The notes under the pieces are model-generated. The model was not told the origin of the DNA, made no database searches, and saw only the letters and a list, made by a program, of their open reading frames with translations. Position numbers and translations under genes: made by a program. Positions 1 to 64,000 of a stretch of DNA of 64,000 bases are shown here, in pieces (position 1 is the first letter of the stretch; each line of letters opens with the position of its first letter). The stretch is from Spirochaetia bacterium. GTDB taxonomy: Bacteria; Spirochaetota; Spirochaetia; CADAEX01. The stretch covers positions 864,001 through 928,000 of the forward strand of contig OY759746.1 of assembly GCA_963662795.1 (NCBI GenBank). The letters run 5' to 3'.

Positions 1-365
1 TTGTCTTTATACTTTTTGCTGTCAAGAAGATTTTTGTAGCTGGGTGATTTGTATGCGGCAAGAAGGCCTTCATTCTTTGCAGCGACAAAGCTGTCCATGG
101 GACCGCCCCACCATATATCAAACTGCGGATTGTCTTTTTCCGCCCTGATTCTGGCAAGAGATTCGCCGCTTGACATTCTTACATAGTTGACTGTAATGCC
201 GTATTTTTTTTCAAATTCCTGCTTCATTCCCTGACACCATTCTTCCTGCGGTGTCGCAAGTACGTTAAGCTCTGTTGTTTCCGCTTCAGCTTCTGTCTTG
301 CCCATGGCAAAAATGCCGGGTGCAAGGAAAGAAATAATGATTAAAACAAATAACACTTTTTTCAT
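1..365 (-). CDS. ABC transporter substrate-binding protein, Fe3+/AfuA/phosphonate-type (runs off the left edge of the window)
   Basis: Hand-translated from ATG 365 (AAGGAGG RBS upstream): MKKVLFVLIIISFLAPGIFAMGKTEAEAETTELNVLATPQEEWCQGMKQEFEKKYGITVNYVRMSSGESLARIRAEKDNPQFDIWWGGP. Clear paralogue of the SBP at 58089-59138. Confidence 0.85.
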   Translation of the reverse strand, partial: MKKVLFVLIIISFLAPGIFAMGKTEAEAETTELNVLATPQEEWCQGMKQEFEKKYGITVNYVRMSSGESLARIRAEKDNPQFDIWWGGPMDSFVAAKNEGLLAAYKSPSYKNLLDSKKYKD

Positions 366-478
366 ATTCAAATTCCTCCTTTAGAAATCCAAAACTGATT
401 ATAACACCTAGGTATCATTTAAGCAAATTATTTGAAGCAATTTGCCATTGTGCATATCAGAATGCTCTTCCGAGGGTT

Positions 479-1798
479 TTACAACGGCTGTTTTCCCAGA
501 ATCTTGAGAATATACTCTCCGATTGACCGGGATGTAAGACGGACTGCCTTTACAGCAGCCTCATCCGCAATTATCTTCAATTCAGATTCTTTTTTAAGGC
601 GGATATCCCCAATCATTTTTTCGATACTTTCAAGCATATCCAAGATCTTTTCAGGATCACCTGAAAGGGATTGCTTACCTGTCCCGACGGGCGCTCCTGT
701 AAATTCTCCCATAAAATTTTCACCGAACCCCTCAGGCAAACCATATCCTGACGGGGAAACGCTCTCATTTTTTTCAAGTTTTTCAGCAGTTTCAGCTGAT
801 TTTAGAAGCAGTTCAGTAATCTCATCGCCACGGTCATGCTCATCATAGCCTTCCCCGTTAACCCTTCTGGCCTCTTCCCTTAAAAGCATATAGTCTTCCG
901 CGTCAAACGAATCATTTATAAGCTGCACAATCCTCATGTCTTTGGCAAAGATATACCCGATATAAAATATTATCAGAACAAGAATGGAAATAAGGGTCAA
1001 AACAAGAACAAGCATTATTTTGTCATGCTGTCTCATAATATCTGCTCCGTCTGCGAGCACACCCTCAACCGGAAGGGATGACCCGCCGGCAGAAGCAGTC
1101 TGCTTAGTCAGATTAACCTCTATATACCAGCCGGTGCTTTCCAGTTTTTCCCTGTAACCGGCGTAATCAGTACTTTCTTTTCCGTCCCTGCCGAACAGTA
1201 CAGAGTTATCTGTATAATAAATTATTCTCGGGTCTCTTTCAGCCGTCATTCTCACCCTGTTTCTGGATAAATCATATACAGTTTCGTAATAAGCGGTTCT
1301 GTTGGTAATCAGATAATCCGTAAGCATTATGTCGACAACAGCAAGTCCCGAGACAAAAACAAGAACTATTGTTACCCCTATCTTCATCACCCTTTCCTGA
1401 ATAAAGACGGAATCGCCTTTCATCTTCTTCAGAAAGCTGAAAATACGCAAGAATCTGAGCACCCGGATTATCTTGAAAAACCTGCCTATCCGCATAACCT
1501 TGAAAAGCCCGAAATACTGGCCGAACTGCATGAAAGCGGCAAGCCCCGGTATACATGCGAGAAAATCCACCCATCCATAAGCTTTGAAAAAATATTTCTT
1601 TGATGGAAATGAAATAAGGCGCAGGGTAAAATCCAGCAGGAAAAGAAGATCAATGATCTTGTTGATTTCAGTGATGTACTCCTTAAAGGCTGTATATTCA
1701 AGGACAAGTCCTGCTATAGAGGCAATAACGATGTAGGGATTGAAAAAATCTATCAGGAAAACAAGTTTTTCAAATCTCCTGTCGGGTTTTAAATTCAT
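479..1798 (-). CDS. Voltage-sensor (Ion_trans S1-S4) membrane protein with an extracytoplasmic domain and no canonical pore loop
   Basis: S2 IDLLFLLDFTLRL, S3 GWVDFLACIP, S4 FKVMRIGRFFKIIRVLRFLR. Two further TM helices are separated by a ~100 aa hydrophilic loop with no TxGYG filter. HAMP-like RGDEITELL follows the last TM. Confidence 0.75.
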   Translation of the reverse strand: MNLKPDRRFEKLVFLIDFFNPYIVIASIAGLVLEYTAFKEYITEINKIIDLLFLLDFTLRLISFPSKKYFFKAYGWVDFLACIPGLAAFMQFGQYFGLFKVMRIGRFFKIIRVLRFLRIFSFLKKMKGDSVFIQERVMKIGVTIVLVFVSGLAVVDIMLTDYLITNRTAYYETVYDLSRNRVRMTAERDPRIIYYTDNSVLFGRDGKESTDYAGYREKLESTGWYIEVNLTKQTASAGGSSLPVEGVLADGADIMRQHDKIMLVLVLTLISILVLIIFYIGYIFAKDMRIVQLINDSFDAEDYMLLREEARRVNGEGYDEHDRGDEITELLLKSAETAEKLEKNESVSPSGYGLPEGFGENFMGEFTGAPVGTGKQSLSGDPEKILDMLESIEKMIGDIRLKKESELKIIADEAAVKAVRLTSRSIGEYILKILGKQPL

Positions 1799-1813
1799 TG
1801 TTTTCTCCTGTCT

Positions 1814-3049
1814 TCAGAAATTATAGCGTGTCATAAACATGTCGGAAGGTTGTATAATATTTTTATTTTTTGTCAGATATTTTTTCATACTTGAAATTAT
1901 TTCCCGTGATTCAGCCTTGAAATGTGTTATTTTACCTGACGCGATATTAAAAGCGTTATTGACCAGCATATTAATACGCTCGTCTGAATCATAAAGTTTT
2001 CGGAGTTTTTCCCGCTGATTTTCCTTGATTGAAAAATACCTTCCTGATATCTCCATCACCTGCATTATCAGGATATAGGTAAAAACCGAGATAAACAGTA
2101 TGGCGCAATAAAATACCGGATGAATTCTTCCCAGGTTATCGTTTGCAAAGTTTTTAAGGCTTACAGAAAGATGCATACTTTCCAGAGTCTCAGGTTTTGC
2201 GGAATTGAGCAGCTGATAGAGTACAAAATATGAAAGGATTTCCTCATAATCACCGCCCCATCTGGATGCAATAATCTTAAGATATTCCTTAATGAAAATT
2301 GAATACCTGTCAATTTCATATCCGCACATAAGACAGTAAACTCTCGGGTTGTAAATACTCTTTGAAATTTTGCTGCCGAAAGCTTCAATCAGAAACTCTT
2401 TTTCAGGGATCTTCCTCTCATTTACCATCGCAAGTTTTTCAACCGACAGAAAACTATGTTCAATTATTTCCATTATTTTTTCAGCGTATCTGAACGGGCC
2501 CTGACCGACAATTGTGACATCGGATGAGACTATTACCTCATCAGGGTCAAGCCCTGCCGAAACCGGCCTGTCTGCGAGCCTGGAAAGGGCATCAAACCGG
2601 AGAAGGCTGTAATAAATAAATACCTCCTGATCTGTAAGCCCGATAGCCTCTGTCCTCAGTTCCTCAAGCAGTTTCTTTTCAATCTGCGGATTCATCCGCG
2701 TAAAATCCGCATTTTCAATTTTTTTATGGAATATTGATTTATTAATAAGGATTTTCTCTTCAGGAAAATAAAATTTAAGGCTTTCCCCGTCTTCAGCGCT
2801 TCCTGCGCCCCTGGTAAGGATAAGCGGGGCGGATATGTCCCTTACCGTAACTTTATTTTGAGAAGAGTTCTGCTGCAGCGCATCCTCTCCCATTTTTTTC
2901 CATTCTTTCAATATATCCGCTATTGAATCGTTTGAGAGGCCGGGGATAAGCTTCAGGAGCCCGGCAACAGCCTGCAGCGGGATTATTGATTCCGAATTAA
3001 AGAATTTAAAAAGATAAGATGCGATTGCTGCTGCATGATTTTCTGCCAT
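1814..3049 (-). CDS. Hypothetical protein, 411 aa
   Basis: Long ORF with ACAGG RBS-like sequence, 20 bp after the channel gene and 15 bp before the next gene. No recognisable motif. Confidence 0.75.
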   Translation of the reverse strand: MAENHAAAIASYLFKFFNSESIIPLQAVAGLLKLIPGLSNDSIADILKEWKKMGEDALQQNSSQNKVTVRDISAPLILTRGAGSAEDGESLKFYFPEEKILINKSIFHKKIENADFTRMNPQIEKKLLEELRTEAIGLTDQEVFIYYSLLRFDALSRLADRPVSAGLDPDEVIVSSDVTIVGQGPFRYAEKIMEIIEHSFLSVEKLAMVNERKIPEKEFLIEAFGSKISKSIYNPRVYCLMCGYEIDRYSIFIKEYLKIIASRWGGDYEEILSYFVLYQLLNSAKPETLESMHLSVSLKNFANDNLGRIHPVFYCAILFISVFTYILIMQVMEISGRYFSIKENQREKLRKLYDSDERINMLVNNAFNIASGKITHFKAESREIISSMKKYLTKNKNIIQPSDMFMTRYNF

Positions 3050-3069
3050 AACATAACCTGTCCTTTAAA

Positions 3070-4401
3070 TTATTTACTTGATTTAATTTCCATATTCCTT
3101 TTCTCAGCCATATCTTTTATCTTTTCCGCAAAAACCGGATAACGTTCAAGTACCCTGTCGAAAATATCCTTATTGAGCCTGTAAAGGTCGCAGTATTCCC
3201 TGGTTTTTATTGTCGCTGTCCGGGGGGTGCTCAAAAGCAGTGCAATTTCTCCGAAAAAATGTCCTGCGGACAGTGTCGCGTAAACAATTTTTTCATCCTC
3301 TGAAACAACATCAACAGTTCCGCGGCTTATAAAAAACATGTCGTATCCTATTTCCCCTTTTTTAACCACATAATCATCAGGAGTATAAACAACAGGCTCA
3401 AGATTAAGAATTATATCACGGATAAGGGCATCTCCGGCACCCCGGAAAAGAGGAACCTTTTCTATCATCTCCTTGTTCAGAAAAATGGAAACATTGGTTT
3501 TAAGTGAAACCGGCAGCTCATGAAGAACAGATGTTTCATCATACCCCCGTCTTGTTTCCCAGATATAATTATAGTAGTCATTTACCTTTTTCTGTAAATC
3601 TGAAGGAAGATTCCTGTACTGCATGAAGGTATTTATCTTTTCAATTTTTTCCCTCTGCTGGGCCCGTGCTATATCAAGATTGGCGATAAGGTTTGCAATA
3701 TTACCGATAATAAAACCGTAAAGTCCTGCTCCGATAATCTCAACACATATTGTATACAGCATCTGGATAGTTTCCTTTGGAGTAATATCGCCATACCCTA
3801 TTGTTGTCAGTGTCGTTATAGTCCAGTAAAAAGCCATAATATACTGTTTTACGTTACTGATATCCGCAAGGTCCCCCTCAATGTAAATCCATCCGCAGGC
3901 GACAAGATGGGCTGTGACAAGTATCCAGAAAACAAGCAAGACCATTCTCACTATATTTGGATTAAGAAGAATTGAGGTCCTTGCCCTCCTCAAGGTCTGA
4001 ACTGCCCTGAAAAGTTTAAGAAGCCTTGCAAGTCTTAATAAATTAAGGGTCTGAAGCGTTACTGCGAATCCTGATCCCCCGAGGATAAACCAGAATGGAA
4101 TAGTAGCAGCAAGATCTATCCAGAACCACCCCCGAAGATATATCTTTAAAACTTCCATTCTGCTTGTAATCAGTTTTCTTTTTACGATAACAGCAGTATT
4201 AAAGCGGATAAGAATATCGATTAAAAATATAAAGGTAAGAATAAGTTCTGTAATATCAGCGGAATGCTCAGCGCTTCCGTTAAAAAAAACAACATAGACA
4301 GGTATATTTATTATTGTCCAGATTATTACAAAGAGAACAAATATTTCCCATGCAAATCTGATTCTATTGTCAGGCCTGACCATTTTAATTCCTGTAAGCA
4401 T
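3070..4401 (-). CDS. Cyclic-nucleotide-gated K+ channel, SthK-like (6TM + C-linker + CNBD)
   Basis: S4 LLRLARLLKLFR, pore YWTITTLTTIGYGDITP, C-linker, CNBD with FFGEIALL..PRTATI. Confidence 0.93.
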   Translation of the reverse strand: MLTGIKMVRPDNRIRFAWEIFVLFVIIWTIINIPVYVVFFNGSAEHSADITELILTFIFLIDILIRFNTAVIVKRKLITSRMEVLKIYLRGWFWIDLAATIPFWFILGGSGFAVTLQTLNLLRLARLLKLFRAVQTLRRARTSILLNPNIVRMVLLVFWILVTAHLVACGWIYIEGDLADISNVKQYIMAFYWTITTLTTIGYGDITPKETIQMLYTICVEIIGAGLYGFIIGNIANLIANLDIARAQQREKIEKINTFMQYRNLPSDLQKKVNDYYNYIWETRRGYDETSVLHELPVSLKTNVSIFLNKEMIEKVPLFRGAGDALIRDIILNLEPVVYTPDDYVVKKGEIGYDMFFISRGTVDVVSEDEKIVYATLSAGHFFGEIALLLSTPRTATIKTREYCDLYRLNKDIFDRVLERYPVFAEKIKDMAEKRNMEIKSSK

Positions 4402-4525
4402 ATATATTTATATCCAGTAAAAAGTATTTTGCTTCTATTATCGATATACATGGCTTTAAAAATTAGGACGTATTTGCGTTATAATGCATTTCCTGCCGGC
4501 AGCCGGGGATGTAAAATACGGCAGA

Positions 4526-7500
4526 TCAGGCAATCTTATCGGGATTTTCAATCTCCCTGGCGTTGATAATAAGCATCTGAAGTCTGTTTTCGACATTTCC
4601 GATACTTGTATCCGGGTCATAGTCAAGCGCTATAATCTGGGATCCGGGACAAAGTTTTTTTAATGTCTTGATCATACCCCTGCCTGTTATATGATTGGGA
4701 AGGCATCCGAAAGGCTGCATTATTACAAATGAGTTTACGCCGGAGGCAAACATCTCCATAATCTCTCCAGGGAGTTTCCACCCTTCAGCGCCGATATATG
4801 TCACATCCATAAAAGGCTTAATATTGTCGACCAGGTTATAGATATTACCCCGGTGTTCATGAAACCGGAATTCCCTTTTTATAACACCCCAGATTTTTGT
4901 ATGAACAAAATCGTATATCCTGTCTGTGATGTCGTGAACCAGGTAATGGAAAAATGAATTGGGCGCCATTTTCCGTCTGCCGAGCTCTTTTTCTATTATC
5001 GCGGTTTTCCTGAAAAAATCGTGCATCGCCGGCTGAACAACTTCCATACCGTTAAGCTCAAGGTAGGACTCAATGTAGCAGTTTGCGGCAGGATGGTAGT
5101 TGACAAGTATTTCACCGACTATACCTACTCTGGGCTTTCTTTTGTCTGCAAATATTTCGATTCTGTTAAAATCCATTACAGCATCCCGTAAAAGACCAAG
5201 AAGCACATTTCTGCCCCTGTGGATATTTTCGCCGAGTCTTTTAATGTGCCGGTTGAATATAATGTCTGTGAGCCCCTTGTTTGTTTCGTACGGCCTTATC
5301 CTCCTGAGCATCATTTCATAGGTATCGACAATAGTCAGTCCCCAAAGCATTCTTGTCTGATCCTTTAAGGTCATTTTAAATCCCGGGTGAATCCCTTTAG
5401 TATCCTTTCCGGTTGTCACAATGGGAACTTCAGGATAGCCTGCCTCATCAAGCGCTTTCCTCGCGAGAGCCGCGTATTGGCCGGCCCTGCATGCTTCGCA
5501 GTTTTTGGCAACACCAAGGGCAAACCTTGTTTTTGCGCCCTCTGCCTTTTCAAGATAAGCCAGTGCCTCTCCTATATTTATCTGGGCGGGATAGCATATA
5601 TCGTTGTGAACATATTTTTTCCCCAGCTCTATTGCCCTTTTGTCCGCGACAGGCAGCGGCTTGATGCTGATTCCGTTTTTTCGCATAACGGAAGAAAAAA
5701 TAAGGGAAAATGCCGGGGAGAGATTCGGAGCAAGAACTATCTTTTCCTTTCTGTCCTTCTTTGTGTATATAACCTTTTTTTCACATATAAACGGGACGGC
5801 TTTCACGGAAGCGCCATCAGCATTTTCCTTCTTTCTCCTCGCCCTTATTGTCTCTATAAAAGACTTGATCCTGATGTTAAGCGGGCCGGCAGATTCACCT
5901 TCATCAAGCTTCAGGATCAGCATCTCCTTACTGCTCCGTTTCTTAAGTTCCCTGGCCATTTCATCTGAAATAATCGCGTCATGACCGCATCCGAAACTTA
6001 CAATCTGGACTATCTCAAGGTTGGGATGAAGAGCCGCTTCTATCGCAGCCCCGTCCATTCTGGTATGAAAGGTAATTGTAGTTTCCATCCTGACATCGGA
6101 AAGATCATGCTTATCAAGACCGGGGAGGGAATCGAGCGTAAGAACCGGAATGCCCAGTGATGTAAAATAGCGGGAAATGCTGTGATTAACAAGCAGATCT
6201 GAATGGTATGGCCTTCCCGCAAGCAGTACCGCGAAATTACTGCTTCCTTCAAGACCTGAAAGAACACGCGAGCCTTCTTCCCTCATTTTTGCCTTGAATA
6301 ATGCCATCGCACAGTTACCCTGCTCAATCGCATTTTTTACGGCACCCCCTTTAAGGGAAAACTCACTGGAAAACCAGGAGGTAATCTGCCTGTTCTTGAG
6401 TTTTTCATTATACCAGTGAAAAATCGGGGTATCAATTTTAATACCGGTTCTCGTAAAAAGATCGCTGCTTTTTTCAACAACCATCGGATACCCCTGAAGC
6501 ATAACGCAAGTGTGGTTTCCCTCAGCCGTGTTGTTTTCCCTCGGCAGCCGCACCATCATGGGAAGAAATATCCTGTCAACGCCTTTCGAAGCAAGCTCCT
6601 CTACATGCCCGTGAACAAGCTTTGCGGGAAAACAGGCGGTATCTGAAGGAATATACTGAAGTCCTTTCTCATAAATGTCATAGCTCGAAGGGGAGGAGAC
6701 AACTACATCAAACCCGAGGGCGGTAAAAAGCGTTCTCCAGAACGGAAGGCTGTTCCAGAATTCGAGTGTTCTCGGAATGCCGATCCTCAGCGGTCTTAAT
6801 GCATTACCCGGATCAGAAATATTTACAAGGGTACGTGATTTTCCCCTTCCTGCAGATCTGCCGCGGTAATTACTTTTTAAAAGTTCCTGTGAAAATACCC
6901 TTTTTACCGGATACTCTTTCATTAAAAGGGTGTTGTGAAGCTTAACCATGTCGGGTACGGAATCAAGCCTCTCGCGGGTATCTTTAAGTCTTTTTTTAAT
7001 GTCCGGGCTTTCCTGATTTCCGACTATCTCCCCTTTCTCGCATCTGTTTCCTGTAATGTGGTTATTGCCGTTGGTAAAAGATATTATGGTTCTGCTGCAG
7101 TGATTCGCGCAGAAACTGCAGATCATGGACGGCTGTTTAATATAATCAAGATCCTTGAGGGCCTCAAATCCCGCGAAACGGCTTAAAGGGACAGCCTGGC
7201 CGGCGGAGACGGCTTTTTCCTCCATCTGTTTCTTCACAAGGAGCGCAATTCCGAAGGCCCCCATTTCGCCCGGATACGGGGCCCTTACGACATTTCTGCC
7301 TGTATACTGTTCAAAAGCCCTTAAAACCGCGTCATTTCTGAAAGTTCCGCCCTGTACAACTATTTTTTCTCCCAGATCATTGAAGTTGGATATCCTCACT
7401 ACTTTTGTAAAGACATTTTCAATTATCGATCTGCTTATCCCGGCCAGGATATCTTCTGTTTTCTTGCCGTTTTTCTGTTCAGTGATTATTGAGCTGTTCA

Positions 7501-9034
7501 TGAAAACCGTGCATCTTGATCCAAGGTGTGACGGATTTTCCGAGAGGAAGGCAAGTTCCGCAATCCTTTCAACAGCAACACCGAGCGACTTGGCGTAGGT
7601 TTCGACAAAAGAGCCGCACCCGGCCGAGCACGCTTCGTTAAGGACAATGCCTGTAACAATCCCCTTTTTCAGGCTGATGGCTTTCATATCCTGACCGCCG
7701 ATATCAAGGATAAAAGTTACATCAGGAACAAAAAACTGAGCCGCTTCTGCATGGGCAACTGTCTCGACAGTGTGATAATCAGCAAGAAAGCCTCTTGCGA
7801 AAAGCATCTCCCCGTAACCGGTTGTTCCAAGTCCTAAAACATTAAGGGTAATCCCCCTGCTTTGGTATTTTTCATAAAGTCTTAAAAGAGCATATTTAAT
7901 TACTTTAAGCGGTTCGCCGTGGTTACCGGAATAAAAACTGTCTACCAGGCGACATTCCTTATCAATAAGAACAAATTTGGATGTTGTAGAGCCTGCGTCA
8001 AGTCCGATATAAACATCAAGAGATGCGGTACCTTCAGGAATTTCATATAATTCCCTCCCCTTTTCACTGTTATGACGGGTGAAAAAAGCTTCTTTTTCCT
8101 CATCATTCTCAAAAAAAAGCAATCCCGGGCCGGAATGCTGCGTATCCCCGTTCACTCCTTTTGTGTTCAGTTTTGATACTATACCAGAAACAGGGAGGCC
8201 TTCCCCGGCAGAGGAGAACATAAAATCTATCGAAAGCGCTGCCCCGTAGGCGACAAGAATTTCAGGTTTTTCAGGTATAACAACATCATCCTCACCAAGT
8301 GAAAGCCTTTCCTTGAAAACACTTACAAGTCTCCTGTTAAAGGTCAGCGGGCCGCCGACAAAAATGACTTTCGGCTTTATCTCCATACCCTGGGCAAGGC
8401 CGCCTATGGTCTGCTTGACTATTGCGTGAAAAGTGGAAAGGGCGATATCTTCTACTGAAACTCCGTGATTCAGAAGGGGCTGTATATCTGTTTTGGCAAA
8501 TACACCGCACCTTCCTGAAATGTCATAAACTGTTTTTCCTTTTTCGGAAAGTGCTGCAAATTCCTCTGTCCTGATTGACACCAGTTCAGCCACCTGGTCT
8601 ATAAATGCACCTGTCCCCCCTGCACAGCTTCCGTTCATCCTCATGTCGGAGGCTATAAGCTGATTTGTGTCCTCATCCATAGTAAAAAAAATAACCTTGG
8701 CATCCTGTCCGCCAAGTTCTATGGAAACCCGCACATCTTTATAGTATTTTCTTATCACAAGTGAATTGGCGACAACCTCCTGTATATAGAAAGCGTCAAG
8801 TTTTTTTGATATCGCCATCCCTCCGCTGCCGCATACCGCAATAACAAGTCTTGCATCCGGAAAGATGCGGCCGAAATCTTCAAGCATCAGGCTTAGTGTC
8901 CCGGAAAGGTCTGCATTATGCCTTCTGTAATCAGAGTAAATGAGATTATTTGTATTTGGATCTGCTATTGCGATTTTTACTGTAGTTGATCCGATATCTA
9001 TTCCGGCGTAAAGCTTATCGCTCTCTTTTTTCAT
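4526..9034 (-). CDS. 2-hydroxyacyl-CoA dehydratase activase-family multidomain protein (2x BadF/BadG/BcrA/BcrD + DUF2229 + dehydratase-like C-terminus)
   Basis: Two ASKHA activase repeats (GIDIGSTT..ELGGQDAK..MNGSCAGGTG; GLDAGSTT..DIGGQDMK..NEACSAGCG), then CFPAK, SFGCGHD, CYPA and QPFGCLPNH motifs. Confidence 0.9.
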   Translation of the reverse strand: MKKESDKLYAGIDIGSTTVKIAIADPNTNNLIYSDYRRHNADLSGTLSLMLEDFGRIFPDARLVIAVCGSGGMAISKKLDAFYIQEVVANSLVIRKYYKDVRVSIELGGQDAKVIFFTMDEDTNQLIASDMRMNGSCAGGTGAFIDQVAELVSIRTEEFAALSEKGKTVYDISGRCGVFAKTDIQPLLNHGVSVEDIALSTFHAIVKQTIGGLAQGMEIKPKVIFVGGPLTFNRRLVSVFKERLSLGEDDVVIPEKPEILVAYGAALSIDFMFSSAGEGLPVSGIVSKLNTKGVNGDTQHSGPGLLFFENDEEKEAFFTRHNSEKGRELYEIPEGTASLDVYIGLDAGSTTSKFVLIDKECRLVDSFYSGNHGEPLKVIKYALLRLYEKYQSRGITLNVLGLGTTGYGEMLFARGFLADYHTVETVAHAEAAQFFVPDVTFILDIGGQDMKAISLKKGIVTGIVLNEACSAGCGSFVETYAKSLGVAVERIAELAFLSENPSHLGSRCTVFMNSSIITEQKNGKKTEDILAGISRSIIENVFTKVVRISNFNDLGEKIVVQGGTFRNDAVLRAFEQYTGRNVVRAPYPGEMGAFGIALLVKKQMEEKAVSAGQAVPLSRFAGFEALKDLDYIKQPSMICSFCANHCSRTIISFTNGNNHITGNRCEKGEIVGNQESPDIKKRLKDTRERLDSVPDMVKLHNTLLMKEYPVKRVFSQELLKSNYRGRSAGRGKSRTLVNISDPGNALRPLRIGIPRTLEFWNSLPFWRTLFTALGFDVVVSSPSSYDIYEKGLQYIPSDTACFPAKLVHGHVEELASKGVDRIFLPMMVRLPRENNTAEGNHTCVMLQGYPMVVEKSSDLFTRTGIKIDTPIFHWYNEKLKNRQITSWFSSEFSLKGGAVKNAIEQGNCAMALFKAKMREEGSRVLSGLEGSSNFAVLLAGRPYHSDLLVNHSISRYFTSLGIPVLTLDSLPGLDKHDLSDVRMETTITFHTRMDGAAIEAALHPNLEIVQIVSFGCGHDAIISDEMARELKKRSSKEMLILKLDEGESAGPLNIRIKSFIETIRARRKKENADGASVKAVPFICEKKVIYTKKDRKEKIVLAPNLSPAFSLIFSSVMRKNGISIKPLPVADKRAIELGKKYVHNDICYPAQINIGEALAYLEKAEGAKTRFALGVAKNCEACRAGQYAALARKALDEAGYPEVPIVTTGKDTKGIHPGFKMTLKDQTRMLWGLTIVDTYEMMLRRIRPYETNKGLTDIIFNRHIKRLGENIHRGRNVLLGLLRDAVMDFNRIEIFADKRKPRVGIVGEILVNYHPAANCYIESYLELNGMEVVQPAMHDFFRKTAIIEKELGRRKMAPNSFFHYLVHDITDRIYDFVHTKIWGVIKREFRFHEHRGNIYNLVDNIKPFMDVTYIGAEGWKLPGEIMEMFASGVNSFVIMQPFGCLPNHITGRGMIKTLKKLCPGSQIIALDYDPDTSIGNVENRLQMLIINAREIENPDKIA

Positions 9035-10091
9035 CTTCCAGAAACACCTCTTCTATATGCTCTGCAAGGTCTGTGATATTTTCTTCCTGCTTAAACTGCT
9101 TTTTATTGTACATTTCGCTGTCAACTTTTGAAAGAACCTCTTCAGCTGTTTCCCCTTCCGCTTCACTGCATCCGATTGCAAGAGTAACTTTAATATCTGA
9201 TCCGCTGTTAAGCTTATCCATCTGTTCATTTATCCTGTCAATAATTTTGCAGGCATCATCACGGCCTGAATGAGGAAGTAGCACAAAAAACTCATCCCCT
9301 CCGAAGCGGAACACCATATCAGAGTCGCGGACGGATGAAAGCAGTATTTTAGAAACCGAGATCAGTACTTTATCACCTTCCACATGCCCATAGCTGTCAT
9401 TTATTTTTTTAAAGCCGTCAATATCGATAAATAAAAGGGAAAGCTCCGCCCCTTCTCTTTTTTTTCTTTTCAGTTCCTTGTCAAGATAAAAAAAGAGAAA
9501 CCTTCGGTTGTAAACGCCGGTAAGAGGATCGACATTTACCATCTTCCTTAAGCTGGAAAGATAATATGCTTTTTCTATCGCAATGGCTGCGAAGTCGGCA
9601 ATTGTTGTAAGAATTTTCAGATCATGGGCCGTAAACTGACTGCCGTCCAGCTTATTGATCAGCTCAATAACCCCAAAAACCTTTCCATTGGTTTTAAGCG
9701 GAACACCTATAATAGATTTAGTCTCGAATCCGCTCATTTTATCAAGTGAATTGTCAAATCTTTGATCTTTTTTTACATCCTCAATTATGATAGGCAGGGC
9801 ATTATCAGCTATCCAGCCCGTAATTCCCTTTCCCTTCTGTAGTTCTACCCCTGTAAGGGTGTCCGCGGCCTCGCCAACTACAATCACAAATTTGAGGTTG
9901 CCGGTTTTTCTGTTTACAAGAAGAAGCGACCAGTTATAAGGGGTAAAAATCATTCCTATATGATTCATTACCTGATTAAGTGTTTCCTTGATTGACCTGG
10001 AAGCGGCTATTGATTTACCTATATCCGTAAAAAAAGAAAGCCTTACAAGATCTTCTGTTATTTCTTTATCGATATTGAAAATATTGTTCAT
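9015..10091 (-). CDS. GAF-GGDEF diguanylate cyclase
   Basis: GAF domain (GKGITGW..IIIEDVKKDQRF..SIIGVPL), DPLTGVYNRR, DIDGFKKINDSYGHVEGD, RDSD I-site, intact GGDEF. Confidence 0.93.
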   Translation of the reverse strand: MNNIFNIDKEITEDLVRLSFFTDIGKSIAASRSIKETLNQVMNHIGMIFTPYNWSLLLVNRKTGNLKFVIVVGEAADTLTGVELQKGKGITGWIADNALPIIIEDVKKDQRFDNSLDKMSGFETKSIIGVPLKTNGKVFGVIELINKLDGSQFTAHDLKILTTIADFAAIAIEKAYYLSSLRKMVNVDPLTGVYNRRFLFFYLDKELKRKKREGAELSLLFIDIDGFKKINDSYGHVEGDKVLISVSKILLSSVRDSDMVFRFGGDEFFVLLPHSGRDDACKIIDRINEQMDKLNSGSDIKVTLAIGCSEAEGETAEEVLSKVDSEMYNKKQFKQEENITDLAEHIEEVFLEDEKRER

Positions 10092-10095
10092 GGAT

Positions 10096-10377
10096 TTAAT
10101 TCCCCTGACTGGATGAACCGGAAGTCAAATTCCGCTTCAACTCTTTTTTCATTCTTTTTATCTCCCTCTCCCTCACCGTAGCCTCTCCCCTGCCGTGCCT
10201 TTCTTCGTGATACACAATCTTCACCGGCCTTCTGCTCCTCGTATACCTGGCCCCTTTAATATCTGATGTATTATGCTCTTTTTCCCGTCTTTCGATATTA
10301 TTGGTAATACCTGTATAGTATGTCCCGTCAGAACATTCTGCGATATAAACATACCATAATTCTTTTCCCGATTCCAG
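10096..10377 (-). CDS. GIY-YIG nuclease superfamily protein (YhbQ/UPF0213-like), absent from the ORF track, probable CTG start
   Basis: Hand translation: (L/M)ESGKELWYVYIAECSDGTYYTGITNNIERREKEHNTSDIKGARYTRSRRPVKIVYHEE..EATVREREIKRMKKELK. No in-frame ATG/GTG/TTG before the motif. GAGGG lies 5 nt before CTG at 10377. Confidence 0.85.
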   Translation of the reverse strand: MESGKELWYVYIAECSDGTYYTGITNNIERREKEHNTSDIKGARYTRSRRPVKIVYHEERHGRGEATVREREIKRMKKELKRNLTSGSSSQGN

Positions 10378-10438
10378 ATTGTCCCTCTTTATACTTGTTC
10401 CCCTGTTTGTTTATAATATAACTGAATTCGGAGAAATT

Positions 10439-10927
10439 ATGCCATTAAATATTGTTCTTGTCGAACCTGAAATACCCCAGAATACCGGGAATATCGCCCG
10501 AACATGCGCCGCCGCCGGAGCAGTCCTCCACCTGATTGAACCGCTCAGGTTCTCCATAGAAGACAGATACTTAAAACGCGCAGGGCTTGATTACTGGAGC
10601 CTTGTTGATATTCACCTTTACGGCAGCCTCGGGGAGTTTTTTTCCAGATGCAGGAGCGGTGACTTTTTTTATATAACAACAAAAGCTGAAAAATCATATG
10701 CAGAAGCAGAAATACCGGATGGCAGCTACCTTCTCTTCGGTAAAGAGACCAAAGGGCTGCCGGAAGAGCTTTTAAAGGCCAACTACGACAGGTGCATAAG
10801 GATACCTATGAAATCGGAGGCAAGGTCTCTCAACATCTCAAACGCGGCAGCCATAGTCCTTTATGATGCCCTTCGGAAACTGGAATTCCCCGGACTCAAG
10901 GCTGACGGAAAGCCCGGGCATTTTTAA
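10439..10927 (+). CDS. trmL: tRNA (cytidine/uridine-34-2'-O)-methyltransferase, SPOUT family
   Basis: IVLVEPEIPQNTGNIARTC, LKRAGLDYW, LFGKETKGLP, IRIPM..RSLNISN. ATG 10439 follows GGAG. Confidence 0.93.
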   Translation: MPLNIVLVEPEIPQNTGNIARTCAAAGAVLHLIEPLRFSIEDRYLKRAGLDYWSLVDIHLYGSLGEFFSRCRSGDFFYITTKAEKSYAEAEIPDGSYLLFGKETKGLPEELLKANYDRCIRIPMKSEARSLNISNAAAIVLYDALRKLEFPGLKADGKPGHF

Positions 10928-11061
10928 AGCTGATATTTTTTGCAAAAACCAGAGTTTAAATTACATTCAGCCGGGTCCCTTTTGATCATGCCTGGCTGCA
11001 TGCAGTACCGCTTTTAAAGTAACGTCTTTACTAATGGCAAAAAAAAATTTAACATGCCGAA

Positions 11062-11763
11062 ATGAATAAAATTCAGCAGACGACAGCTTTTCAGGCATTT
11101 AAGACAACCATTCCCGTCATGTTCGGCTATGTTCCCATCGGGATGGCATACGGCTTTCTTCTTGTAAAAACCGGGTTGCCCTGGTATTGGGCTCCGATTA
11201 TGTGCATCATCATCTTCGCGGGAGCTGCGCAGTTTCTGGCCCTCTCCCTGTTTGCTCAGCAGAAAAGCATAGCAGAGATGGCCCTTGCTGTTTTCCTCAT
11301 CAATTCAAGGCACATGGTTTACGGAATTTCACTGCTTGAAAGATTTTCACTGTTCAAATGGGCAAAACCCTATCTTATATACGGACTCACCGATGAAACA
11401 TACGCTCTTCTTACAACTGTAAATCCTCCGGAAGGATGCGACAGGGAAAGGTTTGATTTCCTGATTACGCTTTTCAACCAGTCCTACTGGACGCTTGGAA
11501 GCACTCTTGGAGCGCTTTTGGGGTCAGTAATTATGTGGGACGCGCCCGGTCTTGATTTTGCCCTTACCGCGCTTTTTATAGTGCTCCTTGTCGAACAGAT
11601 AAAGGCAATAAAACGCCCGGGCCCTTTTATTGCGGCCGCCACCGGCGTATTGATGTTTAATCTTCTGGGTTTTCCGGGACAGGCCCTGACAGGCGGGATA
11701 GTACTTGGATCGGCATCCTGTTTTTTCATGGTTAAAATGGTTAACAGTGGAGTAAAAAAGTGA
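11062..11763 (+). CDS. azlC: AzlC family branched-chain amino acid exporter permease
   Basis: TIPVMFGYVPIGMAYG, FAGAAQF, NSRHMVYG, LTDETYA, GLDFALTALF. Confidence 0.9.
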   Translation: MNKIQQTTAFQAFKTTIPVMFGYVPIGMAYGFLLVKTGLPWYWAPIMCIIIFAGAAQFLALSLFAQQKSIAEMALAVFLINSRHMVYGISLLERFSLFKWAKPYLIYGLTDETYALLTTVNPPEGCDRERFDFLITLFNQSYWTLGSTLGALLGSVIMWDAPGLDFALTALFIVLLVEQIKAIKRPGPFIAAATGVLMFNLLGFPGQALTGGIVLGSASCFFMVKMVNSGVKK

Positions 11764-12077
11764 ATAAAGTATTAATTGCCGCGGCAGCAATGGGGTTTGT
11801 AACACTTTTGACAAGGGCATTTCCTTTTCTCCTCTTCTCCAGAAAGCATCCCCCTGAGAGGTTTCTCAAAGGGGCGCGTCTTATTCCGGGCGCGGTAATG
11901 ACAGTACTTGTTCTGACAAGCCTTCCGCTAAAAACCGGCGTTACGGATCCTGCGGTAATTATTCCATGGACCGCGGGATTATCTGTTGTCATTTTTCATT
12001 TCCTCTGGAAAAACGCGCTCCTGAGCATTTTCGGGGGGACAGCTTTTTATATGGCGCTGCTCCATTTTTTCACCTGA
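11760..12077 (+). CDS. azlD: AzlD family membrane protein
   Basis: TLLTRAFPF and LLSIFGGTAFY motifs. Overlaps the azlC stop (GTGA). Confidence 0.85.
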   Translation: MNKVLIAAAAMGFVTLLTRAFPFLLFSRKHPPERFLKGARLIPGAVMTVLVLTSLPLKTGVTDPAVIIPWTAGLSVVIFHFLWKNALLSIFGGTAFYMALLHFFT

Positions 12078-12192
12078 AACACTTAAGCTTTAATATAAGG
12101 GAAACAATGCTGTATCAGGGAATATCCCCGCGGGTGACAGTTCCCGTCAACTATACTATACTGCATCCAAAAAACAGAAGGAGCCGGCATTT

Positions 12193-12606
12193 ATGGAAGA
12201 TAAAAAAATACTGATAACAAAAGAGGATGCGACGAAAGGGGTCCTGCACGGCAATGCAGGGACTTTCAGAATTTATATTGACGGGCCTAACTGCGGAGCC
12301 AGGAATTTCTCATTGCTGCAGAATACGATAAAGGCGGGAGCCACAGGCAGCAGCCATAAGCATGATGAGGAACACTGCTTCTATGTTCTTTCCGGAACCG
12401 GGACAATGAATATAGACGGTAAAGCCTATGAGATGCGGCCGGGCAGCGCTATATTCGTGCCGCCTAACGCAATGCATCAGCCTGTTGTCGATGAAGGTTC
12501 AGACCTTAACGTTATTGTAATCTACTCGCCCCCGGGCCCTGAGCAGAAGCTGCGCCATAAGCAGGCAAATGCCTTTGATGATACGGCAGCAGACAATTCA
12601 AAATAA
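12193..12606 (+). CDS. Cupin-domain protein
   Basis: Cupin motifs SHKHDEEHCFYVLSGTG and PGSAIFVPPNAMH. AGGAG RBS. Confidence 0.88.
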   Translation: MEDKKILITKEDATKGVLHGNAGTFRIYIDGPNCGARNFSLLQNTIKAGATGSSHKHDEEHCFYVLSGTGTMNIDGKAYEMRPGSAIFVPPNAMHQPVVDEGSDLNVIVIYSPPGPEQKLRHKQANAFDDTAADNSK

Positions 12607-12633
12607 CCGGGCCGGTTAACTGCGGAGAAAAAA

Positions 12634-12659
12634 AAGGGGCCTCCTGACGGGGGCCCCTT
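12634..12659. terminator. Hairpin terminator between convergent cupin genes
   Basis: AAGGGGCCTCC-TGAC-GGGGGCCCCTT, preceded by an A-run that gives a U-tract on the minus strand. Confidence 0.75.
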
Positions 12660-12683
12660 AAAAATTCAATTAATTATGTAAAT

Positions 12684-13076
12684 CTATTTAGAATCGAAAG
12701 CGTGCGCCTGGTTTTCCTTAAGCTGCTGCTCAGGTCCCGGAGGAGCATAAATAACAACATAGGTCATATCCTCTTCAGGGTCTATATCCATCCTGTGGGG
12801 TACGCCTTTAGGGGTGAAGATGGCCATATTAGGCCCGATCCTGTGGGGCTCGCCGTTCATGTAGAAGGTGGCCTTTCCTGACAGTATATACCAGCAGTGT
12901 TCCACATCATGGAAATGTTCCTTTCCCGAAGCACCTGCCCTGCTGGTATTAACCAGCAGGGAGAAGTGCTCGGCGCCTCCCAGATCTTTATCAATAAGGA
13001 CCCTGAATATACCAGCACCCCCGTGCAGGACTCCGGTATGGGCCTCATCCAAAGAATATATCAGTTTTCTGTTCAA
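12684..13076 (-). CDS. Cupin-domain protein, paralogue of 12193-12606
   Basis: EHFHDVEHCWYILSGKA and PNMAIFTPKGVPH. TTG start after AAGGAG. Confidence 0.88.
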   Translation of the reverse strand: MNRKLIYSLDEAHTGVLHGGAGIFRVLIDKDLGGAEHFSLLVNTSRAGASGKEHFHDVEHCWYILSGKATFYMNGEPHRIGPNMAIFTPKGVPHRMDIDPEEDMTYVVIYAPPGPEQQLKENQAHAFDSK

Positions 13077-13097
13077 ATCCTTCTCCTTATTTTATGC

Positions 13098-15035
13098 CTA
13101 CCACACCTGCGGGGCAGCTTCGGTTTCTTTTACTCTGTAGTTGATAATACTAAGCCCTGCAAGAAGAACAATACCTGCAATATCTGTAGCAGGCATAGGA
13201 AGAAACAGCAGAAGAGCTGAAATTCCCAGGATAACCCGGTGTATTACGCTTGCCCTTTTAAGCCAGTATCCCTGCATCATTCCGGCAAAAGCGACAATTC
13301 CGATAGTACTGGTTATTACTGTTGCCCAGACTGCTCCAGCCGGCCCGTTAAGAAGAATCGGGGTATAGACGAAAAGCAGAGGAATTATAAACAGGGGAGA
13401 AGCAAGTCTCAGCGCGGCCCAGCCGGCGTCAAGAGGTTTGCAGTCGGCGATCGCAGAGGCTGCAAACGCAACCAGGCATACAGGGGGTGTAATTCCGCCG
13501 ACATTGCAGAACCAGAAAACCAGAAGGTGGGCGGCAATCATGTCTACGCCAAGGTTAACCAGGGCAGGCACTGCGAGTACTGCAAGCAGAATATAGGTAG
13601 CCGTTACAGTAACTCCCATGCCGATAATGTATCCAGCGACAGCTATCAGCAGTATTGTCGCGGGTAATAATCCGCCGGAAAGGGATATTATGAACTGGGA
13701 GAACTTCATTCCGAGGCCGGTCATTGAAACAATTCCCACGATTATCCCGATTACTCCGGCAGTTGCGCCGACAGTAAGTGAACTTTTTGCTGATTTATAG
13801 AAAGCTTCCATAATTCTTTTCGGCGTCATCCTGTTTTCCGGTGTAATCCAGCTTAGGGCTATGGCCGCGATAATTGACCAGAACGCTGCCAGCTGCGGAG
13901 AAAAACCCATCAGTATCATGGTAAAAATAATCAGGATGGGAAGAAGCAGATACCCTTCTCTCTTTAAGGTTTTACCAAGAGGGGGAATATCTTTTTTGGG
14001 AAGCCCCTTGATTCCTCTTCTTGCCGCGATAAAGTGAACCATCATCCCCACACCCAGGAAATAGAGAAATGCCGGAATAATGGATATTCTTACTATCTCT
14101 GTATACGGCGTTCTGGTAAAAGCCGCGATAAGAAACGCGGCAGCGCCCATGATCGGAGGCATAAACTGTCCTCCGGTAGAGGCTGCAGCCTCAATACCGG
14201 CAGCCGTATGCGCACGGTATCCAAGATTTTTCATGATAGGAATTGTGTAGGAACCGGTTATTACCGCATTGGCAGCGGATGAGCCGGTTACCGAGCCGAT
14301 AAGGCCGCTTGAGATAACAGCAACCTTGGCAGGACCTCCGCGGGCGCCGCCTGCAAGGGCGGTTGATATTTTCTCAATTGCCTTTCCGCCGCCTGCTGAA
14401 TCAATGAAAGAGGCAAAAATTATAAAAGGGAAAATATAGGTGGCGTAAGTGTTCATAACAACGCCCCAGATGCCTTCCATGCTGAAACCGACAAACTCGG
14501 ATATCCTGTCCAGTCCGAAACCGTAGTGTCCAAGCATACCCGGGACATACGGCCCGAAATAGGCATAAAGCAGGAATACAAGAGCCATGGCAGGAAGTAC
14601 ATAACCTACAACCCTCCTTGCCAGCTCAAGCGACAGGAGGATGACGAGCGCGCCGACAACAAGATGAATTGTGTCCGGATTGCCGATTTTTTTTATGGCA
14701 TAATTCGGATATATTACGATCCAGACAACGACAACAGCAATAGCCGCAAGAGCGAGCAGTATATCAAAAACTGATGGATTTTTATTCTTGTTTTTAATCG
14801 AGGACCTGTACATTAAAAAAGTCATTACCATCGTAAGGATATAGTAGATTCCCCGATGACTTTCTGTAGAGTACGAGCCGGTACCGCATGTGAACCAGTA
14901 AATAAAAGAGAAAAGCGCCCCTGTTCCAAACAGCAGATAAAACAGAGCCCTGTTCGCAGGCTCAACAGGCCTTCTGCGTTCAACCAGGGATTCTGCCAGC
15001 TTTTCCTTTTTCTTGTCTTTAATTTCATTTTCCAT
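13098..15035 (-). CDS. TAXI-TRAP transporter fused 4TM/12TM permease
   Basis: GGPAKVAVISS, GSSAAN..TGSYTIP, EAAASTGGQFMPPIMGAAAF, ITPPVC. Confidence 0.92.
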   Translation of the reverse strand: MENEIKDKKKEKLAESLVERRRPVEPANRALFYLLFGTGALFSFIYWFTCGTGSYSTESHRGIYYILTMVMTFLMYRSSIKNKNKNPSVFDILLALAAIAVVVVWIVIYPNYAIKKIGNPDTIHLVVGALVILLSLELARRVVGYVLPAMALVFLLYAYFGPYVPGMLGHYGFGLDRISEFVGFSMEGIWGVVMNTYATYIFPFIIFASFIDSAGGGKAIEKISTALAGGARGGPAKVAVISSGLIGSVTGSSAANAVITGSYTIPIMKNLGYRAHTAAGIEAAASTGGQFMPPIMGAAAFLIAAFTRTPYTEIVRISIIPAFLYFLGVGMMVHFIAARRGIKGLPKKDIPPLGKTLKREGYLLLPILIIFTMILMGFSPQLAAFWSIIAAIALSWITPENRMTPKRIMEAFYKSAKSSLTVGATAGVIGIIVGIVSMTGLGMKFSQFIISLSGGLLPATILLIAVAGYIIGMGVTVTATYILLAVLAVPALVNLGVDMIAAHLLVFWFCNVGGITPPVCLVAFAASAIADCKPLDAGWAALRLASPLFIIPLLFVYTPILLNGPAGAVWATVITSTIGIVAFAGMMQGYWLKRASVIHRVILGISALLLFLPMPATDIAGIVLLAGLSIINYRVKETEAAPQVW

Positions 15036-15103
15036 AAAACGTTGATCCTTTTGAATATGATTTTAACAGGACATAATCAGGGTTTTAATTTCATGATAGA
15101 AAT

Positions 15104-15133
15104 AAACCCCGGAAATTAACATTTCCAGGGTTT
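15104..15133 (-). promoter_or_regulatory. Intergenic stem-loop after the TAXI SBP gene (partial terminator or mRNA stabiliser)
   Basis: AAACCCCGGAAAT-TAAC-ATTTCCAGGGTTT, 13-bp stem with one G-U pair in the mRNA. Confidence 0.6.
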
Positions 15134-15159
15134 TCATGTTTAATTTGTTTTTATTCGGG

Positions 15160-16173
15160 TTATTTCATCTCAGGCGGAATGAGTGATTCAGGAACTGTCA
15201 AGCCCTTCTCACGGTAGTATTTAACAGCACCTGGATGAAGGGGAACTGGAAAAGTACTCATCTGATCAAGATATGGGCCGATTGTTTTAAGATTATGATG
15301 AATACTTGAAAGTTCCTTAAGGTTGGCAGGATCAAGTCCTATAACCATCATATCATAAACAGCCTTTTCTGAAAGATCCTTCTGAGCTGCCCAGTATACA
15401 AGGAAAGAGATACAGGGAGAATCCTCTTTTACAGAACTGTATGTTCCCGCTTTGATAACTGATTTTGAGTAGGATGGATATGCCGCAATAATTTTGGCAA
15501 AATCCGCATTTGACGGCGCAATCAGCTTGATCGGTCTCTGCGCATCAAGAGTTACTACAGCTGATGCCGGAGCGCTGCTTGCGCCAGCCGCATCTATTCT
15601 GCCGTCCTGCAATGCTCTTCCCGCATCTTCCCATCCCATGTAGCGGACATCAACTTTATCAAAAATTCCAAGAGCCTTTAGAATGTTCTCAGAGTTAATG
15701 GCTCCTCCGCTTCCTGTATTGCCCATTACTACCGATTTTCCTGCAAAATCCTGAAGCGTGTTAATATCGGTTTTACTTGCAAGTGTTACAAAGTGGTGGT
15801 GGCTTTCATAAACACCTGAAATGAGGCGGAAATTCTTGTAGGGGGTTTCTCCCTTGAATTCGCCTGCTCCTGTCCAGAGGTCTAGTGCTGTCATGGCATG
15901 GGTCAGCCATGTATCAAGCTGTCCTCTTGCCGCCTGCCTGTTGTTGTCTGCAGATCCGCCGGTTGAAACAGCGGTAATATTCAGATTAGGGTTTGCGCTG
16001 CTGATATATGAGGCAAATCCGCCTACAGTTGCGAACCATGATCCGCCCGGCGCGCCTCCGCCAAACCTGATAAATTCTCTTTTAGCTCCCTCTTTCTGTC
16101 CGCCTGCAAAGGCAAAAGATGATACAAGCAGCAGAATCAGAATTGAAACTGCAGTTTTCCCAAAAAATTTCAT
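15160..16173 (-). CDS. TAXI family TRAP solute-binding protein
   Basis: Signal peptide, GGGAPGGSWF, STGGSADN, GNTGSGG, PLHPGAVKYYREKG. Confidence 0.92.
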   Translation of the reverse strand: MKFFGKTAVSILILLLVSSFAFAGGQKEGAKREFIRFGGGAPGGSWFATVGGFASYISSANPNLNITAVSTGGSADNNRQAARGQLDTWLTHAMTALDLWTGAGEFKGETPYKNFRLISGVYESHHHFVTLASKTDINTLQDFAGKSVVMGNTGSGGAINSENILKALGIFDKVDVRYMGWEDAGRALQDGRIDAAGASSAPASAVVTLDAQRPIKLIAPSNADFAKIIAAYPSYSKSVIKAGTYSSVKEDSPCISFLVYWAAQKDLSEKAVYDMMVIGLDPANLKELSSIHHNLKTIGPYLDQMSTFPVPLHPGAVKYYREKGLTVPESLIPPEMK

Positions 16174-16193
16174 GAGATCTCCTTCAAATTGAT

Positions 16194-16224
16194 TTGTATT
16201 ACAATGCTATTGTAACATTGTAAT
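16194..16224. promoter_or_regulatory. Nested palindromic operator upstream of the TAXI operon
   Basis: TTGTA-T-TACAA (16194-16204), TTACAAT-GCT-ATTGTAA (16199-16215) and ATTACAATG-N9-CATTGTAAT (16198-16224). Confidence 0.5.
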
Positions 16225-16565
16225 CAGAATCTGTCTATTTTTTTCATACGAAAAAGATATTATTAAAAGGCTATAATATTTTCAAATCAGGTGCCGGCCG
16301 GAAAGACAAGCTGCCAGGAATGAAGTTTCAAATGCATACTGTCCGGGGGATGATGAAGTCATAAGTCTGGAAAGTATCAGCTGTCAATATGCAGGACAAG
16401 ATGGCAGAAATATAAAGGCTTTAAATTATTACAGGTCCCGGTGTAATAATTAATAGAAATATTTATTTGGGGAAGTAAATTTCCTGCTGAAATAATCGGA
16501 ATCTGAAAAATCCACAGGAAGCCCTGACTGCAGAGAGCGGAACCGGTTCTCTGATGAAAGAATTT

Positions 16566-17162
16566 TTATTTTGCCCTGAACAGAAAATAACCGAGAATTA
16601 AATACGGTATTGTTACCGTCATCAAAAATGTAAACCCAGTATCTGCATCTTTCTGATTGAAAAAGATAAATCCAATGATGAAAAAATATAAAACCATAAA
16701 CAAATACATCCTGATAACCTGGGGAAAAAACAATCCCGGACTCTCGAATACACTGAAGTCTGTTGATTCTGATATTATATATCCCTGAAAGCTTGACCTG
16801 CTCCCCCCACGGCTTACCCTGTATGACTGAATGGGCAGTAATGGAATATAAAGAAAAGTAAACCATACTGTGGAAATAAAGGAACCGTCATTCTGACGTT
16901 TTGATGCTCCGTAAAATGCAGTACCGCATCCGATATAACGTACCGGATTGGATATATAATCAAGGTCAAGCTTATATGGTTTGGCAATGAAAAATCCTGT
17001 CAAAGCGATCAAAACAGGAAGAAAAGGAACTAAAAAAGATACATAGATTACTATTGCGAGAGTTTTATGATTTTTTCGCCAGGCATGAATTCCCACCCAT
17101 AAGGGAAACAGAAAATGAAAGACAACTGCAACCGATGTAATTATTATTTCAAACAGGTTCAT
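16566..17162 (-). CDS. Hypothetical membrane protein
   Basis: GGAGG RBS, several hydrophobic segments, AT-rich relative to neighbours. Confidence 0.7.
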   Translation of the reverse strand: MNLFEIIITSVAVVFHFLFPLWVGIHAWRKNHKTLAIVIYVSFLVPFLPVLIALTGFFIAKPYKLDLDYISNPVRYIGCGTAFYGASKRQNDGSFISTVWFTFLYIPLLPIQSYRVSRGGSRSSFQGYIISESTDFSVFESPGLFFPQVIRMYLFMVLYFFIIGFIFFNQKDADTGFTFLMTVTIPYLILGYFLFRAK

Positions 17163-17378
17163 TTAAATAATACCTCCAGTAACATAAAAATATTTATTAA
17201 TAAGTTAAAGCAAGTAAAATTATTTATTCGACTCGTTAAGATATAATTGTATATCGTAAATACCGGTTTGTATATGTGCAAAAAACGTTAAAAATCAATA
17301 ACGCTTAACAGATTTGCGCGCTGGAGAAATTATATTTTTATTTCAGGAAGCTGATATCCGGTAGCAGCCATACACTTC

Positions 17379-18587
17379 TCACCCGGTCAGCATCAGCCAG
17401 AGAGCACCGGCGGCTGTTGTTATAATTGTTACCGGAAATCCTGCCGCAAGATATGATGAAAAAGAGAGATTTATATTCTGTCTGTGCGCTGTTTCAGAGA
17501 CTATCAGATTTGCAACAGAACCCATCAGGGTAAGATTGCCCGCATAGGTGGAAGAAAGGGCCAGGGCGCTCCACATGACATCCGGTTTTACCGCAAGCTC
17601 TACGACAGGCCGCAGAAGCATAACAGCCGGAACATTCGAAACAATATTGCTCAGCACAAGTGAGAAAGCGCTGAACAGGGGGATACTGTCTGAAATTGCC
17701 GTGCCGTATGCAGTTACAGCTTTCTGATAGAAATCGAGCCGGGTAAGCGCCCCTGTTATTACAAAGAGCCCTGAAAAAAAGACAAGTATGCTGAAATCAA
17801 TATCTGCAAAGACCCGCTCCGGATTTATCCTCCTGGTTATTACAAGAAATGATGCGGCTGCCAGAGCGGCTGGCGTTATCGGAAATCCTGCGGCTATTGA
17901 TAATGCCAGTATCAGGACAGAGAAAAAACTTTTATACAGAAGCGGTTTATAGATAAATACGGATGAAGAAACACTGATAATGAACCTTGATCTGTCAAAT
18001 TCCTTTCTGAAAACAAGAACAATTACCAGCCAGGATACAGCAAGGCCGAAAACTGAAGGGACAAGAGCCTTCAATGTGTATGAAAAAAAAGGGATGCCTG
18101 AAAGGGCTCCTATCATGATATTCTGCGGATTGCCGATGAAAGTCGCAGCTGACCCTATATTTGCGGAAACAGCAAGAGCTGCCAGGTACGGAACCGGATT
18201 CCGGGAAGCAATCAGAGCAGTTTCAATAACAAGGGGAGTCATCATCAGCACTATTGTATCGTTCAGAAAAAGCGCTGAAAGCAGCGCGGAAGTGAGGATT
18301 ATCCAGGCGAGAAGGGCCTCAGGCGTATCGGCTTTTCTGGCGATAAGCCTGCCTGCCAGTCTGAAGAAACCGCTTAATTTGAGGTTTGCATTGATTATCA
18401 TCATCGCGAAAATCAGTACTATGGTATTAAGGTCCACGCTTGCAAGCGCGTCACTGTAAGTAAGTGAACCGGTCAGTATAAGAAGAGCTGCGCCTGTAAA
18501 CGCGATTGTTGCCCGGTTCATCCGAAGGGAAGGAATTTTCCCCGCAGCAATACCGATAAGCGATGCGGCAATTATTACAACTGTCAT
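17379..18587 (-). CDS. Anion permease, ArsB/NhaD/CitMHS (IT superfamily)
   Basis: LSALFLNDT, SANIGSAATFIGNPQN, SNIVSNVPA, SSTYAGNLTLMGSVANLIV. Confidence 0.9.
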   Translation of the reverse strand: MTVVIIAASLIGIAAGKIPSLRMNRATIAFTGAALLILTGSLTYSDALASVDLNTIVLIFAMMIINANLKLSGFFRLAGRLIARKADTPEALLAWIILTSALLSALFLNDTIVLMMTPLVIETALIASRNPVPYLAALAVSANIGSAATFIGNPQNIMIGALSGIPFFSYTLKALVPSVFGLAVSWLVIVLVFRKEFDRSRFIISVSSSVFIYKPLLYKSFFSVLILALSIAAGFPITPAALAAASFLVITRRINPERVFADIDFSILVFFSGLFVITGALTRLDFYQKAVTAYGTAISDSIPLFSAFSLVLSNIVSNVPAVMLLRPVVELAVKPDVMWSALALSSTYAGNLTLMGSVANLIVSETAHRQNINLSFSSYLAAGFPVTIITTAAGALWLMLTG

Positions 18588-18686
18588 ATCTTAAAAGATA
18601 TAGCATAAAAAAAAACACCAATCCATAGCAGTACCTGCAATATAATAATTGCACAACTTTACCTCTTGCTTTAGTATAAAAAAGTT

Positions 18687-19520
18687 GTGTGGTGGATAAA
18701 CCCTTTACTGCTTTTTGTAATCTCTTTTTTTCTCGGGATTGTCTCCGTCCTCGCGGGGATAGGAGGGGGTTCGATATATGTTCCTGTAGTAGCCGCCTTT
18801 TTCCCTTTCAATTTTGACCTGATAAGGGGAGCGGGGTTGTTCCTGACACTTGGAAGTTCACTGTCTGCCGCGCCCCGGCTTTTAAAACAGGGATTTGCCG
18901 ATATACGGCTTTCGCTCCCGTTTGCCCTGTCAGGCGCTGTGTTTTCCGTAATCGGGGCAAAGGCAGGGCTTGCGGCGGACGAAAGGTTATTAAAAATCAC
19001 GCTCGGAGTGATTATGGTTGCGGTCTCTGCTTTCATGATTTTAAACAGATCACGCTCATCATCAAAACTCCCCCTGAAAAAAGATTTTATCGCCTCAATG
19101 CTTCATATCGGAGGAGTATTCAAAAATAACGGAGTTGAAAAGGGGACTGAATGGTCCATAAAAAATTCCCTCACAGGAATGGTCCTTTTTGCGTTTATCG
19201 GGATAATTTCCGGGATGTTCGGGATAGGCGGCGGCTGGGCAGGCGTTCCTGTTTTAAATCTTGTCCTTGGAGTTCCCCTTAAACTTGCGGCAGGAACAAG
19301 CAGCATTATAATATCAGCCAATTCATCATCCGCGATCTGGGTCTATATTTCACACAATGCGGTTTTCCCCCTGATTGCCCTCCCCTCTTTTCTCGGTGTC
19401 GCGCTTGGTTCAAAACTGGGGGCCAGGTTTATGGGAAAAGCAAGCCCGCGCCTGATCAGGACCCTTATAATTGCGTTTCTGGTATTTTCAGGCATAAGGC
19501 TTATAGCAGGCAACCTATGA
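18687..19520 (+). CDS. Sulfite exporter TauE/SafE family protein
   Basis: Two GIGGG repeats (AGIGGGSIYVP; FGIGGGWAGVP), AAGTS. Confidence 0.88.
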   Translation: MWWINPLLLFVISFFLGIVSVLAGIGGGSIYVPVVAAFFPFNFDLIRGAGLFLTLGSSLSAAPRLLKQGFADIRLSLPFALSGAVFSVIGAKAGLAADERLLKITLGVIMVAVSAFMILNRSRSSSKLPLKKDFIASMLHIGGVFKNNGVEKGTEWSIKNSLTGMVLFAFIGIISGMFGIGGGWAGVPVLNLVLGVPLKLAAGTSSIIISANSSSAIWVYISHNAVFPLIALPSFLGVALGSKLGARFMGKASPRLIRTLIIAFLVFSGIRLIAGNL

Positions 19521-19903
19521 AAGATATGAATAAAAAATACGGCAGAATCTGCTCCTGGATAGACAGGTCATTTCTCTTTATCCTGGTCACCGGGTTTATA
19601 CTGTTTCTCATTGAACTTTATTCCCATCCGGAATACGGGGGGGAAATTGCCGCGCTGTGGAAAATGAATGGAGAGCAGATTGCAAGGCTTTCCTCTGATT
19701 CCGGAATGAACGGACTGCTCCTCGCACCGTCATACCGGCTCCTTTATTTTTCCATCATTCTTTTCGCCTCCGCTGTTGGAATAAGCCTGCTTGCCCTTTC
19801 AATCCTGTTTTTCCTTGACAGGGAATATGCAGCTTTTATATTCTCGTTTTTAACTGTACTTTCCATCCTGGCTGCAGCATCCGGCAGTTTCATATCCGGG
19901 TAG
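19517..19903 (+). CDS. Small membrane protein partnering TauE (DUF1634-like by position)
   Basis: ATGA overlap with the TauE stop, about 3 TM helices. Confidence 0.65.
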   Translation: MKDMNKKYGRICSWIDRSFLFILVTGFILFLIELYSHPEYGGEIAALWKMNGEQIARLSSDSGMNGLLLAPSYRLLYFSIILFASAVGISLLALSILFFLDREYAAFIFSFLTVLSILAAASGSFISG

Positions 19904-20053
19904 AAAACCAGGGGAAGTCCAGAAAGTGCAATTTTTTTTCTTTAATATATCTGCCTTTGCCGGAAGTATTCTTATTTTTGCATATATTCAAATAAAAAAA
20001 GCGATGCTATAATTCACAAAATATAAATCGGCACAGGAACAGCAGGTGGCAAA

Positions 20054-23000
20054 ATGATCCGCACAATTATAGAGTACTTCGCAAAAAGACATCTCCTGGC
20101 AAATTTCATAGCAGCAGGTATAATAATTACAGCAATTTTTGCATGGCAGAAAACCGGCAAGGAATCCATGCCTGATGTTACCTTTGATATAGTAAGGATC
20201 AACACAACCTATAAAAACACTTCCCCTGCCGATGTTGAATATTTTATAACAAAACCTATTGAAGATTCACTTAACGGCATTAACGGGATATCGACAGTTT
20301 CAAGCACATCAGGCTCTTCCTCAAGCTCGATAACTGTAGAACTTGAGGATAATCCATCCGAGAGAGACAATATAATAAATGAGATAAGAAGCAGCGTCCT
20401 TGAGGAAGATTTTCCGGACGACGCGGGAACACCGCGGATACGGGAGATAAAGACATCAGAGAGGTCTGTACTCGATATCGCGCTTATAGACCTGGATCAG
20501 AAAATACTGACTGCCGAGGGGAGAAAAAGGCTGCAGGATTATGCTGAAACACTGAAAAAGAGAATTGAAAGACTCAGCACAGTAAGGGAAGTATCAGTTT
20601 CAGGCTCTCTTGATAATGAAATCGTTATCCGTCTTGATCCGGATAAACTCTTGTACTACAACATGGCAGTTACAGATGTAATAGATATACTCTCCGCAAA
20701 CAGTTTCAGACTGCCGGCAGGAGTAATAAAGGATAAGGATGAAATCAAGGTTTCAATCGTTTCAGAACTCGACACGCCGGATAAAATAAGGAAATTGATT
20801 GTCCGCGGCACATTTGACGGCGCTACAGTCAGAATATCTGATCTCGGCACGGTTGATGAAACCTTTGAGGAATATGTAACAATAACAAAATACAACAGCC
20901 ACGAAGGGGTAAGACTGAATATTGTTAAAAAATCATCTGCAGGGATTATAGAAGCAAATGACATGATAATGGCAGAAGTCAACAGATTCAAAAACAATGT
21001 TCTTAAAGAGGCAGGCATAGATACCGTACTCATGGATGATGAATCAACCGCTGTAAGGGAAAGGCTATCTCTTATTTCCATAAACGGTTTAATCGGCTTT
21101 GTATTCGTAATTCTGACACTTTTTATATTTCTTGACTTTACAAGCGGATTCTGGGTAGCGGCCGGTATTCCGTTCAGTATGTGTTTCACCGTTATTTTTG
21201 TCTACCTCTCAGGCTACACCATCAACAACATGACAATGGCCGCGGTTATTCTTGTTATGGGTATGGTTGTGGATGACGCAATAATTGTCGCAGAAAATGT
21301 GGGAAGGCTGAGGCATAACGGAACAGACAGGCGGACAGCAGTCATAGACGGCACAGTCTATGTCCTTAAACCGGTAATAGCCAGTATTATTACAACATGC
21401 GTAGCCTTTACTCCGCTTTACTTCTTCGGAGGAAGGTTCGGCAAATTCGTTTCATTTATTCCGCTTCTTATTTTTCTTATGCTCTGTGGAAGCCTCCTTG
21501 AAGCATTATTAATTCTTCCATCCCACCTATCCATTGCACTGCCTGATTTCTTTAAAAGAAAAAAGAAAAAACTCAACGGGAAAGGACACTGGTTTGAAAT
21601 AGTTGAAGACAAATACGGAAAAATTCTGGAAAAACTGCTTGGAATCAAGACAATCCTTTATATTCTGCTGATCGCGCTTTTATACACCGCATTCAGCATA
21701 GTTTCAAATAAAATGAGTTTTGTGCTGTTCCCCCGCGAAGAAGTAACCAGGGTGGATTTTGAAGGGGCCGCACCGAAAGGAACAGATAAATTCATGACGG
21801 CGGAACTGGCACAGCAGGTAGAGGAAATATTTCAGCCGTACATCGGCCGGGAAGTCATTGCGGTGAGAACTGATATCGCCCGGAGCAGAAGAGGCGCGGC
21901 TGTTGAGGAGAACAGGTTTACAATCGATGTCCAGCTTGTAAGCCGCGACAAAAGGGAGAAATCCTCATCCCAGCTCACTAAAGAGTGGGAGGGAAAATTC
22001 CCGGCAGTAAAAGGCCTTGAAAGCCTTAAGATAAGACGGGGATGGTTCGGCCAGTCAAGCGGAAGCCCTATTGAAATTCTGGTGCAGGAAAACAATGATA
22101 CAACCAGAAACAGGCTTGCAGAAGAACTTTCAGAGGAACTCAGGAAAATACCCGGGATATCATCATCAGAAGTACAGGAGCAGAAACGTTTTTCAGAGTA
22201 TGTCATTGATTATAAAAAGGAAGTAATGCAGCGGTTAAACATAAGTGTTTCAAACGTAACCAGGACTATTAAAGCGATACTTAACAGATACGAAGTATAT
22301 ACGATAGACAGGGATGATGAGACAGAGCTCCCCGTCCAGGTGACAATACCTGACAACAGAAAAAAAACAATAGAACAGGTGTTTTCCGTTCCTGTCAAGA
22401 ATTCAGGCGGATATCTTGTGCCGCTTAAAACTGTCCTTGAATATAAGGAAATAGATTCCCCCGAAACAATATTCAGGGAGGATTTTGCCAGGACCATCAG
22501 GGTTTACGCTGATATCAGGGAAGGTTCCAAAATGACCCCGGCAGAAGCTGGTGTTATAATTGAAAACAGCATATTCCCGGAGTTATATGCAAAATATCCT
22601 TCGTCCAAACTGAAGTTCGGAGGTGAAATAAGAGACACAAGGGAATCGGGAAATGATATATTTTACTCAACAATCGCAGTTATTATAATCATTTATGTCG
22701 TCCTTTCCCTGCTGTTCAACTCCATGGTCAAGCCTTTAATCATAATGCTTTCAATCCCGTTCGGGGCGGCAGGCGTTGTTTTTGCCCTGTATTTTCACGG
22801 GATTACAGTATACGGTTTTTTCTCGGCTATCGGACTCATAGGGCTTTCAGGGGTCGTAGTCAATGATGCAATTGTAATGCTTGATAAACTTGAAAAGGAA
22901 TACTCAAGAACTGAAGGGCCTTCTGTCAAGGCAAAGGTAGCGTCAATTGCCAAAACAAGACTTCGGGCAGTTTTCCTCACAACAATAACAACAGTAGCGG

Positions 23001-23179
23001 GGCTGATTCCCACAGCGTATGGATTTGCGGGTTATGATTCCATGCTGTCTGACATGATGCTTGTTATGGCATGGGGGCTGATCTTCGGGACAATTATCAC
23101 GCTTCTGCTTATCCCGATGCTTTACTGTTCGCTTATGTCACTGAAATATTTCCGGAGGAAAGATGAAGCAGGCATATAG
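20054..23179 (+). CDS. RND efflux transporter permease, AcrB/AcrD/AcrF family
   Basis: 1041 aa, GMVVDDAIIVAEN, GVVVNDAIV, RLRAVFLTTITT. Confidence 0.93.
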   Translation: MIRTIIEYFAKRHLLANFIAAGIIITAIFAWQKTGKESMPDVTFDIVRINTTYKNTSPADVEYFITKPIEDSLNGINGISTVSSTSGSSSSSITVELEDNPSERDNIINEIRSSVLEEDFPDDAGTPRIREIKTSERSVLDIALIDLDQKILTAEGRKRLQDYAETLKKRIERLSTVREVSVSGSLDNEIVIRLDPDKLLYYNMAVTDVIDILSANSFRLPAGVIKDKDEIKVSIVSELDTPDKIRKLIVRGTFDGATVRISDLGTVDETFEEYVTITKYNSHEGVRLNIVKKSSAGIIEANDMIMAEVNRFKNNVLKEAGIDTVLMDDESTAVRERLSLISINGLIGFVFVILTLFIFLDFTSGFWVAAGIPFSMCFTVIFVYLSGYTINNMTMAAVILVMGMVVDDAIIVAENVGRLRHNGTDRRTAVIDGTVYVLKPVIASIITTCVAFTPLYFFGGRFGKFVSFIPLLIFLMLCGSLLEALLILPSHLSIALPDFFKRKKKKLNGKGHWFEIVEDKYGKILEKLLGIKTILYILLIALLYTAFSIVSNKMSFVLFPREEVTRVDFEGAAPKGTDKFMTAELAQQVEEIFQPYIGREVIAVRTDIARSRRGAAVEENRFTIDVQLVSRDKREKSSSQLTKEWEGKFPAVKGLESLKIRRGWFGQSSGSPIEILVQENNDTTRNRLAEELSEELRKIPGISSSEVQEQKRFSEYVIDYKKEVMQRLNISVSNVTRTIKAILNRYEVYTIDRDDETELPVQVTIPDNRKKTIEQVFSVPVKNSGGYLVPLKTVLEYKEIDSPETIFREDFARTIRVYADIREGSKMTPAEAGVIIENSIFPELYAKYPSSKLKFGGEIRDTRESGNDIFYSTIAVIIIIYVVLSLLFNSMVKPLIIMLSIPFGAAGVVFALYFHGITVYGFFSAIGLIGLSGVVVNDAIVMLDKLEKEYSRTEGPSVKAKVASIAKTRLRAVFLTTITTVAGLIPTAYGFAGYDSMLSDMMLVMAWGLIFGTIITLLLIPMLYCSLMSLKYFRRKDEAGI

Positions 23180-24572
23180 AAAAACATTTTTTCCCGCAGC
23201 TTCCACTGTCTATTTTCTTTTACTTGCTGCAGCTCAGTCATGCTTTGCGCTGGAGGAACAGGTCCTTGATACGGAATTGTTTGTTGAAAAATCCTGCGCG
23301 GCAAATCCTGTATTCAGCAGGATACTTACTGATTCACTTTATCTTAAGTATAAAGAGGCACTGGAAATGCCGCTTGATAATTACACACTTGATTTTGAAT
23401 TCTCCTATGATTACAAGCCGGATACTGACAACGGGGGAACCGGATCAAAAATAAGCCTGTCCCGGCTTTTCCCCGCAACCGGAACAGAGGGAAGCATCAA
23501 TTACCAGTATACCCCCGGAATGGCTGATCCATCCTCATCAGTCTCCTTTGAAATTTCCCAGGATATTGCGGAAAACGCTTTCGGGAAAGCATACAGTCTG
23601 GAAGGAATAGGAATAGACTCACAAAAAAAAATAGCACAATACCAGATTGCCGAAGCATATGAAGAATACCTGTCAGTTCTGATACAGGAGTATTACAGGT
23701 GGGTATCTGTATCTGAAAATCTGAAAACCGCTGAAAACGGTTATAAAGAAGGACTGAAGCTGCTTGAAAATACAGAGAAAAGGCGGGCAAGTATGATCGC
23801 AAGCAGCCTTGATGTCAGCCAGATGAAGCTCACAGTTCTCGATAAAAAAGAAAATCTGCTTAAAATAAGATCCGAGTATGATAAAACAGTAAGAAAAATA
23901 AAAGATTTCATGAAAGATAAATCTGAAACAGTCATAAAGCCCGGCTCCAGGTCCATTAATCTCAAACTTGATGATGATTTCGATACTGCCTTTGAAAAAA
24001 TAAAAACCGGCGCAAGAACTTTTTTTATCCTTGACGAGCTTGAGAAATCAGGTCTCAATTCAATTGAAATAAAGAAAAGAGCCCTTATGCCGTCTGCAGA
24101 ACTTTTTTCAGCCTACAGGTATGGGGGGACCGGATACCTTCCTGAAGCCGATCCGGTAAGGTCCCTTTCTTTCGGTGTCAGGATCAGTACAGGATTTCCC
24201 GATAAAAAGCAGAAAGCAGCTCTTGAAACAGCATCAATTGATTACAGCAAAACCCTTTTGAGCAGAGAAATAAGCACAGACAGCCTCCGTCTCGCGCTTT
24301 ACGAACTTTATCAGCAGATTAAGGATACTGATGTCCTATCCGAACTGTATAATGAGAAGCTCTCTGCAGCGGAAATGATTCTGAAAGATGAAGAGCAGAA
24401 CTTTAAAATCGGTAAAAGCACTCTGAAGGATTATACAGATGCAATCAATAGACTGGATTCAATCAGATACGGCATTCAGTCGCTCAAAGCGCAAAAAAAT
24501 ATTTATAATATTGAATGGATGAGGCTTTCAGATACTCTTGCAGAGGGTAAACTTCCTGATTTGATAAATTAA
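23163..24572 (+). CDS. TolC-family outer-membrane efflux protein
   Basis: Signal peptide, helical OEP-like repeats (EEQNFKIGKSTLKD). Overlaps the RND gene end. Confidence 0.78.
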   Translation: MKQAYRKTFFPAASTVYFLLLAAAQSCFALEEQVLDTELFVEKSCAANPVFSRILTDSLYLKYKEALEMPLDNYTLDFEFSYDYKPDTDNGGTGSKISLSRLFPATGTEGSINYQYTPGMADPSSSVSFEISQDIAENAFGKAYSLEGIGIDSQKKIAQYQIAEAYEEYLSVLIQEYYRWVSVSENLKTAENGYKEGLKLLENTEKRRASMIASSLDVSQMKLTVLDKKENLLKIRSEYDKTVRKIKDFMKDKSETVIKPGSRSINLKLDDDFDTAFEKIKTGARTFFILDELEKSGLNSIEIKKRALMPSAELFSAYRYGGTGYLPEADPVRSLSFGVRISTGFPDKKQKAALETASIDYSKTLLSREISTDSLRLALYELYQQIKDTDVLSELYNEKLSAAEMILKDEEQNFKIGKSTLKDYTDAINRLDSIRYGIQSLKAQKNIYNIEWMRLSDTLAEGKLPDLIN

Positions 24573-24626
24573 TATAATCAAACTATAATTATAATTATGA
24601 TTTATTCCTTCCTGACAGACAGGGGA
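24549..24626 (+). repeat. Direct repeat A, copy 1 (78 bp), left boundary of island 1
   Basis: Matches 38310-38387 except TAA vs TAG. Contains the end of the TolC gene, a promoter and the first codons of the PP2C gene (MIYSFLTDRG). Confidence 0.95.
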
Positions 24627-24682
24627 TAGCCCGTATATGCTGCAGCAGTCTTAAATACAGTCGAAAATTATAATGCAATAAA

Positions 24683-25456
24683 TCAGCTATACAGACTGGA
24701 GCCGGAATATCCCATTTCTTTTGAAATATTTAATGCAGTATCCACCACACAATCAGCCATTTCTTTATATTTTTTATCTGTCAGTGTATATTTTATTGTA
24801 ACAAGACTGATTGCAGCTATAGGGTTGGAAAGATGATCATACACAGGTGCTGCCAAACAATAAATCCCTTCTTCGTTCTCTTCATTATCAATAGAAAACC
24901 CTCGTTCTCTAATTAATTGCAGCTCTTTTTTAAAATCTGTCTTTTTTGTTATTGTGTGAGGTGTTCTGGCGAAAAGGCCATGTGATTTAATTATTGCATC
25001 ACTTATTTTTGTTTTATAAGAAGCTAACAAAGCTTTTCCCAATCCTGTGCAATACATTGGGGCTTGCATCCCTATTCCGAATACAGGCTGTAAAGTCGCC
25101 CCTGTATGTACACTTTTATCCAAATAAATAATGTTACCATTGTTCTCAACTGCTAAAAATCCAATACTGTTAGTAACTTTTGAAGCATTATCAAGATGCT
25201 GATGTGCAATTTTTCTCAAATTTATACTATCCAGACATTTTGTCCCGATAACAAGCAATTTGATCCCGAGTGAATATAGTTTATTATCATCATCAGATAC
25301 ATTCAGAATACCCAATTCTGTTAAAGTCTGCAGAATTTCAAAAGTTGTTGTTTTTGGAACATCAATAATTACTTTTATTTCGGAAAGGGGTAAAGACCTT
25401 CCTTCTTTTGCAATTAATTCGATAACTTTAAAGGCTCTATTTATTGATTTATTCAT
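24683..25456 (-). CDS. IclR family transcriptional regulator (island 1)
   Basis: HTH PKTTTFEILQTL, YSLG, PMYCTGLGKALLA, RGFSIDNEENEEGIYCLAAP. Confidence 0.93.
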   Translation of the reverse strand: MNKSINRAFKVIELIAKEGRSLPLSEIKVIIDVPKTTTFEILQTLTELGILNVSDDDNKLYSLGIKLLVIGTKCLDSINLRKIAHQHLDNASKVTNSIGFLAVENNGNIIYLDKSVHTGATLQPVFGIGMQAPMYCTGLGKALLASYKTKISDAIIKSHGLFARTPHTITKKTDFKKELQLIRERGFSIDNEENEEGIYCLAAPVYDHLSNPIAAISLVTIKYTLTDKKYKEMADCVVDTALNISKEMGYSGSSLYS

Positions 25457-25824
25457 CTTCTCTTTTCCCCTAAATAACTTATCTTGTAAATAGATATATT
25501 AGAACAACTTCATCATAGATATCTTTTTTAACCATCATAGTATACACCAAACAGGATGTATTTGTGATAGTCTCTTAACGTTTTTTGACAATTTAATTTA
25601 AAACAATCTGCACAACAGCAACAGCTTTTTTTAAGAGATGACCACACTAACGCCGTTTTGGTATGAATATTATAAAATGGTTACCCCCATTAAGGAAATA
25701 GTCCCGACTATATCGGTGTACATATATTATATACCCTGCCTTGCAATCGGCACAGAGAAAAAATCACATATCAAAAGAGGCTGGTTGAATTTCGCGATCA
25801 TCCTATTTTCATTGATTTTAAAAA

Positions 25825-27363
25825 TCAATAGTCGCCGTTATAACTCGTGCCATGAGGAGTCGTCCAACTGTAATCCTTTAATATTTCCGCCTTGGTGAGC
25901 TTGCCGTTTGCAACATCAATTAAAAGTCTATACAGTTCCATTCCACTTTCCTGTATCGTCTTTTCACCGTATAATACGGGTTTTGCCGAAAAATCGATCA
26001 TATCAGAAAGAACTTCAGCAGTCCGCGGATTCCCCGTGATTTTAATGGTGGTCATGCATGCATTGCCAATCGGATTGCCTCTGCCCGTAGTAAACATGCA
26101 GATATGGCAGTCGCTCATAGCTAACGTTGTCGTCGCATAAGCGTCGTTCGCACCTTGTGCCTGATTAATGCCCCACGCACCGCGTCCGGGTGCTCGTTCC
26201 CCGCATTCAAGAATCCCCTTGATCTTATTGTGTCCAGCTGTCTTAAAGCTGCCAAGGTTTTTCTCTGTCATTGTCGTTAGACCGCCAGCTTTGTTTCCGG
26301 GAGTCGGATTGACCTGCGAGAGGCCCTTCCCTCCGCGGCGCTTGCAGTCCTCGTTAAAAAAATCACCGATTTCCATAAGCCGCATACCAACTTCGTATGA
26401 TCCGGCTTGCGTCGGATAACCGCCGCGGCCAACAACGTGAACAATTGTACCACCTATGGAAGAATGAATATCGATCACTTCACCTACAAGAGGGTTGGCT
26501 GAAAGCCCGCTCGTCCAGTCGGAACCGCCATTGTATCCACTGATTATCAATCCACTCAACGGGCATGGTACACGTTTCTGAGAAGCAGCTTGATTCTTGA
26601 GTTCATTTACAGCTGTAACTCCATCACTGATCCCTTTACCTACGCCTCCGTCGGACTGAAGGCTGATACTGACAACCGGACGACCTGTTTTCTGTATTTC
26701 TTCCACAATATCTTCCGGATTAGTCTGTTGGCAGCCGAGAGAAAGCAGGACAACACCGTAGGTGTTTGGATGAGTCCCGGCAGTTATGAATCCTTTACGT
26801 GTACGTGCAAACCGGTCTGGGAATTCGCCGCACGCTGCATCTACAAAAGTCGCACCTACATCACAGGTATTAGCAATTTGCTGAGCAGCATTATTCGAAC
26901 ATTGTACAAGGGAAATGACGAGCACATTATTTCGTATACCGAACGTACCATCTTTTCGCGAATAGCCCATGATCATTTCAGGAACTTCCAGATCTTTTTT
27001 CTTATAGCGATTCTTGATTATATAATCCATATCTTTGGGCGCCATGGTACGATAATAAGCGCGCTTTTCACGATTAATTTCTTCAAAATCGTCATACACA
27101 TTATGATCATGTACCCAATCTCCCTTTTTGATCGGAGCAGTTGAAACGCCAATATGAACCCCGTATTTAATTATTTCCACGCCCTTAGGGATATCAACAC
27201 GTGCGATTTTGTGGCCTTCTTTGATAAATTCATTAGCGACAATTACTTCGCCGGCGACCATTGAACTCTCACCCTTTTCAATAGGTTCTATTGCAACCGC
27301 AACGTTGTCTTCGACTTCAATCAGCATCGAATTTTTTAAAGTAAACATTTTAAAAATCTCCAT
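25825..27363 (-). CDS. UxaA/GarD family dehydratase (SAF + GD_AH domains)
   Basis: DNVAVA..GHKIA..IIKYG..G..WVHDHN SAF domain, GIRN, HPN..LGC, GGSD..SG..ANP, NPTPGNKAGGLTT..EK.LG, FTTGRG. Confidence 0.9.
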   Translation of the reverse strand: MEIFKMFTLKNSMLIEVEDNVAVAIEPIEKGESSMVAGEVIVANEFIKEGHKIARVDIPKGVEIIKYGVHIGVSTAPIKKGDWVHDHNVYDDFEEINREKRAYYRTMAPKDMDYIIKNRYKKKDLEVPEMIMGYSRKDGTFGIRNNVLVISLVQCSNNAAQQIANTCDVGATFVDAACGEFPDRFARTRKGFITAGTHPNTYGVVLLSLGCQQTNPEDIVEEIQKTGRPVVSISLQSDGGVGKGISDGVTAVNELKNQAASQKRVPCPLSGLIISGYNGGSDWTSGLSANPLVGEVIDIHSSIGGTIVHVVGRGGYPTQAGSYEVGMRLMEIGDFFNEDCKRRGGKGLSQVNPTPGNKAGGLTTMTEKNLGSFKTAGHNKIKGILECGERAPGRGAWGINQAQGANDAYATTTLAMSDCHICMFTTGRGNPIGNACMTTIKITGNPRTAEVLSDMIDFSAKPVLYGEKTIQESGMELYRLLIDVANGKLTKAEILKDYSWTTPHGTSYNGDY

Positions 27364-27372
27364 CAAGTAGTT

Positions 27373-28563
27373 TTATTTCCGATTCGCGAACGCAACAGCA
27401 ATTCGCTCCATCAATTCCTGAATCATTGAACGCGGCGCCGCCAGATTGATACGTTCAAAGCCTTTGCCCTCCGGTCCAAAGATATACCCCTCATCCAGCG
27501 CAACCCTCGCTTGTTCATGCATCAGCTTCTCAAGTTGATGAGGCTCAGATTCGAGATGATTAAAGTCTATCCAAAGCAGATATGTGCCTTCCAGAGGATA
27601 TACAGTCACCACATCTCCCCATGTCTTTTCAACAAAGTGTTTAACAAAAAGATAATTTTCATGAATATATATCATACAGTGTTTTAGCCAGTCTTCTCCA
27701 TGTTGCCAAGCTGCCTTAGCAGCCACTGGCGCAAAATAATTCGGATGTGCTCTGCAATAGCGCTGAAAGACTTCATCATAACGTTCTCGAATTTTCTCAT
27801 CGGGAATCATGATACAGGAAAGGGCAAGCCCCGCTAGATTGAAAGTCTTGGAAGGAGCATGACATACGGCGCAATTCAATGCGAATTCTTCGCTGATCTT
27901 TGCAAAAACGGTGTGCTTGTATCCGTTAAAAATCAGATCGCTGTGAATCTCGTCAGCAATTACAAACAGTCCGTTTTTTGAGCAGATCTCACCCATTTTA
28001 CACAGCTCTTTCTCTGTAAATACCCTGCCTACAGGGTTGTGTGGATTGCTCATGAGAAAAGCCTTGCATCTCGATGAGGAAGCTTTCTTTTCGAAATCTT
28101 CAAAATTTATCTCAGCCCTGCCGCCTTTGAAGACAAGCGAATTGCTGACTACAACTCGTCTCTGCGTCTCGATAGTGGCAGTAAACGGATAATAAACCGG
28201 ACGCTGGATGAGAATTTCATCGCCCTCGTTTGTAACCGACTGGATAAGCATGTTGATTGCGCTGACAACACCAGGGCTGAACCGGAACCATTCCTTCATT
28301 GCATTCCAGCCATTCCGCCGCTTTTGCCAATATAGATACGCATCGATCATATCGTCATTGATATCTGTGTATCCTATCACACCATGCTTCGCAGCTTCTA
28401 CGAGCGCCTCAACCACCACAGGAGGCGTTTTGAAGTCCATATCTGCAATCCAAAATGAAAGAAGATCATCACGTCCAAATCGCTTTTTCAGTATCGAGGG
28501 CTCCCACTTTAATTGTCCTCGGCCTATACGTCTAACCACTGTGTCAAAATTATATTTATCCAT
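27373..28563 (-). CDS. MalY/PatB family PLP-dependent C-S lyase/aminotransferase (island 1)
   Basis: WIADMDF, NPHNPVGR, DEIHSD, APSKTFNLAGL, GTYLLWIDF, FERINLA. Confidence 0.92.
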   Translation of the reverse strand: MDKYNFDTVVRRIGRGQLKWEPSILKKRFGRDDLLSFWIADMDFKTPPVVVEALVEAAKHGVIGYTDINDDMIDAYLYWQKRRNGWNAMKEWFRFSPGVVSAINMLIQSVTNEGDEILIQRPVYYPFTATIETQRRVVVSNSLVFKGGRAEINFEDFEKKASSSRCKAFLMSNPHNPVGRVFTEKELCKMGEICSKNGLFVIADEIHSDLIFNGYKHTVFAKISEEFALNCAVCHAPSKTFNLAGLALSCIMIPDEKIRERYDEVFQRYCRAHPNYFAPVAAKAAWQHGEDWLKHCMIYIHENYLFVKHFVEKTWGDVVTVYPLEGTYLLWIDFNHLESEPHQLEKLMHEQARVALDEGYIFGPEGKGFERINLAAPRSMIQELMERIAVAFANRK

Positions 28564-28667
28564 ATATTAAACTCTTTTCTCCCAACTTCGAAACAAGATT
28601 CAGATACTTTTACTTTACGGCACTCTGCTTCACAGAATTTTCCCACGTCATTTGCAATTAAAACATA

Positions 28668-29630
28668 TTACAGGTTGTTTATTTCCCGTACATAGTGACA
28701 TTTAACAAAATGATTGGGGCTAACTTCCTCAAGTTCCGGTTCTTGATTAAAGCATTCCAGCTTTGCATAAACGCAGCGCGGAGCAAATCTGCAAGATTTT
28801 CCGACGTTAATCGGGGAAGTAATTTCTCCTTTTAAAATAATCTGTTTGTCTGGCGCGTTATACTTCGGAAGCGGAATCGCAGAAATCAACGCCTTTGTAT
28901 AGGGATGGTACTGGTTTTTGAAAATTTCATTTGAGTCCGTCTTCTCGACCATTTGCCCTAGGTACATAACCGTAATATTCTTGGAAATATGCTTTATAAC
29001 GGACAAGTCATGCGTAATAAATAAATAAGTAAGACCGCGTTCCTGTTGCAACTGCATCATCAAGTTCAGGATTTGTGCTTGAATAGAAACATCAAGAGCT
29101 GAAACCGGTTCATCGCAAACAATCAGTTTCGGATCCAGTATCAGTGCACGCGCTATGCCAATACGTTGCCGTCGCCCGCCATCCAGTTCATGAGGATAGA
29201 AATTCATCGTCCTCTCAGTCAAGCCAACGACATCCATTGTTTCCTTCACTTTTTTCTTGTATTCATCATAGCTGCTGGTAAGCTTATATATTTTCAGTGG
29301 CTCACCAATTATATCTGCTACCGTCTTTCTCGGATTAAGTGAGGCGTATGGATCTTGAAAAATAATCTGCATATCCTTGCGCAGTTTTTTAAGTTTTGCT
29401 CTGCTGACATCTGAAATGTTTTCACCGTTGAAGAAAATCTTGCCTTCTGTGCGTTCATGTAGATGCAGTATCACACGACCAAGCGTTGATTTGCCACAGC
29501 CAGATTCACCTACGATTCCAAGCGTCTCACCGGTGTTAACGCTAAAGGTTACATTTTCTACTGCCTGAAGCATACCCTGACGTGTTTCAAAATACTTTTT
29601 CAAATTTTCAACTCTCAGTATTTCAGACAT
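28668..29630 (-). CDS. Oligopeptide/dipeptide ABC ATP-binding subunit (OppF/DppF-like)
   Basis: GESGCGKST, FQDPYASLNPR, ELDGGRRQR, oligo_HPY C-terminus. Start placed at MSEIL, overlapping the upstream stop. Confidence 0.92.
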   Translation of the reverse strand: MSEILRVENLKKYFETRQGMLQAVENVTFSVNTGETLGIVGESGCGKSTLGRVILHLHERTEGKIFFNGENISDVSRAKLKKLRKDMQIIFQDPYASLNPRKTVADIIGEPLKIYKLTSSYDEYKKKVKETMDVVGLTERTMNFYPHELDGGRRQRIGIARALILDPKLIVCDEPVSALDVSIQAQILNLMMQLQQERGLTYLFITHDLSVIKHISKNITVMYLGQMVEKTDSNEIFKNQYHPYTKALISAIPLPKYNAPDKQIILKGEITSPINVGKSCRFAPRCVYAKLECFNQEPELEEVSPNHFVKCHYVREINNL

Positions 29631-30606
29631 CCTGCACCTCCGGATAAGCATCCTTGTTGCAAAGGACCATGTGCCCCGGGGTTACCTCATAAAAACTCAC
29701 TTCGCCCTTTTTACATGCATCGTTCCTGTAAGAACACCTGGGATAAAACTTGCAGCCGTTGGGTAGATGAGCTGGATCAGGCATCATACCCGGGATTACA
29801 TTCAACACCTTCGATTCCTTTTCAATGTCAGGCAGCGAATTGAACAATCCTATGGTATAGGGATGCCTCATATCTGTATAGATATCCTTTAATGATCCCG
29901 ATTCCACAATTTCACCTGCATACACGATGGCTACATTATCACAGATCTTAGCAACGACACCGAGATCGTGCGTTATCATAATCATTGCAGTATCATACTC
30001 CTTTTTCAAGTTTCTCATGAGTTCCAGCACCTGTGCCTGTATTGTTACATCAAGAGCAGTAGTGGGCTCATCAGCGATAAGCAGGCTCGGGCTGCACGCC
30101 AGAGCAATTGCAATAACCACGCGCTGCTTCATACCTCCGGAAAACTGATGCGGATAATCAGAGTGTCTCTCACCCTGAATACCAACCATCTCCAACATTT
30201 CGATTGCCTTCTTCTTTGCTTCAGTTTTTGTAACATCATTGTGAAGAAGAATCACTTCTTCAATCTGATCGCCGATGGTAAGTACAGGGTTTAAGGACGT
30301 CATGGGGTCCTGAAATACCATTGATATTTTGTTACCACGTATATTCTGGAGCTGCTTTTCACTCATTTTTAGAATATTCTGGCCTTCAAACATAATTGAT
30401 CCCCCGACAATCTCCCCCGGCGGATCGGGGACCAATCCCATAATGCCAAGAGCTGTCGTCGTTTTACCAGCACCTGTTTCACCTACCAAACCAATGGTCT
30501 TACCTTTTTCAAGAGAGAAACTAATGCCGTTTACAGCACATATAGTCTCTTCATCCGTCACATAACGTATTTGAATATTTTTAACTTCCAGTAATTTTTC
30601 GCTCAT
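29623..30606 (-). CDS. Oligopeptide/dipeptide ABC ATP-binding subunit (OppD/DppD-like)
   Basis: GETGAGKTT, FSGGMKQR, DEPTTALDVTIQAQ, HPYT. Confidence 0.92.
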   Translation of the reverse strand: MSEKLLEVKNIQIRYVTDEETICAVNGISFSLEKGKTIGLVGETGAGKTTTALGIMGLVPDPPGEIVGGSIMFEGQNILKMSEKQLQNIRGNKISMVFQDPMTSLNPVLTIGDQIEEVILLHNDVTKTEAKKKAIEMLEMVGIQGERHSDYPHQFSGGMKQRVVIAIALACSPSLLIADEPTTALDVTIQAQVLELMRNLKKEYDTAMIMITHDLGVVAKICDNVAIVYAGEIVESGSLKDIYTDMRHPYTIGLFNSLPDIEKESKVLNVIPGMMPDPAHLPNGCKFYPRCSYRNDACKKGEVSFYEVTPGHMVLCNKDAYPEVQDV

Positions 30607-30626
30607 TCTAAACACCTACTCTGCAA

Positions 30627-31493
30627 TTATTTCTTCAGTCGAGGATCAAGACAATCACGAAGTCCATCCCCCACAACATTCAGGCTGTAAACAACCGCCA
30701 TGATTGCCAGTCCGGGAATCACTGTCAAATACCATTGTGTACGGATAAACATACGCCCGGCCGACAACATTGCACCCCATTCAGGTTCTGGAGGCTGAAT
30801 TCCAAATCCGAGAAAACTGAGAGCGGAAACTGCGATTATCGCTCCGGCCATGCTCAGAGTAGCTTGTACAATTAACGGTGCCAGCGAATTAGGAAGAATG
30901 TGATTTATTATGATTCTAACATCATTAGCGCCAATAGCGCGTGCCGCTTCTATAAACTCCTGTTCCTTGGTTGTCAAAACAGATGCTCTTACTACGCGAG
31001 CAAATTTTGGCGTTGATGACAAACCGACTGCAAGCATCAGATTAAACAATCCTGGCCCCAACGCTGTAATGATACATATAGCCAGCAGCATCTGAGGAAT
31101 TGCCATGAACAAGTCCATCGTCCGCATAATGATATTATCCAGCTTCCGATAATAAGCTGCAAGTACGCCTAACAGGAGGCCAAATAGGACGGAAATGCCT
31201 ACCGCAAAAAATCCTATCATAAGCGAATAGCGGCTACCGTAAATAAGCCTACTCAGTACGTCTCTGCCAAGATTATCTGTGCCGAAAATAAAGTCGTTGG
31301 ACGGAAACATCATTGCTCTGCTGGCATCTTGATCATCATATCCGTAAGGTGCAATTACTTTTGCAAAAATAGCAATTAAGACAAATATGCCCAAAATTAC
31401 AAGTCCGAACATAGCTAACTTATTCTTTTTAAAGCGACGCCAAATCTCATAAAACATTCTCACATGTTCAATCCGATTTTTATTCTTAACCAT
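30627..31493 (-). CDS. Peptide ABC permease (OppC/DppC-like)
   Basis: FGTDNLGRD, EFIEAARAIGA, PEWGAML. TAATG coupling with the upstream gene. Confidence 0.92.
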   Translation of the reverse strand: MVKNKNRIEHVRMFYEIWRRFKKNKLAMFGLVILGIFVLIAIFAKVIAPYGYDDQDASRAMMFPSNDFIFGTDNLGRDVLSRLIYGSRYSLMIGFFAVGISVLFGLLLGVLAAYYRKLDNIIMRTMDLFMAIPQMLLAICIITALGPGLFNLMLAVGLSSTPKFARVVRASVLTTKEQEFIEAARAIGANDVRIIINHILPNSLAPLIVQATLSMAGAIIAVSALSFLGFGIQPPEPEWGAMLSAGRMFIRTQWYLTVIPGLAIMAVVYSLNVVGDGLRDCLDPRLKK

Positions 31494-32467
31494 TACTTTG
31501 TTACCTCGCACTTTTTTTGACTTTTCCGGTTTCTCTTATTTTCATACAGGGTTTTCATTCTCGGATCAATATAAGAATATATGAGATCAACAAGTAAAGT
31601 CAAAATAGCAGAAACAAATGCGATGAGAAGAACACATCCCTGTACCGCAGCATAGTCTCTGCCGTTGATAGAATCCACAAGATATTTTCCGACGCCTGCA
31701 ATTGAGAAGATCACTTCGGTGATTATAGAACCAGCAAGCAATACGTTCAGTTGTAGACCGATAACCGTGATGATTGGAATCATCGCATTTCTTAACGCAT
31801 GCTTGATTACTATAACATGGTAAGTTTGGCCCTTTGCTTTAGCTGTCCTGATGTAGTCCTGACGAAGGACTTCAAGCATACAGGACCGAGTTGTCCGCAT
31901 GATCGTTGCAGAGGAGTTTACACCCAGTGCGATAACCGGCATAATCATCTGCTTCCATGAATTACCGTAGCCTGATGCAGGCAACCAGTGCAACACGACC
32001 GAAAAAATCAATATCAGCATGAGACCCTGCCAGAACATCGGCATTGATACACCAAACAGTGCACCGCCGGTAGCAAGCGTATCCCAGACTGTATTCCGCT
32101 TCAGTGCAGAAATAATACCGAACAGGAGGCCAAGAAAAATTCCAAGCACAATACTCCAGGTGGAAATATTCAGAGTAACGAGAAAACGGGAAGCCAATTC
32201 TATTATAACAGGCGTTCGCGAACGATAAGACAAGCCAAGGTCACCCTGAGAGATATTGATCAGATATGTACCTAATCGTTCAATAAATGATCCACTGATG
32301 CCCAAATCAGTTCGGTAAGCTTCAAGCGCCTCCCGTGTAGCCCCATCCCCAAGAGCCAAAAGCGCAGGATCGCCCGGTGCAAAATACAAAATCGTAAAAA
32401 CCACTATTGAGACGCCATACAAAATAGGGATTATCCACAAGAGCCGTTTCAGAATATATGATAACAA
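31493..32467 (-). CDS. Peptide ABC permease (OppB/DppB-like)
   Basis: PGDPA, GDLGLSY, DYIRTAKAKG, HALRNA. Confidence 0.92.
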   Translation of the reverse strand: MLSYILKRLLWIIPILYGVSIVVFTILYFAPGDPALLALGDGATREALEAYRTDLGISGSFIERLGTYLINISQGDLGLSYRSRTPVIIELASRFLVTLNISTWSIVLGIFLGLLFGIISALKRNTVWDTLATGGALFGVSMPMFWQGLMLILIFSVVLHWLPASGYGNSWKQMIMPVIALGVNSSATIMRTTRSCMLEVLRQDYIRTAKAKGQTYHVIVIKHALRNAMIPIITVIGLQLNVLLAGSIITEVIFSIAGVGKYLVDSINGRDYAAVQGCVLLIAFVSAILTLLVDLIYSYIDPRMKTLYENKRNRKSQKKCEVTK

Positions 32468-32628
32468 TTATATCACTCCTCTCCTATCAGCAAAATGCGA
32501 CAACTATCATTTTAACATAGCTGTGATTCGCCAACAATTTCTTGTTGCTTTAATTTTTAAAATCAAGGGCAGATAAAAAACCCATATCCGCCCTCGACTA
32601 ATTTTTTACTTAGTTCATAAATTTCAGG

Positions 32629-34161
32629 TTATTTATAGTAGCAGTACTTTAGCAATGGAGACTGATATGCTCCATTGCGGAAATTCTGAAGATTATTCAC
32701 ATGAACATAAATATCTTCCTGTTGATAAATAGGGATGATTGCCACTTCTTCAAGTGCCAGCATTTGGATTTTTTTATTCAGTTCTGCGCGTTTTACAGGA
32801 TCGCCCTCTTTTGCAGCTTTCTCTATGAGTATGTCCATTTCGGGATTACTGTAGCCCGCGAGGTTACGCTGAGAGGTATCCTTACTCCAGAAGAAACGGT
32901 TTGCGAAGTCGATATCTCCATTCGTTGCCGCAATACCCCAAGTATAAAGGTCAAATTTCTTTTCGACTTTTATAGCCTGAGCATTTGTAGCACCGTCAAG
33001 AGAAATTATTGAAGCGTTGATGCCTACCTTTTTGAGCGAATTGGAAAAAAATTCACCGTAGGTCATGCGAACCGATTGGTTGCCAACGTGATACGTGCAG
33101 TTAAATCCATCCGGATAACCAGCTTCAGCCAGCAGTTTCTTGGCTTTCTCAAGATTATACTCGTACATCGGATACTTGACCTGTCCGGCGATGGAATCCT
33201 TGATATTGTCAGGCAGAAGGCCAATCGCCGGACGGCCGACACCATTCATGGCAACCTTCCACCCACCATTGATGTCGAGGCAGTGTGCTATCGCTTTACG
33301 GACACGGACATCGTTGAACGGCGCCTTCCTCTGGTTAAAGCTAAAGTAAGCGTTATCATTTGTATAAAAACGATCCAAAGTCACATTGGAATTGGCTGCC
33401 GCAGCCGGGATATCAACACCGGAGACATCATATGCCATATCGGCACCGCCGGTCTCAACTTCGATATAGCGGTTACCGTCCTCAGCAATAACCTTGAAAA
33501 TAATATTTTTAATCTTAGGTTGCTCTTTAACATGATATTGATCAAATGCGACCAGATTTACATGATCACCCTGAACCCATTCACCCCACAGATATGGGCC
33601 GGTGCCTATATCCATCTTAGACCAATCGCCTTTATTGTCCTTATAGCCCTTCTGGCTGAACATCGCGCATGGCGGATGGGATAGGTTAGCAATAACAGGC
33701 ATGTATATTTCTTCCATGACTATCTCGAATGTGTAATCATCAATTACCTTACTTTTTTTAAGATTCATAAAATCAGTCACGTTACGATTTGAGCCCTCAC
33801 GCAAAATACCTAGCGAGAACAGGCAATCGCTTGCTTTGAGCTCTTCCCCGTTATGCGTCATAACACCCTGTTTTATCCTGACGGTAAGCGTCATATAGTC
33901 GTCAGACCATTTCCAGCTTTCTGCTAGTAACGGCTTAAACTCATTTTCTGCTGTACGCTCAATCAGAGTCTCATAAACCTGGGCTTTGATCTTGACTGTA
34001 GCATTAGTTGTAATGCCAGAAGGATTCATGTCGCCCATGTCCTCCCTATGTGCGATAACCAATGTGTCATTGATCCTTTTAGCCTCTTTTTTTCCGCCAG
34101 CAAATACGATTGCGGTAATGCAAAAGACTAAAATAATTGTGAACAACACTCTCTTTTTCAT
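32629..34161 (-). CDS. Peptide/nickel/opine ABC substrate-binding protein (SBP family 5)
   Basis: VYETL..PLLAESW, GTGPY, PFNDVRVRKAI, KAKKLLAEAGYPDG. GGAGG RBS. Confidence 0.92.
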   Translation of the reverse strand: MKKRVLFTIILVFCITAIVFAGGKKEAKRINDTLVIAHREDMGDMNPSGITTNATVKIKAQVYETLIERTAENEFKPLLAESWKWSDDYMTLTVRIKQGVMTHNGEELKASDCLFSLGILREGSNRNVTDFMNLKKSKVIDDYTFEIVMEEIYMPVIANLSHPPCAMFSQKGYKDNKGDWSKMDIGTGPYLWGEWVQGDHVNLVAFDQYHVKEQPKIKNIIFKVIAEDGNRYIEVETGGADMAYDVSGVDIPAAAANSNVTLDRFYTNDNAYFSFNQRKAPFNDVRVRKAIAHCLDINGGWKVAMNGVGRPAIGLLPDNIKDSIAGQVKYPMYEYNLEKAKKLLAEAGYPDGFNCTYHVGNQSVRMTYGEFFSNSLKKVGINASIISLDGATNAQAIKVEKKFDLYTWGIAATNGDIDFANRFFWSKDTSQRNLAGYSNPEMDILIEKAAKEGDPVKRAELNKKIQMLALEEVAIIPIYQQEDIYVHVNNLQNFRNGAYQSPLLKYCYYK

Positions 34162-34770
34162 TTACTCCTCCTAAAATAATAGTAGTTTTTAAAAATATCC
34201 TGCATTTATAGATTTACAGAATATTTTGTGAAACAATCTAATCTGTACTTCTACCCCTGTACCGGGTTTTTCTACAGATCTTACTTAAGAAATATAATCT
34301 TTTCCGTATACAATGCCCGCAATTCAGATAAAGGCGGTAAATATTAGGTGTTTCAATTTCGAAGATCGATCCAAATGAATAAAGTGGAACTAAACAAGAT
34401 AGAATATACTCATTTACAAACCTGTGATTACAGTCCTGTAAAGATTTCACTCTGACATACAGTTTGTTATTTTAAGAACAGCAAAAAAGACGTCTCCTTC
34501 AAATTCACATACCATTGTTAATGTTTTTAACAATGTCTTAAATGGAAATCATACCTATCCACAATTTTCATGTTCTCTTCATAAGCATTCTCTATAATTA
34601 TTGCACTGTTTACTTTTGATCCTCCTTTATAATAATTAAACGTTTAATTTGTATTGATTCCATTCATATAAAACACCAATTTCAGAGTGGACATATTTGA
34701 TGCTTTTTCGTATCATCCATAACATTGAAAATAATTTACCTCCTGTTTTCCAGTAATAGCACGCTTAAAA

Positions 34771-35853
34771 TTACATAACCATCTGATGAATCTCTTCGAG
34801 TGTCTTGTCTGTAAAACCAAGTTTTTCAGCAGTTCTCCCCTCTTTACGGAAATCGCGACCGCAGACAACACTTGCAATATCAACAAAAGTATCCATCATG
34901 GGCGTGGCAATATCGAGATATTTACCAACTGATGTCAGTGGTACCAGGCCAGAATATGTATCCTCGACAATGAAGCGATGCGTAAGCATCTTGGGGCTAT
35001 TGAGTCCACGGTACGCTTCGTTATGCTGCAGTAAATCGTACAGATCATTTTGCTCGAGTTTGTAAATGACTTTGAGTGATTCTACCAGCGTGGAAGCGTT
35101 GACACCCATCGCCTTGCATACTATTACGCGTTCTTTGTCGGCAGCGGAAATGATTTTAGCTATACTTTGTGTAATCCCTTCCATGTAGTAATCATAATTC
35201 TGACCGGTATCAAGCTTGTTTAGGTTCATAATGCTGGGAATGGGATGCAACATTGCACCGCCGCCGCGGAAACTGGTTTCCAGAACAGATTCCACCGGAG
35301 TTAAGTTAAGAAAGATGGGACCTAGTACATCCATCAAGCGTCCAATGTCACTGCCGGGCAGCGTTGCAATCGAAGTCGTTGCCTTGATTCCGCTTTGAAA
35401 GGTTACGCCGGTTTCATAGCTACGGCAGGCATACATCAAGTCTCCAGCTTCAGCAATGATTACATCTGCCTTGCTGCTTTTGCCGCCTCGAATTACGTTT
35501 GCAACTTCCAGCGCACCACCACAATGTCCAGGATTCAATACAATAATTTGTCCGTCCCGAAGATAAGGCAGACACTTCTTGGCAATACTTCTGTGTGCAT
35601 CAGTAGTAGAAACGATCATAATGATGTCAATATCGGTCATTGCTTTGGAAATATCGTCCGTGATTAGTTCAGGCATTTCTTCACATTCGAACAATCCAGT
35701 AACAGTGATTTTGCCGCGCTCGTTCAGACATTTAATTTTTTCTTTATCGATATCATAGAGTTTTACGCTGTGCTTTTTTCCCGTCAAAACAGCCGCCATA
35801 GTCTGGCCACCCGCACCGGCTCCAATAATGGCAAATTTCATTTTTGATTCCAT
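34771..35853 (-). CDS. NAD(P)-dependent opine (octopine/nopaline/CENDH-type) dehydrogenase (island 1)
   Basis: IIGAGAGG Rossmann motif, LNPGHCGGALE, YACR, MLHP, YYMEGIT, D.ER, HRFIVED..GLVP, EGRT.EKLG. Confidence 0.9.
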   Translation of the reverse strand: MESKMKFAIIGAGAGGQTMAAVLTGKKHSVKLYDIDKEKIKCLNERGKITVTGLFECEEMPELITDDISKAMTDIDIIMIVSTTDAHRSIAKKCLPYLRDGQIIVLNPGHCGGALEVANVIRGGKSSKADVIIAEAGDLMYACRSYETGVTFQSGIKATTSIATLPGSDIGRLMDVLGPIFLNLTPVESVLETSFRGGGAMLHPIPSIMNLNKLDTGQNYDYYMEGITQSIAKIISAADKERVIVCKAMGVNASTLVESLKVIYKLEQNDLYDLLQHNEAYRGLNSPKMLTHRFIVEDTYSGLVPLTSVGKYLDIATPMMDTFVDIASVVCGRDFRKEGRTAEKLGFTDKTLEEIHQMVM

Positions 35854-35859
35854 AACAAT

Positions 35860-35931
35860 ATCTTATTACGCTTTTTTCTATTTGTCAACTTTTTCCGAAT
35901 GTTGTTCGCTATTTTTTTTGAACGCCGTTCT
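35860..35931. promoter_or_regulatory. Sigma70 promoter for the odh operon (minus strand) plus paired operator
   Basis: Minus strand TTGACA (35888-83)-N17-TAAGAT (35865-60). Operator-like CGAATGTTGTTCG (35896-35908) and TGAACGCCGTTCT (35919-35931). Confidence 0.65.
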
Positions 35932-35990
35932 ATTTTAAAAGACTTTTATAAATTATAATAATAAGATTTGTATAAAATCGGGAGAATTTA

Positions 35991-36566
35991 ATGAATATAA
36001 TTTCGATGAATCCTGATACTTCATCATTGAAGCTGGCTGTTTTAGATGAAAATCAAAACATCTTAGAATCATCAAATGAGAAATATTCCTACAACATTCC
36101 TGAGCCCTATTTGTGAAAATTGATCCTAACCATATTATCACTGCATTAATTAAAACATTGAAAAATATCACAATTGATTTAGATACAATTGAAGGGAGTT
36201 GCTATGACACTTTCCCGCCTTCTATAGTTTTCATGAATTCTAATGGTAAACCATTATATCCTATTATTACTCACCTTGATCGCAGGAGTAAACAAGAAAG
36301 CAACTATATTTGTAATAAAATTGGGGTTAACTCTTTCTTAAAATAACGGGAATTTTACCTTTTTCCGGGGCTGCATCAATAGTTTCATTTTATGGATAAA
36401 AAATCATTATCCGGATATTTATAATAAAAGTCATTTTTTTGGACATTTAAGCACTTATATTCACCATTTTTTCACTGGTCTTTGGAGCACAAATACTGTA
36501 AACACATCAATGACATGAATGCATAATACAATTATCAAAACTGGATGGGCCGATGATCTTCTTAAG
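35991..36566 (+). pseudogene. FGGY carbohydrate kinase pseudogene, truncated by IS
   Basis: MNIISMNPDTSSLKLAVLD, CYDTFPPSIVFM..YPIITHLDRRS and GWADDLLK match the intact kinase at 48170. Several frameshifts and stops. Homology ends at the IS inverted repeat. Confidence 0.9.
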
Positions 36567-36573
36567 GACGGAA

Positions 36574-38165
36574 TATATCAACATAGTTGTCAGTAGTTCT
36601 TTGAAATATGTTATGCTGCATTTTGCTTTCTTGTGTCGGCAGACGGATTGAGATAGAAAACAATTTAATTTTCCCACACAGCTGGCTTTCTACACCATCT
36701 TTCAGGATTTCTGCTGTAAGCGGCTGCAAGTGTCTGATTTCTTTTAAGTATTATTTCTTCCCCGATTCCTGAATGCCTTGGATTTGGAGTTATGTAGTTT
36801 ATTCCACTGTGCCGGTGCTGCTCGTTATACCAGCCTATGAAATCTACCATCCAATTTCTTGAGTGAAAAAGATCTTTAAAATATTTCAAAAATCCAGCTG
36901 CATATTTTAATGTTTTAAAAAGTGATTCTGAATATGGATTATCATCACTGATACGAGGCCTTGAAAAAGAAGGGATTACGCCCAGATTATATAATATCAT
37001 CATCATGGTTGCACCTTTCATGGGATTCCCATTATCAGAATGAAGTTTTACTCCTGAAAGATTATATCTTGATTTTAATTTTTAAATAATTCAGCAGCTA
37101 TTATATCAGATTCTTCTTAGTGAATTTCCCAGCCAACAATTTTACGGCTCCAAACATCCACAATTACATATGCATAAAATAAATTCCTTTAGTCCCTGTT
37201 TTAAGCCAGGTTATATCCCACCTCCAAACCTGGTCAGGACCAGTTACGACAAGTTCTGTAGGCGGATTTGATTTTTTCCTTGCATGTCTTTTTTTCTATG
37301 ATAAAGCATCTCTTTTTCACGTAGAACACGATAAAATGTACTTGGACTTGCAATATATTTTTTCCCTCAAGGAGAATTGCTGTAATTTTATAAGGATTAC
37401 AGTCAACAAAACGCTTGCTGCAGAAAATCTCAATTATTTCCTGTTTTTCTTCATCCAGCAGTTTTTTAGATATTCTTTTTCTGCTCCTTTACGGAAATTT
37501 CCATGAGAATTATTTTTCGACAGGTAATAGGTACTATCTGTTATTTCAAGAACCGCACAGGCTTTATGGCTTCTTGCTTCTTCTGTTACTGCTTAATATA
37601 TCAGCATTACAGCAATCCTTCTCTCTGATACTGGAATCAGTCGTCTTCTTCCCCCCAGATAGCACCTGCTTTTTTTTAAGGGTCATTAAGGCTGCCATTT
37701 CAACAAGTGCTTTTTCCTTCCGGTTAAGCCCTTTTTCAAGTGCTTTAATTTTCTTTTTTTGATCCTGAATAATTTTTTTATCTTTTTGACTGTTATCGGT
37801 CAAGACTTCTCTCAGCTCCTGTTTCCATAATGTAAGATGTTCACTATGAAGTCCGTTTTGCCGCAGTCACTGACCCAAGTTCATCATCACCGAGTTTTTT
37901 GCTTTCTAATATCAGGGCCATTTTTTCGGAAGGACTTCTTCGCAAAGGAGAGATTTCCACTTCTTCAGGATCAAGAGTACAAGCTTTTAATTTAAATATC
38001 CGGTTTCTTTTTGTCTGCTTGCTTACGCCGGGTTCTTTACTTGCTTTGCTTATGCTTTTGTTTCCAGGCGGCAATACCCGTCTTAATATACTGTTTCGGA
38101 AACCTGTGCTGTACTTCATTATAGTTATCTCCTGTAAAATATTTACTGACAACTATCTTGATACA
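36574..38165 (-). mobile_element. Degenerate IS3-family insertion sequence (about 1.6 kb)
   Basis: Terminal IRs TATATCAACATAGTTGTCAGTA and TGTATCAAGATAGTTGTCAGTA (20/22). orfA fragments (..RKEKALVEMAALMTLKKK). Integrase-core fragments GPDQVWRWDITW, HSDNG, SRPRISDDNPYSESLFKTLKY, WYNEQHRHSGI. Multiple frameshifts and stops. Confidence 0.9.
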
Positions 38166-38309
38166 TAGGGCCCAGTATCATCCATGTTTTTCAGTTGGAA
38201 CCATTCTTATCCGAAAAGGCCATTTTGCCGATTTTTGAGTCTGATTTCCCAATTTTTCCAGTAATTAGATCTTGCGCCCCTAGATTATTTTTCCTACCAT
38301 TCATTTGGC

Positions 38310-38387
38310 AAACTTCCTGATTTGATAAATTAGTATAATCAAACTATAATTATAATTATGATTTATTCCTTCCTGACAGACAGGGGA
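38310..38387 (+). repeat. Direct repeat A, copy 2 (78 bp), right boundary of island 1, carries the PP2C promoter
   Basis: Match to 24549-24626. TTGATA (38322)-N17-TATAAT (38345)-N7-ATG (38358). Confidence 0.95.
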
Positions 38388-39122
38388 AAAATCAGAACCG
38401 GGAATGAAGATTTTATTGCCCTGCCTGGAAAAAGCTCAATCTCAGATGACATAAAATACGACACTGATAATCTCGGATGGCTTTTTGTCCTGTGCGACGG
38501 GATGGGAGGAGCCAACGCAGGGGAAGTGGCAAGCAGCATGGCAGGCGCAATGCTGATGAAAGAATACTACAGCCTTGACAGGAAACCTGATGATCCCGGA
38601 TTTTTCCTGACAGAGAAAATCCTTGAAATAAATTACAGAATATTAAGGTGGAGTTTAAAAGTTCCGGATTATTACGGGATGGGAACAACACTGGTCTCAC
38701 TATTGATTGACGGCAAAACAGCCTGTATTAACTCCGTAGGCGACAGCCGTATTTACAGATTGAGAAGCGGTTCGCTCGAACAGATTACAGAAGACCAGTC
38801 TCTTGTATGGGAATACTACAGGTCCGGGAAAATGACAAAAGAGGAGATAAGAAAGCACCCCAGAAACAATATTCTTACCTGCGCGCTGGGAACAGACACG
38901 GACATGCTGCTGAGCAGCATAGAAAGCTACAGGCTTGATGTTGAAGATAATGATCAGTTTCTTCTCTGCAGCGATGGGCTAAGCGATATGTTAAGCGACT
39001 GGGAAATGGAAGAAATCCTTGTGATGGATGAGTCTGCCGATCATGTCACGGACAGGCTTCTTGCAGAGGCGATGAAAAGCGGCGGCAGGGATAATATTTC
39101 GTTAATACTTGTTCGAAGCTGA
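38358..39122 (+). CDS. PP2C-type Ser/Thr protein phosphatase (Stp1/PrpC-like)
   Basis: G.IR..NED, LCDGMGG..AGEVAS, GMGTT, VGDSR.Y, QITEDQS, LLCSDGL, GGRDNIS. Confidence 0.93.
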   Translation: MIYSFLTDRGKIRTGNEDFIALPGKSSISDDIKYDTDNLGWLFVLCDGMGGANAGEVASSMAGAMLMKEYYSLDRKPDDPGFFLTEKILEINYRILRWSLKVPDYYGMGTTLVSLLIDGKTACINSVGDSRIYRLRSGSLEQITEDQSLVWEYYRSGKMTKEEIRKHPRNNILTCALGTDTDMLLSSIESYRLDVEDNDQFLLCSDGLSDMLSDWEMEEILVMDESADHVTDRLLAEAMKSGGRDNISLILVRS

Positions 39123-39246
39123 CTTTTTATAATTTAAGCAAAACAGAAAACTATACTCAAACCGGTAAAACAGGCTACAATCAGGTTAATAAAAGTATGC
39201 GGAATGAGATTATTAAATATACCGTACTCCGGGAGTCAGACAGGAA

Positions 39247-40452
39247 ATGAAAAAACTAACTGAAAGTATTGAATCAAAACATTTTTACTCATTCATGGTA
39301 AGCATGTTTTTATTCGGAAGCGCTCTGGGACTCTTTAACGGTGTTTTCAACAATTACCTTGCAGAGATACTTCTTATTGACCGGTTTGAGCGTGGTGTTG
39401 TAGAATTTTTAAGGGAACTGCCGGGTTTTCTTCTTTTTCTGCTGCTTATCCCTTTTTACAGGTCAAGCGAAACCCGTATCATACAGATCGCGTTCCTCAT
39501 CAGTCTTGCGGGCCTTGCAGGTCTTGCAGCTAAATCTGATTTAAGATATTTAAGCATATTTTTTGTTGTGATGTGGAGTACAGGCGAGCACATGATAATG
39601 CCGCTCAGACAGTCGATAGCAATGCACAGCGCAAAACCCGGAAGAGAAGGGTTTGCACTGGGGCTTTCAGCCGGGGCAAAAAACTTCGGACAGGTAACAG
39701 GATATTACCTTGTTCCGTTATGCTTCATTGCCGGTGCAAAAATAATGAAATTCCGGCATTCACACATATTCAGGTTTGTATTCTTTTTATCAGCGTTCTT
39801 CCTTGTTCTGGCACTGATATCTACCCTCAGACTTGAAAAATCAGATAAAAAGGTTAAAAGGCAGAAAATCTATTTTCATAAAAAATTCACGAAATACTAT
39901 ATCCTTCAGATCTTTTTCGGAGCAAGGAAACAGGTCTTTCTCACTTTCGCGCCCTATGTGCTTATTCTTAAATATGGTGCAAGGACAGAGCTGATTGCAA
40001 TGCTTTACGGTATTTATTCGACACTCAACATATTTTTTAATCCGTTGGTCGGCAGGCTTATTGACAGGTTCGGGTATAAATTAATCCTTGTGGTGGATTC
40101 CGTTGTTCTCTTCACAGTCTGTATCGTCTACGGCTTTACACACCTCTTTTTCAGTAAAGAAACAGCATTCAGCATTATCTGTGTCGTCTTTGTAATAGAC
40201 GCGATGCTGTTCGCGGTTTCCATGGCAAGAACAGTCTATGTCGGCTCGCTCTCGGACTCAAGGGAAGAGGCTTCCGCCACAATATCTACAGGGATTTCGC
40301 TTGACCACCTTTTCAGCATTATAATTGCACTGCTTGGGGGCCTGCTTTGGGAGAAGATCGGGATGGAGCTTCTTTTCTCTGTCGCTGCATTCTTTGCTGT
40401 CGGGAGTTTTTTCTTTTCACTGTCACTTGAAAAACCGGATAAAAAAAAGTAA
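39247..40452 (+). CDS. MFS transporter
   Basis: About 12 TM helices, motif-A-like VGRLIDRFGYK. Confidence 0.85.
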   Translation: MKKLTESIESKHFYSFMVSMFLFGSALGLFNGVFNNYLAEILLIDRFERGVVEFLRELPGFLLFLLLIPFYRSSETRIIQIAFLISLAGLAGLAAKSDLRYLSIFFVVMWSTGEHMIMPLRQSIAMHSAKPGREGFALGLSAGAKNFGQVTGYYLVPLCFIAGAKIMKFRHSHIFRFVFFLSAFFLVLALISTLRLEKSDKKVKRQKIYFHKKFTKYYILQIFFGARKQVFLTFAPYVLILKYGARTELIAMLYGIYSTLNIFFNPLVGRLIDRFGYKLILVVDSVVLFTVCIVYGFTHLFFSKETAFSIICVVFVIDAMLFAVSMARTVYVGSLSDSREEASATISTGISLDHLFSIIIALLGGLLWEKIGMELLFSVAAFFAVGSFFFSLSLEKPDKKK

Positions 40453-40717
40453 CCTTCCATGTATAGTTTGTTATACGGCAAAGATCCTATATCACTGTAG
40501 AATGAACGAATTTAACTCCTGTTTATAAAATATTTTATTGTTCTGAAAATTATTTTTTAATAATTGTTTTGTAGCTTTGCAGGCATTTAAAAAAACTTCC
40601 ATTAATTCTTAAGTAATAATTATTCCGTTATTCATTTTCTAATTAGTTATCAACTACAGGTAAAAATATTAGATACTGATTTATTTTTATTCTGATATAC
40701 TATCAATTTTTATATGA

Positions 40718-40870
40718 GGTTCTGTAATTATTACAAGTAATCACTCGGTAAAAGTTTGGGTTAAAACATTCGCAAACCATCAAATGGCTACTACTGTTAT
40801 TTTAGACCGTCTGTTTCATCGGTCTCATATATTCAACACAGAAGATAACAGTTACAGGTTAAAGGATTTT
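40718..40870 (+). pseudogene. IS21-family helper ATPase (IstB) C-terminal remnant
   Basis: Hand translation GSVIITSNHSVKVWVKTFANHQMATTVILDRLFHRSHIFNTEDNSYRLKDF resembles the IstB C-terminus (IITSN..W...F....ATAILDRLLH....I.G.SYRLK). No start codon, stop upstream. Confidence 0.75.
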
Positions 40871-41207
40871 CAGCTCATGCAGCAAGGAGATAAGTCTGAA
40901 GAATCAGTGATTTTGAATTTGTAAAACAAAGCGGCGATCTTTTTCCAAAGGAAGATTCTTCTTGACATTTATGGCCATTTACACAAATTATATTACAGGG
41001 TCTCTGTAAATTAAACTGTTTAACTGCATAATTCCAAATAAGTCTCATAGAGGCAAAAGATATAGAATAAGCAGTATTATGATGGATCAAAAAATTTTTA
41101 AATGACTTCGATAATCAATCAGAGTTATTTAATCCAAACTGCTTAGAATCAACTGTCCACTCTTCAGTGTCAAATTCACCGGTAGCTATTGAGGTTTTTC
41201 TGAAATT

Positions 41208-41990
41208 TTATTTGTCGCAAATATATAATTTAGATTCCGGATAGCCCATATTTTTAGAAATATTCAGTGCTGTGTCAACTACACACTCAGACATCTCTTT
41301 AAGCTTTTCATTTGTCAAAGTATATTTAATAGTTACAATACTTATTGCTGCTATAGGATCTGACAAATGGTTATAAATAGGAGCGGCAACACAATATATG
41401 CCTTCTTCATTTTCTTCATTGTCAATTGAAAAACCTCTTTCTCTGGTTTTTTTCAATTCTTCCTTTAAAACTGTTTTTTTTGTAATAGTTTTTTCTGTAA
41501 CTTTTGGAAGACCCCGTAATTTAATTATTTCATCACTTTTCGTTATTTTATAAGCTGACAACAAAGCCTTTCCCAGTCCAGTACAATGCATTGGAGCCTG
41601 CATACCTACTTCAAATACTGGCTGCAATGTTGCGCCAGTATGAACACTTTTATCCAAATAAACAATCTCACCTTTATTTTCAACAGCCAAAAAACCAATA
41701 GTATTAGTCTGTTGAGTAGCTTTCTCAAGATGAGTATGAGCTATTTTTCTTAAATTTATACTGTCCAAACATTTTGTTCCAATAATAAGTAATTTTATCC
41801 CCAGTGAATATAATTTAGTTCCATTATCTATTGTGTTTAAAATTCCCAAATCAGTCAAAGTCTGAAGTATTTCGAATATTGTTGTTTTTGGAGCATCTAT
41901 AACTTCATTTATTTCTGCAAGAGTTAAAGGTCTTCCTTCTTTTGAAATCAAATCGATTATTCTAAAAGTTCTGCTGATTGATTTATTCAT
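41208..41990 (-). CDS. IclR family transcriptional regulator (island 2), close paralogue of 24683-25456
   Basis: Long stretches identical to the island-1 copy, e.g. YLDKSVHTGATLQPVF and RERGFSIDNEENEEGIYC. Confidence 0.93.
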   Translation of the reverse strand: MNKSISRTFRIIDLISKEGRPLTLAEINEVIDAPKTTIFEILQTLTDLGILNTIDNGTKLYSLGIKLLIIGTKCLDSINLRKIAHTHLEKATQQTNTIGFLAVENKGEIVYLDKSVHTGATLQPVFEVGMQAPMHCTGLGKALLSAYKITKSDEIIKLRGLPKVTEKTITKKTVLKEELKKTRERGFSIDNEENEEGIYCVAAPIYNHLSDPIAAISIVTIKYTLTNEKLKEMSECVVDTALNISKNMGYPESKLYICDK

Positions 41991-42052
41991 TATTTATTCC
42001 CTTATTCTTTAAAGATAAAATAATCTGTATTTATTAGATTATAATTGTTTTA

Positions 42053-43714
42053 TTATGATAAGTCACCACTTAATACAGCCCCTTTCAAAATAGAGCCTAC
42101 ACACTTTTGATATATGCCAAGGTAACCTTTTTTAGGTTTTAATAGAATTTCAGCAGAAGAAATTCTTTTTTTCAGTTCATTGTCAGATAACTCGATATTG
42201 AGTTCACGTTTTTCAATATCAAAATTGATATAATCCCCATTCCTGACTGCACACAATGGACCGCGAAGAGCCGCTTCTGGAGAGGCATATCCAAAACATG
42301 CTCCTGCTGCTGCTCCAGAAAGACGTCCATCTGTTACAGTAACAACATCATCTTTTAAAGAACTTCCCTGTAATGCTGTTGTAAATGAATAAGCAGAACT
42401 TGGGCCTGCTTTAACTCCCTGGAATATTATAAAAACAACATCACCTTTTTCTATTTCACCGGATCTTAGAGCTTTAATAGCATCATCAGGATCATTATAA
42501 ACCTTAGCAAGTCCCCTGTATTTATGTAATTTTTTAGGAACTGCACTCTGTTTAATAAATGCACCCTCAGGGACTAAATTACCTTTACACAGAATAAGAC
42601 CACCGTCTGAATCAAGAGGATCTGCAACAGAATGAATAATACTATAATCTGATACTTTACAACCTCTGATATTATCTTCCATAGTTTTTCCAGTAACGGT
42701 TATCCCGGAATAATCTAGAAATTCGGTAAGTTCATTTAAAAGAGCAGGCGTACCCCCCGCTGTTTCAAAATCCTTCATGCAGTATGGACCATTTGGACGA
42801 ATACCAACAAGAAGAGGAACCTCACAACTAGCTTTTGAATAAATTGGAGCACATTCCATATCAAGTTCTGCTTCAGTAGCAACAGCTGGTACATGAATAA
42901 TTGTGTTTGCTGATCCTCCAATTGCCATGCATACTTTTATTGCATTAGTTATTGATGTTTTAGTTATTATTTTTCTGGGAGTAATATCATTCGCCCACAG
43001 TTCCATTACTTTTTTCCCTGCTTCCTTACTCAGTTTAATTAAATCACCTGAGCGGGCTGCTGTTGTACTGTTTCCGGGTAGACTCATTCCGATTGTTTCT
43101 GAGAGTATTGCCATTGTATTTGCAGTTCCCATCATTCCACATGCTCCCGCACCAGGACAAGCTACATTTAGGATTTCATCAAAATCTTCATTACTCATCT
43201 CACCGTTTTTTACCTTGGAAATGCTCGAACCAATATCAATAAAATCAATATACTTTCCATTTAATACAGCAGTTTTCATATACCCACCAGTTAAAATTAC
43301 TGATGGAATATCAATACGACCTGCAGCCATTAAAAGTCCTGGGATAATTTTATCACAAGTCCCAATCATAACAAGAGCATCCAAATCATGAGCACAAGCA
43401 ATGAGTTCAACTTCATTTACAAGAAGATCTCGGCTTGGGAGGACATATTTTCCTCCTCCTACACAGTCACAGAGATTTACACCATAAAATAAAAAAGGTA
43501 GTCCTCCTGATTCTACAATACCACACCTTGCCGCTTCAGCAAGTTCTTTTTGATGTATATGTCCTGGATTCATTTCATTCCATGTATTAATTATCCCTAT
43601 CCGTGGTTTTTTCATATCTTCATCACTATATCCAAGTCCTCTCATAAATGACCGTGTCCCCTGCCAGTCAAGAGTCATTTTATCTTCGATATCACTTTTA
43701 ATTTTTTTATACAT
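42053..43714 (-). CDS. IlvD/Edd family dehydratase (dihydroxy-acid or sugar-acid dehydratase)
   Basis: KPRIGI..W.EMNPGH, LPSRD, CDKIIPG, GACGMMGTANTM, GGSAN, KGNL.PEGA.IKQS, TDGRLSG. Confidence 0.9.
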   Translation of the reverse strand: MYKKIKSDIEDKMTLDWQGTRSFMRGLGYSDEDMKKPRIGIINTWNEMNPGHIHQKELAEAARCGIVESGGLPFLFYGVNLCDCVGGGKYVLPSRDLLVNEVELIACAHDLDALVMIGTCDKIIPGLLMAAGRIDIPSVILTGGYMKTAVLNGKYIDFIDIGSSISKVKNGEMSNEDFDEILNVACPGAGACGMMGTANTMAILSETIGMSLPGNSTTAARSGDLIKLSKEAGKKVMELWANDITPRKIITKTSITNAIKVCMAIGGSANTIIHVPAVATEAELDMECAPIYSKASCEVPLLVGIRPNGPYCMKDFETAGGTPALLNELTEFLDYSGITVTGKTMEDNIRGCKVSDYSIIHSVADPLDSDGGLILCKGNLVPEGAFIKQSAVPKKLHKYRGLAKVYNDPDDAIKALRSGEIEKGDVVFIIFQGVKAGPSSAYSFTTALQGSSLKDDVVTVTDGRLSGAAAGACFGYASPEAALRGPLCAVRNGDYINFDIEKRELNIELSDNELKKRISSAEILLKPKKGYLGIYQKCVGSILKGAVLSGDLS

Positions 43715-43827
43715 TCAATCCCTCCGATAATTTAGAAATCAAGGATATTTTCAAAAACATATTCTTCCCTTTTTTCATAGTATTAGAATATGATATTTTC
43801 CTGGGGGAAAATATCAACTTTGCAAAT

Positions 43828-45789
43828 TCAGTTAATGCTCCTATTTTTCTGCAATACTCTATTATTAGCCATATATTCACTAATTAAAATTAATGCAAAA
43901 ACAACGATACCGATAATATCTGTTTTCCATTCCGGAATAATTGTAAAAATCGCCATAATAAACAATAATGAAGATTTTAGCAAAGATAGTGGTTTAAATA
44001 TATATCTTTCAAATGAAAAAACCATCATATAGGTAGCCAATATTGTAGTTATAAAAGTTTCCAGAAAAATAATTAAATTAAAATTAATAAAAATTAGAGA
44101 TGGTTCATAAATAAAAACAAAAGGTATTATGAATGAAGGCAATGCCATTTTCATTGCCAACCAACCAACAGCTCCTGGATTCGCTCCTGCAAGTGCCGCC
44201 GCGGCATAAGATGGAACAGCAACGGGAGGCGTTATACATGCAAGTATTCCAAAATAAAAACAGAAAAAATGAGCTGCTATTATAGGAACTCCCATTTTCA
44301 CCATGACAGGAGCTGCAACTGTTGCCAGAACCATATATACAGCAACTGTAGGCATTCCCATTCCCATTATAATTGACATAATCATTACAAGAATTAATGA
44401 AAGTAAAAGAGACCCTTTGCTTAGCATTAAAATATAATTACCCAGAATTACACCAACACCTGTTAAAGTAGTAACTCCAATTATTATACCGACACAGGCA
44501 CATGCAACACCGAAGGACACAACTTTTTTCCCAGATTCAGTTAACGCATTGATAATATCCACAAAAGACATTCTGGTTAGTTTTCTGCTTTGAGCCATAA
44601 TAATGCTTAGTACGATACCCCAGAGAGCTGCATAGGATATTGTATACTGCATGATTATCAGATAGAAAGTTACAATAAAAGGAATCAACAGGTGTCCTCT
44701 TTCAAAAAAAGCTTTTTTGGCATTTGGAAGTTCATTTTTAGGAATACCATTTAAGCCGAGTCTTTTTGCTCTGTAATGAACAGTGAGAAGTGTACTAAAA
44801 TAAAATAAAAATCCTGGAACAATTGCAGTCAGCATTATCCGCCCGTAAGGAACACCAATATATTCAGACATTATAAAACATGCTGCTCCGAGTACCGGAG
44901 GTATAAGCTGTCCTCCTGTAGAAGCACAGGCCTCTGTAGCTGCAGAAAATTCAGGTGAATATCCTACACGTTTCATCAGAGGTATCGTAAAAGCACCAGT
45001 TGTGACAACATTGCTTGCAGCTTGTCCGCTTATAGTCCCGAAACATGCGCTGGCAAAAACAGCCACCTTGGCAGGTCCTCCGCTTGTATGTCCGGTTAGT
45101 GCAAGTGCGATATCCTGAATAAAAACTCCTAATCCGCTTTTACTTAAAATTGTACTAAAAATTACAAAAAGAGATATAAAAGTAGCAGCCGCCCCAAGTG
45201 GTATTGAAAATATTCCTTCAGGTATCATAAAAAGATGATTAGTAAGCCTAAAAATACTTCCGGCTTTTATTCTGAATATACCAGGTATATAATTACCAAA
45301 ATATGCATAAACCAAAAAAACGATAGTCACTCCAGCCAGAGCTTTACTCACTAATCTCCTTGTTGCTTCCAATATTAAAACAATTAAAATTACATTTGCA
45401 AGCTGATCCTGGAATTCAGATATTCCCATTTTCAGTAAAATTGATTTATAAGCAAAAAACACATATGAGCCGATAACTAAACTCAATAATGCAAATACAT
45501 AATCATACCAGGGTACCGGTTTAGCAACATTTTTATGATTCATTGGATATAGAACAAATGCCAATACCATAACAGCAAGCAGAAAAAGAGATCTTTGTTG
45601 CAGTGCTGGAAGTTGTCCGAAAAATCCTGTAAAGAGAAGAAATATTGAAAGAGAAAATGAAATAACATTAATAATTTTCTTAAGTATATTATTACTAATC
45701 CTTGTATTTTCTTCTTTTGAGTATTTTTTTAATATTTTTTCATCTTCCTTTAAAATATTTGTATTTTTTTTATAAGAAATATCTGTCAT
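43828..45789 (-). CDS. TAXI-TRAP fused 4TM/12TM permease (island 2)
   Basis: GGPAKVAVFAS..GTISG, NVVTTG.FTIP, EACASTGGQLIPP, GMGMPT, ITPPVA. Confidence 0.92.
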   Translation of the reverse strand: MTDISYKKNTNILKEDEKILKKYSKEENTRISNNILKKIINVISFSLSIFLLFTGFFGQLPALQQRSLFLLAVMVLAFVLYPMNHKNVAKPVPWYDYVFALLSLVIGSYVFFAYKSILLKMGISEFQDQLANVILIVLILEATRRLVSKALAGVTIVFLVYAYFGNYIPGIFRIKAGSIFRLTNHLFMIPEGIFSIPLGAAATFISLFVIFSTILSKSGLGVFIQDIALALTGHTSGGPAKVAVFASACFGTISGQAASNVVTTGAFTIPLMKRVGYSPEFSAATEACASTGGQLIPPVLGAACFIMSEYIGVPYGRIMLTAIVPGFLFYFSTLLTVHYRAKRLGLNGIPKNELPNAKKAFFERGHLLIPFIVTFYLIIMQYTISYAALWGIVLSIIMAQSRKLTRMSFVDIINALTESGKKVVSFGVACACVGIIIGVTTLTGVGVILGNYILMLSKGSLLLSLILVMIMSIIMGMGMPTVAVYMVLATVAAPVMVKMGVPIIAAHFFCFYFGILACITPPVAVPSYAAAALAGANPGAVGWLAMKMALPSFIIPFVFIYEPSLIFINFNLIIFLETFITTILATYMMVFSFERYIFKPLSLLKSSLLFIMAIFTIIPEWKTDIIGIVVFALILISEYMANNRVLQKNRSIN

Positions 45790-45822
45790 TTTTTCCCCTC
45801 AGCGGTATTTCTGTTTCCTGAT

Positions 45823-45861
45823 AATTATGCAAAGAAAGATATAATCTTTCTTTGCATAATT
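45823..45861 (-). promoter_or_regulatory. Perfect 18-bp stem-loop between SBP and permease genes
   Basis: AATTATGCAAAGAAAGAT-ATA-ATCTTTCTTTGCATAATT directly after the SBP stop. Confidence 0.7.
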
Positions 45862-45863
45862 TT

Positions 45864-46844
45864 TTATTTTAATAGTCCAACTTCTTTATAATATCTGATT
45901 GCTCCTTCATGAAGAGGCACAGTAAGCCCATTAAGAGCATCATTAATTTTCAGATCTTTTATAGCAGCATGATATGACTTTAAATCATCCAGATCTTCCC
46001 AGATTGTTTTTGTTATATTATAAATAAGTTCTTCATCAACATCTTCTCTTGTAAGAAAAGTTGTTGCATTAGCAACTGTTATAATATCTTCTTTCTGATT
46101 TTTATATGTTCCAGCAGGAATAGTAGCAGGGAAATATACTGATGTTTTTCCTTCAGTCAATTTTCTTATTGTATCAGAAGGCATAGGTATTATCTTGGCT
46201 TTATTTATTGATGTCACCTCAACAAATGCAGAAAACGGAAGAGGTGTTAATGCAAGAGCACCATCTGCATGTGCATCTTTTATCTGTTCTACACCTTCGT
46301 TAGTTCCAACATATTCAGGTTTAAAATCATCAAATGTCATACCAAATGCACCATATATTCGTTCAGCATTGGCAACATCTCCACTGCCAGGGCCTCCAAC
46401 AACAAGTTTCTTTCCCCTAAGATCATCAAATGAGTCTATGTCAGCTCCAGTTCTTACAAGCTGCTGAAAATAAGCTGCATACATAAATGTAATTGCCCGG
46501 GCTTCATTATAAGGCGTATCCTTAAAACTTCCCTGTCCATTAGCTGCATCCAGAGCTACACCTGCAGAAACAACAGCAACATCTATTTCTTTATTTTTCA
46601 TAAAAAGAATATTTTGCCCGCTTCCTGTTGTTGGTAATACTGAAAAATTACCAAGTTCATGCTTATTAAAAAACTGCATAAACACATTTGACATTGCATA
46701 ATATACACCGCCTGAAGATCCGCCACCAATTGAATAAATTCTGTCATCACCTTTTGCGGCAGAATCTTCTTTTTCCCCTCCAGCAAACAACATCACACTT
46801 GCAAATAAAGTGATAATCAGGATTAAACACAATGCTTTTTTCAT
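45864..46844 (-). CDS. TAXI family TRAP solute-binding protein (island 2)
   Basis: GGGSSGGVYY, TTGSGQN, GGPGSG, PLHEGAIRYYKEVG. Confidence 0.92.
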   Translation of the reverse strand: MKKALCLILIITLFASVMLFAGGEKEDSAAKGDDRIYSIGGGSSGGVYYAMSNVFMQFFNKHELGNFSVLPTTGSGQNILFMKNKEIDVAVVSAGVALDAANGQGSFKDTPYNEARAITFMYAAYFQQLVRTGADIDSFDDLRGKKLVVGGPGSGDVANAERIYGAFGMTFDDFKPEYVGTNEGVEQIKDAHADGALALTPLPFSAFVEVTSINKAKIIPMPSDTIRKLTEGKTSVYFPATIPAGTYKNQKEDIITVANATTFLTREDVDEELIYNITKTIWEDLDDLKSYHAAIKDLKINDALNGLTVPLHEGAIRYYKEVGLLK

Positions 46845-46897
46845 TTTTTCCTCCTAATGAAAAACGTAATATTTTTAATATTTTTAAAAAATATTAT

Positions 46898-47974
46898 TTA
46901 AGAAATAATTTCATATATTTCTGAAATACTTTTCCCAGCAAGGCCCAGTTTTTCGACGGTTCTTCCTTCTTTATATAAATCCCGGCCTGTAGCAATACTT
47001 CCAATTTTTATAAAAGAATTTATTATCGGAGTGTCAATATTTAAAGTAATGGCAAAAGAAGACAAGGGGACAAGCCCATTTAAAATATCTTCAATGATGA
47101 ATCTATGATTATAATTATCAGGAGAGTTTACTCCTACGTAAGCTTTGTTATTCTGCAGCAGTTCGTATAAATTATCACCTTCAAGGTTATACACAGCTTT
47201 TAATGTATTAATTAATGAATCAAGTGATAAACCTAAAGCATCTGCAACTTTAAGTCTTTCATTATCTGCTTTCTCAATAAGTTTAGATATATTTTTTGTA
47301 ATACCTTCCATATAATAATCAAAAGACTGTCCTGAATCAATTTTATTCATATTCATTAAAGTCGGTATTGGATGAAGCATTGCTCCGGCACTGTTAAAAC
47401 TTGTTATTAATACATTTTCGACTGCTATAAATTTTGGAATTGCGGGGTCAATTATTTCAATCAGTTTTGCAGCATCAGTTGCAGGTATAGTTGCAACTTT
47501 TGTTTTGTTTTTTATTCCGGAATGATAAACAAAACCAGGTTCTGATGTTCTGCATGCATATAAAAGATCAGCAGCTTCACCTATGATTATGTTTTCCTTA
47601 CTGCCTCTAGATTTAACTATTTTACTAAATTCAAGAGCTCCACCAATATGACCTGGGTTTAGTAAAATAACTTGACCGTTTTTAAGATTGGGAATAATTT
47701 TTGCAGCAATTTCAGAATGAACATCAGTAGTTGTCATTACCATTACAACGTCTGCATCTTTAACTACTGCGTCAAAATCATCAGTAACAATCTCGGGGAA
47801 TCCTTCAGCCTCAATTGCGCCTGTTATCTTTATCACTCCAAGTTTATTTAAAACATCAACTTTATTTTTATCTTTTTCATGCAGCCTTACATTGTATCCA
47901 TCTTGAGACAGTATTGCAGCCATAGACTGCCCTCCGGCTCCGGCTCCTATGACAGCAAATTTCAAATCTTTCAT
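46898..47974 (-). CDS. NAD(P)-dependent opine dehydrogenase (island 2)
   Basis: VIGAGAGGQ, LNPGHIGGALE, DLLYACR, GAMLHPIP, FDYYMEGIT, HRFIIED..GLVP. Paralogue of 34771-35853. Confidence 0.9.
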   Translation of the reverse strand: MKDLKFAVIGAGAGGQSMAAILSQDGYNVRLHEKDKNKVDVLNKLGVIKITGAIEAEGFPEIVTDDFDAVVKDADVVMVMTTTDVHSEIAAKIIPNLKNGQVILLNPGHIGGALEFSKIVKSRGSKENIIIGEAADLLYACRTSEPGFVYHSGIKNKTKVATIPATDAAKLIEIIDPAIPKFIAVENVLITSFNSAGAMLHPIPTLMNMNKIDSGQSFDYYMEGITKNISKLIEKADNERLKVADALGLSLDSLINTLKAVYNLEGDNLYELLQNNKAYVGVNSPDNYNHRFIIEDILNGLVPLSSFAITLNIDTPIINSFIKIGSIATGRDLYKEGRTVEKLGLAGKSISEIYEIIS

Positions 47975-48038
47975 AATTAACCTCCAGTAGCTTCTTTAGA
48001 TATTCTGTTACAATATAGTTTATCATTCTTCAAAAAGC

Positions 48039-48146
48039 ATTATAACACAGTATCATATTTTTACAATCTTTTTTTCGAACATTGTTCGTTTATTAATGAA
48101 TAGCGTTCGGTTATTTGTTGACAATATAGCTTTCTTTAAATAGAAT
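48039..48146. promoter_or_regulatory. Divergent sigma70 promoters with a paired operator between odh and the kinase
   Basis: Plus strand TTGACA (48118)-N17-TAGAAT (48141). Minus strand TGnTATAAT at 48044-39. Operators CGAACATTGTTCG (48076-88) and TGAATAGCGTTCG (48097-48109). Confidence 0.72.
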
Positions 48147-48169
48147 GTTTTCAAAGGGAGGAGAATAAA

Positions 48170-49483
48170 TTGAATATTCTTTCAATGGATTTTGGCACAT
48201 CTTCTCTGAAACTTGCTGTTTTGGATGATTACTCTAATATAATTGAGTCTGTAAAAGAAAATTATGATCTGTATATTCCAACCGCGAACCAAATTGAAAT
48301 AAAAGCAGAAGATATAATTAATGCCATGCTGTCGGCATTAAAAAAACTAACTACTGATTTAAAATCTATTGACGGACTATGTTACGATACATTTTCGCCT
48401 TCAGTTGTTTTTATGGATGAAGATGGAATTCCCTATTATCCTATCATAACCCATTTAGACAGAAGAAGTATAAATGAAAGTAATTTTATTTGTAAACATT
48501 TTGGAACTAATTCATTTCATAATCTGACAGGGACTCTGCCATTTCCTGGAGGAACTTCTATAACTTCAATATTCTGGGTTAATAATAACTTAAAAAATAT
48601 TTTTAATTCTGCATATAAAATAGGACATCTAAATACATTTATTCATAAATATTTAACGGGCCTTTGGGGAATTGACACTGTTAATGCTTCAATGACAGGA
48701 ATATACAATACAATAAAAAACGACAACTGGTCAGATGAACTTCTCAAAATGATTGATCTATCCGAAGACAAGCTTCCGGATATCAAAAAACCAGGGGAAT
48801 CTTTCGGAAATTTAAACAATCAGGAAATTATTTCACTTGGCATAAAGAAAGGAATACCGGTATGCATGGGTACAAATGACATTGCGGCTGCCCAAATCGG
48901 TGCTGACAATAACTCTGCAGGAGATATACTACAAGTAAGCGGTAGCAGTGATATGATTTCAATTTTAACAGACAAACCTGTTACTAATCAGTCGTATTAC
49001 CTAAGGTGTTCTGCAAATGAAAACCTCTGGCAGATTTTTGCTATTACCTCATCGGGATTTGCGCTCGAATGGATAAGAAAAGAACTTTTTCGTGAAATTG
49101 ACATTGATTTCTTTTATTCTGAAAACATTATGAATGCATTAAAAACAGGTCCTAATAACGTTATTTATCATCCCTATATTTCAGGAGACAGACAAAGTCT
49201 GGAAGTTAAAAAAGGTATATTTGAAGGAATAGAATTAAATACAACAAGAGAAAACATGCTTGCCGCACTAATTATTGGATTTCATGTGCCTATTATAACA
49301 ACTTTAAAAACAGCTGAAAATTTCATTAAACTGAATAAAAATTTAAAATGTACTGGCGGTTTGACTAAAAATGAAAATATTATTAATTACAAAAAAAATG
49401 TATTTAATAATTATGATATTCAGGTAGTCGACGAATGCCCATTAATAGGTAATGCAAAACTCTGGATATTAAATAATACCTGA
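48170..49483 (+). CDS. FGGY family carbohydrate kinase (gluconokinase/xylulokinase-like)
   Basis: SMDFGTSSLK, P.ITHLDRRS, NASMTG.Y, GTND, SGSS, PYISGDR, TGG. TTG start after GGAGG. Confidence 0.88.
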   Translation: MNILSMDFGTSSLKLAVLDDYSNIIESVKENYDLYIPTANQIEIKAEDIINAMLSALKKLTTDLKSIDGLCYDTFSPSVVFMDEDGIPYYPIITHLDRRSINESNFICKHFGTNSFHNLTGTLPFPGGTSITSIFWVNNNLKNIFNSAYKIGHLNTFIHKYLTGLWGIDTVNASMTGIYNTIKNDNWSDELLKMIDLSEDKLPDIKKPGESFGNLNNQEIISLGIKKGIPVCMGTNDIAAAQIGADNNSAGDILQVSGSSDMISILTDKPVTNQSYYLRCSANENLWQIFAITSSGFALEWIRKELFREIDIDFFYSENIMNALKTGPNNVIYHPYISGDRQSLEVKKGIFEGIELNTTRENMLAALIIGFHVPIITTLKTAENFIKLNKNLKCTGGLTKNENIINYKKNVFNNYDIQVVDECPLIGNAKLWILNNT

Positions 49484-49701
49484 AGCCGGATAAAACACCG
49501 GGCACAGCCTGAATCGCTTCTAAATTACAGTTTTCACAAAACAAGAAGGAGAAATTGCTACAACAACCGACAGGAATCTGCAACTACCTTGCTGGTTTTT
49601 GGAAAACATGTGATTTTCACACTTCAAAGATATGTTGTCCCACAATGTTTGTTGAGCTGTTGATATTCAAAACCTATAGATCACAAAAGATTTCATACAA
49701 T

Positions 49702-49820
49702 CTGGAAAACCCAATAGTCACGGAGCATTATTCCATATTTTAATCCACCATTTCCTTGAGTGGTAAACATTTTTTATCCTACGTGTATATAATCGTTAAT
49801 ATTTTTTCGAAATACATTTT
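49702..49820 (+). pseudogene. Possible highly decayed IS3-type integrase fragment
   Basis: Fragments GKPN.. and YVYIIVNIFSKYI resemble PNQVW..YLYVIIDIFSRYI. Short and frameshifted. Confidence 0.35.
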
Positions 49821-49894
49821 GTTCTTAGAGAAACCTCTGCTTTAACAGAAATGGAGATGTTTCTTGCATAATGTAGATACCCAGGACAAACAGG

Positions 49895-50445
49895 AATTCC
49901 TCATTAATTGCAATCATTCCTATATGAATCAGAACAGTGTTTACGACAAACCTCCCCGAGAGCAAACGTTTAATATCCATATCTGGATTTAAGCTCATAA
50001 TTAAATTGCTCACTTGTTCCATGAGCATGATAAAGCGCTACTACAGCTTCCGGTGTTTTCAAATAAACTGGTGCAAAAAGTTCCTATTTCAAACTCAGGA
50101 AAAAACAACTTGTTATCATCCTTATCTACACTTGTTAGTTACTTTAAACACGATATACATTGTTGAAAGTGTTTAATTCGAAATTGAGTACAACCGGTGT
50201 GAATACTGGTAAACATCGTCTTTCTACTGATATTCCAAATTATTTCTCTTTCTACTTTTGCCGCATCAAGCCAATTTTCGTCGGATTTTTTACGAATATT
50301 GCACTTGGCAAAAAATATTTTGCCTGAGACAAGTATCATGACAGCTTTAGCCATCATAGTTTTACAGTGTTATAATTTCATCATTTGGTCTATCCAGGAT
50401 GATTTTTCACAACAACTTAATCGGTATTTCGCATCATGGCTGTCC
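49895..50445 (-). pseudogene. IS1380-family transposase remnant
   Basis: Frameshifted minus-strand pieces FFAKCNIRKKSDENWLDAAK, CTSL..PEAVVALYHAHGTSEQFNYELK and DMDIKRLLSGRFVVNTVLIHIGMIA resemble the IS1380 LYH.HGTSEQFHSELK.D.DLERLPSGKF..N signature. Confidence 0.75.
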
Positions 50446-50542
50446 AAAATAAATAATGGAAGCTACTATTAATAGACTGAAACCTTTGCTATAATAAATT
50501 AAACAACCACGCTAATTTGTTACAAACAAAGGAGATCAGACT

Positions 50543-50800
50543 GTGGGCTTCAAGGATAGCATATTCAGACAAATACTTCAAATCCTTCCGGAATATGATT
50601 TTGAAAAAACTGTTGATAAAAAAAGAAGTCATAAACTCAAGTTTAAAATTCCTCTGTACAGTGTTGGTGCAACAAGCCTTGATCTGCGTCTTACCATGTA
50701 TGACTGGGCACACTTCAGAAAGAAAAAGGGAGAAATAAAACTTCATGTAAAACTTGATCACAGCGGCTATATTTCATCTTTTATAATGCAAACTTCTTGA
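50543..50800 (+). pseudogene. Internally deleted IS4-family transposase remnant
   Basis: DUF4372-like start SIFRQILQILPEYDFEKTV fused directly to FKIPLYSVGATSLDL.LTMYDWAHFRKKKGEIKLHVKLDHSGY. The first catalytic Asp appears lost. Confidence 0.8.
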
Positions 50801-50953
50801 TGATAAGCCGCTTGACCGTAGAATAAAATATAATCCAGTATTACGTTGGAGTTGTTATGGTTTATTTTGAACAGCTATGATTTTGCATATTTTTCAATCC
50901 AATCATTCTCCCGGAATATTAATATGGCTTATCTTTGCAAGAGCTTCTCTATT

Positions 50954-52150
50954 TTAAACATATTTGCATAATGCTTTCTCAATATTAAGCATACATTTTT
51001 CAAGAATTATTCTGGGACAAGCGACATTTATTCTTTCAAATCCCGAACCTGCTTCTCCAAACATATAACCTTCATCGAGTGCAACTCGTGCATCGAAAAG
51101 CATTATATCTTCCAACTCATCGTTAGTTAGAAAATATTTAGTGAAATCAAGCCAGACTAAAAATGTTCCTTCAGGATTTGACATATTAATTAAAGGTAAT
51201 TTTTCATTTATGAAATTTCTTAGAAAATCAACATTAGTATCGATGTATTCATTAACCTGGTCAAGCCATTCTTCACATTTACTATAAGCTGCTTCACATG
51301 CAACAATACTTAGAGGATTAATAAAACTGAATCCGTTTTCAACTTCTACATGTTTAATCCATTTTTTCCTTAATTCCGGTGAATTAATAATAATGTTTGA
51401 TATCTGCAACCCGGCAATATTGAAAGTTTTACTTGGAGCAGTACATGTTATAATTTTGTCTTTGTATTCAGGATATATTTTTTCAATTGGATAATGTTTA
51501 ATATTATTTCTTACAATATCACAATGTATCTCATCAGAAATTATCCATTTATCATACTTTTCACATAGTTCTGCTGTTTTTTTTAGTTCTTCCACCTTCC
51601 ACACCCTTCCTACCGGATTATGGGGACTGCACAATAAAAATATTTTATTACCTTTATCTTTAAGTTTTGCTTCAAGATCATCAAAATCAACACCATAAGA
51701 CCCGTTTTTATATATCAGATTATTATTTACAATTCTACGATTTTTATTTTTAATTTTTTCTTTAAAAGGATAATAAACAGGTTCTTGAATTATTACACCA
51801 TCATGCTCCTCTGTTAATATTGATATAAGAAAACTGATAGCAGGAACAATTCCAGGAGAATTATAAATGCTGTCTTTATTAATATTCCAGTCAAATCTTT
51901 TTCCAAACCACCGGCAAACACTATCATAATAAGCTTCTGATTTGTTTATTGAATAACCTAATATTTTTTTATCAACTCTATCATGAAGAGCTTCTATTAT
52001 TGGGGGCGCACATTCAAAATCCATATCTGCAATCCACAGCGGAAGAACATCCTTTGGAGCTTTTTTAAAAAAATTATTGAGATAGTCCCATTTAAGACTA
52101 TCTGTCCCTTTTCTTGCAACAAGTATGTCAAAATTATAATTCAACCTCAA
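50954..52150 (-). CDS. MalY/PatB family PLP-dependent C-S lyase/aminotransferase (island 2)
   Basis: LWIADMDF, CSPHNPVGRVW, DEIHCD, APSKTFNIAGL, EGTFLVWLDF. Start is TTG at 52150 or 52144. Confidence 0.92.
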   Translation of the reverse strand: MRLNYNFDILVARKGTDSLKWDYLNNFFKKAPKDVLPLWIADMDFECAPPIIEALHDRVDKKILGYSINKSEAYYDSVCRWFGKRFDWNINKDSIYNSPGIVPAISFLISILTEEHDGVIIQEPVYYPFKEKIKNKNRRIVNNNLIYKNGSYGVDFDDLEAKLKDKGNKIFLLCSPHNPVGRVWKVEELKKTAELCEKYDKWIISDEIHCDIVRNNIKHYPIEKIYPEYKDKIITCTAPSKTFNIAGLQISNIIINSPELRKKWIKHVEVENGFSFINPLSIVACEAAYSKCEEWLDQVNEYIDTNVDFLRNFINEKLPLINMSNPEGTFLVWLDFTKYFLTNDELEDIMLFDARVALDEGYMFGEAGSGFERINVACPRIILEKCMLNIEKALCKYV

Positions 52151-52211
52151 ACCTCTATTTCTTGCTTATTAGTCATTGTTAAAAATACTGAATGTATATT
52201 AGCACACAACA

Positions 52212-52315
52212 TAACATCTGTCCATATAAAATACGAACTTTGTTCGTGTTTTATATGGACATTATTCGCTATTAATAACTTTCGGATTGACTAATGATTA
52301 ACCCTCCATTAAACT
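52212..52315. promoter_or_regulatory. 43-bp inverted repeat/operator array and promoter between divergent malY-like and DMT genes
   Basis: TGTCCATATAAAATACGAAC-TTT-GTTCGTGTTTTATATGGACA (52219-52261) centred on CGAACTTTGTTCG. Second site TGGACATTATTCG (52256-68). TTGACT (52287)-N17-TAAACT (52310). Confidence 0.72.
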
Positions 52316-52320
52316 TAATA

Positions 52321-53184
52321 ATGATGGAAACTAAAACACTAAGCGACAATAAAAAACTGGCTTTCATTTATATGTTTATATCTGCTGTATTCTTCACTTT
52401 AATGAGTACAGCCGTCAAATATGGAAGTGATATATCATTTATTCATAAAGTTTTTTTCAGAAATTTCATCACATTTTTAATGATATTTTTTTTAATTCAC
52501 AAAAAAAATATATCTATTTGTTTTAATATTAATAAATATTTTTATCTTTTAGTATTAAGAGCCTTAACAGGTTTGGCAGGTGTTCTTTGTTATTTCTATG
52601 CACTAAAAGATATCCCTCTTGCTGATGCCTGTATTCTTAATAAACTTTCTCCATTTTTTATAATTATTTTTTCTAGTCTATTTCTAAAAGAAAAAATCAA
52701 TAGAAATACTTTCTTTTTAATTGTTATTTCATTTATCGGAACTGTTTTAATTATTAAGCCAGCTTTTCACATGGCACTATACCCAGCTTCAGGAGCTGTT
52801 TTATCGGCATTTTTTGCCGGAATATCATATACAATTATAAGATCATTAAAAAAGATAGAAAAGCCTGAAATAATTATATTATATTTTTCAGGTATTTCAT
52901 CATTGCTTTTGCTTTTTCCATCATTTTTAACATTTAAAAGTTATAATTATATTCAATTATCAGTTCTATGTTTAATTGGCATATTTGCTACAGGTGGTCA
53001 ATTCTTTTTAACAAAAGGATTTCAGGTTTATAACGCGGGAGAAATTTCAATAGTCAGTTATTCACAGATACTTTTTTCCTTCATCATTGATATTTTCCTT
53101 TTTAAGGAATTCCCTGACTTTTATTCTTTGACTGGAGGTTGTCTGATAATAATAAGCGGAATAATATTTTATTTGAAAAAATAA
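52321..53184 (+). CDS. DMT/EamA family transporter
   Basis: 10-TM EamA pattern (VFFRNFI, LRALTG..G..CYFYAL, LSPFF..FLKEK, GGQFFLTKG). Start moved from 52294 to 52321/52324 because the promoter overlaps the upstream codons. Confidence 0.85.
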   Translation: MMETKTLSDNKKLAFIYMFISAVFFTLMSTAVKYGSDISFIHKVFFRNFITFLMIFFLIHKKNISICFNINKYFYLLVLRALTGLAGVLCYFYALKDIPLADACILNKLSPFFIIIFSSLFLKEKINRNTFFLIVISFIGTVLIIKPAFHMALYPASGAVLSAFFAGISYTIIRSLKKIEKPEIIILYFSGISSLLLLFPSFLTFKSYNYIQLSVLCLIGIFATGGQFFLTKGFQVYNAGEISIVSYSQILFSFIIDIFLFKEFPDFYSLTGGCLIIISGIIFYLKK

Positions 53185-53263
53185 TGAAAAGATCATATCA
53201 ATACAGATGAAGATACGATAGTTCTTGAGTCTTAATAATTTGTCTTTAAAAAGGAGAAGAAAA

Positions 53264-54169
53264 ATGAACAATCCAAAAAGAATGCTTTCGGGTGTGTTTT
53301 CACCGAACTGTACTCCATTTATAAATGATAAAGTTGATTATTATGGAATAGAAAAAAATATTGAAAAATTAAATCGATCAGAGCTGAAAGGATATTTTGT
53401 TCTTGGTACAAACGGAGAATTTAAAGCACTTACCGAATCTGAAAAATTTAAAGTCCTTAAAACTTATATCAAATATTCATGCGATAATAAAATTATTATG
53501 GCTGGCACAGGGTGTGAAAGTACTTACGAAACAATTAAAATGACAAAAAAAGCAGCTGATATGGGTGCAAAATTGGTAAGTCTCTTAATGCCTAATTTCT
53601 TTGTAAATAAAATTAATGCAGATGTTATGGTTTCACATATTATAGAAGTAGCAGACAACTCTCCTGTCCCTGTGGTTCTTTATAATAATCCGTCAGTTGC
53701 AGCGGGAGTAACTATTACTACAGATGTAATAAAAAGAGTAAAAGATCACCCGAGTGTTGCTGGGATTAAAGACAGTTCAAATGACACATGGCCTGAAATA
53801 GTAAAATATGATTCAGAAGATTTTTCAGTACTTGCAGGATCTGCAGGATACTTTTTTGAACTTCTTGAAGCAGGGGGTACAGGGGGAGTTCTTTCCCTTG
53901 CAAATGTATTTCCCGATTCATGTGCAAAACTCTACAGACTTTATACAAGCGGAAGCACGGAGAAAGCGAGGAAGCTTAAGGATGACCTTGTATCATTAAA
54001 CAAAAAGGTTTCAGGAAGCTATGGAGTTGAAGGAGTCAAATATGCAATGGAACTTGCCGGTTTTTCAGGGGGTAATCCACGAAGACCTCTTAAAGCACTT
54101 ACAGACGATCAAAAAAACTCTGTTGAAAAAGACCTTAAAGAAAGCGGATTTTTAAATCATAGAAAATAA
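53264..54169 (+). CDS. DHDPS/NAL-family class I aldolase, 4-hydroxy-2-oxoglutarate/2-keto-3-deoxy-sugar-acid aldolase-like
   Basis: GTNGE rather than DapA GTTGE, VADNSPVPVVLYN, Schiff-base IKDSS, VLAGSAG..GG..SLANV. ATG after AAGGAG. Confidence 0.85.
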   Translation: MNNPKRMLSGVFSPNCTPFINDKVDYYGIEKNIEKLNRSELKGYFVLGTNGEFKALTESEKFKVLKTYIKYSCDNKIIMAGTGCESTYETIKMTKKAADMGAKLVSLLMPNFFVNKINADVMVSHIIEVADNSPVPVVLYNNPSVAAGVTITTDVIKRVKDHPSVAGIKDSSNDTWPEIVKYDSEDFSVLAGSAGYFFELLEAGGTGGVLSLANVFPDSCAKLYRLYTSGSTEKARKLKDDLVSLNKKVSGSYGVEGVKYAMELAGFSGGNPRRPLKALTDDQKNSVEKDLKESGFLNHRK

Positions 54170-54333
54170 TTTATCAGAATCCTTTAAGTTTAAAATTAAT
54201 TGCGTTCTTTTAACAGTCTCCTAAAGCACGTTTTTTTAGGTAATCATGATACAAAAAGGCCAAGTTACGGTATAAAAGTCGTGTCAAAACAACCAGGCAG
54301 AAAAGAAGGCTTTGAAAAAAAGGTATAACATAA

Positions 54334-54763
54334 TTAATTGACGGCGGAACAGTCTATATTAACTCGGCAGAAAACAATCGGGTTTACAGATTGAGAGGCG
54401 GTCCACTCGAACAGATTACCGAAGACCAGTCTCTTGTTTGAAAATACTACAGGTCTGAAAAAATGACAAAAGAGGAAATAAGAAAGCACCCCAGAAATAA
54501 TATTCTCACCTGCGCACTTGGATCAGACGCGGACATGCTGCCGAACAGTATTGAAAGCTACAGGCTTGATGCTGAAGATAATGATCTGTATCTTCTCTTC
54601 AGCGACGGACTAAGCGTCATGTTAAGCGACATGGAAATGGAAGATATTCTTGTGATGGATGGGTCTGTTGATCATATCGTTAACAAACTTCTTGTAGCGG
54701 TAATGGAAAGCGGCGGCAGGGGTATTATTTCCTTAATACTTGTTAAAAGTTGATTTTTTATAG
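54334..54763 (+). pseudogene. Degenerate copy of the 3' half of the PP2C phosphatase gene (direct repeat B of 38703-39132)
   Basis: In-frame homology from LIDG to the stop. TGG changed to TGA at 54439. GDSR and the GRDN metal-binding motif are corrupted. No 5' half. Confidence 0.92.
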
Positions 54764-55246
54764 TTATTTAAGCTTATCCTTTGAATGTTCAAAAAATGAG
54801 ATAATCCGGCTTTCGTCAAGAAATTCCGGAGCCGCATCAGGTACACCCTTGTAATAGATTTCCATTCCCGGTTTCTTTTTTGAATCTTTTTTCCCGTAAA
54901 AAAGAAGAGTCATTTCAGACATATTCAGAAAAGATCCGTAATCCCGTTTGATTATATTTTCATCTTTAAGTTTTTTATACTTAACAAGGATCTCTTCTTC
55001 TTTCGAGAATACATTGGAAGCAATAGCGCTGTATCTGGTATATTTCATCTCTTTCACGCCAAGCGGGACTATGTTGATATAAACAATATTGGAACTAACG
55101 TCAGAACCTTTCAAAACCGCCCAGAAAACAGCTATATCCTCAGCTTTAAATATATAATCAGCGCCATAGTAAGTATTATCCTGGGAATAGCCGGGTACTG
55201 TTAATATGATAAAAAATAGTACTGCCATTATTGCCGTTTTTTTCAT
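54764..55246 (-). CDS. Hypothetical exported protein
   Basis: Signal-peptide-like N-terminus, AGGAG RBS, 7 bp after the ABC ATPase gene. Confidence 0.75.
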   Translation of the reverse strand: MKKTAIMAVLFFIILTVPGYSQDNTYYGADYIFKAEDIAVFWAVLKGSDVSSNIVYINIVPLGVKEMKYTRYSAIASNVFSKEEEILVKYKKLKDENIIKRDYGSFLNMSEMTLLFYGKKDSKKKPGMEIYYKGVPDAAPEFLDESRIISFFEHSKDKLK

Positions 55247-55253
55247 AAAGCTC

Positions 55254-56339
55254 CTACCTTTCGAGAATTTTCATCCGTTTTTCATCAAGGATTATTTCGA
55301 CCTCCTGGTTACACTTAAAAGTCACCTGTCCGAAGGAATCATATAATGATACTTTAATTGTAAAACTTTCTGCCGCGACTGTGTAGTCTACCCTGTCGCC
55401 GAGAAAAGCCCTCTCAATAACAGTTCCCCTTATTTTGGATTCCGGGTTCACTTCTTTAAGTCTTACAGCTTCAGGTCTTAATAAAACATCCGCACTGTCC
55501 CCCGGTTTTACACTTTTCCGGAAATTATTTACTGAAAATTTCTCCCCTTCAATATCAGCGACTGCTTCTTCATCCGCGGAACTGACAATCTTAGAGGGTA
55601 TTGCATTGATAGCGCCGATGAATTTGGCGACGAATTCCGTTTTTGGATTATAGTAAAGATCTTCCGCGGTTCCTATCTGAATAATATCTCCATGATTCAT
55701 GACAATTATTCTGTCTGAGATTGCCATCGCCTCTTCCTGATCATGGGTAACATAAAGAGTACTTATTGACAGCGCTTTCTGCAGACGCCTGATTTCACCC
55801 CTGGTTGAGATCCTGAGTTTTGCGTCCAGATTCGAAAGAGGTTCATCAAGCAGAAGCACTTTAGGTTTGATCACAATTGCCCTTGCAAGAGCTACCCGCT
55901 GCTGTTCGCCGCCTGACATCTGGTGCGGAAACTGCTCCTGATATCCTTCAAGTTTTACAAGTTCGAGCGCTTCATCGACCCGCTTGTCAATTTCATTCTT
56001 GTCGACACCCCTTACTTTCAATCCGTAGGCAACATTTTCAGAAACTGATAAATGGGGAAATAACGCATAATTCTGAAAAACAAACCCTATATCCCGCTGG
56101 TTGGCCATCTGATCAGTAACATCTTCAGAGCCGATAAAAACTTTACCGCTGTCCGGTTCTTCGAACCCGGCAAGCATTCTCATTGTAGTGGTCTTACCGC
56201 ACCCTGAAGGCCCCAGCAGAGTCAGAAGTTCGCCGGGTTCAACTTCGAGGCTCACTCCGTTTACAGCGGATATCTTTCCTTTAAGCTGATGGATATATGT
56301 TTTTGTCAGGTTCTCAAGTTTTATGTTTACAGATTTCAT
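55254..56339 (-). CDS. ABC ATP-binding protein, FbpC/AfuC-type
   Basis: GPSGCGKTT, FQNYALFPH, MSGGEQQR, DEPLSNLD, TOBE C-terminus. Confidence 0.9.
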   Translation of the reverse strand: MKSVNIKLENLTKTYIHQLKGKISAVNGVSLEVEPGELLTLLGPSGCGKTTTMRMLAGFEEPDSGKVFIGSEDVTDQMANQRDIGFVFQNYALFPHLSVSENVAYGLKVRGVDKNEIDKRVDEALELVKLEGYQEQFPHQMSGGEQQRVALARAIVIKPKVLLLDEPLSNLDAKLRISTRGEIRRLQKALSISTLYVTHDQEEAMAISDRIIVMNHGDIIQIGTAEDLYYNPKTEFVAKFIGAINAIPSKIVSSADEEAVADIEGEKFSVNNFRKSVKPGDSADVLLRPEAVRLKEVNPESKIRGTVIERAFLGDRVDYTVAAESFTIKVSLYDSFGQVTFKCNQEVEIILDEKRMKILER

Positions 56340-56352
56340 CAAAATACTCCTT

Positions 56353-58065
56353 CTATGCTCCGAAAAGGGACGTTATCCGCAGCGCTCCCGGCTGCCTTAG
56401 AGATTTAAGGACAAAACTTATTCCTGTAATTACAATAAAAACAGTAATTACGACAAACACGGAAAAAGCGGCAGATACGCCAAGGTGCAGTTCTGTCATG
56501 TTCTCGAGAATACTTACAGTAATGAGATTCCAGTTAAGGGAAACCAGAAATATTGCGGCGCTGATTGCTGTCATGGACCTTATAAATACTATTCCAAGGC
56601 CTGAGAATAAACCCGGTAAAATCAGGGGAACCGTTATCCTTCTGAAAGTATATATTGAACTTGCCCCCAGGCTTACTGAAGCTTCCTCGATTCCGGGATG
56701 GATCTGCTGGAGAATTGCAACAGTTGATCTTATCCCGTTGGCGCCGTACTTGGAGACATTGCAGAAGATAATTATAAGAGCTGTCCCTGTAAGAATAATT
56801 GGGCGCTTATTGAACGCTATCAGATAGGCAATACCTACTATAGTCCCGGGCAGTGCGTAATTGATCATGGCAACTATTTCCATGAATTTTCTTGAAAAGA
56901 ATTTTTTCTTTGCTGTAATATAGCCCACGACAACCCCGTACAGACCGCCGAGCAGCATACCTGATATTGAGATGATAAGTGTATCCTTGATAACCTCACG
57001 GCCTCTTGTGAATATCGCTTTGTAGTGGGTAAGTGTAAATGTATTATTCGCGCCGAATGCCTCTATCAGCGATGCATACAGCAGAAGAATATAAAAGTAC
57101 AGAATGAAAAGTACTGTTAAAAGACAGATAAACAGGAACAGGTATCTGGTTTTATTCCCGACACTCTTAAATTTTGTCTGTGAACCTGATTTACCGGTTA
57201 TTGTAACAAGGTTCCTCCTTCCTACCCAGTAACGCTGCAGAAAGAAAACAGCAAGAGACGGAATAAGAAGGATGAATGACAGGATCGCTCCTCCCTTCAT
57301 GTCAAATAATCCTGTAATCTGAAGAAACGCTTCTGTCGGAAGCAGGGGGAATCCGTTACCCGCTAAAATAAGAGGCGTAGCGAAGTCCGCGAGGGATGCG
57401 GCGAAAAGGAGAAGAAAGGAGTTGGCAAGACCTGAAGTGGAAAGGGGGAATGTTACTTTTCTGAAAACGTCCCACCTTGAACTGCCGAGGCTGAAAGCCA
57501 TGTCCTCTACAGTCGGATCAATACCGCCCAGTATACCTTTAAGCGTAATATATGAAATCGGAAAATACGTTATTGTTTCAGCAAAAAGGGTGCTCCACAT
57601 CCCGTAAACTTCAAAATGCTCTAACCCCAGCAGATTGTAGGTAATAAGGCCTCTGGGCCCGAATGAAAAAATAACAGTAATTGCCATTGTAAATGGGGGT
57701 GATATCAGCGGCAGGATAATAGCCCAGTCAAGAAGCCTAGACCACGACTTGGAAAGATTAGCCCTTACGGCAGTAAAAGCGAAGAAAAACCCCAGGGCAG
57801 TACCGCATATACCGACAAGTGTTCCCAGCAGGATACTGTTCCAGGCTGCAATATGGGTATATTTCTTTCCAAGAATCTTAAGCAGCCCGGACAGCTGAAA
57901 ATGTCCGCCTTCTGTAAAAGCAATCGAAAGAATTTTAAATATCGGGAAAAGGACAAATAACGCCAGGAACATCCAGATAACAATAACACTGGTAAGTAAA
58001 GCAGGATCCTTGACAAGGTTTCCAAGGGTATCAGTATTTTTCCTTTTAAAAGTCAAGACGGACAT
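56353..58065 (-). CDS. ABC permease, FbpB/AfuB-type (two BPD_transp_1 halves)
   Basis: LISPPF, EDMAFSLGSS..FRKVTFP, ADFATP, EEASVSLGAS..RRITVPLI. Confidence 0.9.
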   Translation of the reverse strand: MSVLTFKRKNTDTLGNLVKDPALLTSVIVIWMFLALFVLFPIFKILSIAFTEGGHFQLSGLLKILGKKYTHIAAWNSILLGTLVGICGTALGFFFAFTAVRANLSKSWSRLLDWAIILPLISPPFTMAITVIFSFGPRGLITYNLLGLEHFEVYGMWSTLFAETITYFPISYITLKGILGGIDPTVEDMAFSLGSSRWDVFRKVTFPLSTSGLANSFLLLFAASLADFATPLILAGNGFPLLPTEAFLQITGLFDMKGGAILSFILLIPSLAVFFLQRYWVGRRNLVTITGKSGSQTKFKSVGNKTRYLFLFICLLTVLFILYFYILLLYASLIEAFGANNTFTLTHYKAIFTRGREVIKDTLIISISGMLLGGLYGVVVGYITAKKKFFSRKFMEIVAMINYALPGTIVGIAYLIAFNKRPIILTGTALIIIFCNVSKYGANGIRSTVAILQQIHPGIEEASVSLGASSIYTFRRITVPLILPGLFSGLGIVFIRSMTAISAAIFLVSLNWNLITVSILENMTELHLGVSAAFSVFVVITVFIVITGISFVLKSLRQPGALRITSLFGA

Positions 58066-58088
58066 TTTTATTCCTTTATTAATAATTT

Positions 58089-59138
58089 TTACTGCTGAAG
58101 TACAGTTTCAATCCACTTGTCAACAATACGTTTTCTGTTGTCGCCAGAGTATTTCGGGTCTATCGGGAATATTTTAGCAGCGCTCCTTAAAGCTTCCTTA
58201 AGTTCCGGCTGTGTTTCAACTCCGGGATAAACAGGTATAAAATTTATTTTATATGGCGCATAATAGTTCTGCATTTTTTCCGATGTCGCCCAGTCTATAA
58301 GTTTTTTGCCAAGTCCGGGGTGTTTAGCTCCTTTTATAAGAGCAATCCCTTCAGCGGCAGATCCAATGCCTTCTTTCGGAAAGGATATTACAACATCATA
58401 GCCTGCCTGCTGTGTTTTGAGTGCATCAACAATAAAGAAAATACCCATTCCGGCCTGCCCAAGTCCGACTGGAACTGTTCCGCCGCCGCCGGATTTTGTG
58501 TACACCTGTACATTAGCTGAAAGTTTTTTCATGTACGCAAAAGCGTCATCCTCATCCCTGTTATTTACCTCAAGGATTGAAAATATTCTTGTTACAGCAG
58601 TTCCGGAGGTACGTGCATCAGCGAACTGGATCATTTTGGTATATGCGGGATCAAGGATATCATTCCAGGATGTAGGAGCTTTAAGCTTTTTTTCTTCAAG
58701 AAATTTCTTATTTGTCATGAAACACAAGGGATCATCAGCAATAGCTATCCAGTACCCGTCCTTTTCTTTAAAGCGCTCTTCCAGTTTGGCGAATGACGGT
58801 GATTTGTAAGGCTCAAATACACCTTCGTTCATTCCTGCCCCGAATGTTTCAATCGGCCCGCCGAAAAGTACATCTACCTGGGGATTATCCTTTTCAGCTA
58901 TTACGCGGGTCAAAGCCTCGCCCGAAGAAAACCGCATGAAATTAACTTTTATGCCGGTAGCTTTTTCAAATTCCTCAAACATGGGTGTTGCCCAGTTCTC
59001 AGGCCAGATGGAATAAGCATTCAGGACTGTTCCTTCATCAACCTTTGTAACTGCTTCCTTGTTTCCTCCGGCAAAAATAAGCGAAAGCGGAAGAATAAAA
59101 ATACAGACCAGAAGCAGCACTTTTTTGTAATTATTCAT
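58089..59138 (-). CDS. ABC substrate-binding protein, Fe3+/AfuA/phosphonate-type
   Basis: FEKATGIKV..SSGE..R..AEKDNPQVDV..GG, P.SW.D, TSGTA, P.EG. Confidence 0.88.
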   Translation of the reverse strand: MNNYKKVLLLVCIFILPLSLIFAGGNKEAVTKVDEGTVLNAYSIWPENWATPMFEEFEKATGIKVNFMRFSSGEALTRVIAEKDNPQVDVLFGGPIETFGAGMNEGVFEPYKSPSFAKLEERFKEKDGYWIAIADDPLCFMTNKKFLEEKKLKAPTSWNDILDPAYTKMIQFADARTSGTAVTRIFSILEVNNRDEDDAFAYMKKLSANVQVYTKSGGGGTVPVGLGQAGMGIFFIVDALKTQQAGYDVVISFPKEGIGSAAEGIALIKGAKHPGLGKKLIDWATSEKMQNYYAPYKINFIPVYPGVETQPELKEALRSAAKIFPIDPKYSGDNRKRIVDKWIETVLQQ

Positions 59139-59430
59139 AATTACCCTCCTTAAAGGTAAAAAATCACGAAATTGCTCCGTTTTTTTAAATATCTTAATTT
59201 AAAAATTAAAGCCGATAACAGCGTAAAACCATAAATTAATAGCAGCCAAATTTAATCATATTACCCCATATCCGGGTTGTCAATTATTTGTTTTTTTATG
59301 CCTTCTCAGGCGCAGCACTGTTTAACTGCCATGATGGTAATTTTTAGAATTTCCCTTCCCCTGATCAAATCTTTTTGTTGCATGAAGGGGTATTTTTAAG
59401 CATAATAGCTGTACAGGAAGCATCAGTAAA

Positions 59431-60678
59431 ATGAAAGATTTTCTCATATTTGAGAACCTGAATAAAAACTTCGGCAATGTAACAGCAGTTAAAAATTTCT
59501 CTCTTTCAGTCCACCGGGGAGAGATATTCTCACTTTTAGGACCAAGCGGATGCGGAAAAACGACACTGCTGAGGCTGTGCGCCGGGTTTGAAACCCCGGA
59601 CAAAGGAAGAATAATACTTGACGGCAGGGATATTACAGAACTTCCGCCTGAGAAAAGAAAAGTAAATACAGTTTTTCAGAGCTATGCCCTCTTCCCTCAT
59701 CTTTCAATACGGGAAAATATTGCATTCGGCCCCAGGACTGCGGGGAAAAGTAAAAAAGAAATTGACTACGAAGTAGACAGGATGCTCTCGTTTATACAGA
59801 TGGAAGACGCATCACTTCGAATGCCGTCCCAGATAAGCGGAGGACAAAAACAGAGAGTTGCAATCGCCCGGGCTTTGATAAATAAACCACAGGTCCTTCT
59901 CCTTGATGAACCGCTTGCGGCCCTTGACTTAAAACTCAGACAGAGGATGCTGATTGAGCTTGACCAGATCCACGATGAGGTCGGGATTACCTTCCTTTTT
60001 ATTACCCATGACCAGACAGAAGCCATGAGCCTCAGCGACAGAATGGCTGTAATGAATAACGGCAGAATTGAACAGATCGGAACACCGGTTGAAATATATG
60101 AAAGCCCGATGAGCAGCTTTACGGCGGCATTCATCGGCGACACCAACTTTCTTGACGGTAAAGTAACCCAGGTAATAGACAAGGATTATGCATTAATATT
60201 TGTTGACGGAATAGGCGAGATAATATGCTTCAATGACAGGAAACTTAAAACAGGCGACCCGGTCCATGTAAGCATAAGGCCTGAGAAAATATATACATCA
60301 AAAACCAAACCGGAAGAACACAGAAAAATAAACATGCTGCACGGTACAGTTGAAAACATGGTATATATCGGAACCTCAACCAAATACTGGGTCAGGGCGG
60401 GAGAGTGGCTTTTTACAACACAGCAGCCCCACAGGCATTATCTTCTTGATGAACAGCCTCCCAAATGGGATGATGAGGTTTGGGTATCATGGCATGCTGA
60501 TGACTGCTACATGCTTGAAAAATACAGTGAGGCTGATGAGCAGCTCCTTACCATACCTGATGTGGAAGAACCTGCCGGCGAAGCAGAGGCTGCCCCGGAT
60601 TCAGCAGACGGTGCGTCATCCGGGAATGACTCACCGGATAAAGCTGCAGGCGTGCCCGCAGATGAGAAAAGCCGATGA
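59431..60678 (+). CDS. potA: Spermidine/putrescine ABC ATP-binding protein
   Basis: KRKVNTVFQSYALFPH, DEPLAALDLKLR, GITFLFITHDQ.EA, F.A.FIG.TN. Confidence 0.9.
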   Translation: MKDFLIFENLNKNFGNVTAVKNFSLSVHRGEIFSLLGPSGCGKTTLLRLCAGFETPDKGRIILDGRDITELPPEKRKVNTVFQSYALFPHLSIRENIAFGPRTAGKSKKEIDYEVDRMLSFIQMEDASLRMPSQISGGQKQRVAIARALINKPQVLLLDEPLAALDLKLRQRMLIELDQIHDEVGITFLFITHDQTEAMSLSDRMAVMNNGRIEQIGTPVEIYESPMSSFTAAFIGDTNFLDGKVTQVIDKDYALIFVDGIGEIICFNDRKLKTGDPVHVSIRPEKIYTSKTKPEEHRKINMLHGTVENMVYIGTSTKYWVRAGEWLFTTQQPHRHYLLDEQPPKWDDEVWVSWHADDCYMLEKYSEADEQLLTIPDVEEPAGEAEAAPDSADGASSGNDSPDKAAGVPADEKSR

Positions 60679-61553
60679 TCAGAGTCAGGAATATCGAAGA
60701 AAAAATAATCACACTCCCCTCTTTTTTATGGCTGTTTTTTCTTTTTCTTGTTCCCACAGTTCTCGTCATATTTATCAGCTTCTGCCCGTCAGATACATAC
60801 GGTAATATCAAAAGCGGATTTACATTAAAAGCATATTCAGAGATAATTAATCCCGCTTTTCCGGCTATAATGTTCAGAACTCTCAAGATCAGTCTCTATA
60901 CAACAGCCATCTGTCTTGCCGCAGGGATTCCCGTAGCATATGAAATGGCAAAAATGGAGAGAAAATGGCAGCAGAATCTCATGATGCTGATAATAATTCC
61001 GTTCTGGACAAATTTTTTAATCAGAATTTACGCGTGGAAAATAATCCTCCATCCTGAAGGTTTTTTAAAACATTTCCTTACCGCGCTCAGAATCGTGCCT
61101 GAATCATCATCCCTTCTCTATAATGAGGGGGCAGTGCTTCTTGTGCTTGTCTACACATATCTCCCTTTTGCGATACTGCCGCTCTATTCGGCTGCCGAGA
61201 AGTTCGACTTCCACCTGCTTGAGGCTGCACGCGACATAGGGAGCTCTCCGGTGAGGGCCTTTTTTAAAATATTCCTTCCCGGAATAAGCCAGGGAATGAT
61301 ATCGGCTGTAATGGTTGTATTCATTCCCGCGCTCGGTTCATATGTTATACCCGATATGGTAGGGGGGCCGCACAGCGAGATGCTCGGCAACAAGATTGCG
61401 CAGAGGGTCTTTATAGACAGAAATCTGCCGCGGGGCAGCGCGCTGTCAACTATACTTATTCTTGCGTTTATTATTCCGCCGCTTCTGCAGCTTATCATCA
61501 GAAAAACAAAAAAATCCATCAGAATTACGCTGCCGGGAGTACTTAACAAATGA
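60675..61553 (+). CDS. potB: Spermidine/putrescine ABC permease
   Basis: IPFWTNFLIRIYAW, YTYLPFAILPLY, EAARDIG, VFIPALG. Confidence 0.9.
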   Translation: MIRVRNIEEKIITLPSFLWLFFLFLVPTVLVIFISFCPSDTYGNIKSGFTLKAYSEIINPAFPAIMFRTLKISLYTTAICLAAGIPVAYEMAKMERKWQQNLMMLIIIPFWTNFLIRIYAWKIILHPEGFLKHFLTALRIVPESSSLLYNEGAVLLVLVYTYLPFAILPLYSAAEKFDFHLLEAARDIGSSPVRAFFKIFLPGISQGMISAVMVVFIPALGSYVIPDMVGGPHSEMLGNKIAQRVFIDRNLPRGSALSTILILAFIIPPLLQLIIRKTKKSIRITLPGVLNK

Positions 61554-62320
61554 GGCGCAGCAGATTTCCCCTTTACCTTACAATCGCGGTTCTATTATTC
61601 TTCTGGGTACCGATAATAATTCTTGTTGCAAACTCATTTAACGGCTCCAGATTCGGATCGGTATGGGGCGGTTTCTCGTTAAAGTGGTATGTAAAGCTTT
61701 TCGCAGACAGAAGTGTCTGGAGATCGCTGCAGAATACAGCGATTGTAGCCTCAGTATCTACCGCTGTTTCACTTGTCCTCGGAAGCCTCGCCGGATTTAC
61801 CTTATTCAGATATAAAACAAAGCTTCAGAAATTTCACCTGGGCCTTGTATCCCTGCCGCTTGTTATTCCCGATATCCTCATGGGTATGAGCCTTCTCCTT
61901 TTCTTTATATCCCTTAAAATCAGGCTGGGACTCTTTACAGTCATTTTAGGTCATATAACGTTCTGCATAAGTTATGTCGCGGTAACTATACTTGCGAGGC
62001 TTCAGGACTTCGACTACAGGATTGTTGAAGCGGCACGCGATCTCGGCGCAAAAGGATGGATCCTTTTCATGAGAATATATATGCCGCTTCTGGCGCCGGG
62101 GCTGCTGGCAGGGGCCATGCTGTCCCTTACCCTGTCGCTTGACGATTTTATAATCACCTTTTTCACCGCCGGCCCCGGCTCATCCACTCTGCCGCTTCAG
62201 ATCTACAGTATGATAAAATTCGGATCCCCTCCGATGATAAACGCGCTTTCAACGCTTTTTTTAATGATGACATTTCTGATCGCCTTTGCGTATCAGAGAA
62301 TTACAAGGAGAAACACATGA
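61550..62320 (+). CDS. potC: Spermidine/putrescine ABC permease
   Basis: SFN...W.GFSLKWY, PDILMG.SLL, EAARDLGA, SLDDFIITFF, INALST. Confidence 0.9.
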   Translation: MRRSRFPLYLTIAVLLFFWVPIIILVANSFNGSRFGSVWGGFSLKWYVKLFADRSVWRSLQNTAIVASVSTAVSLVLGSLAGFTLFRYKTKLQKFHLGLVSLPLVIPDILMGMSLLLFFISLKIRLGLFTVILGHITFCISYVAVTILARLQDFDYRIVEAARDLGAKGWILFMRIYMPLLAPGLLAGAMLSLTLSLDDFIITFFTAGPGSSTLPLQIYSMIKFGSPPMINALSTLFLMMTFLIAFAYQRITRRNT

Positions 62321-63354
62321 AAAATTTTATTAGGCTCTTTATTCTGGTATCTGCAGCAATAATGCCCTTATCCTGCGGCAACTCAAAACCTGTGCTTTAT
62401 ATTTACAACTGGTCTGATTATGTCAAGGAAGACCTGATAACCGGATTTGAAAAAGAATATGACTGTAAAGTGGTTATGGATTTTTTCGATTCAAATGAAT
62501 CCATGTACGCGAAACTAAAAGCAGGGGCATCGGGATATGATATTGTTTTCCCGACAGCCTACATGGTGCAGATAATGTCTCATGACGGAATGATCTCAGA
62601 AATAGATCATTCAAAAATACCGAACCTGGGAAACATTGACGAAAAATATCTTCCGTTCGCGCTTGACCCTGAAATGAAATACAGTGTTCCCTATATGCTG
62701 AGCAATTCAGGAATAGGTTACCTTTCAGACAGGGTGGATGATTCGTTTATCCCGTCATGGGGTATTTTCGGCGATTCCAGATACGCCGGCAGAATGACAA
62801 TGCTCAACGATATGAGGGAATCAATTGGAGCCGCGCTTAAATATCTGGGCTACAGCATGAACTCAACAAATCCTGATGAGCTTGAAAAGGCCGGCGACAT
62901 TTTAATCAGCTGGAAAAAGAACCTCGCTAAATTTGAGGCTGACCAGTACAAGAACGGCCTTGTCTCTGAAGAGTTTATCATTACACACGGCTACAGCGGC
63001 GATATATTCCAGGTAATGGAGGAAAACGATAAAATAGCTTACGCAATTCCGGTTGAAGGGACAACAGTATCATGCGACAGCATGGTCATACTTAAAGACT
63101 CAAAAAACACCGATCTTGCCTATTCCTTTATCAATTACATGCTTGAACCGGAAGTCGCTGCAGAGAATATCGAGTATGTTTATTATATAGCGCCAAATAA
63201 ACCTGCCTATGAACTTGTAAGCGAAGAAACAAGGAACGAGCCTGCCGTTTTTCTCACAGATGAAATGCTTATGAAGAGCGAGGTCCTTCTTGATCTGGGA
63301 GAAGCCAATTTGCTTTATTCCGGAATATGGGATAAGGTTAAAGCTGCGAATTAA
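62317..63354 (+). CDS. potD: Spermidine/putrescine-binding lipoprotein
   Basis: Lipobox LSC, LYIYNWSDY, FDSNESMYAKL, GYDIVFP, YSVPY, YSGD, PVEG. Confidence 0.9.
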   Translation: MKNFIRLFILVSAAIMPLSCGNSKPVLYIYNWSDYVKEDLITGFEKEYDCKVVMDFFDSNESMYAKLKAGASGYDIVFPTAYMVQIMSHDGMISEIDHSKIPNLGNIDEKYLPFALDPEMKYSVPYMLSNSGIGYLSDRVDDSFIPSWGIFGDSRYAGRMTMLNDMRESIGAALKYLGYSMNSTNPDELEKAGDILISWKKNLAKFEADQYKNGLVSEEFIITHGYSGDIFQVMEENDKIAYAIPVEGTTVSCDSMVILKDSKNTDLAYSFINYMLEPEVAAENIEYVYYIAPNKPAYELVSEETRNEPAVFLTDEMLMKSEVLLDLGEANLLYSGIWDKVKAAN

Positions 63355-63371
63355 CAGATCAGGAGAAAATT

Positions 63372-64000
63372 ATGAATAAAATCGGAATTCTCGGCTTCGG
63401 GAATATGGGAGAAGCTATAGTAAAGGGAATAATAAAAAAACACCCTGATGCAGAAATTACAGTTTTTGATAAATCCGAAGAAAAACTCAACAGGAGCGTA
63501 ACGGTCTACAGGACTGTTGCTGCCGAATCAATGAAAGAACTTTTTGCCTCTTCAGAAACAGTAATACTCGCAATCAAGCCCCAGGATACAGACGCGTTTC
63601 TTAAGGAAATATCAGGATACTCAAAATCAAAAAATATAATTTCTGTAATTGCCGGTAAAGCAACAGGCATTTTTTCCGATTCGCTTAAAACAGACAATAT
63701 ATGCCGGTTTATGCCCAACCTTGCAGCACAATGCGGGAAAGCTGTTACGGCAATTTCTTTTCATGAAAATACAGAAGAAGGTTTTATCCCTGAAGCTGTT
63801 GAAATAGCAGAGTCATTCGGAAAAGCTGTAGTTATCCCCGAAAAACTGATGCCGGCCTTTACCGCCCTTTCAGGATCGGGAATTGCATTTGTTTTTCAGT
63901 TTATTCACGCAATGGCAATGGGCGGCGTCAGGGCAGGCTTCACATACAATGAATCCGTCAATATAGCCCTGTCAGCGGCAGAGGGCGCGGTTGAAACTGT
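63372..64000 (+). CDS. proC: Pyrroline-5-carboxylate reductase (runs off the right edge of the window)
   Basis: Hand translation MNKIGILGFGNMGEAI..LAIKPQ..ISVIAG..RFMPN..FTALSGSGIAFVF. AGGAG RBS. Confidence 0.92.
   Translation, partial: MNKIGILGFGNMGEAIVKGIIKKHPDAEITVFDKSEEKLNRSVTVYRTVAAESMKELFASSETVILAIKPQDTDAFLKEISGYSKSKNIISVIAGKATGIFSDSLKTDNICRFMPNLAAQCGKAVTAISFHENTEEGFIPEAVEIAESFGKAVVIPEKLMPAFTALSGSGIAFVFQFIHAMAMGGVRAGFTYNESVNIALSAAEGAVET

Follow-up and report, generated by a model that had tools for sequence, protein, structure and literature searches.

P0001, a membrane protein of a Spirochaetota genome, carries a true voltage-sensor domain that is followed by neither a P-loop nor a selectivity filter, and a conserved partner gene, P0002, is the newly found result of this analysis. 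Together, both proteins may form a two-protein module for sensing the membrane potential, found in Spirochaetota only, in which P0001 would signal through P0002; the chances of this reading are considered to be about even. The window, meaning the whole stretch of DNA that was analysed, comprises 64,000 nucleotides, and the features discussed here are collected in Table 1. From its N-terminus, P0001 is arranged as S1-S4, TM5, a periplasmic α/β domain of about 97 residues, TM6 and an acidic cytoplasmic module. Its AlphaFold model has a mean pLDDT of 80.1, and a Shine-Dalgarno-like AGGAG is located 8 nt 5' of the ATG. Neither the P0001 nor the P0002 family has any family annotation, the names given by the sources being "ion transporter" or "hypothetical protein".

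Table 1. Genes and protein segments discussed in the text, with their positions in the window
Feature	Position	Strand	Basis or remark
P0001 gene, 439 aa, pore-less voltage-sensor/receptor-like membrane protein	479..1798	-	ORF and translation; 55-member family
Voltage-sensor domain S1-S4, residues 12-121	1436..1765	-	Pfam Ion_trans, VIA-align, 55/55 invariance
S4 helix, residues 98-121, seven basic residues at i+3	1436..1507	-	Conservation 0.82, highest segment
S4-S5 linker, residues 122-137, LKKMKGDSVFIQERV, amphipathic, strongly conserved	1388..1435	-	Column conservation 0.80
TM5, S5 equivalent, residues 138-160	1319..1387	-	Hydropathy peak 2.47; M138, G141, V145 invariant
Periplasmic α/β domain where a pore loop would be expected, residues 161-257	1028..1318	-	Model, pLDDT ~86-93
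TM6, residues 258-283	950..1027	-	Hydropathy peak 3.15; G281 invariant; F278, Y279 nearly invariant
Acidic cytoplasmic module after TM6, residues 284-345, conserved	764..949	-	Family alignment
Disordered variable linker, residues 350-381, with GYG and GFG triplets	656..751	-	pLDDT <50; conservation 0.14
C-terminal long helix, residues 382-435, moderately conserved	494..655	-	Helix in model
P0002 gene, 411 aa, all-α protein, conserved upstream partner	1814..3049	-	Stop 15 nt before P0001 start
P0002 conserved C-terminal core, residues 185-411	1817..2497	-	Sole part kept in short forms
P0003 gene, 443 aa, cyclic-nucleotide-gated K+ channel	3070..4401	-	6TM, TTIGYGD filter, CNBD; upstream, same apparent operon

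Regarding the sensor, the Pfam family Ion_trans (PF00520) matches residues 23-149 of P0001 (E 1.4e-11, 44.5 bits against a cut-off of 25) and is also found in 47 of the 55 family members. The S4 ladder is built by K100, R103, R106, K109, R112, R115 and R118, and each of these seven positions is basic in all 55 members. In S2, F53 is invariant and position 56 is always acidic (Asp in P0001), each in 55/55, as is D78 in S3, and R60 is kept in 55/55 too; F53, D56 and D78 form the charge-transfer centre. In the phmmer alignment with the Kv1.2-2.1 chimera, F53, D56, R60 and D78 fall on the WFSFEF..R and IDIVAIIP segments, which we take to be the Kv charge-transfer centre. At the structural level, the best 50 VIA-align rows for P0001 are all sensors, and the region from residue 4 to about 144 aligns with those of Nav, Cav, CatSper, NavAb and Ci-VSP at Z 9.8-10.5, including CatSper 9ubw_A (Z 10.5, rmsd 3.3, 118 aligned) and the Ci-VSP sensor 4g7v_S (Z 10.0, rmsd 3.2, 118 aligned).

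Column conservation in the P0001 family is highest in S4 (0.82), followed by the S4-S5 linker (0.80), S3 (0.77) and the helix after TM6 (0.69), while the periplasmic domain (0.34) and the disordered linker (0.14, the lowest in the protein) are poorly conserved. Within the S4-S5 linker, K124, M126, K127, D129, S130, Q134 and R136 are invariant or nearly so in the family alignment. Such a distribution would be expected of a protein whose functional core is the electromechanical path.

The Ion_trans match covers only positions 11-134 of the 241 in the profile, corresponding to S1-S4, the linker and S5, so that the pore half is absent, and Ion_trans_2 has no Pfam match in P0001. Hydropathy peaks at about residues 138-160 for TM5 and 258-283 for TM6, leaving some 97 residues between them; in the AlphaFold model, the TM5 helix spans 131-177, extending into the periplasm, and the periplasmic domain contains two helices (182-188 and 212-220) and six short strands between residues 192 and 250. 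A selectivity filter of the form T/SxG[YFL]G between TM5 and TM6 occurs in 0/55 family members, and VIA-align alignments forced on to about residue 350 rise to an rmsd above 12 Å. Considered as a possible Cache/PDC-type sensor, the periplasmic domain has no Pfam family in P0001 or its 55 members and its profile has no match among PDB sequences, the structure searches with P0001 being dominated by the voltage sensor. An earlier, sequence-only reading had proposed an intact S1-S4 with seven S4 charges in i+3 register, counter-charges from an F..D pair in S2 and an Asp in S3, and an extracytoplasmic domain between TM5 and TM6 at the position of a pore loop. These proposals agree with the family invariance, the model and the hydropathy profile described above, and the structure check suggested at that time, which looked for a normal S5-P-S6 pore in the AlphaFold model, shows none there.

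After TM6, the chain continues into a conserved acidic module with 18 Asp and Glu against 9 Lys and Arg, in which two motifs can be recognized, AKDMxIVQLIxDSxDAxDYxLL and EDEIxxLLK. A285, D287, L293, D296, S297, A300, L305 and E326 are invariant, and D302, Y303, D325 and E326 persist as far as the distant branch described below. The AlphaFold monomer model shows three helices after TM6, the first reaching residue 300 and the others at 304-315 and 326-345, with a spacing of about 26 residues between the first and the last. This segment, including RGDEITELL, had been read as HAMP-like, an identity that failed every sequence test and is not supported. HAMP (PF00672) has no Pfam match in P0001 at E<=1. 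Nor does it occur among the 25 families listed for the 55-member family, where any Pfam family left off the list was matched by one member at most. When the genome was searched in six frames, 21 HAMPs turned up, all outside the P0001 gene. Profile comparison of the P0001 tail with 19 of these 21 by hhalign gave a probability of 0.8%, and the tail of a sister family, tried as an intermediate, matched that of P0001 with a probability of 0.09%. When searched against PDB sequences, the profile of the acidic module matches designed helical proteins only.

The SGYG and GFGE motifs (GYG at 351-353, GFG at 357-359) lie in a linker which reaches up to about 200 residues in relatives of P0001. Since this linker is disordered and unconserved, and any G[YF]G after TM6 is found in only 8 of the 55 members, the triplets are coincidental, as had been suspected from the sequence. 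The final helix has the consensus AxxAVKxxxxSIxxYIxKxL and is missing in some members, such as L033 and P0043.

Pfam scans of P0001, of the 55 members and of 12 long or distant relatives found no output domain, and neither these scans nor the representative search revealed a fusion with a cyclase, kinase or MCP domain among the relatives; in that search, performed without a length filter, all 38 representatives at E<=1e-30 are at most 601 residues long. The absence of an enzyme motif, noted earlier for P0001, thus extends to every relative scanned, whereas the proposed similarity to the N-termini of ion-channel cyclases finds no counterpart in them. A truncated cyclase pseudogene, one of the outcomes set beforehand as a refutation, did not occur: the C-terminus is shared by most family members, and P0001 is therefore not a truncated copy. 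On the whole, the sensor, the missing pore, the lack of an enzyme domain and the coincidental triplets of the earlier reading were retained, while the HAMP domain and the link with ion-channel cyclases were not.

In 18 of 20 loci, the gene immediately upstream of the sensor gene, in the same orientation, belongs to the P0002 family, and the other neighbours all vary. P0002 is also present in all 7 genomes with a full-length sensor among the 301 Spirochaetota genomes sampled, although these linkage and co-occurrence counts come from related genomes and are not independent observations. The intergenic gap ranges from -32 to +24 nt in the 15 pairs measured and is 15 nt in the window. In two genomes of one family (G282 and G301), the sensor and P0002 lie on different contigs and both are kept. 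Short forms of P0002, with 239-311 residues (L020, L027, L036 and L043), align to its C-terminal core, and in a 25-sequence alignment N210, F319, L327, K348, L352, Y353, R358 and F405 are invariant and K351 nearly so. A signal peptide is absent from the protein, and none of its segments is hydrophobic enough throughout the family to be a consistent TM helix. The basic residues K348, R358 and K351 could complement the acidic post-TM6 module of P0001. The earlier suggestion that the sensor signals through a partner thus gains a concrete candidate, to which the conservation of the gene pair points.

The searches with P0002 itself returned little. Its family has no match in Pfam, NCBIfam or PADLOC; homologue searches returned 13 and 15 proteins, all unannotated; neither the PDB sequence profile nor the ESM Atlas gave a usable match; and Foldseek found nothing in the PDB at E<=0.001. 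No enzymatic or DNA-binding family is recognisable by these sequence and structure searches. Among the 50 rows listed by the structure search, 22 are proteins of the HD superfamily, and residues 180-403 align with PDE7A, PDE9A, PDE8A and others at Z 5.4-6.3 (170-190 aligned residues, rmsd 5-6 Å), values below the level that is meaningful for helical proteins with this tool. In addition, the 25-sequence alignment contains no invariant His and no HD dyad, as would be needed for the metal ligands H...HD...D. The resemblance to HD proteins and class I phosphodiesterases may be regarded as a weak lead.

As for the mode of action, P0001 would descend from a voltage-gated cation channel in which the pore loop was replaced by the periplasmic domain, while the voltage sensor and the S4-S5 linker were retained together with two more TM helices. 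A change in membrane voltage would move the seven-charge S4 through the intact charge-transfer centre, and the amphipathic, basic linker would relay this motion to TM5/TM6 and to the acidic helices that follow, a segment that may be the counterpart of the S6 C-terminus contacted by the linker in Kv channels. The cytoplasmic module would then bind, release or reshape P0002, presumably cytoplasmic, which would pass the signal on. The periplasmic domain, in turn, may supply a second input that varies between lineages.

Other explanations have to be weighed against this one. The succession of TM helix, periplasmic domain, TM helix and cytoplasmic helix is the layout of bacterial receptors, and P0001 could be a receptor for periplasmic signals, in which the TM5-domain-TM6 unit senses a ligand or envelope cue and transmits it to P0002, S1-S4 being mainly a structural or modulatory anchor left from the channel ancestor. 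The best whole-model Foldseek row for P0001, the WalK-YycH model 9a5d_A (E 3.5e-3, TMq 0.24), agrees with this but lies below the significance line. Moreover, in a distant branch (L036 and L043 of the Treponemataceae, together with P0093, P0099, P0100 and P0126), the architecture and the cytoplasmic motifs persist, as does the partner gene at loci L036 and L043, but most S4 charges are gone; a strongly charged S4 is therefore not strictly required by the conserved core. However, among the folded parts of the protein the periplasmic domain shows the lowest conservation; it has no conserved polar residues and is shortened to about 55 residues or less in L033 and G045. Conservation is highest in S4, in the charge-transfer centre and in the linker (55/55), as would hardly be expected of a passive anchor; this explanation is held to be unlikely. 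Quite unlikely is an unconventional conduction, either by an oligomeric TM5/TM6 pore without a P-loop and with a periplasmic cap, or by passage of ions or protons via the sensor, with P0002 as a cytoplasmic regulator. The descent from the voltage-gated channel superfamily favours it, the conserved small residues G141, G151 and G281 in TM5/TM6 could pack the helices of an oligomer, and HCNL1 is known to conduct through the voltage sensor (PMC7306766). Nevertheless, no family member has the filter motif, TM5 and TM6 are uniformly hydrophobic, and the modelled S5-S6 region superposes on no pore domain (rmsd >12 Å). The sensor also retains the invariant Phe plug F53 and the full seven-charge ladder, features that mark non-conducting voltage sensors.

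The upstream K+ channel P0003 offers another possibility, namely that P0001 is its auxiliary or regulatory subunit and lends it voltage dependence. The genes for P0003, P0002 and P0001 follow one another in the same orientation, separated by 20 and 15 nt, P0001 and P0003 are the only two Ion_trans genes of this genome, and the arrangement recurs in 3 genomes of a sister genus. However, it is in these 4 close genomes only that a channel of this type adjoins the pair, the other 14 pair loci having unrelated neighbours, and P0003 has an S1-S4 of its own (Pfam Ion_trans 16-242, Ion_trans_2 and cNMP_binding), and this role is very unlikely. A patchy accessory module of another kind, for instance one that acts against phages or in stress by way of a membrane effector, would fit with the occurrence of the two genes in only 7-8 of the 301 sampled genomes of the phylum and with their variable neighbourhoods, but PADLOC matches neither P0001 nor P0002, mobile-element or defence genes were not seen among the neighbours scanned, and the neighbours that recur within sub-lineages are signalling or motility genes. 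It is regarded as extremely improbable.

Voltage sensors coupled to anything but a pore are rare and, to our knowledge, those characterised with non-pore effectors (VSP, Hv1 and SLC9C1) are all eukaryotic. With voltage-gated cation channels such as NavAb, Nav, Cav, CatSper and Kv, P0001 shares the S1-S4 fold (rmsd ~3 Å over ~115 residues), the basic ladder of S4, the Phe and acid of S2, the Asp of S3, the S4-S5 linker and an S5-like helix; unlike them, it has no P-loop or filter, and a folded domain stands between TM5 and TM6. As in Ci-VSP/TPTE, Hv1 and SLC9C1, its sensor is tied to something other than a canonical pore. In those proteins, however, sensor and effector share one chain or are one and the same, whereas P0001 has no phosphatase, exchanger or other catalytic domain and its candidate effector, P0002, is a separate protein. 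Furthermore, P0001 adds two TM helices and a periplasmic domain after the sensor, in contrast to all three; Hv1 has four helices without S5/S6, followed by a coiled coil. SLC9C1 aligns with P0001 at Z 8.5 but with an rmsd of 12.5 over the whole model. Pfam finds neither the PTEN-like phosphatase nor the C2 domain of VSP in P0001 and the 55 members, and the Guanylate_cyc domain of the fused ciliate and apicomplexan cyclases is absent from P0001, the 55 members and the distant relatives. Like WalK and the chemoreceptors, P0001 has a TM5-periplasmic α/β domain-TM6 unit followed by juxtamembrane helices; unlike them, it has no detectable HAMP, kinase or MCP domain and a four-helix sensor precedes the receptor unit.

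A sister family is also found in Spirochaetota (L005-L010, L038 and others; ~375-395 aa), with the same voltage-sensor domain, TM5, periplasmic segment of about 100 residues and TM6, and with Ion_trans matching the first half of the profile only, as in P0001. Its tail, however, gives a borderline, full-length and in-register HAMP match (hhalign probability 18.8%, E 0.0013), unlike that of P0001, and the two tails do not match each other. The conserved upstream gene of the sister family (309 aa) is likewise unrelated to P0002 (hhalign probability 0.27%). The sister family was not found in the genome of the window.

In the literature, no description was found of the P0001 family or of a bacterial pore-less sensor with this layout; a term search of a 2025 review (PMC13661669) found prokaryotes mentioned only as channels, and no transporter other than SLC9C1 is known to be under the control of voltage-sensing domains, according to PMC10620092. 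The P0001 family would then be a bacterial sensor with the full electromechanical apparatus, in which the pore was exchanged for a receptor-like unit, and a cell that has the pair may be able to sense its own membrane voltage with no ions being conducted. As a compact system, it could serve to study how S4 movement becomes a biochemical signal and whether bacteria measure their membrane potential as a signal.

A further extension, distinctly improbable at present, would make the pair a voltage input to spirochaete motility, where P0001 would read the potential along the cell and P0002 would bias flagellar switching or chemotaxis. In Spirochaeta aurantia, clamping the membrane potential reportedly blocks chemotaxis (Goulbourne and Greenberg 1981 and 1983, in the reference list of PMC4841586). 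If the motility reading were true, the pair would provide a molecular candidate for that block and reopen a forty-year-old question, and P0001 would be the first known case of a voltage sensor working via a separate soluble protein.

Concerning the surroundings of the locus, a terminator scan found no terminator-like sites between P0003, P0002 and P0001, and a promoter scan was no better than chance (23 promoter-like sites against 19.5 expected from shuffles). The 10 cyclase-domain genes of the genome lie away from the P0001 locus. In the other loci, the neighbours of the pair that recur within sub-lineages are CheY-like, CheX, Hpt kinase, FliG, PAS kinase and GAF-HD genes. Some of them hint at motility: at two related loci (L023 and L030), the pair is flanked by a FliG paralogue and, on the opposite side, by genes for a CheY-like receiver, CheX and an Hpt kinase, CheX lies about 5 kb from the pair at a third (L020), and the genome of the window has two FliG genes.

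The main new result is a conserved partner gene, P0002, which lies directly upstream of the gene under study, P0001. Twenty sensor loci were examined (L016-L033, L036 and L043, drawn from the 80 kept among 149 confirmed), and 18 of them have a P0002 homologue immediately upstream of the sensor gene in the same orientation; the remaining neighbours of the pair vary by lineage. The two exceptions are L032, where a contig end cuts the sensor gene, and L019, the sensor locus of genome G301, where an HflX-type GTPase gene stands upstream. For 15 pairs, the distance from partner stop to sensor start was measured and lies between -32 and +24 nt.

Among 301 sampled Spirochaetota genomes, the P0002 family is present in eight, and the sensor profile matches 11 at E<=1e-15. 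Four of these 11 (G077, G101, G121 and G213) match at profile positions 2 to ~206 only, with E from 1e-16 to 1e-21; they are read here as other sensor proteins and were left out, and the other seven all carry P0002 (7/7). In the eighth P0002 genome, G144 (80% complete), the sensor appears only as a fragment at a contig end. G282 and G301 retain both sensor and partner, although these lie on separate contigs with unrelated neighbours. Pairwise identities in the two families are correlated (Spearman 0.76, 16 pairs), which is mainly a sign of shared inheritance rather than an independent test. In genome G045, the P0002 homologue has one in-frame TAA and adjoins a 360-aa frame matching the sensor in two pieces (profile 2-158 and 246-355), so the sensor there is without most of the periplasmic domain.

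Coordinates of the sensor locus in the window and of related loci
Locus	Coordinates	Strand	Feature
Window	3-371	-	gene downstream of P0001
Window	479-1798	-	P0001, 439 aa, pore-less voltage-sensor protein
Window	1814-3049	-	P0002, 411 aa, partner gene
Window	3070-4401	-	P0003, 443 aa, 6TM K+ channel, TTIGYGD filter, C-terminal cyclic-nucleotide-binding domain
Window	4526-9034	-	1502-aa protein, two BcrAD_BadFG ATPase regions and DUF2229
L023	2975-9500	one same-strand run	receiver domain, CheX, MASE6-Hpt-HATPase kinase, P0002 homologue, P0001 homologue, FliG paralogue
L030	2982-9278	one same-strand run	same genes as L023
L020	2416-6982		pair with short partner gene, its start overlapping the end of a large 5TMR-LYT/PAS/HisKA_2 histidine kinase gene
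L027	3264-6984		pair with short partner gene, its start overlapping the end of a large 5TMR-LYT/PAS/HisKA_2 histidine kinase gene
L036	6989-8662		distant-branch sensor gene
L043	6698-8308		distant-branch sensor gene
L038	6851-7975		sister-family example (L005-L010, L038 and ~20 further loci)
G045, C81	83252-85501		P0002 homologue

In the window, the 1502-aa gene, P0003, P0002 and P0001 follow in succession, with 20 nt between P0003 and P0002 and 15 nt between P0002 and P0001, whose start is preceded by AGGAG at 8 nt. By consensus scan, no terminator-like sites separate P0003, P0002 and P0001, and promoter matches at the locus were not commoner than in shuffled sequence. The 1502-aa protein resembles a CoA-enzyme activase fusion, and its counterparts in three sister-genus genomes, also beside the channel gene, are 65-66% identical. 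Another gene begins 108 nt downstream of P0001 and runs past the window edge; its product has a lipoprotein-like signal sequence at the start and, by eye, looks like a periplasmic solute-binding protein.

By its sensor domain, P0001 belongs to the voltage-gated channel superfamily. Its Pfam Ion_trans match (residues 23-149, profile positions 11-134 of 241, E 1.4e-11, 44.5 bits against a cut-off of 25) spans only the half of the profile with S1-S4, the linker and S5; by contrast, P0003 matches the full Ion_trans profile, Ion_trans_2 and cNMP_binding. Among solved structures, the Kv1.2-2.1 paddle chimera is the top match by sequence (residues 36-150, E 0.004). An AlphaFold model was built with 55 relatives as input (mean pLDDT 80.1), and its top matches in an exhaustive structural search are voltage sensors: CatSper (9ubw_A, Z 10.5, rmsd 3.3, 118 aligned), Nav1.7 (7xm9_A, Z 10.2) and the Ci-VSP sensor (4g7v_S, Z 10.0, rmsd 3.2, 118 aligned). 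In a second search, all 50 matches listed were sensors, covering residues 4 to ~144. The S4 basic residues are K100, R103, R106, K109, R112, R115 and R118, and each of the seven positions is basic in 55/55 family members. The same 55 sequences all have F53, R60 and D78, and an acidic residue at the position of D56. Thus, the matches and the retained charges uphold the intact sensor with a seven-charge S4 proposed by the sequence-only reading.

That reading also placed an extracytoplasmic domain where a pore loop should sit, as is seen here. Between TM5 (~138-160 by hydropathy) and TM6 (~258-283), the model has a short helix, six short strands and one further helix (pLDDT ~86-93) and no re-entrant loop, and none of the 55 members has a T/SxG[YFL]G motif in this region. 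Structural alignments extended to about residue 350 reach rmsd >12 Å, so the remainder of the protein shows no structural fit to a pore module. The GYG (351-353) and GFG (357-359) triplets, already suspected to be coincidental, are attributed to chance, as both lie past TM6 in a segment of pLDDT <50 and such a triplet is common to only 8 of the 55 members.

After TM6, a conserved acidic module (18 D+E vs 9 K+R) carries the motifs AKDMxIVQLIxDSxDAxDYxLL and EDEIxxLLK, followed by a disordered variable linker and a long C-terminal helix missing from some members. This segment had been called HAMP-like, which four sequence tests do not bear out: Pfam gives no HAMP match in P0001 at E<=1, HAMP does not figure among the Pfam families found in two or more of the 55 members, a six-frame search of the genome finds 21 HAMP domains with none in P0001, and profile-profile comparison with 19 of these gives a probability of 0.8%.

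A word-indexed search puts the family at 55 proteins (357-601 aa), the query among them; those with a name are called 'ion transporter' or 'hypothetical protein' and come from Spirochaetota MAGs, and PF00520 is the only Pfam entry on record. When 1.84 billion representatives were scanned exhaustively with HMMER, 170 matched at E<=0.001 and 38 at E<=1e-30, all 38 being <=601 aa; since no length filter was applied, fusions to large output domains would have shown up. Pfam scans of 12 distant or long relatives detected no output domain of any kind (cyclase, kinase and MCP included). The suggested channel-cyclase link through fused homologues was found neither among these 12 nor among the 38 strong matches. 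Strong matches occur in 3/3 genomes of a sister genus; with this query, no match was obtained from two genomes congeneric with that of the window (81% and 95% complete) or from 14 genomes representing two more genera of the family.

The P0002 family is absent from Pfam, NCBIfam and PADLOC, and its 13-15 detectable homologues are all without annotation. The model is all-alpha (pLDDT 82.6) and has no Foldseek match. In an exhaustive structural search, the C-terminal domain (180-403) shows a likeness to catalytic domains of HD/class I phosphodiesterases, with PDE7A at Z 6.3 (rmsd 5.6, 184 aligned) and HD-superfamily proteins making up 22 of the 50 matches listed, all at Z under the level meaningful for helical proteins. 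The family alignment holds no invariant His; judged from sequence, if the fold is HD-like, P0002 is not an active hydrolase. Short forms (239-311 aa) retain only the C-terminal domain, which is therefore taken as the part working with the sensor. Helix 311-340 is the sole strongly hydrophobic one and has His or Lys within it in distant homologues; it is taken to lie buried in the protein core rather than to span the membrane.

As the proposed mode of action, voltage would drive S4 movement, which may pass through the S4-S5 linker to TM5/TM6 and from there to the acidic juxtamembrane module, which would control P0002, presumably by binding it. It is unlikely that P0001 instead senses a ligand, as a receptor whose voltage sensor is vestigial. 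In a distant branch (L036 and L043 from Treponemataceae MAGs, with P0093, P0099, P0100 and P0126), the layout is kept, as are the motifs DSIDAxDY and EDE, but most S4 basic residues are lost, leaving just R118 plus one or two others. Across the family, column conservation is 0.82 in S4, 0.80 in the S4-S5 linker, 0.77 in S3 and 0.69 in the post-TM6 helix, with 0.34 in the periplasmic domain and 0.14 in the disordered linker. The partner gene of the distant branch is a short form of 239 aa.

An unconventional conduction path is somewhat less likely again. P0001 as a subunit of the neighbouring cyclic-nucleotide-gated K+ channel P0003 is improbable: P0003 and the 1502-aa protein are linked to the pair only here and in three sister-genus genomes. 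An accessory module of another kind, formed by P0001 and P0002, is very improbable. No Ion_trans gene besides P0001 and P0003 occurs in this genome of 3.9 Mb, which also has 10 class III cyclase-domain genes.

P0001 lacks the pore that defines a channel subunit, and tests for VSP, Hv1-type architecture and channel-cyclases also fail for it. The proposed voltage-sensing mode is most like that of non-channel sensor proteins, differing by the receptor-like unit and the separate partner. A sister family in Spirochaetota (~375-395 aa) has the same VSD-TM5-periplasmic segment-TM6 layout, and the literature searched describes neither family. In the sister family, the conserved tail, SPHFAxTVSDPIHVM...DDIFxLAxxYN...YLPLKDR, matches HAMP at a borderline level (probability 18.8%, E 0.0013, 44 columns in register). 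The conserved upstream gene of this family (309 aa) is not related to P0002; in a syntenic block, it and a DUF503 gene on the downstream side flank the sensor gene.

Signalling and motility genes near the P0001-P0002 pair are hints, not a rule. L023 and L030, with a shared run of such genes, are two related MAGs; in L020, a CheX gene lies ~5 kb downstream of the pair, and in L033 a GAF-HD protein is encoded downstream. The partners in L020 and L027 are short forms of 311 and 293 aa, whose start overlaps the end of the histidine kinase gene.
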